Shown piece by piece: positions 1 to 64,000 of a stretch of 64,000 nt of DNA (position 1 is its first letter; every line of letters begins with the position of its first letter). The position numbers were made by a program, and so were the translations under genes. The stretch is taken from NCBI RefSeq assembly GCF_016432865.1, contig NC_067398.1, positions 36,766,001-36,830,000 on the forward strand. Direction: 5' to 3'. The notes beneath the pieces are model-generated. The model saw only the letters and a program-made list of their open reading frames with translations. It made no database searches and was not told where the DNA came from. This stretch comes from Antechinus flavipes. Lineage: Eukaryota.

Positions 1-639
1 CTATTTTCTACCAATTGAATAGGAACGTGTCCTTTGGATAAAACCCTGAGATAGATTATCCACCCATTTATAAGCCTTTACTCATACTGAGCCCCCTAAG
101 CATATTCTTGCACTTCAGTGCTCAGCTTTAACTCACAATGACTCTCTTCCCATCTACTCAAAAAACAAGATACTCATTGTTTTTTCATCAAGCAAAACTG
201 CTTGGTCCCCCATGTTGCCAAAATTCCCTGTCTCATATTGAATTCCCTCTCTGTAATTCCTTCTCATGCGTACTACTATTATATGGACAGAATCAATCAC
301 TCCACCCAGAATGTTAGGGTTCATAATCTTTTACTACCACTTTCAGGCTTATTTTTAGTATTATACATTCCGAAAACACATGGCAAATGTACAGAACAAT
401 GCTTTCTAAATAGGGTTGGTGAATAATTGATACTGATGAGCAGCTGTGTACTCCCTTTATCTCAGGTGCATGGCTTTTTCCCCTCCAGAGTCATCTTTAG
501 TCTCTATTAGTATCTGACATTGGAATGAATTTGCATGGTCATCTTGCTTACAATCCAGATGTACATAGGAGTGTTCCCCTTAGCATCCCAGATAAGTTGT
601 TTTCTAAGAGCTGTCCACTTGAATAGTCTCAATATTTCT

Positions 640-815
640 GCTACATGATAGAGGGAGACCTTCACAACAGGAAGACCTCAATTTGTGTTCTGCCTCTGAC
701 ATTTACTAGTTCTGTTACTATGGATTAATCATTTTATTAGCCTTAATTTCTTCATTTGTAAATTGAAAATATGAACACCACCAATCTCACAAAGTTGTTA
801 TAAAGACCAAATTAT
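640..815 (+). mobile_element. MIR-like CORE-SINE fragment
   Basis: aggaagacctcaatttgtgttctgcctctgacatttactag...ccttaatttcttcatttgtaaattg resembles the MIR core; boundaries approximate. Confidence 0.6.
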
Positions 816-896
816 ACACCCTCCCACATATATGTGTTATGTATATATTATTATTATTATTGTTCAGTGCTATACAAACCCTAAAATGATATATGA

Positions 897-973
<77 letters not shown>
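897..973. repeat. (AGT)n microsatellite, about 25 units
   Basis: Pure agt run; the source of the poly-Ser ORF 832..1026. Confidence 0.98.
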
Positions 974-1089
974 TTGTACTTGTCATTGTTATTGCTTTGG
1001 GAAATAATTCACAAGAACATCTTTGATTTGGGGGTTACTCTAATTCTTAGGAAATTCTTATACTGAATCATATTGTTCCTGTGACCTTT

Positions 1090-1230
1090 CTTGTCACAAT
1101 TCTATTCTCTGGAACTATTTATCATAAGCCTAATCCATTTTGCAAGCAACAGTCATCAAATATTTGAAAACAGCCTAAATATTTCTCTTCTAAGGTAAAT
1201 ATATCTAATTATTTTACTAGGTATATGTTA
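1090..1230 (-). mobile_element. CR1/L3 3'-end fragment
   Basis: agtcatcaaatatttgaaaacagcc...ttctcttctaaggtaaatatatctaatt resembles the antisense L3 3' end. Confidence 0.5.
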
Positions 1231-3249
1231 GCAGTATCCTTGAAGCCCTCAGACTTGCTTCAGTACAACTCCTGAAGCCATGATGCAAAGGAGTAATTCA
1301 TTTCCTACTAAGTAATTGATACTAATTAATGGGAAGAGCATAAAAACATGGGAATAGCAGAAAACCAGCTCTCTGTTTATAAGCCTTGTTTCCTACATGG
1401 TGCCTACATCTATTGATAACCTTGATGAGACAGTTGCATCTGTAGGTAGCACAGCTACAGCTAATGAAGACTAAAAGAAGAAAAATCTTGCCACTAACAT
1501 AACATTGTCACCTGGTTCATTATCAGAAGTTCATATGGTTTTGTTAGCAGAAAATGAATGAACAAAATGAATTATCATTAACTTTGTAGTGGTACCCTAA
1601 GGACTACTGGATCTTTTCACGTTACTTCAATCTGAAACTTCCTATAATCTCTTAGAATGTGAACTCTTTGAAAGCAAGGACAGTTTTAGTTTTCTATTTG
1701 TATCCTTAGGACATAGGAAAGTACTTTGTACATAGTAAATTCTTAATTATTCTGCATGGTTTCTGCACTCTTTAACTCTCTCCAGATGTAATCTATTGGG
1801 AAATCACCCCCTTAAAATATGATATCCAGTACTAAACACAATGGTTTAAATGTTTCCTGACAAGTATAAAATATTCCTCCTAATACTGCCCAAAATTGCT
1901 AAATATATTTTTGGTACCAGACTTCTTATTTCATTTATGTAGAATGATTTAGTAAAGAATTTCTTTAACACAGAACAATTTCTATTATTAATTTATCACA
2001 TTGAAAAATAGTCTGTGGCACCTAAGACCAAGGGACTTGTTCAGATCTATACTTTAAGTATCTTTCAAAAGCAAGACTTGGACATGGTTCTTCCTGACTT
2101 CAAGATCAGCTGTCATTTCCCATTGTGCCACTCTGAAATCAGGTTCACATTAGCTTTTTTTTTTTTTTTTCTTTGAAGCACTCATAGCACTTTGCTAACA
2201 CACATTGACCTTGTGTTCAAGAAAAGGAGGAGACAGAGAAACAACCTGTCTAGAATACTGGAGAAGAGATTATTACTTTCAGAATGGACTAAATGAACAC
2301 AGAGAAGTCTTCCACTATTAGGATTCTGTGATTCATTGCAAACCCGGGAGCCTTTTTCACATAAAATGTTATTTTCCATTCTACATTGGTGAGGTGTTTT
2401 TTTTTTTTTTTTTTTTTTTTGCTTAAGTACAGAGGTTTACCTGAATTCCTATTAAATTTCATCTCATTAGTAATAGTTATTTAAGCCTTAGTAGTGACTT
2501 AAACCTTCAAGGTTTAATATAGACTCTTTTGTTTGACATTTAAGACCCTTTACAATATGGCTACCATTTTAATAAATGCATATTCTCCTGCACACTTTCT
2601 ACTTTCCAACCAAACTGTTCTAATTAGTGTTTCTATACAAGACCTCTTTACTTTGTCCCTCATTCCTGCAATTCTATCTCTGTGATCTAACATTCTAACC
2701 TTCTCTAACTTGGCACCTTTCACAAGAGAGGTCTTTTCTGATTTCATCCTGAAATTTCTTTGTTTTTATTTTTCGTGTTTATTTTTAAATTTTCTGAATG
2801 TGTTAACTTTCTACAAAGAGCATGAAACTTCCTTGAAGACAGGGATTGTTTAGTTTTTGGTTTTGGCTTAGTTTTAATACTTAATAGTTGTCATTAAACT
2901 GCATTTTATGACTAGATTCTAATTTGTTGTGTGAGGAAACAAATAGCACTTTAAATATTAAATATGATGTTGCCAAAAATAGCCAGCTCTGGGCAAGTTT
3001 ACATATAATAAGTTCATGATGGAAGTGATACAGTCTCAAAGTACTGAATTATTGTTTATAAACTCATTAAGGAAAGAGAAAAATAAAAATAATGGAAAAA
3101 AAATCACACAAAAATATTGCCCCAAATGCAGATGAGCAGGAAAATATTAATAACTAACAATCCATTTGCCAAATTATTCTAGTTCATATAAAATCTTTAT
3201 TAAAATGTCTACATAATTCCTTGATATCGTTGATGAAAATGAGAAAAAA

Positions 3250-3830
3250 AAGTTAATTTTCATAAATGTGATTTGTCTTCACCACTTCTTTTCTTCACAA
3301 TCAGAAAACAAAATTCTGCTGCATTTACTGTTTGCTGACTATTTTTTAAAGAATTTGACTTATCAAATTGGGCTCTCATATAAGAATATTTGATAGTTAT
3401 ATAGCCATAGAGGTTGCAATTGTTCAATATACAATGAGGGACAAGACCAAATGAAAAAGGAATTTCCTGTCAAAGATTATGTCTTCAGATGCACCTGTTT
3501 GTAGTTGATATTTTGCTGACTGAATCAAGATTCAGACCATTAGTTGGATACCCAAATGAGATCTATGTTTATTCAAAATAGATCAACCTTATAATCATAA
3601 TAGGAAAACTCAAATGGATGAAAGACTAGGATGTTTTATTGAAGGGGCAGTCTATTTAGTCTGTTAATAGATAAATGATTAGCTAGAACCAGATTTTAAT
3701 TTCCAAAGTAGAGAAAGCCCTAATAGCATTTAAAAGATTGTACAATATTATAATGAATCCCAAGATGCTTCCTGTAATACAGAGTATCACTTTAACTTCA
3801 ATGTATTCCTAGTAATGTTGCATAGTTCCA
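3250..3830 (+). mobile_element. Ancient RTE-clade LINE reverse-transcriptase fragment
   Basis: cagatgcacctgtttgtagttgatattttgctgact reads as degenerate QMxLFxxDIxL (FADD region), followed by ggaaaactcaaatggatg (GKxKWM) and cccaagatgcttcctg (PKxLP). Confidence 0.6.
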
Positions 3831-4537
3831 AATCTTAGAACAGTATCAAATCATAGACACTCAGATTTGGAATTACCTTATAGATCTCCCATTTCCACAG
3901 CCAAAGCAATATTATCTTTATATATAAATAAAGGGTAAGAATAGGAAACCATTATTAAGCATTTAATTTGAAGCAAGAATTATGTTATAAATGTAAATTT
4001 GAACACAAACCTGGACTTCAAGGAGTTAGCTTCATAATAGAATTTGAGAGAGGGGAAAGAGAATAATTTGCATGAATGGGTAAGTAAGAATTAATGACAC
4101 TATTGATTTAATTATAGTTGCAGAAGCGATGAATCAGCATGGTACAATGAGTAGAAAGCTTGCCTTGAATCCAGATCTGGGGGCAAGTCCTATATCTGAT
4201 ACATTACCCAGGGCAAATTACTTACCTTCTCAATCATCAAGGTTCTAAAACTACAATTGAAGAACAAACATTGATTTAAATTAATAGAATTTCCTTACTG
4301 GGAGTTTTCTATAAAAATAAAATAAAAGATCCACTCTGGAATTATTAAAAGAATAGACATGAGCAGAACTAAAGGAATGATATAAACAGTAGCAGCAAAG
4401 TTATTAAAAAAAAAAAAAAACTTAGAACAACAGAGTCATTTTGACTATTATAAATATCTACATTTACTCTAAAGAACCTATGAAGGAAGACTATCTACAT
4501 CCAGAGAAAGAACTGATAAATAAATAGAGAATGATTT

Positions 4538-4540
<3 letters not shown>

Positions 4541-4582
<42 letters not shown>
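4541..4582. repeat. (CA)n microsatellite
   Basis: Direct read. Confidence 0.97.
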
Positions 4583-4584
<2 letters not shown>

Positions 4585-5079
4585 TCTTGTTTCGAATGAT
4601 AATCCTCTAAGAGGGGGAAGGAACAAAAAACAGGGAGAAGAAAGTTGCATGATAATTTTATTAGATAGATACACATATATATACGGAATTGCAAGTTATA
4701 TTTAATACATATTTAACAAATCTCCAGTTTCATGGGCAATCATCTTTTAAAATTCTATTCTAATATGAAAATGCTTGTTTTAGTCCATAAATAATTTTTT
4801 AAAGGGGTAGTTAAAAGAAGTAATGTGCATATGTTTAGCAGCAAGGCAGCTAATAGGAAGATGGTGACTGGGAAGTAAAATTATGACTGACTATTAAAGA
4901 TTAAGGCCAATCTAAAGTAATGAGCTCCTGTAGTTGCTCACCCATTGAACTAGTAAGGCTCCAGATTGAACATTACAGAGAGGAAAGGGTTAAAGTTATC
5001 ACTATGTGCATTCTGTTCCAGTAAGTTATATAGTGAAAAAAATTGGCCTGTATGGGAAGTGAATTTGCAACAAATGATA

Positions 5080-5290
5080 ATTACCTTTACTTGAAGCCCT
5101 TTTGTAAGGGGAAAACCACAGCCTCTTGAGATAGTTCAATTCCACTTTGGATCTGTTCTAACAGGAAATTTTTACTTACATTAAATCTTTGCAATGGTTA
5201 CCCATTATTACTGTATAGAGAAAAGAATAGCATGACAGTGTTTCAAATAGTCAAAGAGAGCTAATTATATCCAAGCTGAGCCCTTTCTTT
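5080..5290 (-). mobile_element. CR1/L3 3' fragment
   Basis: ggggaaaaccacagcctcttgagatagttcaattccactttggatctgttctaacaggaaattttt resembles antisense L3. Confidence 0.5.
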
Positions 5291-5299
5291 TCTTTCTTT

Positions 5300-5905
5300 C
5301 TTTTTTTGTCTTTAGTAAATTTATTTATTTTTAATGCACATTACATTATCAATGATGTTGAGAGAGAAAAATCAGAGCAAAAGGGAAAAACCATGGAAGA
5401 GATTAAAAACAAAAACAAACAAAAAAAATGGACATATCATATGTTGATTTACTTTCAATCTCCTTAGTTCTTTTTTTTAGATGCAGATAAAATTTCTGTC
5501 CAAAGTCTATTAGGATTGTTTTGGATCACAAAACCACTGAGAAGAAGCAAGACTCATAGTTGATCATCTCACATTCTTGCTGTTATTGTGCACAAGATAT
5601 TCCTGTTTCTGCTTGTTTTGTTCAGCATCAGTTCATGTATATCTTTCCAGGTCTTTCTAAAATGGGCTTGTTCATCATTTTATAGAATAATAATAATCCA
5701 TTATTTTCATATACCACAACTTGTTCAGCCATTCCCCAACTGACAAGCATCTACTCATTTTCCATTTCTTTGTTACCACAAAAAGAGGTGCTACAAACAT
5801 TTTTGCACATGTGGGTCCTTTTCCCTCCTTTAAGATTTCTTTGAGATACAGATTCAGTTAATGTCATTGCTGGGTCAAAGAGTATGTATAGTTTTATAGT
5901 CTTTA
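5300..5905 (-). mobile_element. 5'-truncated L1 (ORF2 C-terminus plus 3'UTR)
   Basis: cttgttcagccattccccaactgacaagcatctactc...tttttgcacatgtgggtccttttccc...gctgggtcaaagagtatg is similar to the reverse complement of the ORF2 3' end of the L1 at 58.6-59.0 kb. Confidence 0.85.
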
Positions 5906-7424
5906 GTACTTCCTTTTCTAAGTTAAATGTCCCAGTTTCTTGCCATTTTAATTTGAATGACATAAATTAAAAACTTCACAGTTGTAGTATTCCTCTAGTG
6001 TCCAATATTGCATTTCCTAATATGACCATTTCAAAATTCCACATAATAATGCTAATGAAGCATATTGTGTTAGAGAATTTATAAAATTAAAAATAATTCT
6101 AGTTACACTAAAGGTACAGGAGTGATGCATCATGGGTATAAATTGGATTAAAATATTTCCACAAAGCACTTTTTCAAAAGAAGCATTACAAAGACACCAT
6201 CTAGGAATTGTATGATTAGGAAAGTTAGGCTGTTTAGGCAAAAAAAAACAGTAAAGTATAATAGAAATAACCAAGAAATAGAAAGGGATCTTCAGCATGC
6301 TAGGCAAAAATCAAACATGATAGGAAGGTGTAAATGACTTGTGTTCTGTCTGAGAGAGGAAAGCAGTACACTTTCCACTGAGTGGATGAGCACAGATTCA
6401 TTGAACCATTGAAGGAGAGAAAAAGTTCATTTAAAATTCTATCATCCAGCATATTCAGTATTCATCCCATATAAAGGGGGGGATGGAAAGAGAGAAAGAG
6501 AATGTGAATAATGAAGGGGAAAAAAAGGTTTACAAGGGGCATAAGTCCTAAAGGATTGTCATTATAAATCAATAGTGGTATATTGACACTGTAGAGGCTA
6601 TTCAGACTTCTATCCCATAAACCAGCTTTGACTCTGAAGATGCCTGGGTATGTTGATCTTTTTTCTAAACTCACTTTGCAAATGAATAACCTTGAAAGTT
6701 CTATTCCCTAGCTTTTGAAGGCTCTAACTGATACCAGATGAATACTAAGGTGGAAAAAACACACAGTAGATTTCAAAATACCTAAGGGTGTCCCTCCAGC
6801 TGCGTTTGTATTTGAGCAGCAGGGATCATTGCACAATTTGAAACTGACCTTTTGGTTTTCAAACTAGGTATGGGGAAAATTTTTCACAGATTATCCCAAG
6901 CTTAGGAAAAATGTATTCCTCATTCACTGTATGAAGTATAATGTTAATTGTTTTCTAAGGCTGTTCCTTGCATTGGACTGTGGCAAGCATCACCTGCCTC
7001 ATGCTAATGCACTCATTAATTTAAAACTGTGAATTAACTAAGGCTTGAATGGAGAGGTGGCAGAATCTTAAAATGATTTATTATCAAATTTATATGAGAT
7101 TTTAAAAATATGGGTAAATATTTCTCATTTCAATTAACCATTTATTTATATTCACATATCACACATCTAAAGAGAGTATGTTTCCTGCTTGGATTAATTT
7201 TAATGATGTCTATATTTTTTTATATTCCCAAATTATTCAAGGTGAAATCTAAAATATCAATATGAATCATGGTGCAGGATAATAAAATCAATATGTTAAT
7301 CATTGAAAGCATTTAAAAGTTCATTTGTAATGTATTTTATCATATATATAATGTCCCCATATAGAGTTTTTAATTAAAAGAAATCCAAAACAAATTTGAT
7401 AATTCGATTAAATTTAATAAACAT

Positions 7425-7950
7425 TTATTAAGCAATGACTGTGTGTCAGGCACTGTGCTGTGATACAAATAGAAACAAGACACCATATCTGCCCTCAAGA
7501 AACTTAAAATCTAATGGGGGAGACAATATGAAAGCAAATATATACAAAACACTCACCCTGTATTCAGGATAAATAGGAAATAATTTACAGAGAGAAGGCA
7601 ATGGAATCAAGAGGAGATTGGTAAAGCTTCCTGTAAGAGGTAGGATTTTAGTTGGTATTTAAAAGAAGTCAGGGAAAGTTACTGAGAATAGAGGAAAAGC
7701 TTTTCAACTTGAAGGACAGTCCAGAGAGATTACCCATCACTGAGACAGAACTGTTTTGTTCTTAGAGACAATTGTTACTGGATTAAAGTGTATATTGGGG
7801 AGTATTGTAAGAGAGGGATAAATCATGAAGAGCTTTGACTGTCCAGCAGATTATTGTATATTTGCTTCTGGAGGTAATAGGAAACTACCTGTGTTTATTG
7901 AATAAGACAATGACATGATTACCCTTGCATTTTAAGAAAATTATTTAAAT
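7425..7950 (-). mobile_element. L2 3'-end fragment
   Basis: aataaacatttattaagcaatgactgtgtgtcaggcactgtgctg...ctgccctcaagaaacttaaaatctaatggggg is the typical antisense L2 terminus. Confidence 0.8.
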
Positions 7951-8529
7951 GCAAAGCATTAGCATTTACTCTCTCTTTTTTCCCCCTCAGGTCATAGAAG
8001 GATAAGTACCCTTGCTCTCTGGATTCCATTACAGGGTTTCTTTCTTCCCTCTCTTGGCTTTAATTCAGATTCTCTGGGCTTTGTTTACCATGCCACAGCA
8101 GCCTATGCATCATGGAAGTTCACTCTGTCCTTCACCTTGTACTGACTGAATAGACTTCTCCTGTCCCATTCTCTTTTTTTGTCTAATATCCTGACTCCTC
8201 CAACTTCCTCCATTTATGAAAACAAACCAAGTCAGCCTATAAAATTCTAATGGTCAGAACTAGGTATCTGCAATAATGTAAACAAAGGTTGATAAAACTT
8301 TCCTACTTTAACTAAATATAATACATTCATGTAATTCTGGTACTCAGAAAAGAAGTTTTGATTGATTGAAGTTTTGACAGAGGGTTAGGATTGTTCTTTG
8401 AAGTGATGTACCTATTATTGTTATAAGTCCTATGCTCTCTTATATAAACATAAGGAGATGACATCTGAAGTAGGGAGTTTTAGTCAAAGAATGATTAGTG
8501 CTATGAGGAAAAACAGGGTTCATGGTAGC

Positions 8530-8955
8530 CCGAAGGTAAACTTCAATTTAATATTCTTGTCAGGTTCCATTGACTTTGTTATAACTGGTAAATCCTTTGG
8601 CTGGCAATCTTAGCTCTAAAATGTGTGCCAAAAGTTTCCTTGAATTCGTGAAGCCCTCTGTATTTTCGAAAGGTGGTGACTACCTGTCCAAGTTTACTCA
8701 AGTAAATGCCAGAGAAGGAATTGCACAAAGTTCCCCTACTTCCACTGTTTTCCCCATTGTACTATGCTGCAATGGTGAAATCCCCAGAGATGGAAGCCCT
8801 TGAATAATTTATATTAAGCCAGCAGCCCTGGAAATTCCTTCATCTGTCAGGTGAATTTGTGTCTGTCACTAGGCAGGATTCCTGCTTCTAACTGCTCCTC
8901 ACTGCTGGAAGACTTGCAGGACATCAGGCAGCTTGGGCATGATGACTGCCATTTG
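8530..8955 (-). other. Candidate minus-strand terminal exon (lncRNA or unknown gene)
   Basis: Minus strand ttttggtttttctaaag|CAAATGGCAG acceptor at 8956/8955; no recognisable repeat; ATTAAA near 8547-8552; no homology recognised. Confidence 0.25.
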
Positions 8956-8984
8956 CTTTAGAAAAACCAAAATTATTTTTGTTT

Positions 8985-9232
8985 AGGGGTTGGAAAGGAA
9001 GAAAGGAAAGATAACACAAAGTCAAGAAGGCAGATGTGGGAAAGGAATGAAGAAAGGAAGGAAGGAAGGAGTGAGGGAGAAAGAGAAAGAAGGAAGAAAA
9101 GGAAAGAAGGAAGGAAAAGGGAGAAGGAAGTAGGAAAGGGAGGAAAGAAGAGGGAGTGAGGAAGAGAAGGGATGAAAGAAAGAACGAAGGAAAGAGGGAA
9201 GGAAAGAAGGAGAGAAGAAAAGAATGAAAGAG
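8985..9232 (+). repeat. GA-rich purine low-complexity tract ending at a gap
   Basis: gaaa/ggaa/gaag units, almost entirely purine. Confidence 0.95.
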
Positions 9233-9415
9233 NNNNNNNNNNNNNNNNNNNNNNNNNNNNNNNNNNNNNNNNNNNNNNNNNNNNNNNNNNNNNNNNNNNN
9301 NNNNNNNNNNNNNNNNNNNNNNNNNNNNNNNNNNNNNNNNNNNNNNNNNNNNNNNNNNNNNNNNNNNNNNNNNNNNNNNNNNNNNNNNNNNNNNNNNNNN
9401 NNNNNNNNNNNNNNN
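9233..9415. other. Assembly gap (183 N)
   Basis: Run of n. Confidence 1.
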
Positions 9416-10891
9416 ACTTGACTAGTTCTTTAAATCACTTCTCATGTGGAATACTCTCAGGACCCTCATTCTTCTAGCCACCCTATTTTCCATACAGTCC
9501 AGATTTCCAATGCCCTTGCCTAAATATGATATCTGAAACTGAGCTCGAAGCTCCCAGATGTCCTTTGGTTAGGGTTAGAGAAAGACAATTTCTCATAAGC
9601 TTCCAACACTATCCCTGTTCAAGCAGTCTAACATAACAATATATTACTTTGATGCCTATGTCTGTCTCAGAATGTGCTTATCTATTTATTTATTTTTATA
9701 TAAAAATGTCTAATATGAAAAATTTAAAGAAAAATGGGAAAACATATGAAGAAGAGAAACAAGAAAAAAAAGATAAAATAAACGGTTACAAAAATATGAA
9801 TAAGACTACAACAAAACTCAATAATTTATAATCATAACTGCTCTTCACTTTTTAGAGAACATAAGGAGATGGTCCTTATACTTTTAGTTGGAAAGGTAAT
9901 GAGCATGGGTCTAGAAAGTCATACACACTGAAAAAAGTGGTTAATGTTATCTCCTTAGCTTTAATTTTATTGTCATTATTATTCCAAGAAAAAGATTACC
10001 TTTCTAAAAGGGGTGCTGCCGGTGATATGACTAGAAATGATTGATATAAGAACAAAAAGCATCAATAAAACTTCAAAAACAAAAAGGAAAGAAAGGAAGA
10101 GCTTAATGTTAATTTCCCCTTTGCTGGGAACTTTGAAAACTCATCATTAAATTAAATTCCACTGTGTTTTAGAATAAGCTTTTTAAAAAAGAAATAACAA
10201 ACTTAGTAAATGCTATATATTAATGGCTATTTTTTTTTCTTTAAATTGCTCAGAATTCCATTCTAGTTAGCTAAATGGTTTATCAATAAATACATGTAAT
10301 GCCACTAAAGTACATTTTTGGGAGCTTAGCATTTAAGAATTAGAGTGATCTTCACTCTCAAGGTCTTTTCAGGGTTCAAATGTCTCTTTTAAAAAATAAG
10401 AATTATCCTAAAGCTATGATTCTTCAGAAAGAAGGTGTGACCTATCTCATAATACTGACATGGTTCATTCAGCAAAGAAATGATTTTTAATTCTACAAAA
10501 AAGTTTCGCCAAAATATGATGATGAAATCTGTGAAAGTCATTGTTTTTTAAATAATATTATCTTACGTATCAGACAAAATCATATTTTCCTTTTCCACAA
10601 CATCTGATACATAAAAATGTATGTGACTAAAAGATAGATAATGATATATATTTTTTAAAGTTGCCATTTCACCAATTATCTTTATTTGATCACCTATTAA
10701 CTATGGGCTACTCATAACAATTCATATAAATTTAAATAAATTTGAACAAAAGGAAAGAATCTAGTCACTAACATATGGTAGTTATTGTCTTATCAAAATG
10801 CGAGCAAAGAATGTATATTCCATTTATGAATCTCAATATTTGCCAAAACATTATGGGTCTCTTATTCCATTTCCTTTTCATTTTATAATTT

Positions 10892-10894
<3 letters not shown>

Positions 10895-10968
<74 letters not shown>
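10895..10968. repeat. (CT)n microsatellite, about 37 units
   Basis: Direct read. Confidence 0.98.
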
Positions 10969-10972
<4 letters not shown>

Positions 10973-13694
10973 TATGTATTCTTCCCTCTACTGTCAGCTC
11001 TCCCCTTTTTTTCACTAGCTCTTTCTGTAAGACAGTTGGTGGCAATTGAAAATGGGATTTAACTATTAACACAATCTTGCCTTTGCATGGCTGACTTTCC
11101 CCCAAGGAACTGGCTTCTCTTTGAAATTGGCTTTGGAGCTGACAGAGCCTACTCAGTTTCACATTAAGGCTAGCCCAGTAGAGAAAATGAAGCCAAGAAA
11201 TTTGATCAGGTTATCCTGGGGCAAAAAGAAAGGGTAGGTTTAGGGAAATGCTTAATTTGCCTGATCCTGCAGGGATTCTCAAGTATGAATCTCCTGAGGA
11301 AATCAGAAGCTGCCTTTCCATTTATCCACTGAGATATCCCAAATTACCAGCTTGACTTGGCTTTGCTGATAAGAAAACAAGAGATACTGAGTCTTTTAAT
11401 TTAGTTAGTGATATGGGGGTTATCTGCTAAAACAGGTTTGAGCAGTGTATTTTAAAAAAAAAAGAAATTTTTTTAAAAGATGTTTTATGAAAGTGTCAAA
11501 GTATAATTCAAAAAAGGCTATTTTACCTATGGTACCTTCATCTGCTATAGTGGGGTGTGAGAGAAATGGAAATTGGGGAAATATATACCCTTTAAAGACA
11601 ATTTCAATAGTTTTCCTTTGTATCACAAAAGTTCTAGGCAGACCATATATAATGTTCATGGTATCCAGGAAGGTGCCAGTATTCTTTCTCTTTAAAAAAG
11701 CACATTCAATATACTACCCAGGTATTGAACACTTGTTAGTTGCTCTAAATTATTACTTCTCCCCTATCTTTACACATAGCAGAATTTTGGTTTTCTATAC
11801 TTAATAGTAATGAAAGTGACGGTATAGGTTGTAATGATGATGGAACATAACAACTGCAATGTTAACAAATGGATTTCTTTTTGAGAGTTCCTGGATATAT
11901 ATAGTTCTTCTCTATAAGAAGCAAAATAATTACCAAACCTTGAAAATAAACATGCTAATATGAGGAAAATTAAAGGTCAATTTTCTTTCTTCTTTTTGAG
12001 CAGAACCAATTTAAACTTGTCATTCTGATTTGTTCAAAGCATAGAAAAATGTGTCTTGTTTAAATTTCCCCTTCAATTAATGTTTTGGAGTGTAGAAATT
12101 CTAGTGCCAGTCAAGGGAATATAACATGGAATCCAGGTGAAGAAGAGGATGCTAATTAAGAACCATCATTCAATGTCATTTCTACATTAGATTAAGCAAA
12201 ATCCATTAGAACAATCCATCTTATTTTTCTCAGGAGGTCATGATCCAAGCTACTAACCTCATCAGAACAAACACCCATAATTACTCTTTATCCACTTCAT
12301 CACGGTTTCAGCCATATTTAGTTCTCATTTGCCTTTCATTACCATGCATACTTAATGTTTCATATGTATCTCTTCATTGTGTTGAAGAGTTCGGGACAAC
12401 AGCTGACATACATCTCTGCTCAGACACATTTTTGTCAAACCAAGACAACTCATTAGAATGGAGGATCTGAGAGCCCCATATTCTCTTATAGCTAGAGAGA
12501 GCACAGCTTCAGAGCTAACAAAACCAGTTAAGAGTTGTTAGCCCTTACCAACTTCGAGAGCGTGCAAAACTCTTTGGGGGAAAATTGATGGGAATCATGC
12601 ATTTCTTCATGCAAAATTGGACTTGTTTCAATTAAATTGATTAACAAATTCAGAGAACCAGTTATATACATACATATATTTCATAGACATAGATATACAA
12701 ATATGTACAAATATGTATATATGATGTGTGTTTATAATCTATATATATATCTACATGTGATCTCTCTATAGATATACAATGCACCTTTATATATACATGT
12801 ATATATAGCATATATAATGTGTTTATAATGTCTATACATGTATATATGATATCTATACAATCTCTTCATATGTACACACATACACACATATATAAAATTT
12901 ATAGTAGTTGAACCAATTGTACATATTGCCCAACTTCAGATGAATGTTTTCTTCCACAAAACCTATAAAACCTATGACCAATTCATTATAAAGGTATGGT
13001 TGTATTGATTAAGAATGATTTTGGTATTTTCTCAAGGAAATTAAAGTAGATAATGTGGTTAATTATATAAATAATTCAAGCAAAAGAAGTGTTAGGATAT
13101 TTTGCATTTAATAGGTTAGACCTGGATCACCTGGGCATATGCCTAGATTCTTCATTTGGTATAGATCTGCTTTAATCACTTTTGTGGGTCTTCATGTAAA
13201 TGGTCATAAATCATTTTAATTTTTTAAAAAAATCAAATACAAAGTCACTGATCTAGATATTTAATTTGACTAGCAGTCAGTATAAAACATCTTGGTTTAA
13301 GATTAATCCTAAATGTATGTTACAGGTATAATATCATAAATGTATATGTGATTTATATCCTATAGAAAAATATCTATTTGTTTAGTATTTTTACCTATGA
13401 AGAAATAGTAAAAAATATTTTGACAGCTACATAATTCTAACTGCTTTGAGCCTGGGGTAAGAAAGAACTATAAGTAAAAACTGACCTGATCATAAAGGAT
13501 AATCTTTCTTTTATAGTTCTCTTTTTGCAATGAACCTTTATCCATCAAAATAGGTGAACAATATATATCAGTACCTCTGGTTAAAATTGAAGTAATTTCA
13601 ATAAACTGCAAAAAAGTCTCATGCTATTCACATATAAAATAAATGAATATAGGTCATTTTGATTTTAATCATACAATTTGTAAATTTTGTATAT

Positions 13695-13880
13695 GTAGAC
13701 AACAAGGTGAATGGAAAGAACACTAAGTCAAGGCCTAAGTTCAAATTCATCTTTGCCATATCATATCTGTCCTGTGATCTTTGGGCAAGTCATTTAGATT
13801 CTCTGGCTTTAAAATGGAGGATTGAACTAAGGTCAGCTTTTAAGGGGTTTGCCATCTCTAGGTCCATGATCCTCTGATTC
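13695..13880 (+). mobile_element. MIR/MIR3-like SINE
   Basis: gtgaatggaaagaacactaag...ctaagttcaaattcatctttgcc...ctgtgatctttgggcaagtcattt. Confidence 0.65.
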
Positions 13881-14179
13881 CTTCACTAGTGAATTGGCAA
13901 ATGACAAATTTCAAAAGCAATTTGTCTTAGAATTAATAATGTTTCTATGGTAAGGCATTTTGCATTTGTAGTCTTCAATAATGTCAGTCTTAAATAAGTT
14001 AAATACTTGTAAATTCTACTCCACCCATCCTCATTATCGCCAACTTAGTATAATAGATTATCACTGGAATCTTCAAGATGATGAAAATTTACAATGAGGC
14101 ACAATGGAAGAAGAATAAGTTCTGGAGTGAGAATACACAAATTCAAATCTTGTCTCTGGTACTTCTGTAAGCAAGATAC

Positions 14180-14400
14180 TTTCAGTTTCATAGAATCCCA
14201 GAATTTCAGAGTGAAAGGGATATCAGGGACCATCCTGTCCTGCCTATGCCTGAAAAAAAAATATGTCTTTCTAAAATTTATATGACGAATGAATATCCAT
14301 TTTTTATCTGAGAATCTTGCATGAGTGGGAATCTACCTTAAATGCAGCTCATTCAATTTTAGTATTGATAAGAAATTTTAAAATGGGACTTAGAAACATA
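14180..14400 (-). mobile_element. CR1/L3 3' end
   Basis: tcatagaatcccagaatttcagagtgaaagggatatcagggaccatc resembles the L3 terminus. Confidence 0.6.
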
Positions 14401-14609
14401 AGAACTGTGGTCTAAACTTTCTGTATGCACTTTTTTTTTTTTAAGGACTCTTTCAGAATCCTGCACTTAAATTTTATCTTTCTCTTATACATCCAGTTTC
14501 TCTAATCTCTACCCATTTCCCCACTAGTCCATTATTTTGTTTGTTTGTTTACTTTGAACAGGCGCAAATCTCCCTTACCTAAACAATCCTTTTTGACCTT
14601 GATGATAAT

Positions 14610-14920
14610 GCCTGTCCTAAATATTGTGCTTTCCCTCCCTCCCCCCAACTCTTTCTCTCTATTGCGATGCTTCTCCGGTGAGTGCTTCATACCTTTCACT
14701 GGCCATATTTCCTTGCTACCCATTCCCTCCTGTTTATAACTGCTAAAACCATTTCTTGGATACAATTCATCTTTGTAGATTCAATAAACAAGTCTTTTAA
14801 TCAAATCCAAAAATCGTGTCCAGATTCTTATCTTACTCAATCTTTTAATAGCATGTTCCTTTTTACTTTTGACTTCTATGACATTGCATTGTTGTTCTCC
14901 TACCTTTCTTAATGATCTTT
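14610..14920 (+). mobile_element. L2 RT-region fragment
   Basis: aagtcttttaatcaaatccaaaaatcgtgtccagattcttatcttactcaatcttttaatagcatg resembles degenerate L2 ORF2. Confidence 0.55.
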
Positions 14921-16969
14921 TTTTTTAAATCTCTTTTTGCTGAAAATCTACACTACATGGTAGTAGTAGTAGTAGTAATAGTAAAACAATATTTATACTT
15001 AAATAGGGAGCAATTTTAAATAGAGAGGAGAGAAATATACCTGATCAAAGTCATACTATTGTGAGGATTGGGAATGTTTAGTTTTATCATAACTTTTTGC
15101 TGCCCTGCATACTTGTCCATAGTAAATAGTAAATGCATATTGGCTTTAAAAAGTGAATCAATGGCAACTTCTTCAAGTATGTTAGAGACAGAGACAGACA
15201 CCCACACCCACACTCACACACACACACACACACACACACAGAGGGATGGGGGGAGAGACAGAGACAGAGAGAGAGCACCCTAAAAACGAGAGGGATCTAT
15301 AAGAGTATAATTTAGAAAGAACTTAAAGTAATCCTTAGCATAAACTAGCATAAAGTAATCTAGCATAAGCTAGAAAATCTAAAAAGAGATGGTGACATTA
15401 TATTCAAACTCTAGATAGCCTAACAGTCCAAAATTTGAGCTAAACTGGTTTGTCTATTTTAGGGAATAACTAGTAGGCAAATTTGATGCATCGATGTAAG
15501 TCACACAATTTTTTTTTCTTTCCAAATTTTCAGTTGTTACTTGATAAATTCTAAATCTATATCTTTCCCTTGAACATTTCCCCTAAGTTTTAGTCCTATC
15601 CCCAAGTATTTATAGATATCTTCCCACAATCCTGGAATTCATATCCTCCTTCCCTTGCTTCTTCAAACCATCATTTCCTTCAAAGTTTTGTCCAAATACC
15701 ACCTCTTAAACGTAGAATATTCTAATTTTTGAGATAGTTTGCAGCTGCAGTAAGAATCACTCAAATACCAGTTTCTCCTTACTGTCATCCCCAAAAGGTA
15801 TAATCATGAACCTGACAACTTAAAAAGAAAAGAAAGAACTTGTCCATTTGATCACATTTGTGAGAATTGTTGGAACTGTAGCAACTTGCCTGTCCATATA
15901 TTCACTTTTAAAAATTGATGTGATACTTAGTAGAAAAAAAAAAAAAAACTAGAACCATGGGAAATTGTGAATCTTTACCAGTCTCAAAGCCTTTTCACAA
16001 TTCACCAAAAATGGAAAGCCTGTTGAAAAACTGTAGGTATCAAAAAATTGATCAAATGAAGAGTCATTCCTTCTAAAACACATTTCATGGATCTAATGGA
16101 AATTTCTGCAAAAAGTAAATTACTAAAACCATTATGTAGAAGTGCTTCTGCTATATATTTAGGGTATCCCTACATTTTGAGATTTTGAATAAAAAATTCC
16201 ATTTTGCCTTAATAGTGGCAAGCTTAGCAATATCCACATTGAGCACCAAATAAAATTCTCATATTCACTATCTTTTGGTAAAATTAAATTTTATATTATA
16301 TGCATTAAAGAATTCATGAAGATTTTTTGGGAGAGACAGAGACAGAGGCAGAGAGAATATTCTAATGATTTTAGCTGCTAAATGCCTCTCCCAAAAATTC
16401 CTTTAATTTGTTTTATGTGTGTAACCAAAAGTGTTAATGAAATTTTAAGCTTCAATATATATACTTCTCTATTCTCCTTAATATAAGATCAGTTTCCTGA
16501 AGTCAGGAATTATTGGTTGTTTCATTTTCATTGTTCTATAGTAGAGGGTTAATAAATGCTTTGATTATTTGATTGATTGACTAGAGTGTTCAATTAATGA
16601 TTTTACATCTAGAGAGCAATAGTAGGCTGGGTTGCTGAGTGACAAAAGAGGTTTGGGGGGTTGGGGTTTTTGTTTTGTTTTGATTGTTCTTTTTTTGGTA
16701 GTGGTGCCATTAGGTAGGGTGTTACATTGAAAAGAAGCACTCTCCTCCTCAGAGATGCTGAACTCTGATTGTTTAAAGAAGAAAAGAAAGAAAGAGAAAG
16801 ATTTATACAGATGTTAATGGTTAGCAGGCAGATTTTATAATGAAAAGGAATCTTTAATTGTGGGCAACTTAGGGCTTGCGGTTGCAAGATTTCTCTCCTC
16901 AATTCATACAGAACTAACCTTCATCTTGGTAATAAGCATTTATGATCTTATTCTATTCTATGGAATATA

Positions 16970-17190
16970 AGGCAGCCTGATATAGTTAAACAAAGGGCAG
17001 AACTTGAATGTCAGAAGATCTAACTTAAAATTCTACCCCTGACACCTGCTAATGATGTCACCCTGGGAAATTCAGTCTTTCTGAGCTCCCCATCATAAGG
17101 CTTTCAGATTTATATACCTGATGCCTCTCGAACTGTGTCAGTGGAGGAAGATTTCATGCCAATGGAATAAAAGATCCTTAAAGTAGTAAT
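16970..17190 (+). mobile_element. CORE-SINE with RTE-type tail (WALLSI-like)
   Basis: tRNA/CORE head followed by tgtgtcagtggaggaagatttcatgccaatgg tail. Confidence 0.5.
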
Positions 17191-17599
17191 GCATTCTGTG
17201 GTAATATTTTTCCTTCAAACCTTCAGCAGCTGTCTTTGAAAATGTGCTTCTTTGTTCATAATAGCAGCCAATGGTGGCTTAGTTCATACTATGCATACTT
17301 CCCTGAGAAATATAGTCATGAAAATTACTAATTGGAGAGAATAAAGAGTTATTAGAAAAGAATAAAAAAAGGAAGTCCCAGTTGATATCAGACAAACATG
17401 CATTTGTTGTTGACCAAGTCTCTTCCCTTTTGTGATTTCCTCATCAACAACCAACAACTCAAAGTAGAAAGAAAAAAAGGTGATAGTGGGGATGAGGCAG
17501 TAGTTGACCTCTCTTTTGGTTGAGTCAGAACTATCCACTTCATGATGCAAATTTAGTTTAACATTTTAGAATATTTTATCATCACCATCATGTCATACA

Positions 17600-17960
17600 C
17601 AGGATAGTAAAGCACTTTTTTTGGATCTGAAATTAGAGACCAAGTCTTTTCTCTGCCACTTGTGTGACTTGTGTGATTATGGACAAGCTATATCACCTCC
17701 CTGAAATTCTGAGTCTTAATCTGTAAAATGAGAGTTCTTATAATAGTTAATGATATTTAGTATTGATATAGCTAGGATTTACAAAGTTTTATACATGTTA
17801 TCTTGTTTAATTCTTATAACACCCCAGTCAGAAAGATTTTATTAATTTCCTGATTTTAGAGAAAAGGAAACTGAAACAGAGGTTGTGACCCAGGTTCAAA
17901 TAGTTGTTAAGTATTTGAGATTGGATTCAAACTCAGCTTTTTTCTAGTCAAGCAAATATA
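17600..17960. mobile_element. Adjacent MIR-like fragments in opposite orientations
   Basis: atctgtaaaatgagagt (+) followed by gaaaaggaaactgaaacagaggttgtgacccaggttc (-). Confidence 0.55.
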
Positions 17961-18791
17961 ACTTCTGAATCTCATATAGTTTCCAAGTTTTCTTACATTC
18001 CTTACTCATGATCTTATGATAATCTCCGGACCAAATTCAATTAAAATCTAATGATTCTGTTCAATTTTTCTTTTAATGAATGACTCAGTTTCAGTGGAAT
18101 TCAGTTTGAAAGTCTTTAAAGCTAAATATGGGAGCTATTTAAAGGATAAACTACTTTAGTCAGAAATCATTTTATTCACAATTTGCTATGTTTCTTATTG
18201 AGTATTTAATGGCTCTACTTTTTTCTCAAGTCTAGATTCTTGCCTATACCAATATTCACAATAGGTCATAATAATGAGACAAAGAGTTTCAACTTTATTA
18301 TGGTACATCCTGTGTTATCAGTGGGGAGGATGCATTTATCTTTAAGTGTAAGAAGCAAGTACTCAATGGTGGTTGTGATGGATTCATAAATATTATTCCC
18401 TGCTGAAAATAGCATGACTTTATTATTTCCTATTTCCTACATTTCCTCAAAACATCAGTGTTATTAAACCTGTATTTTAGATTTTTTAAAAATACAGGTT
18501 AAATTCCAAATTAAACTACTCCATGAAATATTGCTCTATAAATAGAATCATTTTATAAGGGCTGAAAGTGTTTGTCTTCAGATCCAGAATAATTATTTAT
18601 ATTTGGAGACTGAAGGATTATTTATCATCACTATTAATTTAGTTTAAATAAAGGTATGGTCTTTATATCTTTCAGCAAATTTCTTAAGTTCCATTGAATT
18701 TGGTGGTTAAATGAGCTTCAAAAACATGAACATTATATTTCTATGGTTTTTGCTAAAAACTGTTAGTGTTTATGTGTGTGTGTACATGTGA

Positions 18792-18792
<1 letters not shown>

Positions 18793-18837
<45 letters not shown>
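18793..18837. repeat. (TG)n microsatellite
   Basis: Direct read. Confidence 0.97.
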
Positions 18838-18841
<4 letters not shown>

Positions 18842-19714
18842 TCTCATAAGGGCATTCCAGGAAGTGTGAGTTACCTTTCTGACACATATGGTCTAAGTTT
18901 GAGCTTGATTTCCTCTTAAGAATAGTTATCTGTGGAAGAGTATGTCACAGATAATTTTATTAAAATGCATCAATTATATAAATTTATTTTCTTTAATAAA
19001 AAAGACCTTTTTAAAGGTTAACCAAGACTAAAAAATTCACAATTCACAACAACAGCAGGAAAAACATCAATGGAGCTTTTAAGCTATCTGTAATTTGAAA
19101 GAAATACTCATTCTTTCAGTTAAATACTAGAATTCTGAGAGGATATGTAGTTTATTGTAGGCCCCTGACTTTTCAATGCATTAGGGAGTTAAAATAGTCA
19201 CTTTACCACCCTCTATTATGAAAACTTACTCATTCATCATATTCCAATATACCAAAAAGTTTATTACACATCTCTTTCCCCAAAAAATTATAAGACTTTA
19301 AAATCTGCTTTCTGAATATAAACTTTCTACTAAAAATATTTTATTTATTATTCTCTTCCTTATTCTTTCTTTAACTTTCCCATTATCATCCTTTATTTAA
19401 GGAAGGGATGTTTGCTTGCATTTTAGACAAGTTGCTATCTAATTTTAAAATCTTTTACATTTGCCTCTCTTCACTTTCTCTTCCTTCTTTTATGGATTTT
19501 CACTCTCTTGAGAATAAAACAAAGTCATTCATCTCCAATAAGTATAGAAAACCACATATGCTGACAAAAGTAAATACAAAATAGTTTGCCTCATTTAACC
19601 AACACATTCAATGGAGGTTACAACTTTTGGCTCAAGAGATCAGCAAAACCACAGTGACTTTTCAGACAATGTATATTTATTCTGTTGAAACAGATTTTTA
19701 AGAAACAATTTTAC

Positions 19715-19759
19715 CTAGACTTTTGGAACACGTGATGGTGAGGAAACCACCTGTGCAAC
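19715..19759 (-). other. Candidate 45-nt minus-strand exon
   Basis: Minus strand agtctctcttttag|GTTGCACAGGTGGTTTCCTCACCATCACGTGTTCCAAAAGTCTAG|gtaaaa; both splice sites near consensus, length divisible by 3, flanks without recognisable repeats. Confidence 0.4.
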
Positions 19760-20320
19760 CTAAAAGAGAGACTTTTCATATGATAAGCACAAAATAGAAC
19801 ACAATCGTTGGGTTTCTCCAGAGATTTATGGGAAACCACATACGACCCTTCTATAAACAATCCCTTTGGAAAAGTTTCCATTTTATGTCGGTGTGCACTG
19901 TCATCTGTGTAGACTTATGGCTGGAACAAATTCCTGTAGAGGGTTTGGATGTTGGCATGGGAATGCCTTTTACTCAATCTTATATAATGGATGTGTGCAA
20001 TTCTTCAAGGGTAGAATATATGCCGCATTTTATTCACAAACTTTTAAATAAATTGGTTGTTAGCTATCACCTTTAAAATCTGGCACAGGAATAGAATGTC
20101 CTGGCTGATTTGAACAGGAATTAGTTAGGAAGCCAAGGAAGTTTGTTCTAGTAAAAGCATTGATATCAAAAGGAAAATTGTCTCCCTAACATACTAAATT
20201 TCTTTTTTGTGGGATTTTTTGTAACTAAGATTTATTATATACATTGATAAGCATTTTAGAGCTTTCCCTAGTATTTGACTTGCAGATTTAACTAGGTTAC
20301 TCTATAACAACAAAATTGAA

Positions 20321-20324
<4 letters not shown>

Positions 20325-20379
<55 letters not shown>

Positions 20380-20382
20380 ATA
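20325..20382. repeat. Compound (TA)n(TATG)n microsatellite
   Basis: Direct read. Confidence 0.95.
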
Positions 20383-21309
20383 TTTGCATTGATTGGAATT
20401 TGAGCCCTTAATGTTGGTCTTCAATGATGACCATATGTTTACTACAACCTAAACATATCAACTGAGATATTTCAAAAATTAAGCAATTTCCTTAATTTAG
20501 TTGCCTTTAATGACAATATAGTAGAAAATTGTGATTATTACTGCTTTTGTCATTTTTACTATATTATTAAAAAAGTGTATTTTCAAAAAAATTTTACCTT
20601 ATTATTCATCATACATTTAAACTTCAAAGGTTATATGTCTATTTTAAGAATCCTAAAATACTATGGACTTTTTGTTCCTTTATATTCAACTGCTGCAAAC
20701 AAAGAGAGTATCTTTTCCAATTTTCTAAAGATGGACTAGGGCCAAAGGCAATCTTCAATAAAATGTATTGCCTGTTCTTTTCCATTTCAGTTTTTCTGAG
20801 AGTAACAAGCAGTCAAAACACATGACCTACATGAACTAAAATAAAGAAATAGGATAAGTATAAGTTGTTCTAAATTCCCTTATCTGGAATGGATCTTCTT
20901 TTTCATTTCCTCCTTCCATTTTCAGCACAAATACCTTATCCTTTGTCCATACAGAATGTAGGGAGAACATCATTCTGTACAGAGATTTATTTTGTGACTT
21001 CTTTCATTCAATGCTCTTAAAGTAAGATAAATTGTAGGCCTTTTAATTTTATTTTTAAGTGGTCTAGTTATATTTATCCAACTTTTCATTCAAATGCAAA
21101 TGCTAAAATATATGGCATTCTAACCAATAGAGAGCCTCAAGACAGAATAATAGTTTAATGATCTCTTCCTAAAAAGATAATGATGCTAAAAAAGGGCATT
21201 CTTTTTATCTAATTGGCCTGATCTCCCTCCAAACCTTCAGAAAGCTGGCATTAATAATCTCCATGGGGTAAAACATCCCATAAAATGGAAAAACTCAGAT
21301 ACAGGGTGT

Positions 21310-23385
21310 CAATTTTTTTTATCAATTTTTATTTTGTTAATATGGAATACCAGAGGAAATTTCTTGTATTAAAATCAGATATCATTATTTATATATTAAA
21401 TTAGATTTATTACCACAATTATATAAGCAATTTGTTCATCCATTCCCCAATTGATAGATATTGTCACCATTTCCAATTCTTTGTCACCATGAAAGAACTG
21501 CTATGAATATCTTTGTACATATAGATCCATTTAAAAAAAAAAAAAAAACTCTATGTTATGCAGACCTAAAACTTATATTGCTTGGTCAAAGAGTATGCAT
21601 GATTTTATAACCCTTTAGATGTAGTTCTTAATTGTTTTACAGAATGATTAAATCAGTATCACAACTTCCCCAAAATGCTTTAATATTTCAAATTTTTCAT
21701 ATACTCGCTAACATTTCTTATTTCCATTTTCCCCCATATTAGCCACTCTGATAGAGATGGGCTGGTAGTTCAGAGTTGCTTTGATTTGCATGTCTCTAAT
21801 CAATAGTGATTTAGATTATTTTTCCCACATGATTATATGTAATGGGCTGAAGCTGAGCAAATGCACTGAGGTCCGAGCACTTAAGGCTAATTACCAATTG
21901 GACAATATTCTATTAGTATATGCTTGGAGAAAGAATGGCCCCACCCACTCTCTGTGCAAGTTTAATCTGCTGTATAGGAGATTGGGTAGAGGATTTAGGG
22001 GATGGAGTGTGAGAGCCAGATGCACTGCTGGCCAGATTCATGTTGCAATTGCTCTCACTTCGTATTGCCATTATCATTCACCTCTGCAAAGAATAAAGAT
22101 CAAGGACTTTTGCTTATCCTGACTCCGGCTGATTTTAAAATACTCTGGGTGCTAACGCAGTCATCACAATTACAGATAGTTTTTATTAATTCACCTGAAA
22201 ATGGCCTCTCCCTATCCTTTGGTCCTTTATAAATTGAGGAATAGCTCTTATTTCTATAAATTTGATCCAATTGTCTATATATCTGAAAAATGAGTTTTTA
22301 TCAGAGAGATAATGGTAATTTTTTCAAAATTATTATTCTTTGTATTGACCTCCATCCCCTTTGCCTTCTGTTTGCCCTATTCTGATTTTGAAGGTGTTTT
22401 TTTTAGTCCCTTCTTTTTTTGTGCTGTTGTTTCTTCTTTACCAAATTGTTGACTCTTTTTTTGTTCATGATTTACTTTCAATCACCTTTATCCTCCACTA
22501 TTCTTACTTGATTTTTAAAATCCTTTTTGAGCTCTTCCATGACCTGAAACTATTTTTCTTTGAGATTTTGGATATAGCAGTTTTGATTTTGTTGTCTTCT
22601 AAATTTGTGGTTTGACCCCATAGTAACTTTTTGTCAGAATCTTTTTCTCCTATGTGTTCGTTTTTCAGCTCACTAATTAACTTTTAGTTCATTACTAAAG
22701 TGGGACTCTGTTTCCAGAGAAGAGGGGGCATTGTCCCCAGCTTCAAGTTTTTGTGCAATTGTTTTCAGAAACAATTCTGGACATCTGTAAGCTTTCCATT
22801 CTTGGAAGGTTATATGATCTAGGGAGAAGTGTGTTTACTATTCCCCTGTCTGTGTTCTGGTCTGTGATAGAAAACAAGCATCCTTTTCTGCCCTGGAACT
22901 GATTCTGAGTTCCCTGCTCCATTGCAGCTATTAACCCTGGTGTGTTAGTGCTCCTTCTTTCTCTGATATTGAGACTCTGTATTGGGGTTGCAATTTAGAT
23001 CCAAATATGGACAAACCAAAAGAGTTCTGACCCCAGTGCCAGTAAAGAGACTTGGAATCTCCTTTGGGCTAATTATCTGACCCCTTACTGTTTGTGGCCC
23101 CAAAAGTCTGGAAACTGTTACTATTTCCATTGATTCAGTTGTCTCCAAGAACAACTACCAGTTTTCTGCCATGGCTTGAACTGGACTGTGTTCCTCTCTT
23201 AACATGATGTGACCTTTCCTATTGAACTTCTAATATGTCTTAAACAGGAAAATTGCTTCACCTCATCCTTTTGTGGGTTCTGCTACTCCAGAATTTGTTC
23301 TGAGGCATTACTGAAAAATGTTTGGAGAGGTTTGGGGGAGAGCTCAGGTGAATCCCTGCCCATTTGGTTCCCCCCTATATATTTT
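21310..23385 (-). mobile_element. Old L1 with 5'UTR, partial ORF1, ORF2 C-terminus and 3' end; interrupted by an LTR
   Basis: 21.4-22.3 kb is antisense ORF2 C-terminus (gatttgcatgtctctaatcaatagtgat); 22.33-23.38 kb resembles antisense ORF1 N-terminus and 5'UTR, ending tttggagaggtttgggggagagctcaggtgaatccctgcc (marsupial L1 5' end). Confidence 0.75.
21838..22168 (+). mobile_element. Solo ERV LTR (331 bp)
   Basis: Begins TGTAATGGG, ends GTCATCACA; AATAAA at 22092-22097; flanked by attata (21832-21837) and attaca (22169-22174); splits a contiguous L1 segment. Confidence 0.88.
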
Positions 23386-23949
23386 AAGATGAAAATTCTA
23401 CATGAAAATTGTTACCATATATTCTTGGATGTGCCAAAATGGTTTATGATTTGGTTTTGCTTTGTATATAGAGAATAATTATTGTAACAGAGTTAAGGGG
23501 CAGGATATGAGGATTTTAATTGGAATTATCTAAATCATGATATGCAATGACAACCTCAATCTATATGGAAGTAGAAACCTGAAATAATTATAGAAAGATA
23601 ACCAAGTTTATTAGCCCTTTTCTTTGTATAGGCTGCTTTTGCCTCATTCATAAAATACTGATTAGTTCACTAATCTTAGTTCTATGAGACTTCAACCCTA
23701 GTTCCTTGTTTTATCAATATGATTACTATGTTATTTTTCTGTAATGTAAAACATTTCATATTCCATTTCTTCCTTGAAACAGAAACTATTCTTATGGAAT
23801 CTATATGATTTGGTCTCTTCTATTTCTGTTCTGAACTATTTCCTCAGACTGTTGATCCTCTTCTGAGAAACTACAGCAATTGTCAGATAGATATAGAATA
23901 GAGCCTTTTATCATTTCACTGAGTTTTGCCCCTTTAAATAAAGCTATCA

Positions 23950-24175
23950 GCTGAGAAAATTTTATAGAAGGTCTATTGGAGATAATAGGACCATATATTG
24001 ATAAGTTAGAACTGATGGTCCATATAGTCCAACTTTCTTATTTTTTAAATAAGGAAACTGTTGCTCAGAAAGGTTAAAGGACTGGTCCTTGATCATTGAG
24101 GTAGTAAGTAGCAATGCTGACATAGCAAAACAAATCCTCAGACTCCAAATCCAATATGCTTTCACATTACTCACC
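23950..24175 (-). mobile_element. MIR-like SINE
   Basis: aaataaggaaactgttgctcagaaaggttaaaggactggtccttgatcatt is antisense MIR core. Confidence 0.6.
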
Positions 24176-26322
24176 TATCCCCTTTTTTAAATTCAACATT
24201 CTATCTCCTATTTCATTCCTTTTTGTTGTTCATCCTTGATTCTTGAAATACACTCCCTCCATATATTCCAACTGCTAATGTCTTCTCTCTCATATTAATT
24301 TATATTTAACTTTTTAAATAAATTTAAATTTATTAACTTTTTACATATTGTATATGACATATATGTGTATGTAATTCATACTGTTACCTACTCCCTTAGA
24401 ACACAAATTCATCACTTCCATACATTAGAGATTGCTTTATATTTTATATTTATTTTCACGGTATCTACCACAGTACTTGATACCTGTTAATGTTTGTTGA
24501 TTAATTAATTGACTGTTGTTCCATCCAATTTCCCATTTATATAGTCAAGTATTTATTTTCCCCTGAGGAGCAATAAAAATATCCATTTTCATATATTTGT
24601 ACCATTATGATCTGATTAGCTTATGTTAGAATACGTATGTGACTATTCTAGGTAGAATTTTTTAAAGCTATATTTGCAATACTGAAAAGGAGAATTGAAG
24701 TGTAAAAAAGATTCTAATTCGTTTCCCAGTGGCTGAAAAGGGCTACACTTGGTTTTGGCACATGGGTAAAAGAAGTGTATGTGTCTGAAATCTACAATCA
24801 ATTGCAGTTGTGTGATTAAATATCATGGTATGGGTTGGCAAGAACTATAAAACTACCTGGGCAAAGTACCAAAAGGGGTTGGAGCAGAACAAAAGAATGA
24901 AGTCAAACTAAGGTAGTATGAGTTTAGCTTTTCAATACAAACATGGCCTTGGAATTCTTGCCTTGAAGAGAGGCCCTGTGTTTTATTATTCTGTATTCAA
25001 TGTTTTATTGGGTTTGTCTATGTTATTCAATACAGAAAACAAATTGTGTAAGAATATACAAAGTCTTATTTAAGACTTTTGAAGCTATGTGTTAACATAC
25101 TACAAAGGCATGGAAAAAGATATCTGACAAGATATACAAATAAGAGATCATATTTCAAGATCAGCTGCCTTCCATCATCTTAAAATAGAAAGAAATGGAT
25201 CCACAAAGTAAAATAACAACAAGAAAAGGTAGAAAAGGACCCATCACAAAGAAAGCTTCATACAATAGAGTGAAAAAAAAAATGGAAGATTTTGGGAAAA
25301 CATAAAATAATATAGGAAAATCACAATAGAAAGGGAATACTTCAACAACAGGAAGACTTTCCCAAATTAAAATGATAATCGAAAATTTTCAGCATGTTTA
25401 AAGGAGCTTTAGAAGATGAAAAAAAATATTGATATAAATTATTGTAGAAATAGATTTCTCAAAGAGGTATTCAAAAATCTGATCAAAGGCCTCCTTGGTA
25501 TTAGATGTTCCTAACTTAGAAATTTTCACTAGAAGTTCTGTATGTCTAGAACACTTCTCTTTCACATTTCTCTGCTTCTTGGATTTTCCAGCTTCCTGCA
25601 AGTCCCAGATAAAATCCCACTTCTATAAGAAATCTTTCCCAATTCACCTCAGAGATAATGCCATCTATTGAAAATCTCCAATTTATCATGTAAATATTTT
25701 TTCCGTACAAATATCTACATGTTATCTTCCCCATTATATTGTGAAGTATCTGAGATCAAAACTTTTCTTTATATTTTACTTTATTTTCTCTTTTCTTTAT
25801 ATCATTATAGTTCAACACTATACTTTATATACATTAATACATAATAAATATTAATTGAAAAATATGAAAAATAATTTAGAACAAGTAGTAGAGATCTTGT
25901 TTAAATTTGTATATAATTCAAAAAAAAAAAAAAGAGAGAGAGTTAGAATCTCAGAATTGTAGAGATGGAAGATTAGCAGAACAAAGTCAAAGCAATGTAA
26001 TGTGGTTAGGTCTGCATAAAATGTAGCAATTGATCTTAAAAGCAGAACATGGAAATTATAAAAAAAGTAATATTGACATTTTTCCCAAAACATGACCAAA
26101 AAAATCCTGAATATTATAGTTCAGAAAATGAGATTAAATTTTTTCCTCAACTATTGGGACCAGATAACAAAGTACTGCTATACCAATGAATAGAGCCAAA
26201 TAGAAAAAAAAAAAAAAAAAAAAAAAAAAAAGCAATGTTAATTTATTCAGAAATATGGTCAAGTTTTAAATCTTCAAGATTGAAAAACAAATATTACTAA
26301 CATGCTTTAAGGAGTTCTTTAT

Positions 26323-26470
26323 AGGATAGTTAGGTGGCATAATGGATAGAACTGTGTCTTTAGAATCAGGAGGACCTGAGTTCAAATCCAGCCTCATACA
26401 TTTGACATTTACTAACTGTGTGACCCTGGGAAAGTCACTTAACCTCTACTATCTTGTAAGAAGAAAAAAC
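26323..26470 (+). mobile_element. WSINE1-like marsupial SINE
   Basis: taggtggcataatggatag (A box)...ggacctgagttcaaatccagcctca (B box)...tgtgtgaccctgggaaagtcacttaacc plus A-rich tail. Confidence 0.85.
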
Positions 26471-28099
26471 TGTCCTTTGTATATCAAGATAGAACATAGG
26501 GCTTAGAGTTCAGTTCAAGTCTCATTATCATATTATCTTGTGAATGTTCATTATCCTCTTCTGGACTCTAAAGTCTTTATGTTTCAAGTCATTTTTCTCT
26601 GTTCCTTTGGTGAGAATTGTCACTTTGTATTCATTTGTTTGTTTGTTTTTCCCATTCTGAAGATTATATGCTGTCCAGGAAATATATAATGCTTTCCAAA
26701 TTCTTATTTCTATTTTAATTTATACTGAAACATCCTGTTGTTTTACCATCCTTTCTTGGAAACTGATAAGTATCTCTGTTTCATTAGATGCTAATTTATT
26801 TTCATTTGTCTTGAAATATTTATTTATAGATATCTTGACTCTTTTATTTGATTCAGAGGACATATCATTATCATAACAATTAATATTATTTTCCCTTCTC
26901 TTATATTCCCTTGTTACTCACTTTCTGATTCTTTCCCCTTTGATTTCATTTATACCTAAAATTTGCTTCAGTTTCCTCCCATGCTAAGAAATTTACATTT
27001 CACTGTCTTCAGTTTCCAAGGGGAGTAATTTAAGGAAGGACTGAGCTAGCCCCATCTGGATCCTTTGCTCTCTTTCTTTTCTTAGTGGAGTGAAGCTATT
27101 CACTTTGTTGGGGAGCATTGCCTCTCTTCTGTAGTGATGTGGCTGAGGATTTTTGTAGCACATAATGCGGCTATGTTGCTATCTCAGCCAGAGAATGTTT
27201 CCTGCTTCTAAATGTCTGTGACAATGAGAAAGTATGGGAGTAATAGTGATCCTCAAAGTCAGCTTGTGCGGGCCATTCAGAGTATGACAGTACGTGGGGG
27301 AGGAAATGTTAGAGATTTAGGATTATAGATTTGCCTTTTATTTTGATAATTCACTTCATTATCACACCATTAAGATTCTTGGTGTCTTAAACTGTGGAAA
27401 TGGCTGAAATAGTCTTGTCTTTTGCACATAATTCATATTTTGGATATTTTAGAGATCATGAGAATTAAACAATCGTCTCTTCCTCCATTTTGTTGTTTAC
27501 ATCGTTCATTGTAAAATAAAGGAGTTTCTTAGATAAGAAGTCATTATGCTGCTGTGTGTTTGTGTGTATGTGTGTGTGTGTGATGAAGTGCTTTGACAAC
27601 CTGCTAATGTTTACGTATCTTTTCTCAGAGTAATAGTTGTTGGCCAAATTTAGTTGTATTAAATTTCATTTAGAGATAAAAAAAGAAAATGAGTTTTATT
27701 TCATTCCCAGTTCAGAGATCCCCTAAAATCTATATATTGTTCCCAAGAGTTCCATAAGAACATCTAGAGTAGATGATCACTAAAATGTATTCTAGTCCCA
27801 AATCCAGGATCCTATGATAAATCATAACTAGCATGTAGTTAGCAATAGCTTTGGGCTAGTGTAAGTAACAGAGGTATGTGTTGTAAATTATAATCTGCAC
27901 TTCATATGAAATCCTAGTATTTAATTTATTGATATTTGTAGGGAAAGAAAATCAATTGAGAATTGAATTCTAGTCACTCACTGCCACATGTGGAGCATCT
28001 TATTGTTTCTAACTCTTTCAAAATGACCAGAAATGAATCCAAAACTTTGAGTCTAAGAACAATTATTTCTCCTCTATAAACCATGGAAGCCACTGTCCC

Positions 28100-28130
<31 letters not shown>

Positions 28131-28472
28131 CAGTATAAATATTATATATATATATGTTTATACATATATATATATAAAAGAACATATATAACATTTATGT
28201 ATATTTTATTTATGTGTGTATATATAGATATACAGATTATATCCTTAAATATGTCTATATATGTGTTGTATGAATATATATAATATACATAAACAAATAT
28301 GTTTTTACATGAATGGATGTCAATATATATCATTTGAAAGATTCCAGAAAGTTCTTGGTGTGGAAAGCAATAGCAAAATGTTTAGGGAAAAATTTAATAC
28401 AACTTATTGAAATCTTTCTAATGATAAGGCCCTGTACTAGCTAATAGAAGTGGGGTCTAAAGAAGGCATTTT

Positions 28473-28619
28473 GGGGGTAACTAGATGGTGCAGTAGATAG
28501 AGTGTTGGCCCTGAAATCAGAAGGACCTAAGTTCAAATCTGACCTCAGACACTTAATATTTCTTAGCTGTGTGAACTTGGGCAAGTCACTTAATCCCAAT
28601 TGCCTCAGGGGTAAAAAAA
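28473..28619 (+). mobile_element. WSINE1-like SINE with TSD
   Basis: Full head to ccaattgcctcag plus A tail; TSD aaggcatttt (28463-28472) / aagacatttt (28620-28629). Confidence 0.9.
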
Positions 28620-28859
28620 AAGACATTTTCCCACCACTAAGCTCACATTTACTGAAGAAAGGATGGGGTAGACATTTTATATTGTTCAATATAACATGAG
28701 GTCAATATAACATGAGGTAATTTGAATGAGGAAACATTATTGAGGAGATAAGTTAAAGAGGTATTAAATTCAAATATGCTCTAAGGCACCATATTATAGA
28801 AGGTAGATTCCCCCCCGGCCCTTTTGATGACTTGCATTAAAGTCCTGTCCCCTATATTA

Positions 28860-29480
28860 TGGAAAATGATTATGAGCAAATGAATTAACTTCTCAGTAGC
28901 CAAAGCAGCATTCTAAGATTATAAATTTTAACCTCAAAAACTCTCAGCTAAACACCAAAATAGAAATTCATAAAATGAAAAAAGATGAATAAAAACAATT
29001 ACAAAAAAGACAAGTTTTTTTTTAATTAAATGAAAAAATTTTGTACAATAATAATTACTAGATCTAGGATAAGAAGAAAAGTAGTTGAATAATAAAGTAA
29101 CAAGGACAACTTGGCATCATTTTCCTTGGACAAGTGCTTGTTATCTAAGATATATACCTAAATAGTAGAAATATTTGATAAATACTATTTCCTAACAGAT
29201 AATTGGTCAAAAGATATAGTTTGCAAAATAATTGCAAATTATGAATAACTATATAAAAATAAATAACAGGATAAATACAAATCAAAACAATCCTGAGGTT
29301 TTATTTCATACCTAGAATATTAACAAAAACTGATAAAATATGGGAATAATTGATGTTGGAGGAATTGCAGATAGTTATAATGTTTTATTGATAGATCTGT
29401 GATTTAGTGTTATTATTCTGGAAGGCAATTGAGAATTATGAAAATAAAGTGTCTAAAATGTCCCATATACTTTGACCCAG
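28860..29480 (+). mobile_element. Old L1 ORF2 fragments
   Basis: aattggtcaaaagatat...aaatcaaaacaatcctgaggttttatttcatacc...gatgttggaggaattgc resembles the ORF2 C-terminus. Confidence 0.65.
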
Positions 29481-29639
29481 AAATTAAAAAAACACTTAAC
29501 AAAGATAGAAAAATAACATCAACATTGAACTGTTAAAAAAAAAAACAGAATCTATGTTATAGATTTATAAACAAATTACTGCCTTGATCATTACAGGATG
29601 AGGAATACCAAATTGTTAAAAAGAAAAAAAAATAACAGC

Positions 29640-30205
29640 AACTACGTATAAAAATAAAATTTAAAAATTCTAATTATATGTCCCACATGGTTTATTTTTA
29701 AAAAGGATAAATATATAAAATATCTTTTTTATGTTAAACGTGTAATTCTTCTATGCATATTTTCACATTTATCATGCTGCAGAAGAAAAATCAGATCAAA
29801 GAGGGGGAAAAAAAGAGAAAGAAAGAAAACAAAAAGCAAACAAACAACAAAAAAAATGTGAAAAAGCTATGTTCTGATTGATCCACGGTCAGTCCAGACA
29901 GTCTTCTTCCTCGACAAAGATGGCTTTCTCTATCATAAGTCTATTGAATTGACCTGAATCACCTTATTGTTGAAAAAAATTTGTCCATCAGAATTGATCA
30001 TCACATGATTTTCTTGTTGCTGTGTACAATGTTCTCTGGGTTCTACTCACTTCACTTACCATGAATTCAATAAATCTCCCCAAGCCTATCTAAAATCATC
30101 CTGTTGATCATTTTTTATAGAACAATAATATTCCATACCATAACTTATTTGGCCATTCTACAATTGATGAGAATTCACTCAGTTTCTAATTCCTTGCCAC
30201 CATTA
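29640..30205 (-). mobile_element. L1 3' end (antisense)
   Basis: gaattgatcatcacatgattttcttgttgctgtgtacaatgttctctggg...ggccattctacaattgatg. Confidence 0.8.
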
Positions 30206-30229
30206 AAAAGGCTTTTAAAAATATAAAAT

Positions 30230-30780
30230 ATCTCAATTAATAGATCAAAACTAATTTCAATTTGAAGAAATAAAAACATTTGAAGGACTCATGTTTAAAC
30301 TTCCAAATAAAATTCAAATAACTAGATGATTTACAAGTGATTTCCATCAAACCTTCAAGAGCAATTAATTCTAATGTTGTTATATAAACATTTTTTTGCA
30401 AAAATAGGAAAATAAGAGTTCTTCCCAAATTGTTCCTATATCAATAAAATATTGATTTCTAAACCAGGGAGAGTCAATAAGAAAAAGATTCCCTAGACCA
30501 ATATCTTTAATGAACATTTTTTTTCAAAAATGCTAAAAACAATATTAGTAAAGATATTGCAAAAATATTAACAAATTTATGTATTATGACTAAGTAAGCT
30601 TTATACTATGAATTCAGAGTTGACTTCCATATTAATAATGGACATAGTATGCTATTTTAACAACAAAAAAACATCACAAAGATGATTATATCAGTAAATG
30701 TTGAATAAGCTTTAGACAAACTGCAATCTGTATATAGATAAATAAACATAAATAATACAAGAACCACTATCTTCTAAGAG
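30230..30780 (+). mobile_element. Old L1 ORF2 RT-region fragment
   Basis: gatttctaaaccaggg...agaccaatatctttaatgaacat...tatactatgaattcagagttg parallels 56750-56940. Confidence 0.7.
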
Positions 30781-30899
30781 GTCACATTCAGTAATATAAC
30801 ACTAAAGATGTACATTAGTAGAAGCTGAAAATTCTTAGACATAGATATAAGAACACATTGTCTGATAATGGGCCATTCTTCACCAAGGCACAGACAGAG

Positions 30900-31320
30900 A
30901 AAATTGCATGTTGAGTTTGGAGAAGAGCTCTCATAACCATTTATCTAGAACATAAAGGTGTGAAAAAGGATAATATGAAATCAATCTCTAAAGATAATTT
31001 GGAAATTTATTGTGGGAGGCCATAAAAGACAAAATAATGAGTTTGCCTGTTATCTTAAAGACAAGAGGAAATCACTCAAGATTTGGAGATTGGAAGTGAC
31101 ATGATCAAACCTGTTTTTAGGATTATTCATTTAATGTTTGATAGGGGATAGATTCCAAATAGGAGAAAAAGACATTCATTGAGAATTTTTTGTGATAGTC
31201 TAAGTTAGAAATAATGAGGGCCTGAACTATTATAATAGCCAGGGCAGTAGGGAGAAAAAAAATTGTATTCAATAGAATGTGTGGATGTGAAAGGAAGAGG
31301 ATTTGGCAATAGCATGGATT
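30900..31320 (-). mobile_element. L2 fragment
   Basis: gtgacatgatcaaacctgtttttagg...gaaataatgagggcctgaact. Confidence 0.6.
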
Positions 31321-31774
31321 TTATCTATGGCCATATCCATGAATACTAGAAATAAAATGGAGGAAAAGCTTATAAATTTTGTTTGAAGTTGGTAATTAAG
31401 AGACCAGGGTATTTAAGGAAATGCCATTTTGAAAATTAAAGTTACTAAGGATAAGAACAAAATTTAGAGGCAACAAAGAATAAAGATGACACTAAATTCT
31501 TTTTTTTGGGGGGGTGGGAAACAATCCTTGTGAACACCCAGATGGATGGGGGGAAAAGAAAGTATAATTTATAAAGTAAACTTTTAACATAAGGAGATAA
31601 GTATATCAGAAATATCATAGATACTTAGTATATAGAATTGGGGGTTAGAATATAGCAATGGAAAAATATATTGTATTCCAAAGAAAGATACCTTATAGAA
31701 ATGTATTGGAGTAGGAATGCATGAGGAAAATAGCCATCCCAAGAGGATTATAATGTAATTGAAGGAAGGTGGAT

Positions 31775-31995
31775 GCCACAATGCATAAAATCCAGGGTCC
31801 GGAGTCAGGAAAATATCTTCCTGAGTTCAAATCTGGCCTTAGACATTTGCTGTGTGGCACCAGGCAAGTCACTTAACCCTATTTCAGTTTCCTCGTTTGT
31901 AAAATGAGCTGGAGAAGGAAATAGCAAATCATTCCAGAATCTCTGCCAAGAAAAACCCAAATGGGGTCAGAAAGAATTGAACACAACTGAAGAAA
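31775..31995 (+). mobile_element. MAR1-like SINE (CORE body plus RTE/BovB-type tail)
   Basis: gtaaaatgagctggagaaggaaatagcaaatcattccagaatctctgccaagaaaaacccaaatggggtcag...acacaactgaa. Confidence 0.8.
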
Positions 31996-32764
31996 GACTC
32001 AAAAAACAGCATAGTGTAATTCTTCCTGGGTGGAGAATAGAGAAATCCCAGGGATACCATTGTAGACTGGCCATGATGCTGAATAGATTAAAAGAGTAAT
32101 AAGTTTTCCATTATTGTCACAGAAATGGCACAGATGTAAAACTTTGTATCTAGGAGGGATTATTACCTGAAATCTTCTAATTTTTTTTTTTTTATTCAGC
32201 TGAAAGTGGAATATCTAATACATTCTTAAAATGCTTTTAGTTTTCCAGGAGGCAAAGGAAGAAATGAGAGATACTAGTCTTCACTAATTCAGAAATGACA
32301 GAGCACTTATCAATTTGCTCAGAAGACAGTAGTAACTTTATCTTACAGGTTATCATCATGTCATTCAATGAAAGAAAAACTGAACACTGTTAAGAGTTAC
32401 ATATGCTCTCTGTTAAGGAAGCAGTTTAAAAAAAGTCAGATGAGAGATGACCTGAGAATCTAAAAAGCCAAAATGATGCAAGAGAAATAACAGATCATCA
32501 AAAATGAAACTTTGATGTACAATAATTAAAAAATCCTAAAGAAGAAAAAGAAGAGTGTAGAATAAGAAGATTAGCGAGCTAAAGTTTAAAGGAATGTTAG
32601 AAGTCACCTATTATATAAATCCTTCTCCTTTCTTCTGCTGTAGAGGAAACCCAGTCCCAGTGATATTAAATGATCTATTCAAGGTCACACAGTATTAAGT
32701 GTAGTACAGAGAGCTATCTTATAAGTCAAGAAGGCCTGGATTCAAACTCTCTGAAATGTGCTGA

Positions 32765-33010
32765 CAGTGCTGTGCTAAAAATGTTAAACAACTTTTTCTC
32801 TGTGGGGCATAGGGAAAATGTATATCCAATATGCTTTTAAGTTTAATCTGCACTATTAACTCCTTCACTCTCTCCACTTTCTTAAGTTTAGAAAAATAAC
32901 AAAGTAATAAATCACATCTTGGTTTGCAGTGTTTGCCAATTTCTAATATCTGAATGTTTACAATGAAAATTTAACAATCAAACAGTAAAGTTTGGCTTTA
33001 GCATACCTTG
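32765..33010 (+). mobile_element. Non-autonomous hAT MITE (MER63-like)
   Basis: Degenerate TIRs cagtgctgtgcta... / ...tagcataccttg; body ttttaagtttaatctgcactattaac...gaaaatttaacaatc recalled as marsupial MER63-type; TSD not recoverable. Confidence 0.6.
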
Positions 33011-34244
33011 TTATAATGAGAGGAGAGTATCATCTTCATCACTGACATCACTAATATGATTTATATCATGCTAAATGTTTTATAATTTTTATAACATTTG
33101 ATCTTTCCATCAATCTTGGCACCCCCCATTTTACAGATGAATAAATTGAGTCAAAGAGTAATTTGCCCCCGGGTCCCATGGCTCAGAAATAAGTTTTTGG
33201 TATTCTAGGAAACTCTCTAAGATTAAAATTGCAGGGGTATTATTGACAAACATTGTTAGAGGGAATTTTACAAGTGAAATCTCAAGGTTAGTCCTTTTTT
33301 CCTATTAATAGGATTCAGAGAGCTGAGCATATGGTTGTTTAGATGAAACTGAGACAAAGGAAGACAAAGATAGAGACAGAGTCCTGTCCTTGTATTGTTA
33401 CCCATTCCTCTATATGGAAGCAGAGAAATAGAATTAGAAAGACTTTCTCCAGAGAGAGGACCCTGGCTTTCTTACACTCCGAATTCACTTAATTTCCCTT
33501 CATAGGCTTCTATATACATGCTTTCTAGGTACTGTGTGGTCTTAACACTGTACCCCTTAAACAGCTGCTTAAGTTTGAATAAATCACTCAGTTTTTCTCT
33601 AAACTTAAATTACTTGATCTTTCTGTGATTAGTTTTCCTTTTACAAAAGAAGTTGGGAGTAATGAATGCCTAAGGTCCCAATAGATTAAAAGATCCTTGG
33701 CTTCATGAACATATTTGGGAAAACATAAATACACCATTGGATCTCTGAATTCATTTATGCTTCTTTTCTCTCTAATGATGCCAGTTACAACCTTGTATGT
33801 TTGCTTGTCTTGTGTTTCTGTGGTCCATGTCCTCCAAAGGTTATCATAAAAAGTCTAAGCACCTTGGACAATTTTTTTGCTTTCTTTTAACATGAGAAGG
33901 ATAACAACGGAGCCCTCATTAGTCCATTAATCTCATTCTGAAAACCACCTATATTCAGGCATAATTTCTCAATTCACTATCTTTTTTAAAGTTCATTCTC
34001 GGCAATTCCTTATTTATGATGTGCGATATATTTATCATGTAGTAATTAGACATTGAAAAAAATTAAAAATTCAGATCCCAACCTTTCCCAAATATAAACA
34101 ATGAACTAAAATAAAACAATCTGGTTTTATAATGTATCTCTATTATATCTTTGAATGGAAAAGGCTATTTTTTTTTAAATTCATTTAACTCCTTGGAGAG
34201 TTGTACCATCTCACTAGTTCCTTGTGCAGTTCTGAACAAGGAGA

Positions 34245-34284
<40 letters not shown>

Positions 34285-34569
34285 TGTAATCTTTCTTGAC
34301 CCCCTCCACACAATCAATGGAAGCCCTGAAGCATGAGATTTGATTACATTTGACATTATTTTAGCTGCATAACTATAATGTTATCAATGGTCATAAAATT
34401 ACCTACTCCCTTTAAAGGATAGAAAGGGTGCTTGGTTCAGAGACTTCTGAAAGCACAGTCACATATTTTAATAACCCATTGGATGAAGCAAATATTTACC
34501 TTTATCCTTCTAATTTTGTTCATAGAATTATCATGTTTCAGTCTAGGGGAGACATTTTTACTTCTTCTC

Positions 34570-34616
<47 letters not shown>

Positions 34617-34620
34617 TTTT
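34570..34620. repeat. (TTTA)n microsatellite
   Basis: Direct read. Confidence 0.95.
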
Positions 34621-36079
34621 TGATTAGATAGTGACTGCCTTATTCTTTTAAGAATACCTTTACTATTCTGGAGGTAAAAATATCCTGCTTTTCCTGATTC
34701 TGTAGCTGGCAAGAAATGCCCCATCAATCCTTTACTTCACTATATTGCTAGGCTGAAATGCCAATTCCAAAACTACATCCCTTCTCCTTCATGGTTTTTC
34801 TAGGAACAATGCCATCATTCTAGCTACTCAACTTTGCCAAAAGGCAATGCCATTCTTGGAAGTACCTCTCTTTGTAGACCTCATTCTGGGAATGGTATCA
34901 AATATGGTTCAGTCTTTGGGTAGGCAATAAATAATGAATAAAAGATGAAAAACACCTTAAGCTTCCAGCTACCTTTTATCTGTTTCTGTATTCCTTTTTC
35001 TTTTGGCCTATCTCTCTCACCTTCTGCTTATAGTCATAAAAGACACTCCCTTTGCTTTTATTTGAGGTTCACTAGGATAGATTTTATTATACTCAGGATT
35101 TTGATTGTGAAGTGTAAGTTTATACCTTTCTAGACTTTAAACAGAAATAGCTGCCCTTTGGAAAATAGTTTAAAAGATGCCTGATCTATCTTCTGCAAAT
35201 ATACACATCAGTTTAATGAATATCAGAGGGAGAGATGGGTCACTGCCAAGGGTGTAATTCATCCTGTAAGTTTCAGAGAAGAGCAACAGAAGAAAGAAAA
35301 TCTCGCAGGAATTAAAACATCTTAGAAATCTTAGAAATCACACAGCTCAAAGAGGTATAGGGGAAGGACTGGTGGATTTGAAATCAAAAGATCCCACTTA
35401 ACATCTGAGCTAAGATATTTATCCTTTTGCACTCATTTACCTCATCTTTAAAAGGAGAGAGGTTTGAGTATACTTGTCATCAAAAGTCCCTCCCAAATCT
35501 TGATCTATGGTCTTTATAGAATCATGAACATGGGGATGGACAGATTTCAAAGATAAATTTAGAAATGAAGAAATTAAAGCTCAGATGTGTTAATAACTTG
35601 TACAGGGTCTCCTTGGTAGTAAGTGACTACTCTTAGGGGAAAGATTTATACCCTGTCAGCTCCTCCCATAATACTTAGCTTCCTCATAATCTGACAGCTA
35701 CAATAGAGCTTTAAAATTTAGGCAAGGCTACTAAGGAAGTTTTCTTCTCTTCCCAGCTCATTCACCCAATAGATCAACAAGAGTCTTGATTTTCCTAGGG
35801 CCAGACTTACTGTTTGTCCTTGGTACTGATCATTATTGAAAAAGATACTTGCATATTCACAATAGTAAGAATATACATATAGGTACATCTATGTACACAT
35901 CCATTTATTCTCAGAGAGACAGTAATTTGCACATCATGGGAAGAGACTACATGTCTCTCAATCACATTTCTTTCATGGAGAAATTTTAATTTTGGGAATA
36001 ATATTTAAGTGACCCAATTTTGTTTTTATAAACTCTCATTGGATTAGTTTTTATACTAGAAATCTTTTTATTTCTGTGT

Positions 36080-37150
36080 TGGTCACTTTTTTGGCATCTC
36101 TGTCTCGAGCTCTTTCTGTCTGTTCTTCTCTCTGTTATTCCCTTTCTTTGGCAATATCATCAGCTTCCATAAATTTAGTTATCATCCCTATGCGGATAAT
36201 GTTAGATCTATTTGTCTAGACCTTATTCTCTCCTAACCTTTAGTCTTACGTTTTAAACTAACTATTGTATATTTCTACCTAAATATCTAGTAGACAGCCT
36301 GATTTTCAATATGTCAAAAAGTGAATTCATTAACCTTCCTCCTCAACTTTCCTTACTTCCCAATTTCCCTATTTCTGTTGAGGATTCCATTATCTTCTTA
36401 TTCACCCAAATTTATGTTCTAGATGTCATTATCTCATTATCTCTTATTGTGCCATATATAATCAGTCATTAAATCCAGTTGTTTCTTCTTTTAAAGAATC
36501 CCTCATCAGGGACAGGTAGATGGCACAGTGGATAAAGTACTAGTCCTGAAGTCAGGAGAACCTAAGTTCAAATCTGGTCTCAGACAAATCTAGCCTTAGG
36601 CAAATAATGCTTTCTAGATGTGTGACTTTGGGCAAGTTATTTAACCCCAATTGCTCAGCAAAAACCAACAAAAAAATTTTTTTAAAAGAATCCCTCATCC
36701 CCTATCCTTCATCTTCTCTTTTCTCACCAAAATCTTGGTGCATGCCTTCATCACCTCACACCTAGCCTAGTAGGCTCTCCTTACTCTATTATACTCTATT
36801 TTTTTGGCCATCAAAATGTTCATCCTAATGTCCAATTGGAACCATGTTGCATCCCTACCTTGTTCACTAAACTCCAATGCTTCTCTATTGGCTCTAGGAT
36901 CAAACATTAAATCCTCAATTTTGTTTTTAAAAGCTTTTAAAACCACCCCCATTCTACCATTCCAGGCTTATTTTACCTTACTTTGCTCCAAGTACTCAAT
37001 CTAACATTCTTGCTATTCCTCTTAGAGGACACTCCATCTTCTATTTCTATGCATTTTTTCCTGGCTGTCCTCCATCCCTGAAACTCCTTCCTCACTTTTA
37101 CCTCTTGGTTTTCCTATCTTCTTTCAAGTTTTGGCTAGTTTCCTACATTT
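36080..37150 (+). mobile_element. L2 ORF2 RT/C-terminal fragment, interrupted by a SINE
   Basis: tttagttatcatccctatgcggataat reads FxYHxYADx; sequence continues on both sides of the SINE TSD. Confidence 0.8.
36508..36684 (+). mobile_element. WSINE1-like SINE with perfect 15-bp TSD
   Basis: TSD aaagaatccctcatc at 36493-36507 and 36685-36699. Confidence 0.92.
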
Positions 37151-37163
37151 TGCAGGGATGACT

Positions 37164-40100
37164 AGTACCTCTGGTATAAGGACTGATGACCCTTCTTCAG
37201 GGCTGCTTTCCATCTTTGCTATTCACCTGATTCAACTCTCAGTTCCAAGTAGCTCCAAGGAGCAATAGTTATACAGTGGTTTACCTTGGCAAACCATCTT
37301 AACAGATGGGTTTATAACAGGTTGAAGATAACCAAGGACTCTCAAACATTTCAATGAATAGGAGGATGTCTGGCCCAAGCATGTAAAAACTTTTTCCACC
37401 AGAATGGGTAGGTGAAAAAAAATTGTGCAAAAGTCCATGAAGGCAGCTAAAGCAAGTACTATGGGGTACTTAGAGTTTAATTAAACCTTGAAGGTAGCAA
37501 GGTCACCTACTCTCTCCTGAACCATCACCATTCATTTTGGCTTTTATCTTGCCATTGGACTTAGATGACTCTGGAAGAGAGAGTGGGACCAGCAATTTCA
37601 AACAATACTACCTCACTTAAACTCACTTTATATATGAATCAAAAGACATCAGCCATACCATTTTACCATTTTTGCATACCTCAAAGTCCTGTAGCAACAG
37701 GCAAGTGATGAAGCAGTAGGTGTGGATATAATGGGAAGTGTAATCATAACCATGAACATAGGTGCTTTAGACCATAGAGTTATCTTCTCATAGGAAGAAA
37801 CAGTGAAATTTGGCAGTCTAATTGAGTATCTCACCAGTGTTTTAAAGACCACAATACTTATCTCCTGATATGAAGAAAGAGCTAGAAAGATTCCCCCAAA
37901 ACAGTTTGTTTACTCAATCCTGACTTGCTTGCCATGACAGATGGGAATCCTGCTTTGTGGTCAAAACAGCTCCCAACCCCATATACACACAAACAAAACC
38001 TTTTGTGAAAATGATTTCATTCATCATTAGTACATGGAATATGTGGACACTTATGAAAAGCAAGAAATCCAGCATACCTGAAAGATGAACAGCTCTTATG
38101 GAGAGAGAACTCACAAATATTGTTTCCAAATAACATTTCTCAATAAAACAAATTTGAAAATGAAGACCAGATTATGAAAGTCAGGACTGGATACCCACTT
38201 TTTTTTTTGTTTAGTTTAGTTTTTTTGTTTGTTTGCTAGTTTGTTTTGTTTTATTTTGTTTCTCTGGAGTGGCCAGGAAGCTGGCATAGGTTTTGCAATC
38301 AAAACTATTCTATTCAATAAGTTTGTATACTTATCAAAAAAAGTGAACAAGAGTCCTAACAAAGCCATTGCCACTTGCAGGAAACCACCTATTCCTCCAT
38401 CATTAATGCCTATCTTCTCAACATGACCAATCCTGATGAAATCAAATAAAAATTTCACCTATAGACCCTTATCATTAATGTACCAAAAGAAGAGAAGCTT
38501 ATAATTCTGCATGACTTTAATAATAGAGTAAACTCAGACTACCAGATATGGAAGGGAATCCTTGGGAGAAATGGAGTGGCAAATAGCAACAGAAATGGTA
38601 ACTTAAAATGAAGAGTTGTGCCCTCATAATCTTCTCATCACCAACACTGTTTTCCATTTAGCTAGACACAATAAAACTTCATGGATACATCTATGACACT
38701 GTAAGGAAAAGAGATAGACAGCTGAAAAAATAACTAAGGTGAAGTGGGTGGCAGAGTGCTAGGCTGATCATAAACATCCTCTCCAAGCTAAACTTTTACA
38801 TTCAACAAAAGCATCCTGAGGCAAGATGACTACTAGAAGATTTAGAAGGCTTTTCTGAGTGGGAACAGTTGCTAATTTGGAAGGAAAACTAAACCTACTC
38901 TCAGTTGGCAAGAATGGAACACAAAAAAGAAATGGGCAGAGATTTGCTATATAGTATTGCATTTACTCATTTGGACCAGGATACTTGCAAACATTGGTAT
39001 TGATATGATACAGGAAATTCAGAAACTTCTAAATGCAAAATAAGTACTCAACAGAGGATAGTTCATCTGTCTCTAAAAAGGTAGCATTTAACTCCATCAA
39101 ATTTAAAGTGAAAGCAAAACTTAGAGAGATGTAGGCTTCTTGGCTGAGTAAGAAGGCAGAAAAAATTCAGTTTTACACCCTTAGTAACAATCTAGAAGAT
39201 ATTTTTCATACCTTGAAGGCTATTTACAGGCCAAAACAAGTCATTGTCGAGGGAGCCACACTGATAAGTGATAAAGACATAATTCTGGAGAAGTGGGTTG
39301 AATAATTCCATAGTGTTCTCAACAAAACAACATCAATCAATGCTGAAGTCAATGATGGTATACTTCAGGTTAAAGTCAATCCCTCTCCAGCCAAACTTGC
39401 AACTGCAGAAAAGGTTTTGAATACCATTAGGTTCCTTTCATGTGGCAAAGTTCCTGGTGCTGATTTTATTCCAGCTGAGATCTACAAGGCAGAAGGTCCA
39501 CTGTTGATACAAAAACTGACAAAAATTTTCTGGATTATGTGGCAAGAGGAGGTTATTCTCCCAGGAGTGTGCTTTGCAATAAAAAAAGAAAATAGGCCAC
39601 GCTGTAACAACCACAGGAATCTCTCTCTTAGTTGTTGCCAGTAAGACTCTTGCCAGAGTGCTTATTAATAGGATGATCCTTCACCTGGAAGATGGTCATC
39701 TACCTGAGAGCCAATTTTATTCCAAAAAGGGCTGAGAAATGGTCGATGTGGGTGTTTGCTGTCCAACAAATCCAGGAGAAATGCCAGCAATAGAACAAAG
39801 ATCTGTATACATTTGTCTATCTAATGAGGACTTTAATGCTATCAGTCATGAAAGCTTTTGAAAATTATGGCAAAATGTGGTGGCCTGGAAAAGTTCATTA
39901 GTACTGTACATCAGTTTCCTAGTGCCACGTTTGCTCAGGTTCTAGATAGACAATGCTCTTATACTTTCATAGTCAACAATGGAATAAAATAGGGCTGTAT
40001 GCTTGCTCCCAAGATTTTTAGTATGATATTTTCAGTAGTTTTCAGGTGCCTCCAAGAAGGGTCCAAACTGCATCAAAATCATATATGCAACTGATGGTAA

Positions 40101-40525
40101 ATTCTTCAACTTGAAAACACTATAAGCAAGACTAAAGTGGAAGTAGAGTGAGGGAAGGCTTTGTTTGAAGATTGTGTACTAAGTGCAGCCTTTGAGACTT
40201 AGATGTAACAAAGTATACATCAATTCTGGGGCTTGTGATAATTTTGGCCTAACAATTAACACCAAGAAAATACAGGTGCTCCACCAACTAGCACCATATC
40301 ATCCATATGCGGAACCATTGGCTACAGTACATGGAGAAATTTTGATGGCTGAGGATAAGTTCAATTACCTTAGCAATATACTTTCCAGAGATGTCCATAT
40401 AGAGGATGAGATTGACAAACACATTGACAGAGTTAGTTCACTGTTTGGAAGGCACCAAAATAAAGTATGTGTGAGAGAAGGTATTGCCCTGCCTGCCAAA
40501 GTGAAAGACTCTACAACTGTTTTGT
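37164..40525 (+). mobile_element. Degenerate marsupial RTE LINE (RTE-1 type): 5'UTR plus APE-RT ORF, 3' end missing
   Basis: 5'UTR starts agtacctctgg; ORF start ATG 38011 (MISFIISTWNMWTLM); AGIGFAIK endonuclease motif; ORF pieces 39417..39644 (CGKVPGADFIPAEIYK) and 40183..40614 (FGLTINTKK...DEIDKHI); many stops and frameshifts. Confidence 0.9.
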
Positions 40526-40549
40526 TGAAAAGGACGACAGTAATGATGA

Positions 40550-40740
40550 ATGATAGCTCACATTTTATAGAGCAATATAAAGATTTGCAAAAAGAGATTC
40601 ATTATCTCATTTGACCCTCATAATAGTCCTGTGAGATTTTGTATGTCTCATTTTATAGATTAGAAAATGATTCCCAGAGATTTTTTAATGACTTGTCCAA
40701 ATTCACACAACTAGTAAGTATCTGAAGCAGGACCAGAAAT
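40550..40740 (-). mobile_element. MIR-like SINE
   Basis: tatctcatttgaccctcataatagtcctgtgag...ctcattttatagattagaaaatga. Confidence 0.6.
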
Positions 40741-41744
40741 ATAGTTGCTCCATATAGATATTTAATGAAGGCTTTATCCCCCTCCTCCATTTAACATAAT
40801 GCATCAAAGACAAGGACATTGCTTTTATCTTAACCATCCTTAAAGAAAACATTTAAAACTTCAATTCCTCTATATTATGAGATTTCTAACTATTGGAGTA
40901 GCTTCTCACTTGAGGGATATTTGAATTCAGGAATAAATTGATGCTTCTATTTTGGAACAAGTCAGGAAGAAAATGAGTCCAGTGTTCAGTTGGAACCTTG
41001 TTGGTACAGTCATACATGACTAGACCTGAGCCCATTGCTTTCTGGCTGTTTACAAAGAAAGTGCTTAAACTCTTGAGCTTAGCCTGACTTTTAGTTTCTT
41101 TTGTAGACTTTGACATTGGGAAATGTTTTCCCACAGGCATAATATTTCCCTTTGTAGGGACTATATTTAATATTCTGTCTTAACTTCCTCTTCAGAAATT
41201 TTCTAGATGAATAATTATGCCTCAGGAAAAGAAGTTAATTCTCCTCCCCCCAACCATCAAATTTAAGCCTAGAACAAATTCTGCCCTCACTTGCATTTGC
41301 ACTTTGTCTAGCATAGTGAGCAGGAAATACACCCACTAAGGTTAGTAATTATTGAAATTTATAACATCACATTAATTTTTGAAATCTTTTATTCAATTGC
41401 TTCAGAAGCAGGACTTTGAGTGGTTTGTCTGTTATTCTGTAGGCTGGAATCCTCTTCCCAGGTTTGTTCAGGTTTTTAAGGATAGTGCATTGAAGGAGAA
41501 CAGAAATTGGAAGGACAACCTCACAGTCCTAGTGAAATAAAAATTAGAAGTCTACAATTTCCCAATAACCAGTCAGGGCTTAAAGAAGATAGGATTTTTT
41601 CTTTTTAGTTAAAAAAAAACTTTTCCAGCCCCCCCCCTCAAAAAAAAAAAAAAACCGGATTTGAATATGTATATATGTAAGGGAAAGCTTGTAAATACTC
41701 CCGTGTTGATTTTAATATTTTAAGATAACCTGACCAGACAACAT

Positions 41745-41905
41745 GGATGTTGTCTCCCACCTTAGACTACATACTCCTTGAGAGTAGGGATAATTGTCTT
41801 GTCTCCCTCTCCCCACCTCTGTTTCTGTTCTTAGTATTTAACACAGTGCTAAGTACATAGTAGGTGCTTAATGAAAGCTTGTTGCCTGATTCACTGACTG
41901 ACTTG
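41745..41905 (+). mobile_element. L2 3' terminus
   Basis: gttgtctcccaccttagact...ctccttgagagtaggga...aacacagtgctaagtacatagtaggtgcttaatgaa. Confidence 0.75.
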
Positions 41906-43165
41906 AAAACAAGGAAAATATTTTTAAAAGACATATAATTGAGTGACTTTACTTCTAAGATACTCACAGTTAAAATATGGATCTGGAGAATTTAAGCTTA
42001 CATAGAAACCTAATAATACACACAATAAAATGTTGCCTCTGTAATTAACAAACATTCGAGGGCTTATAAGTTTGAAATGTAATGACAAAATCATGTTTAT
42101 TGCCAAGATAGGAAATATTAGTGTGTATATCACACCCTTGATGAGGATATATGTATATGTATATGTGTATGTATATATGTATACATATATGTTTTTCTTT
42201 AATAGATAGTGCTAAATTATAGCCAAATTCAGCACAGCCCTTTGAAATGTAGCAATAGCTGCCCTGTCAAGCTTGATATAAGATCATCTGGTATAAGCAT
42301 CAAAGAAAACCAATAGGACAACTAAAATTATCTTTGACCTGTTCCAAGCTGAGCCCATTTGTAGCAAGAGAGTAAAGGTTCTTCTACGATCACGCAGATA
42401 TGAGGGGTGGGAAAAGTTCCGGACTTATTTTTATTCTATTCCTAATTCCTATGAAGGAAAAGCTCTAAAGCTAGACAGAGTAGCAAGCCAGTGACTGAGA
42501 GACAGGGGGAAAAGGAGGCAATACGGAGAGATTGGCTGGTGGAAGAATGTATGAATTAGGGGTGATTGGAAGGAGAAAAGGGAAAAAAGCTGCTCAATAC
42601 AGAAAATAGAGAGAAGGTGGGGGTGGGAGGCAAAGCAGAAAGAGAAGGCGGGGGAGGGAAAGCCCGAGAGAGAAGGCGACAGGAGAGGGGAGAGGGAAGT
42701 GAGAACTGCCTTGATTTTGAGAGGAGAGAGAGTGGATAGGCAGGGAGGGGTACAAGGCGGGACGGGAGCTGCCTTTTCTTGTCTTGTGCCAGCTCCAGGA
42801 GGGGGTAAGGCGGAGCCTCCCCGACGGATTCGCGTGCTGCCAACCTGGGAGAGGCTGGTTACTCCCTGAGGAGGAGCAGCGGAAAACAAGAGGCTCTTAA
42901 CCCTGCAAGTCAGCCTAGCTTCTGCTCTGAGCAACTGGGGTGGCGGAAGAACTTTCCTTTGGGGAAGCACGAAATCTGATCTCGCCCAGGAAGGCCAACG
43001 AGGTGTGTTGCCAGAAATTTGTTGGGGTGGTGGTGATCTTTCTCACTCGCAGTCGTGCCCTGCTTCTTCCTCCCCTGCTAATTCTCTCCCTCCCAAGATC
43101 TTTCAATCCCTAAAGCATTCCTCTATCAAGATAGGGGACTGGGTGGCGATTTGACTCAGTATTGG

Positions 43166-43170
<5 letters not shown>

Positions 43171-43240
<70 letters not shown>
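43171..43240. repeat. (TG)n microsatellite inside the promoter
   Basis: Direct read, one ct interruption. Confidence 0.97.
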
Positions 43241-43242
<2 letters not shown>

Positions 43243-43591
43243 GCAATCCATCTCCCACAAAGTGGGAAACAACGTGTTTGTGGTCCTCCACCTGTCTCCT
43301 TCCATTTGTACCCCTTTCTCCCTACTTCTCTGATCCTCTAACACCTCTCTTTCCATTACTAAAATTTAAGTTAATATTCCTGTCAATCAGAGGGAGGTGG
43401 AAACCCTATGGGGCTTCCTCCACCTTAACACCCAGCAACTGCTTGGAGCTACTGAAGATAACCTCCCTTCAATGATCCCAAAAGGCCTCCTTCTGGTCAT
43501 TTAGCTGTCTGGAAGAGATGAACTGCACGGGCTCTCAACTCGCCCTTCTTTCTACCCCTTAGGTGGGTAAAAGCATCAGGGGTTCACAGAC

Positions 43592-43724
43592 NNNNNNNNN
43601 NNNNNNNNNNNNNNNNNNNNNNNNNNNNNNNNNNNNNNNNNNNNNNNNNNNNNNNNNNNNNNNNNNNNNNNNNNNNNNNNNNNNNNNNNNNNNNNNNNNN
43701 NNNNNNNNNNNNNNNNNNNNNNNN
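43592..43724. other. Assembly gap (133 N)
   Basis: Run of n. Confidence 1.
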
Positions 43725-43772
43725 TCGACGCGTTACCATGGCTCCCTGGAAGCTGTGCCTGAGGACCTAGAC

Positions 43773-43820
43773 ATGCCGGTCACGGATGTTCCCTTCTTCC
43801 TTCTTTGTGCCGGTTTTTTG
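43773..43820 (+). CDS. Candidate first coding exon, MPVTDVPFFLLCAGFL, phase-0 donor (possible signal-peptide start)
   Basis: gacATGc start, 16 codons with a hydrophobic tail, then gtgagt; frame also open back to the gap; protein not recognised. Confidence 0.35.
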
Positions 43821-43827
43821 GTGAGTG

Positions 43828-43979
43828 NNNNNNNNNNNNNNNNNNNNNNNNNNNNNNNNNNNNNNNNNNNNNNNNNNNNNNNNNNNNNNNNNNNNNNNNN
43901 NNNNNNNNNNNNNNNNNNNNNNNNNNNNNNNNNNNNNNNNNNNNNNNNNNNNNNNNNNNNNNNNNNNNNNNNNNNNNNN
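43828..43979. other. Assembly gap (152 N)
   Basis: Run of n. Confidence 1.
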
Positions 43980-44199
43980 AGAGCTCCTGGGGCGGGGGGA
44001 GGGGTTGGTAGATGGGGCAGTTCTGTCCCTGTCCACTTCTCTAAAGCCGCCCTCTCTCAGCAAGGAGGCTGGGTGGAAAATCCAATCAACTCCTGTTCCT
44101 ACTATTACTTGGGCAGCTACTAACCACCATCTCCAGGGGGTGGGCTATGGGGGAGCGGGAGGGAGTGCAGAGCTGAAGTAGAAACGCTGGCAACAAGGA

Positions 44200-44208
44200 A
44201 GGGTAAGT
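44200..44208 (+). promoter_or_regulatory. Consensus 5' splice donor of a probable alternative first exon
   Basis: caaggaAGG|GTAAGT. Confidence 0.55.
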
Positions 44209-44254
44209 GTCTGGAGAGCGCCCAGCCAGGGTGCCAAGATACAGAAGAACGGAG

Positions 44255-44256
<2 letters not shown>

Positions 44257-44300
<44 letters not shown>
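44257..44300. repeat. (GT)n microsatellite
   Basis: Direct read. Confidence 0.97.
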
Positions 44301-44302
<2 letters not shown>

Positions 44303-46637
44303 GGGGAGAGAGAAAGGGAGAGGAGAGTTGAGGGATTGGGGGGCGGGAGCCTAGGGAAACCCAAGGAACCTAGTGTTTTGACCTGGGGTGTGCAGATAGA
44401 GCTGCCTTTGGCTCTCCGGGGAGATTAAGGCACTGAGATTTTTTTTCCCTATTTTTGCCCTAAAAGATAGATAAAGGAGAGGAGGAAGAGTGGGAGGGTG
44501 GAGTGCCTAGGCTAGAAGTACCCTGGGTGACCCCCATTTCCTCCCCCAGGGACCCGATCTAGGCTGGTACAGTGGGTTGCTCGAAGGAGATGCGTTCGTT
44601 GTTGGGGAAGAGGTTCTTGGCAAGGAAATCCCACGTTTCCAGTCTCTGCCGCTTGTTCGGAACCTTGCCCTTTAAATCCTCGGCTTTGGCTGCCAGGGGG
44701 GAAGCGAGCCAGGCTTAGCCCGCGGGGAACAACGGAGGAGGCACTGGGGACCCGGCAACTTGGGGAGCTTTGGAATGCGTTTGGTGGTGCACGCTCCCGT
44801 GCCCGTGTGTACGCGGCCGCGTTCGTGAGAGCGCGTGCACCGCGCCAGGCACATCTTCAGGGACTGCTGGGGAGGGGAGGCAGGGACGCTGAGCTCTGGC
44901 ACCAGTGGCTCTTTTGGAAGCCACCTTCTGCTCCATGCCATTCTGTCTCCTCTTCCCTCTCCTCTCTGAAACCATCTGTCACTGCCACTGAGACCATTCA
45001 GAAAGGCAAGATTCTGGCCAGAGCAGATTGAGATGAATAAGCTGCTGGACCTGGCAAAGTTGGCATGGGAGGGCATCGAGAAGCGTGCTTCAGCAAACGG
45101 GAGGGAGGGGAAACTTTGAGTAGCCGTACTGGAGGAGGAAAAAACGAGATTTTAATGAATAAAATCAAGATATTTTCTAGGACTCTGGATGTGGGAAATG
45201 GGGGCCGGGGGAAGGAGGGGGGCGGTCCCTTGTTCCCATTTACAGTTGCTGCTTTTTGAGTTCAGTTTGCTTAATTTCAGCCTTCCCTGATGGATAATAA
45301 TGAGCTTGGATAGTATTCTTTGGTTCAGATATACATTTAATTTCATTCTGCCCATTTTATCCTTAAGTGCTGTAGTGAATTTACCCAAAGTGGCACAGTG
45401 TGGTGGTATATAATGATCTCTTGTGAGCTCCTCAATGTAGTTAGGGAGTAAATTGAGACAAATGGGTGATATTTTAAAAGAATTTGACTGAGTGTGATTT
45501 CTGGGTACTGTAGTTCATTAAAAATGGATTTCAGAGCATTTTGTGCTCACTTTCCAAAAAGGGCTTCAGAGTGCAATGGTAAAATCATCTGATGCTTTGT
45601 GTTTTCTTGTAGTTATACTGTCCTCAAGGCCTTCAAACAATGGCTTTTAGTGAAAGGAAATAAGTGTTTACTTTTCAGCCCACTAGGTGTGTGATTTCTT
45701 CACCATAGACTATACTCCCAGCTCTGTAAAGTTAATTTCAATCATTAAGTCTATTACATGATGTAATACTCCATTGAACATAGCTGCTACCTTGAAGTTC
45801 GGTGATCTCATGAAGTATGCAGGCTCTCTATATGAAATCGGTCTTGTATGTTTACTCATGTGTTTTTGGTGAATGTCAGAAAAATAAATGTGGGAGATTT
45901 TATAGATAAATATAGATATATGCAGATATCCATATGCTCATACATAAATATATACCTATATACTTACATACATACATATACATATATACCATTTCCACTG
46001 CCCTCCAGGTTTATATCTTAATATTGACATTCTTTGAAAATAAAATTTCAGTATAGATGACAGATTATCTCAGCCACTTTTCATAGCAACTGGTACATAG
46101 TAAATCCTGAATGAATTCTTGTTCCCTAAACCTAGAACATAGTTTTTTTTTTTTTTTTGGTTTTGTCTAAACATTTTATTCATTTAGCTAGGTCATTTTA
46201 TGAAGGATTTGATAAGTAAAATATTAGATCTCTAATCTTTTTTCCCCATTGGGTAAGGGAAGATTCCACAGTGGAACAGAACCAATAGGATAATAAGCAA
46301 ACTTGAAAAATCTGGTTAAATTGTGTATTTACTGGTAAAAGTTTAGGTATTCTGCGTTGACAATCCCTCTTGAGAGAAGGCTTAATCTTCACATAGAGGT
46401 TTAAAAGGTATCCAAGAGAATTAATGTGACAGCTTGACTGGAGTTCATTTGATCATTTAAATATTGTTTCCCAGGAGTCCTGGCATAGATGTTTCACTTA
46501 TTGGAAATAATTTTTCACTTTGGTCTGTGACAGATGACAGAACGAAGTATTCTATGCCTATTTTACAATTTTTGAGATTGCTTTATGGTTTAAAAAAATC
46601 TAATGAACACTTAAATGAGTCAGAAAAATACATTAAA

Positions 46638-46670
<33 letters not shown>

Positions 46671-47184
46671 CACACAACCTCCCTAAAGGTGAGACATGAG
46701 GGGAAAAGAATAACCCATGACTAGTCATAGAGTTGATCTGAATTCAAATTTGGTAAACCAGTTGACATGGTATGGTTTAATCAAGGCAAAGGAACCTTCT
46801 TCATGAAAACAGTTGTCAATGGTGCATTTTATTATTGGTTTCAATCAGTGTACATAGCCATTTTTTTAGTTGGAGACTGAGTACTATATTTTCAATTATG
46901 AACATTTTGATTACAGTTTCATTCTAAGTAACTAATTCACAGTCTGAAGAGAATGCAATTATTATGGTGATTTACATACAATATGCTAAATTAAAATAGC
47001 TAATGAGGGAAAGCATTATGTTTCTTCTATTCATTCCAGAAAGGGAAAAAAATATTGTGCCTTATAAGTATTTATTCAAAGAAAAAATAACTATTCATCA
47101 GCATTTTAACATTACTTCCAAACATTCTGCCACATAATTTCATTGAAACTAAACCACTAACTATATAAAGTTTCTTTTGCATTT

Positions 47185-47440
47185 GCAACTAGGTGGCATA
47201 GAGGATCTAAGCCCTGGGCCTACAGTCTAAGATAAAATGAATTCAAATCCAGCCTGGATAATTTTCTTGTTAGATAACTCTGGGAAAATCCATTAATCTC
47301 TGTTTGCCTTAGTTTTCCCAATTGTAAAATAGGATTATAATTGCTCTGATCTCCCAGGGTTATTGTGAGGATGAAATGATATAATATTTGTAAAGTGCCT
47401 AACATGAAGAGTACTTAATAAATACATGTTCCATTTTCTT
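47185..47440 (+). mobile_element. Near full-length MIR-like SINE
   Basis: ctaggtggcatagagg...ttcaaatccagcc...gccttagttttcccaattgtaaaatagg...ttattgtgaggatgaaatgat. Confidence 0.75.
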
Positions 47441-48006
47441 CTCCCTTAATATTTCCAACTCTTAGCTGGGCACTTAGTAGGCACTTAATAAATGTTTAGT
47501 GACTGTTGGTTGACTCTTGGTAGCACAACATATGCCATTTCTTTTCCATTTGAGAGCCAATGAAGGGGAATGAAGAGGGACAAGCCACTATTTAGATATA
47601 GTGCCTTTCCCTCAAAATTTCTTCACATTTTAACTAAAGGCAAGAATCTTTTTTTTTTCCTTCTCTAATTTGGAAGGACAGTTAACACCTCAAACATTAC
47701 TAATTACTGCAGTTTATTTTATCAGTGTTGCTAGTCTACTTAGTTAATTATAGCTTCCCCATAAGCATCATGTTGAGAATAATGAATTAGGGTAACATTT
47801 TAATCAAAAGAACATCTATGCCTTTTATCTTCTGTGAATACAAATATTATTGTGTTACCAAAAGTCACCATAATTTCCCCAAAGGAAAACACAACAATAA
47901 CAACAACAAAAACGAAAAACCAGGATTTTTTTTTTTTTTTACCAATTTGACTTAGAAGCTGAATGAATGAGTTGAATTGATCAGAAACAAGTGTCTGTGA
48001 GCTCCT

Positions 48007-48021
48007 GGTTGCTTGGCAACC
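48007..48021. promoter_or_regulatory. RFX X-box-like palindrome
   Basis: GGTTGC-ttg-GCAACC, matching the RFX consensus GTTRCC/YNNGGYAAC. Confidence 0.5.
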
Positions 48022-48999
48022 CAACATTATTCTGCAATTTCTTCTGGTATATTTATCCACTAAACTAGAAAATTCTGTTTTGTTAAAGAATGTTTTTAAC
48101 TGGTGCATAAATAGACCATAACCAATGGAAATTTTATGTATTGAGGATTTAAAATGATGCTATATGCCTTCCCATTGTGATTGGATAATCAAATGCCAAG
48201 AAAAAAAGGAACTCTCTTCTCAGATTCATATTGCTTAGAATAGCTTATATTTTTCACATTTATTCACATTGCCTTGTAGCCATGTGTAGGATCAGTCTTT
48301 CTTATCTTTATGGGGATATAATTATTGAAATATACTGGATTTCAGTTTCTCATATAGGCCTCCACACCAAATAGTTGTCTAGTAAATTTGAAAAGGTCTA
48401 AATCACCAATCCAAATAATTAAAATTCTTCAAATCTAGTGCTTTCATACTTTTGTTTCAATGAATTCATGATCTCATGGATCTGTCTATTTCTGTCACCT
48501 AAGCAAAATGCTACCTGTTCATACATGTGTTTTTGTATTTTGTGATGCTTTTACATATCTTCTCGTAATTTCCTTGAATCTGTTCCCAGAAAATTAAATC
48601 TTCCTTTCATTCATTTAACATTTTGTGAATGTGAGTTCAAAGTGCTGTCCTCCAGTCTTGATATATTCCTGTCTCATCCATTTTTTCAGATCACCTATGT
48701 TCATTGTCAATATCATGTTTGTAATTAATCTTTCTATTTCTCATTGTGTATCCTCCACTTCTCATTCAGTTTAGATCATAACCTTAGCACTTAACAGACG
48801 ACTTGGAAAATATCAAGTCTATAGCAAATGGTCATCTAAATTTCATGCTAAAAATTGTTTCATTCATTTGCCTTGCAGACACATTGCATTAAGGAAATAG
48901 AATATCAATTCAATTCAGTTATTTAACTGAATTATTGTGCTTGGGATGTGCTGATGATTCAGGAATAAAAATAAATGATCTCCTACCCTTACCACCTTC

Positions 49000-49310
49000 C
49001 CTTCTTTAGGTGGATACAATAGGAACACAACTAAGTATAATAAAGGGTATGAAGTGAAGGGGATGAAGAAGAGATAGATAAAGAATCCAAGAAAAGTTTG
49101 AATCAGATGAGATGGTAAACTTAATTGGCTTTAACAGGAAAGGCCTCAAGAAGGAAGCTGCCTTCAAACAGAGACTTGAAGAATACTTAGGATTCCAAAA
49201 GACACACGAGGAAGGAGTATGACAAGAAATTTAGGATCATGGAAAGAGCACCAGTTCGATTTGATCTTTTCCTTCAGTTTTGGGCCTCGATTGCTTGGGC
49301 AGCAATGTCT
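49000..49310 (-). mobile_element. L2 fragment
   Basis: aggaaggcctcaagaaggaagctgccttcaaacagagacttgaagaatac. Confidence 0.5.
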
Positions 49311-51329
49311 AAGAATTATATCAAGGAGAACATATGCATATACACATCTAAGAAAACAAATACATATGTTCATATAAATACATGTATAGAGAGAGAGACT
49401 TGCCCATTATGGCCTTTGCTAACCTGGCAATCTTCTTCTAATCCATCTTATATAAGGAAGGTTTTCTTAAATTTTATTAACTCAGTATTATTCCTACCTT
49501 TCGAAGAGAAAATTTCCCATGACTTCAGTGACTATATGAACATGCAACTTCCTGTTATGTATCTTGCTTGACAGTAATTTTCAGCAGATCATTATCTCTA
49601 TTGTCACATCTGTGAGAGCATATTGTATGATTTAAACATAATCATGGGAGTTTCTATGTTTGAAGATAGTTTTGAGGCTGTTTTATTTCCTCTATTGAGT
49701 TAAATGGTTATTTTGAAATCCAGAAACAAGAGAAATAGAGGAATCATATATTGTCACACTCTAGCAGGTTTTTGAATGCAAAAAAAGTATTCTGATGAAG
49801 AAAATAAGTCATCAAAACTTTAACTATTCCCTTCTCACATATACATGCTTATTCCATGAATTGATAATTATTGTAGAGATTTAGTAAAGATAACAAAATT
49901 GGCATGTGTATTGACAGTTGCTGATTTCTTTTTGCTCATATGCATGGTTTTTTTTTTTTTTCTGGTAAAAGTGCTATCCATGATTTTTTTTTCTATTAAA
50001 ACAAACAAATACAGAAAACAAGACAAAACAAACCTCTCCTTTGAGATAGCTTGTAAAACATTCTGCAAGTATCTTTAAAATTATGTCATCTTCAGTTTTA
50101 TAGAAATGCAAATTTCTTCTTTATTACTTGGCCAGTTCTACCCACTTTTCCTGATTTTATTGCCTTAATTGCTTTTCCTTTAGGGGAAAAAGGGGACTGG
50201 CCAATAGGGGCACATTTGAAACTATGTTGACACCATCCAAATATGGCAGTTCTACTACCATGGATGCTGAGCATAAATTCCCATAGCATATCTGTTCCAT
50301 GCCACATCTGTTCTGTTTTGTGGCCATCCTTTCAGTTTAACAATTATGATCTTTGGATGATTGGGTTAGCTGAATTTCCTATCAAATTTTATTTAAGCTA
50401 TTCTTCCCTTTCCACTCATATATTTTTTTTACCTTTTTGTGAGTCAAAATTACTGATAATCTACCATCAATCTCCTCTGTAATATTTTATAAATGAATTT
50501 ATACTTTTATCTGGTCCATCCTTGACTGTAATATTCCGGTGTTTGGCAAGAAGATAAGTTTTTGCTAGCTGAATTGGTTTCTGAATTAAATCAGTTTCCC
50601 CCCTGTGGTAACTCTCTTGTAATGGTTAAAATTCTCTAAAAAGTGGTGATCAAGTCAATATCTTATGTCTGTTTGCCATATTTGAGATTCAATATTTTGT
50701 TTGTTGTTGAGATAAAAATGGCTATTGACACACAGTACCAGTCCTAATTTAGTATTGATCTCTCCCAGCAACTTATCAATTTCCATGGGCCATTGATTTT
50801 GGGCATGGACAACTAGACATCCTTGTTCATAACTAATATTCCACTTAAATTATATTGGATTGTTGAGCTATTGTTTTATAATAACTAACATTTAAATAGT
50901 GCTTTAGCTTTATAAAATATATGTATCACCTAGGATTGAAGCCCAGTTGTCGAATACTCTTCTTGCTGATAAAGATATAAAGATTGATTACATCTATCTA
51001 TCACACACAATATGCTTCTTCATATATAGTGTGTGTACTATCAAGCAATATATGCTTATACAGATATATATATGAATGTGTATACATATACAATACATGT
51101 GTGTATCTATATGTGAGTATGTGTGTATGTGTATTCTTCTTCCCTTAATCTTTCCCACTCTTTAGACCCTAGAATATTTAACTGCATGCCTTCTCTCTCA
51201 AACTTATATGCCTGAAAACCTTCAGTCTCTGTCCTCTACCAAAAATACTCACAAATGCTTCTTCACATTGATTTATTAATCCCTACCTCTAAGGGCAATC
51301 ATATATAAATGGACTTGAGATCAAGATTA

Positions 51330-51520
51330 CATATATCATTTTATTTGGTTCTTACAAGAAACCTCTGAGTTAGGTACTCTTATCCCCATTTTAAAAATGA
51401 GGAGAGGCACAGAGCAGTTAAGTGCTTCTTCCAGGGTTATATAATTAATGTGTCTGAGACTGAATCAGAATTCCACTCTTCCCAATTCTAAATCCAGTAT
51501 GCTTTCTACTGTGCCACATA
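51330..51520 (-). mobile_element. MIR-like SINE
   Basis: tatccccattttaaaaatgaggagaggcacagagcagttaagtgcttcttccagggtt. Confidence 0.6.
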
Positions 51521-51754
51521 GCAACTTCAATTCATCAAATCCCTTTGAACTTTTCTTAAAGAAAATATTTGTCTTGTATAAATAACATTTCTAAAGTTTT
51601 TGTAAAAAAAAAAAAAAACAACAACCTTGATTTAGAATCACATTTTTCAGCATAACTTTTGCTACTATTCCCCTTGCTTAGCTTTGAATCACCAGATATC
51701 AAATTATGAGATGATTTATTAAAGAAGATCATGCAAACTCTTCACAATATTCCA

Positions 51755-52620
51755 TTAGATGAGGATAAACAGAAAGACAAAATTCAATCCCTGCTCTCAA
51801 AGACCTAATAGGCTAATGAGGATGACCAAGTGTAAACAACTTCATTTAAAACAAGTTCTATACAGGATACCTTTGGGATAATCTCAGAAGAAAGGCATCA
51901 AGATTAAGGAGGACTGGGGAATGTTTTTGTAGAAGGTAGAACTTTAGCTGATTCTCAAAGGAAACCAGGAAATGGGCAGGAGAGTACAGATAGTTGTAGA
52001 CTTGTGAGACAACTATGAAAGCATTCATTGTTGGGAGACAGAGTGTTTTGTGTGGAGGAATATCAAGGAAGCCAGTGTCACTGGATTGCAGAGTAGAGGA
52101 AGTGCCGTAATATATAAAGAGATTGGAAAAGTAAGAAGGGTTAGGTTGTTTTGGGCTTTAAAAACAAAGGTTTTCCAGTTTGATCCTGGAAGTTTTGAAG
52201 AGTTCCTAGAGTTATTCAATTAGGGAGGATTTTCAAATATGTGATTAATAAAGACCATTTTGACGGCTGAGCAAAGCATGAACCGAAGTAGGAAGAGATG
52301 TGAAAAGGGAATACCAACAAAGAAGTTATTACCTGCTGGTGATGTTGACCTGCTCTAATCTAGAGCTAGTGTCAGAGCAAGGAAGGGAGCATATAGGAAA
52401 GATATTAAAGAAGAACATTTAATGACATATGGGAGCTGGGATTTGAAAGATGAAGCAGGGATGGCAACTAGAGTGTGAGCCTAAGTAACGGAGAAGGTGA
52501 TAGTACCCATGACCTTAATAGGCAAGTTTGGAAGAAGGGAGGATTTTGGTATATTGATATTGAGTTTTGGAAATGTTGAGTTTAAATTGGCTTTGGAATA
52601 TCTGGTTTCATTTTCTCATC
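51755..52620 (-). mobile_element. L2 3' fragment
   Basis: caatccctgctctcaaagacc...aaggaagccagtgtcactggattgcagag...gtttgatcctggaag...gggatggcaactagagtgtgagcct. Confidence 0.8.
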
Positions 52621-52969
52621 TAGATTTCTTATTACCTTGTATAAGTATAGGCTAAGCCAATGAATTCTACTGTTCATTGTTATTATTTTGTGAAATGAAT
52701 TCTCATCCTCCTTTGGAGAAGAAGAGTTTATTAAGGGAAATCACTCAGACTATATACAGATGTGTATATTGTGATATAAAGTTTTGTTTTCAGAAATAAG
52801 CTTTGTGTATAGCTGAGAAATAAATGTGATCATTGGTTTTCATAGATGTCTCAAGGGATCCATTTTATGCATATTCTAGGTGGATTCGTCATGCCTCTTC
52901 AGGTACTAAAGTTAGGTTCCCCTCCCAGTGAATCAACTAAGATTATGAGTTCAGGAAAAGTACTTCTTG

Positions 52970-52984
52970 AAACCTGGTGAATCC
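52970..52984 (+). repeat. L1 left TSD aaacctggtgaatcc
   Basis: Identical to 59497-59511. Confidence 0.98.
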
Positions 52985-53576
52985 GACTTCCGGCCAAGAT
53001 GGCGGAGAGGAAATACACTTCTGTGTAATCTCCGTGTTTTTCTCTCACTATTCATTTCATTTCATGCCTCTGAATTAATGCTCGACTGAAAAAAAAACCA
53101 TACAATTACTTACCAAGAGAAACCATCCTTGAGACTCGTCAAGAAAGGTCTGTTTTTGCGCGAGGGCGGGGACGGTATTTGGAAGCAGTCTGCGGGCAGC
53201 AGCGGCAACCAGAGCACAGATAGCAGCTCAGAACCGGGTGGAGCGGAGAGGGGGTAGGAAGCAATCGCAGCCGTCTCTGCGTTGAGAGCTTTGCTATAGG
53301 AGCAAGTCAGCAGCCCAGCAGAGAAGCTAAAAACACCGGGGGTGAAGAATACAATCCCAAACAGCTGGAATTTCTCGGGACCTGGCCACCCCTCCCCCAC
53401 AGTGTCTTAGCCCGCTCGGATCTCAGAGCGCTCGGATCTCAGTGCGCAGGCGCCATAGCACAGTAGGACCTGTGCCTCACGAATACCCTGCCCCTCCCCC
53501 AAAGAAAGCAGCCTCCATTCAAGGGGTTTTTTTTCCTTCTGTTTCTTTGATAGTTTGTCTTTGATAAATAGACAGA
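52985..53576 (+). promoter_or_regulatory. L1 5'UTR internal promoter
   Basis: ETS-like ACTTCCGG at 52986-52993, YY1 motif AAGATGGCGG at 52996-53005, CpG-rich body, 14-bp direct repeat cgctcggatctcag at 53413-53426 and 53429-53442. Confidence 0.88.
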
Positions 53577-54680
53577 ATGAGCAAGAAACTGAAAAAGAAT
53601 TTAACCCTGGACAGCTTTTATACAGATAAAGAGCAGACTCCAAACCCTGAGGAGACTAAAAACAAACAGTCCCCAGGTGAATCCCCGAAGGAAGAGACCT
53701 TATGTCCCTCAGCACAGATGAATCTCATGGAGGAAATTAAAAAGGCTCTCACAAGGGAGCTAGAAGAAAAATGGGAAAAGGAGAGGGAGGCTCTGAAAAA
53801 GGAGAGGGAGGCTTGGCAAAAGAGCCTGGAGAAGTCAGTTAAAGAGAGAGTGGATAAAGAAACCAAATCCTTGAAAAATAGGATTAGTGAACTGGAAACA
53901 GAAAACAGCTCTCTAAAAAACAAAATTGGCGAAATGGAAAAAAATTCCACAGAACAAAAGAACTCAATTGGACAATTAGAGAAAGATCTTAAAAAAGTGA
54001 GTGAAGAAAATACCTCACTGAAAATCAGGGTCGAACAATTGGAATTGAATGACTCGAGGAGACAAGAAGAATCAGTCAAGCAAATCCAAAAAAATCAAAC
54101 AATGGAAAAGGATGTGAAATACCTTCTGGGGAAGACAACAGACCTGGAAAACAGATCCAGGAGAGACAACCTGAGAATCATCGGACTTCCAGAAAAGTAT
54201 GATGAAAAAAAAAGCCTGAACACTATCTTCCAGGAAATTATCAAAGAGAACTGCCCAGAAGTCATAGAAACAGAAGGTAAAATAGACATTGAAAGAATTC
54301 ATCGATCCCCTACTGAAAGGGATCCTAAAATCAAAACACCAAGGAATATAGTGGCCAAATGCCAGAACCCTCAGGCAAAGGAAAAAATACTGCAAGCGGC
54401 TAGAAAAACCCAATTCAAGTATCAAGGAGCCACAATAAGGATCACCCAGGATCTGGCAGCATCCACATTAAAGGATCGAAGGGCCTGGAATATGATATTC
54501 CGAAAGGCTAAGGAACTTGGTATGCAACCAAAAATAACTTACCCAGCGAGATTGAGCATCTTTTTCCAGGGAAGAAGATGGACATTCAACGAAATAAGCG
54601 AATTTCATCTATTTCTGATGAAAAAGCCAGAACTTAACAAAAAATTTGATCTACAAGCACAGAACTCAAGAGAAATCTAA
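53577..54680 (+). CDS. L1 ORF1p, 367 aa, intact
   Basis: Coiled coil, DLENRSRRDNLRIIGLPE (RRM entry), IRITQDLAASTLKDRRAW and YPARL (CTD). Confidence 0.97.
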   Translation: MSKKLKKNLTLDSFYTDKEQTPNPEETKNKQSPGESPKEETLCPSAQMNLMEEIKKALTRELEEKWEKEREALKKEREAWQKSLEKSVKERVDKETKSLKNRISELETENSSLKNKIGEMEKNSTEQKNSIGQLEKDLKKVSEENTSLKIRVEQLELNDSRRQEESVKQIQKNQTMEKDVKYLLGKTTDLENRSRRDNLRIIGLPEKYDEKKSLNTIFQEIIKENCPEVIETEGKIDIERIHRSPTERDPKIKTPRNIVAKCQNPQAKEKILQAARKTQFKYQGATIRITQDLAASTLKDRRAWNMIFRKAKELGMQPKITYPARLSIFFQGRRWTFNEISEFHLFLMKKPELNKKFDLQAQNSREI

Positions 54681-55208
54681 AAAGGTAAAGATTAATCTTG
54701 GGAACTATATTTCGGCTGTAAAGATGTATAAAGAATACATGTATACCTTGTTCTAGAAACTAGTTGTGGAAAGGACATTGTACTAGAAAAAAGGGAAAGT
54801 GGGGGTACTACATTTCATGAAGAGGCAAAGAAAACCTAGTAAATCTGAGAGAAAGAATGGAGAGGAATGAAAATAGTGAGTATTTTACTGCTTTCAGAAT
54901 TGGCAGTAAGAGAAGAATTTTAGACATATTCAATCTATGGTGAAACTTCTCCTACCTCATTGAAAAGTGAGAAGGGAAAAGTGAAAAAGGAAGGAATAAG
55001 CTAAGTGGAAGGGAATACGGTAACTGGGAGGGAAAGGGGTAAGTTGGGGGGGGGGAACTCTAAGGGGGGGGAGGGATACTGAAAAAGGGAGGGCTGTGAG
55101 AAGCAAGGGGAGCTCACAAGCTTAATACTGGGAAGGGGGGTAAGGGAGGGGGTAAGGGAGGGGGTAAGGGAGTAAGAAGGGAGAAAAGCATAAACCGGGG
55201 TTAACAAG

Positions 55209-58200
55209 ATGGCAAGTAATACAGAATTGGTCATTTTAACCATAAATGTGAACGGGGTAAACTCCTCTATAAAGAGGAAGCGGTTAGCAGAATGGATTAA
55301 AAGCCAGAATCCTACAATATGTTGTATACAGGAAACACACCTGAAACGGGGTGATACATGCAGGTTAAAGGTAAAAGGTTGGAGCAAAATCTACTATGCT
55401 TCAGGTGAAGCCAAAAAAGCAGGGGTAGCAATCCTGATCTCAGATCAAGCTAAAGCAAAAATTGATCTAATCAAAAGAGATAAGGAAGGGCACTATATCT
55501 TGCTAAAGGGTAGAATGAATAATGAAGAAGTATCTATATTAAATATATATGCACCAAGTAGTGTAGCATCTAAATTCCTAAAAGAGAAATTAAGAGAGCT
55601 GCAAGAAGAAATAGACAGTAAAACTATAATAGTGGGAGATCTCAACCTTGCACTCTCAGAATTAGATAAATCAAACCACAAAATAAATAAGAAAGAAGTC
55701 AAAGAGATAAATAGAATACTAGAAAAATTAGATATGATAGATCTCTGGAGAAAATGTAATGGGGACAGAAAGGAGTACACCTTCTTTTCAGCAGTTCATG
55801 GAACTTATACAAAAATTGATCATATATTAGGACATAAAAACCTCAAACTCAAATGCAGTAAGGCAGAAATAGTGAATGCATCCTTTTCAGACCATGATGC
55901 AGTGAAAATTACATTCAATAAAAAACCACAGGAAAGTAGACCAAAAAATAATTGGAAACTAAATAATCTCATACTAAAGAATGATTGGGTGAAACAGCAA
56001 ATTATAGACATAATTAATAACTTCATCCAAGAAAATGATAATAATGAGACATCATACCAAAATGTATGGGATGCAGCCAAAGCGGTAATAAGGGGAAATC
56101 TCATATCTCTAGAGGCCTATTTGTATAAAATAGAGAAAGAGAAGGTCAATGAATTGGGCTTGCAACTAAAAATGCTAGAAAAGGAACAAATTAAAAACCC
56201 CCAATCAAACACTAAACTTGAAATTCAAAAAATAAAAGGAGAGATCAATAAAATTGAAAGTAAAAAAACTATTGAATTGATTAATAAAACTAAGAGTTGG
56301 TTCTATGAAAAAACCAACAAAATAGACAAACCTTAGTAAATCTGATTAAAAAAAGGAAAGAGGAAAATCAAATTGTTAGTCTTAAAAATGAAAAGGGAGA
56401 ACTCACCACTAACGAAGAGGAAATTAGAGCAATAATTAGGAGTTACTTTGCCCAACTTTACGCCAATAAATTCGACAACTTAAATGAAATAGAAGAATAC
56501 CTCCAAAAATATAGCTTACCTAAACTAACAGAGGAAGAAGTAAATATCCTAAACACTCCTATCTCAGAAAAAGAAATAGAACAAACTATCAATCAACTCC
56601 CTAAGAAAAAAACCCCAGGACCAGATGGATTTACATCTGAATTCTATCAAACATTTAAAGATCAATTAACTCCAATGCTAAATAAACTATTTGAAGAAGT
56701 AGGGATTGAAGGAGTCCTACCAAACTCCTTTTATGACACAGATATGGTACTGATACCTAAACCAGGTAGGCTGAAAACAGAGAAAGAAAATTATAGACCA
56801 ATCTCCCTAATGAATATTGATGCTAAAATCTTAAATAAAATATTAGCAAAAAGATTACAGAAAATCATCCCCAGGATAATACACTATGACCAAGTAGGAT
56901 TTATACCAGGAATGCAGGGCTGGTTCAATATTAGGAAAACTATTAACATAATTGACTATATCAACAACCAACCAAACAAAAACCATATGATCATTTCAAT
57001 AGATGCAGAAAAAGCATTTGATAAAATCCAACAGCCATTCCTAATAAAAACACTTGAGAGCATAGGAATAAAAGGACTTTTCCTTAAAATAGTTAGGAGC
57101 ATATATTTTAAACCTTCAGTAAGCATCATATGCAATGGGGAAAAACTGGAACCTTTCCCGGTAAGATCTGGAGTGAAGCAAGGTTGCCCACTATCACCAT
57201 TATTATTCAATATTGTATTAGAAACACTGGCCTCTGCAATAAGAGTCGAGAAAGAGATTAAAGGAATTAGAGTAGGCAATGAGGAAACCAAACTATCACT
57301 CTTTGCAGATGATATGATGGTATACCTAGAAAACCCCAGAGATTCTACTAAAAAGCTATTAGAAATAATTCATAATTTTAGCAAAGTAGCAGGATACAAA
57401 ATAAATCCCCATAAATCCTCAGCATTCTTGTACACCACCAACAAAATCCAAGAGCAAGAGATACAAAGAGAAATTCCATTCAAAATAACTGTTGATAGCA
57501 TAAAATATTTGGGAATCTACCTACCAAAGGAAAGTCAGGAATTATATGAGCAAAATTACAAAAAAGTTTTCACACAAATAAAGTCAGACTTAAATAATTG
57601 GAAAAATATTAAGTGCTCTTGGATAGGCCGAGCAAATATAATAAAGATGACAATACTCCCTAAACTAATCTATTTATTTAGTGCTATACCAATCAGACTT
57701 CCAAGAAAATATTTTAATGATTTAGAAAAAATAACAACAAAATTCATATGGAACAATAAAAAGTCGAGAATCTCAAGGGAATTAATGAAAAAAAAATCAA
57801 ATGAAGGTGGTCTAGCTGTACCTGATCTAAAATTATATTATAAAGCAGCAGTCACCAAAACCATCTGGTATTGGCTTAGAAATAGATTAGTTGATCAGTG
57901 GAAAAGGTTAGGTTCACAAGACAGAATAGTCAACTATAGCAATCTAGTGTTTGACAAACCCAAAGATTCTAAATTTTGGGATAAGATTTCATTATTTGAT
58001 AAAAACTGCTGGGATAACTGGAAATTAGTATGGCAGAAATTAGGCAAGGACCCACACTTAACACCACATACCAAGATAAGATCAAAATGGGTCCACGACC
58101 TAGGCATAAAGAACGAGATTATAAATAAATTAGAGGAACATAGGATAGTTTATCTCTCAGACTTGTGGAGGAGAAAGAAATTTGTGACCAAAGATGAACT

Positions 58201-59038
58201 AGAGACCATTACCAATCACAAAATAGAAAATTTTGATTATATCAAATTAAAAAGCCTTTGTACAAACAGAACGAATGCAAACAAGATTAGTAGGGAAGTA
58301 ACTAACTGGGAAAACATCTTTACAATTAAAGGTTCTGATAAAGGCCTCATTTCCAAAATATATAGAGAACTGACTCAAATTTATAAAAAATCAAGCCATT
58401 CTCCAATTGATAAATGGTCAAAGGATATGAACAGACAATTTTCAGATGAAGAAATTGAAACTATTACCACTCACATGAAAGAGTGTTCCAAATCACTATT
58501 GATCAGAGAAATGCAAATTAAGACAACTCTGAGATATCACTACACTCCTGTCAGATTGGCTAAGATGACAGGAAAAAACAATGATGAATGTTGGAGGGGA
58601 TGCGGGAAAACGGGGACATTGATGCATTGTTGGTGGAGTTGTGAACGAATCCAGCCATTCTGGAGAGCGATCTGGAATTATGCCCAAAAAGTTATCAAAC
58701 TGTGCATACCCTTTGATCCAACAGTGTTTCTATTGGGCTTATACCCCAAAGAGATACTAAAAAAGGGAAGGGGACCTGTATGTGCCAAAATGTTTGTAGC
58801 AGCCCTGTTTGTAGTGGCTAGAAACTGGAAAATGAATGGATGCCCATCAATTGGAGAATGGCTGGGTAAATTGTGGTATATGAATGTTATGGAATATTAT
58901 TGCTCTGTAAGGAATGACCAGCAGGATGAATACAGAGAGGCTTGGAGAGACCTACATGGACTGATGCTAAGTGAGATGAGCAGAACCAGGAGATCATTAT
59001 ACACTTCGACAACGATATTGTATGAGGATGTATTCTGA
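55209..59038 (+). pseudogene. L1 ORF2 (EN-RT-CCHC) split by one -1 frameshift at 56333-56334
   Basis: EN motifs INVNG, CIQETH, NIYAP, GDLN, KIDH, SDH; RT QGCPLSP and FADD; [18 protein letters not shown]. The second frame is open from 56333 through 56675 to the stop at 59038. Confidence 0.96.
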
Positions 59039-59452
59039 TGGAAGTGGATTTCTCTGACAAAGAGACTTAACTGAGTTTTATTGGAGAAATGATGGACAGA
59101 AACAGCTACACCCAAAGAAGGAACACTGGGAAATGAATGTGAACTATTTGCATTTTTGATTTTCTTCCCGAGTTATTTTTACCTTCTGAATCCAGTTCTC
59201 CCTGTGCAACAAGAGAACTGTTTGGTTCTGCAAATATGTATTGTATCTAGGATATACTGCAACATGTTTAACATATATAGGACTGCTTGCCATCCTGGGG
59301 GGGGGGAGGAGGGAGGGAGGGGGAAAAAACGAAACATAAGTGATTGCAAGGGATAATGTCGTGTAGAAATTATCCTGGCATGGATTCTGTCAATGCGAAG
59401 TTATTATTAAATAAAATAAAATTTATTATAAAAAAAAAAAAAAAAAAAAAAA

Positions 59453-59496
<44 letters not shown>

Positions 59497-59503
<7 letters not shown>

Positions 59504-59511
59504 GTGAATCC
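59497..59511 (+). repeat. L1 right TSD
   Basis: aaacctggtgaatcc directly after the poly(A). Confidence 0.98.
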
Positions 59512-60564
59512 TAAGCTAGATTAAAATACATAAATTTGGGGTCAAAAAGAACCAAAGAGGTCAGATAGTCAATTCTGCTTATTTTGGAGTAAGAATAAGG
59601 TAAAATAACTTGCCTAAGATTTCATAAATAAGAAGCATTAGAATACAAGCCCTGTTGATCTGACTTCAAATATAGCCTTTTTCCACTACATCATGTTGTT
59701 TCTCCCCCAAATCCAGAACTGTGTGGCATCTCTTTGAAACCCTATATATGTCCAGGGCTAGTGTGTCATTGTCTTATTTTGTCTGCTTTTTAAGATGATT
59801 TACTAAGAATCTCATAAGTTATTGAATTGCTAATGTGTTAAAGACATTAATGGTTTAATGAATCACCTTTCCTGTTTGCATTTCACATTTTAAATGCCTA
59901 AAGCACAAGGAATTATACCAATATTAGAAATTTCTGGCATTGAGACATAGCAGTTTTAAAAATATGTTTAATAGGAGGTGTTTTTACCCCTTCTGATGAC
60001 CTTCTGTCACATTGTAGACATTGTGTCCAGCTTCCCCTTTGGTCAACATTCTCTGCTCCTAAATATAACATGTTAATGTGAAACTGTGAATGAAGATTCC
60101 TCTGTCTTTGTTTGGAGAACGTTTCTTTTATGGTTCCAGGGAGAGAAGGCCCAGTTCAATTGAACATAAAATAACAGGAGACATTTGTTAATAGTCTGAC
60201 CAGAGAGTAGATTAGGAATTAGGAATGTTATCTCACTGAAGACCTTTGCTGAAGGGTTGTAAAAGGACAGCCAACTGTCTAGATAATAGATATTTATGTT
60301 TTATGTATTTCTTTGTCCAGAAAAAGAGAAGTACTAGTATTCAAGGCTTTCAGGGAAAGATAAACATTGACCTTTTCTACATTCCTGTCAAAAATGTATT
60401 TGTCTTTTGACAGTTATACATTACATTTAAAAACACACACACAAGCATATTTTTATATGTATAAGACACAAAGAGAATATAAGCTTCTTGACATTAGGTA
60501 CTGTTATATTTTTTTTTTCTTTACATCACTGCTGATTAGCACAGTGCCCAGCACATAAAAGGAG

Positions 60565-60760
60565 GGACTGGATCTGTGATTTCACTCTGTAGAGATATAA
60601 AGAAATCTCCTTTAACAATGCAAATTGGCACCTTTTTCTGCAATTTGTATTGTGGTTAAAAGTCTTTCCCAAAGTCACATAGTACATATCAAAGGCAGAA
60701 CTTGAACTGAGTTCATGCAGACTTTGGAGTCAGTTCATGATCCATCATATCACACTCCCC
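60565..60760 (-). mobile_element. CORE-SINE with RTE-type tail (WALLSI-like)
   Basis: ctgtgatttcactctgtagag...ctcctttaacaatgcaaattggcacc...cccaaagtcacatag...ggcagaacttgaact. Confidence 0.5.
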
Positions 60761-62919
60761 TTTTGTCTGATACATAATAGGAATTTCAGGAATGCATATT
60801 GATAGCTTGAATTAAAGCAGAAACTCACATAGCAATAATATAAGGATTTGTTTAGACAATACTTTGTACTTTTCAAAAGCATTTTGACATAGTTCAATTC
60901 AATAAATAATTACTAAATAGTACTCATTAACTGCTTGCTAGAATTAAGGCACATGAAGCACATGAAAAAAAATGTGATCTAGGTTATGTTGATATTATTT
61001 GTATTTTTTAGATAAAGATGCTGAATAATGGAGTGTCTGAGTAACTAGGTCAAGGTCAAAAAAATAGAGAATCAAAAAGAAAATCCAATGTTAATTTAGT
61101 GTTTTGTTTTTTTTTTCCTCCTGTACCACAATTTGTTCTTGTTTTATTTAAAAAAAAAAAAGGAGGTTTACTGTGTGTAGCACTGCAAGGTCCTTTTTGA
61201 AATAGGAAGCTAGAATGATTGAATTCAGCAGTGATTTATCAGCACCTATTTTGTGTAAGGCTAATTCTGGGCATTATGAAATAAATGTGAATCAGAATTA
61301 ACTAATAAGCATTTTTTAAAAAAATATCCTGTTTTACATTAGGTTTTGTTCTACCTCCTGGGGATATAGAGGCGAAATTAATACTTTTTATTTTAGGGCT
61401 CTTCCATTTTTGATGGCGGAAACCACATGCACATCTATGTACATACATATATACATAGGTACAAATGTTTCTTTCTCATTCTTTGCATAACATAGCATTA
61501 ATATATGTTGAAGAATCTTTTATTATTTCTTCTTGTATGCATATGATATACATATATGCATATATATACAAGTTTATATTTTTCAAAAAAAAAGAAAATG
61601 TGAAGATAGAATGACATGATTTGAATTATATTGGTATGGAGGTGGTAAAGAAAGGGAAATTAGAGTATTTTTAAAGAGAAATATGAGAATGAACAGACTA
61701 ATACTTCTCTATCAATTAAAGCTAGGTTACTCAAAATGCATTAAACTAGATGGTTACTTAAAACCTCTTTTCATTCTATGGCATTAAGATTTCCTTTTAC
61801 TTTTCCTTTTTGATTTATAATGGGAGGGACTGGACTGTCTGGAATCAAGCTCATAAAGCTTCCAAGTTAGTTACCATCAGGGGATAATACTGCATATGAT
61901 CTTAGGTCTGGGTTCTCATTGGTCAGTTTTTCCTATTACATATTCAATCTAAGAGTGCCTTAGTAGATTTATGATGCAGGGAAAAAAAAAAAAAAAACAA
62001 AAAAAAAAAAACCTTGCCTTTGCTGCCTTCTTGTGTTTTTCCCCTAACTTAGCATCCTACTTATTAGTTACCAAAATCCATCTAAAGCAACCCAGAACTA
62101 CTAGTTTAGTGGCCTCCTTTTTACCTTTTCTTAATAATGGCTATATCATTTTGATCAAACTTTATTTGTGTAGTGTCTTTCTTTCTAACATAACTATGGT
62201 TATGGAGATCAGTCTCAGTCATATATCTTGTAAATGTGTTACCCATCCCAGGAGTATTAAAAAATGTATAACTTCTGGTGGGATATTAGGCACCAAAGCA
62301 AGCCAGTGGAGATTTTTATTTGGAATGGTTACAAATTTGAAGAAGACCTTAAATGACAGCACCTATGTTATTGTCCAGTTTAACTATGCATAAAATATCC
62401 TGTGAAACCAATTGAAATCTGTGATGTGGTAAAATGCCATTTACTTATTCTTATTCCTATTTTTTAAAAAATGTTTTTTTGAAACCTTTTCAGGGTCTGC
62501 CATGACAAAGCTCTGAAAGCTAAAAATAAGCAAAGTGACATATTTTCCTTTGCTTCTTTGTCAATATAACCAATTTCATGATATCAGGCTTGCATCTCCA
62601 TAAAGGTGTGGGCACCTGAGTTCTGCAACATGAGATAAAAGGGGCTGGCAATGACAAATGCCTTAATACTCTTGGAAATAGCTTTGGTATATGACACTAA
62701 ATGTAATGATAGTATTTTCAATAAGAGCAGCTTATAACTAAGACAATCCCTTAAAGTATAAATATATTCCAATTATTTCCTCGTGTATATTTTAGGGTTT
62801 TGAAATGTTTTTTGTTTTGTCCAATCAGGGCAAAAAAAGCATATATTTTAACATCATAGAATTTTAGCACTGAAAAGAACATCAAATAGGTTCTATTAAT
62901 AATAATGATGGTAATAACA

Positions 62920-63080
62920 ATACATAATATTTATACAGTGCTTAAAGGTTTGAAAAACTTTTTAGTAATATCATTTTATTTTCACAACCATTCTGGGAGG
63001 TGGGTGATATTATTATTATATCTATTTTTATAATGAGGAAACTTGAATTTAGAGTGGTTAAATAATTTTTACAGTGTCAG
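62920..63080 (-). mobile_element. MIR-like SINE
   Basis: ttttcacaaccattctgggaggtgggtgatattattattatatctatttttataatgaggaaact. Confidence 0.55.
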
Positions 63081-63884
63081 ACACAATCAGCTCATCTTCC
63101 GAGGGAAGAATCAGTGTTAGAGAGCAAAAATGACTTGCTTGATATCAGATGAACATAGAGCATTTCAAAATACAAAATGAACAAGCAAAAACTATTTCAT
63201 TAAGGAAGATTTTGCCTGGATATACAATTATGTCTTCCATTCCTAGCAAATATGAAGTGGACTATGGAAATTCAGGCTATTTTGAAAACCATTAACTAAC
63301 TATCATAAAATTAAGTGACTTATAGAAGATTCTTTTGTAAGACTGGGAAAGGGTTCTGTTTGTTTTCTCTCCTTATAAAGGAAAGGTTCCCTTTCCTTGT
63401 TAGTATTAAGAATTTTGTTGCTGGTTTTTGGTGGGAACAATGTTATCTTACAGTTTTCTTCTATGTTTATTCAGGGACTGACTGCAGAAAGCCCATATTT
63501 ATGGAAGTGGTAGAAAGGCTCCATGCTTTCAATCTCCTTAATTTTCAAGTGCCAATAAGCTCCATCTTTAGATATTTTCCAAATGAACAGTTTCTATCAA
63601 GCCCAGTATTTGTCATCTCAAGGAATACATTCATCCTCATGTTTGCAAATTGGCTAACATTCTGAGCTTACGCTGTGAAATTCATCTGATATCATAGTGA
63701 AAAACTTATTATTCCAAGACAAGCATGTTAAAAGATAACAAAGGATAGACTGTTTGAATGCATTATACAGGGGGAGAACATCTTAACCCCTTTCCATCAT
63801 TGTCAAAAATAGCTTGCATGTCAGTTCATTTAAGTCTTCCTGTGTTTTTTGCTTTCATTCTGAGTTACTTCTATTTACACTTTC

Positions 63885-64000
63885 TTACAAATTGATAGCA
63901 CAGTGGAAAGAACAATGTTTCTAGAGTCAGGACATCTAAGTACAAAGTACTCTTCCCATCCTACTTGTATGACAATGGGCAGGTCACTTAAATTCCATGA
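63885..64000 (+). mobile_element. MIR-like SINE head, cut by the window edge
   Basis: gatagcacagtggaaagaacaatgtttctagagtcaggacatctaag...tgggcaggtcactta. Confidence 0.6.

Follow-up and report, generated by a model that had tools for sequence, protein, structure and literature searches.

The Tasmanian devil, a fellow dasyurid of the antechinus, has been proposed as a mammal in which L1 function was lost (PMC4408412, PMC5203782). In every devil L1 copy longer than 6 kb the open reading frames (ORFs) are disrupted by numerous mutations, and polymorphic activity was not observed (PMC4408412, Gallus et al. 2015), with the caution, given in both papers, that short-read assemblies may hide intact L1 copies (PMC4408412, PMC5203782). 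The opossum, by its family L1-1_MD, retains about 500 full-length copies in which both ORFs are intact, with a mean distance of 1.3%, consistent with ongoing activity (PMC4408412). Human L1 provides a further point of reference, with a YY1 site at nt 9-20 that has the core GCCAT (PMC11602158).

Here we describe a full-length L1 of 6.5 kb on the plus strand of Antechinus flavipes, at positions 52985-59496 of the window, the 64-kb stretch of DNA that was analysed. It is very probably an element of the dasyurid lineage that was inserted very recently, by endonuclease-dependent target-primed reverse transcription, and is still segregating. The devil's youngest L1 family, L1-1_SH (Repbase; PMC4408412), is likewise a dasyurid L1 and has a very similar layout, with a length of 6.5 kb in the antechinus copy against a consensus of 6.7 kb, an inter-ORF spacer of 528 nt against 509 nt, ORF2 spanning about 3.83 kb and a 3′UTR of about 0.4 kb (PMC4408412). 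They differ in ORF1, which is 17% diverged, and in the 5′UTR, which measures 592 nt here and 1158 nt in L1-1_SH (PMC4408412). Unlike the devil copies above 6 kb, the antechinus copy has a single break and appears still to segregate. It resembles the active L1-1_MD in coming from a marsupial family of L1 whose near-identical copies are numerous, although the opossum is of a different marsupial order and identity between the ORF1 proteins is only about 45-60%. The likeness to polymorphic human Ta L1 extends to full length, a target site duplication (TSD) of about 15 nt, a long pure A tail, retained CpGs, a YY1-type core in the 5′UTR near nt 9-20 (PMC11602158) and presence or absence among individuals, and residues 3-1265 of human ORF2p align collinearly with the antechinus ORF2. 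Unlike human Ta L1, the antechinus copy is of a marsupial lineage, has the 528-nt spacer and carries an ORF2 that is frame-broken in the assembly.

The element is flanked by two copies of AAACCTGGTGAATCC on the plus strand, at 52970-52984 and 59497-59511, which abut both ends of the L1 and form an exact direct repeat, 100% identical over 15 nt, of which the leading three A are indistinguishable from the tail, so the length of the duplication is certain only to 12-15 nt. The tail itself (59430-59496) is 67 nt long and contains 64 A, in the form A23 GGT A41. The site was compared with public short-read contigs, X17 and X18 from two individuals of organism D, the closest to the window, X19 from organism E and X21 from organism F. 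Contigs of the L1 family begin exactly at 52985, where the summed depth rises about 10^4-fold, and other copies of the family start at this base too, as seen in X17 record 5 and in an X19 joint to 52985. A preliminary description of this DNA had claimed a perfect 15-bp TSD, a complete 5′ end and a tail of about 70 nt, and all three are borne out by these measurements. The bottom strand at the nick site is T-rich (GGTTT/CAAG), and with the A tail and the TSD all the hallmarks of target-primed reverse transcription are present. How the copy arrived we infer from established knowledge of L1, whereas its anatomy, the alleles at the site, its near-identity to the family and the break in the assembled reading frame of ORF2 were observed directly. 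The bottom strand would have been nicked at 5′-GGTTT/CAAG-3′, and the T run would then pair with the A tail of L1 RNA and serve as the primer. Copying would extend over the entire RNA to its cap-proximal base, 52985, and a second nick staggered by 15 nt would yield the duplication.

The 5′UTR (52985-53576, plus strand) is 592 nt long with a GC content of 51% and contains a YY1-type core, ATGGC, within AAGATGGCGG at L1 nt 12-21 (window 52996-53005), a motif match that marks a predicted promoter element. Its CpG observed/expected ratio is 0.65, compared with 0.29 for the whole L1 and 0.05-0.09 in the flanks, so that the L1 holds CpG at 3-6 times the flank level and the many surviving CpGs noted earlier are indeed there. 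ORF1 follows at 53577-54680 on the plus strand as an open frame of 367 aa with both a Transposase_22 domain (L1 RRM; PF02994, E=6e-12) and a C-terminal dsRBD-like domain (PF17490, E=2.9e-7), as expected from its description as intact. By word search its nearest proteins in the collection are from Sarcophilus, at 83% identity and collinear end to end, and then from Sminthopsis at 72%; the search returned nothing above the Sarcophilus value and no antechinus protein among the matches. An exact look-up of ORF1 and both pieces of ORF2 in the same collection found no entry. The inter-ORF spacer (54681-55208, plus strand, 528 nt) contains G-rich repeats at 55029-55172, and the 3′UTR (59039-59429, plus strand) has a G-rich polypurine tract at 59296-59322 and AATAAA at 59415.

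ORF2 is present in two pieces on the plus strand, both collinear with human ORF2p. The first (55209-56336, 375 codons) contains the APE-type endonuclease (PF03372) and the start of the linker, matches human residues 3-376 and terminates at a stop created by the frame break. The second (56336-59038) is open for 900 codons and carries the reverse transcriptase (PF00078, FADD) and the C-terminal Cys-His motif, matching residues 379-1265, so the domain order is endonuclease, reverse transcriptase, Cys-His. All the catalytic motifs claimed for ORF2 were found (INVNG, QETH, GDLN, IDH, SDH, FADD and CWRGC...HCWWSC), and the endonuclease, reverse transcriptase and Cys-His regions are all present in the alignment to human ORF2p. 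Three-frame translation and alignments place the break on the plus strand within 56325-56340, at about 56330-56336, as a single event between the positions matching human residues 376 and 379; from start to stop ORF2 spans 3830 nt, which is not a multiple of three. Across the 1642 codons of ORF1 and ORF2 there is no stop codon besides this break. Retrotransposition-competent L1 elements have uninterrupted ORFs, and here ORF2 is split as assembled, so the copy in the assembly is not autonomous. The preliminary description had made no claim that ORF2 is intact.

The element is very close to its family. Over its first 916 nt, compared with the abundant family, only one position carries an alternative letter at 10% or more, and there the window has the majority letter; we observed no private substitution of the window copy against the family majority in this stretch. 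A substitution-only simulation from the stop-free codons gave an upper limit of about 1.5% for the divergence at the 5% level. Within the 64-kb window the only paralogues were old fragments of about 70% identity, so the window offered no means of dating the divergence, and any age in years would be an inferred one. This identity to the majority of a very abundant family agrees with the proposed origin in an active marsupial L1 lineage.

The site was also found without the L1. Three contigs, X17 record 4 (2697 nt, depth 18.7), X19 record 18 (2214 nt, depth 42.5) and X21 record 25 (2594 nt, depth 20.5), match the 5′ flank as far as 52981, beyond which they continue for 1.6-2.5 kb with no fit to L1. 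Their single-copy depth means that they cannot pass through the high-copy L1, and from depth and length we infer that they run on into the 3′ flank. If collinear with it they would end at about 62001 (X17), 61154 (X19) and 61173 (X21), the first two inside the A runs 61982-62011 and 61150-61161 and the third about 12 nt past the second run. One point against this is that the contigs leave the window at 52981 and not at 52984, apparently with about 2-3 differences in 52968-52984. The filled 5′ junction is present in X18 record 15, a contig of 71 nt at depth 16.4 that covers 52938-53008 with no differences; only 24 nt of it lie in the L1, under the 31-nt bridging rule of the contig comparison, and every 31-mer in it straddles the junction. 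X18 is distinct from the individual of the window, from which it differs at full depth by nine substitutions and an insertion of 12 nt over 52065-52707. Filled and L1-free alleles therefore occur within organism D, in the X18 junction and the long X17 contig at full depth, where X17 and X18 are taken as one species, that of the window, from coded run labels and word shares of 0.76 and 0.63. The sister organisms E (X19) and F (X21) lack the L1 at the orthologous site, with the 3′ continuation drawn as above. The contigs thus support a very recent insertion that would still be segregating in organism D and be absent from two sister organisms. Because L1-free and filled alleles are both found and the window copy carries no minority letter over its first 916 nt, the data support a live lineage as the origin of a polymorphic insertion of recent date, which strengthens the preliminary description where it had called the insertion recent and possibly polymorphic. 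Fixation across related genera with several percent divergence, the contrary case named there, is not what the L1-free contigs and the absence of private substitutions show.

Short-read contigs do break at young L1 copies, and those described here are few among about 19,000 records, so an older, fixed insertion could in principle appear absent elsewhere through contigs breaking at repeats. This is very improbable, as three long contigs cross the junction point and extend a further 1.6-2.5 kb at single-copy depth, X18 has a branch at 52968 where X17 has none, and a 67-nt tail that is nearly pure A accompanies the lack of private substitutions; we rejected it on the long single-copy L1-free contigs and the 916 nt without a private change. 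Assembly errors are common at high-copy repeats too, and an L1 copy from elsewhere might have been joined wrongly into the locus. Yet the 15-nt duplication is perfect on both sides, and the contig from X18, an independent individual, matches the window letter for letter over the 5′ junction, and this reading was rejected as extremely improbable. A different question is whether the frame break is a long-read consensus error in a copy that is truly intact, competent for retrotransposition and segregating as a potential source. The A. flavipes assembly was made from PacBio plus Hi-C (PMC9290055). It appears to be a chromosome-scale long-read genome, and short-read polishing is unreliable inside a high-copy repeat. 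The 1642 codons contain only this one break, which falls at short homopolymers, and over the first 916 nt, the part compared, the L1 agrees throughout with the family majority. Against this, disabling reverse-transcription errors are frequent in new L1 copies, and we regard an intact source copy as unlikely. We take the break to be probably genuine in the genome, and the copy was most likely produced by a live L1 family as a non-autonomous element that is not itself a source.

The setting of the insertion is putative, a sense intron near a promoter predicted from motifs and a CpG-rich stretch. A donor-like motif, AGG|GTAAGT, lies at 44202/44203 on the plus strand, its use in splicing being a prediction, and a second donor-like motif is at 43820/43821 on the same strand. 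The L1 had been placed about 8.8 kb downstream of the 44202 motif in the same orientation, and the distance is 8783 nt (52985 minus 44202). The CpG-rich stretch at 43980-45000 has a GC content of 58% and a CpG observed/expected ratio of 0.43 against a background of 0.08. The window contains N-masked stretches at 9233-9415, 43592-43724 and 43828-43979, and the stretches beside the donor-like motifs are N. Sense intronic L1 copies are under-represented in mammals. It has been considered from these features that the L1, lying in sense within intron 1 of an expressed gene, measurably disturbs its transcription, by premature polyadenylation or slower elongation, and that selection holds its frequency low. 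We think this unlikely, as we found no transcript, exon or protein support, and a Pfam search of ten flanking ORFs for a host gene gave no match.

In itself the locus is an ordinary L1 insertion. As a segregating full-length L1 that matches a very abundant family at every base where compared, it shows that L1 was mobile very recently in the antechinus branch, which bears on whether the loss of L1 in the devil is lineage-specific. Population studies could use the locus directly as a presence/absence marker, and confirmation of a host transcript would make it a natural experiment on what a sense intronic L1 costs. It is improbable, taken as a whole, that the antechinus has an active and very abundant L1 lineage, unlike the devil, and that this locus is an intact segregating source lying in sense in a first intron. 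Were this intact, intronic source to be real, heterozygotes would provide a natural system in which the cost of a sense intronic L1 could be measured.

The element occupies 52985-59496 on the plus strand and has the textbook structure of a full-length L1, extending over 52970-59511 when its target-site duplications (TSDs) are included. The TSD, AAACCTGGTGAATCC, is an exact 15-nt direct repeat at 52970-52984 and 59497-59511. The first three A of this sequence are indistinguishable from the tail, so that 12 to 15 nt are certain; the chance of an exact 12-mer at both ends of the element is of the order of 4^-12. Between the repeats lie a 5'UTR of 592 nt, ORF1 at 53577-54680 (367 aa), an inter-ORF spacer of 528 nt, ORF2 starting at 55209 with its stop ending at 59038, and a 3'UTR of 391 nt that contains a G-rich polypurine tract and AATAAA at 59415. 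The A tail measures 67 nt, 64 of them A (A23 GGT A41); the GGT at 59453-59455, which breaks the tail after 23 A, could have been inherited from the tail of the source element, or have arisen by slippage or a later change. On the bottom strand the insertion point is GGTTT/CAAG, where purine-rich sequence comes after a run of T, which fits the known preference of the L1 endonuclease for such targets. The preliminary description of a young-looking full-length L1 with a perfect 15-bp TSD and a tail of about 70 nt is thus confirmed by the anatomy of the element.

ORF1 carries the L1 RRM and dsRBD-like domains and is 83% identical to ORF1 of Sarcophilus harrisii, collinear from first to last residue, followed by Sminthopsis (72%) and, below that, wallaby, wombat, bilby and opossum. 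On this protein similarity we assign the element to the dasyurid marsupial L1s. ORF1 is open, in agreement with the intact ORF1 first described. ORF2 falls into two pieces in different frames, which places a single break at about 56330-56336, within the linker that follows the endonuclease. The first piece (375 codons) aligns with residues 3-376 of human ORF2p and has the endonuclease catalytic motifs; the second, open for 900 codons from 56336, aligns with residues 379-1265 and has the FADD box of the reverse transcriptase as well as the Cys-His motif at the C terminus. All the catalytic motifs initially reported are therefore present, and there are 1642 codons with no stop other than that arising from the ORF2 break. 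As assembled, this L1 copy is not intact.

The same description proposed a recent, possibly polymorphic insertion that a read search for the L1-free site could reveal. Six public sequencing runs, all as Logan contigs, contain most of the 5' flank: X17 and X18 are two samples of organism D (word shares 0.76 and 0.63), X19, X20 and X22 come from organism E (0.58-0.60) and X21 from organism F (0.59). We compared the contigs of four of these runs with the window at the 5' junction (52984/52985), including 915 nt of the L1. Three long contigs match the flank to 52981 and continue rightward without matching any of the 915 L1 nt: X17 record 4 (2697 nt, depth 18.7, 2493 nt past 52981), X19 record 18 (2214 nt, depth 42.5, 1646 nt past) and X21 record 25 (2594 nt, depth 20.5, 1665 nt past). 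In mean word depth all three equal the single-copy flank, so they cannot run through a family at 10^4-fold depth. Assuming collinearity with the 3' flank would put their ends at about 62001, 61154 and 61173, respectively. De Bruijn contigs break at A runs; the first end falls inside A17CA13 (61982-62011), the second inside A12 (61150-61161) and the third about 12 nt past that same run.

The filled allele was observed in X18, where a 71-nt contig (record 15, depth 16.4) matches 52938-53008 with no differences and crosses the junction. Only 24 nt of it lie within the L1, below the 31-nt bridging criterion, yet all the 31-mers (k=31) straddle the junction. The X18 flank contig stops at 52967 and shares exactly 30 nt with the junction contig, indicating a branch at 52968; X18 probably has a second allele as well. 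X17 shows no branch at 52968 and its L1-free contig is at full diploid depth, so that it looks homozygous for the L1-free allele. Within 52065-52707, X18 differs from the window at nine positions and by a 12-nt insertion, at full depth, and X17 differs at three positions; neither run is therefore the window's own sample. The assembled individual and X18 thus have the insertion; X17, which carries the same organism label as X18, lacks it, as do organisms E and F.

Some details of the target site also vary. The three L1-free contigs depart from the window at 52981 instead of 52984, and each has two differences absent from the listed variants, probably within 52968-52984; next to the insertion point the three contigs seem to differ from the window at two or three places. 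Despite this, the window's two TSD copies are identical. It is possible that a few target bases distinguish the L1-bearing haplotype from the common one, and the empty-site string predicted earlier may therefore not be exact. At 52869 the window has G, where all four runs compared, from three organisms and including the filled-allele X18, have A. This G is private to the assembled haplotype, or else the assembly is wrong here.

Summed contig depth, which is not a copy number and serves here solely to call the L1 family very abundant, is about 20-45 in the flank and climbs to 10^5-10^6 at the bin containing 52985 and beyond. A 74-nt family contig in X17 has its first base exactly at 52985, and in X19 a contig passes from unrelated sequence straight into 52985. 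It follows that other copies share this first base, in agreement with the complete 5' end first described. A YY1-type core, ATGGC, lies inside AAGATGGCGG at L1 nt 12-21; in human L1 the YY1 site that sets the transcription start occupies nt 9-20 and has the core GCCAT (PMC11602158). Over 53177-53300 many family contigs in all four runs diverge after 53176/53180 and return at 53301, and summed depth across 53122-53323 is about half that of neighbouring stretches. Much of the family seems to carry an alternative module of about 124 nt here, which suggests two 5'UTR variants. Family members also differ in copy number of a 16-nt repeat in the 5'UTR (53405-53447) and of a 21-nt repeat in the ORF1 coiled-coil region (53772-53822), where family joints skip 32-36 nt or gain 11-12 nt. 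Old L1 3' fragments, all on the minus strand and about 68-75% identical to the element, lie at 5601-5898, 21582-22305 and 29984-30224.

Several measures bear on age. In 52985-53900 only position 53338 has at least 10% of depth for another letter; the window has the majority letter there, and no indel is listed. In all four runs the 916 nt thus hold no substitution private to this copy when set against the family majority, giving a 95% upper bound on divergence of about 0.33%. With the per-generation rate of 1.37e-9 per site used for the genus (PMC9290055) and generations of one year, the age is below roughly 2.4 My, a loose bound. That the insertion segregates within a species points to a much lower age. 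The many surviving CpGs noted earlier are borne out by an observed/expected ratio of 0.29 in the element and 0.65 in the 5'UTR, against 0.05-0.09 in the flanks. In a substitution-only simulation the three open pieces stayed free of new stops in 12% of trials when divergence was 1%, and in 5% when it was 1.5%. Taken together, these observations support the proposal that the insertion is recent and polymorphic and came from a live L1 lineage.

The element begins 8783 nt downstream of a donor-like motif, AGG/GTAAGT, at 44202/44203 on the same strand, in agreement with the 8.8 kb originally estimated. The stretch 43980-45000 has 58% GC and a CpG ratio of 0.43, against 0.08 elsewhere, and a short ATG-started frame in 43725-43827 ends in the donor-like GGTGAGTG at 43820/43821; two masked N blocks flank this region. 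A conserved gene may have its 5' end in these two stretches; none of ten flanking ORFs contained a Pfam family. From these sequence features we hypothesise that the L1 may lie in sense orientation in an intron near a promoter.

A similar layout is seen in L1-1_SH of the Tasmanian devil, with a spacer of 509 nt, an ORF2 of 3837 nt and a 3'UTR of 415 nt (PMC4408412). In the devil all L1s above 6 kb were inactivated and none had an intact ORF2 (PMC4408412), and Ivancevic et al. name it a candidate for L1 extinction (PMC5203782); both papers caution about short-read assemblies. The Antechinus flavipes assembly was built from PacBio and Hi-C data into seven chromosomes, including ones of 727 and 686 Mb, and the same paper places the split of the antechinus species at about 6-7 Ma (PMC9290055). 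Our literature search found no paper on L1 activity in Antechinus, the genome papers reporting repeat totals only. The element is an ordinary L1 insertion polymorphism, of modest wider interest in that it bears on the survival of L1 in dasyurids.
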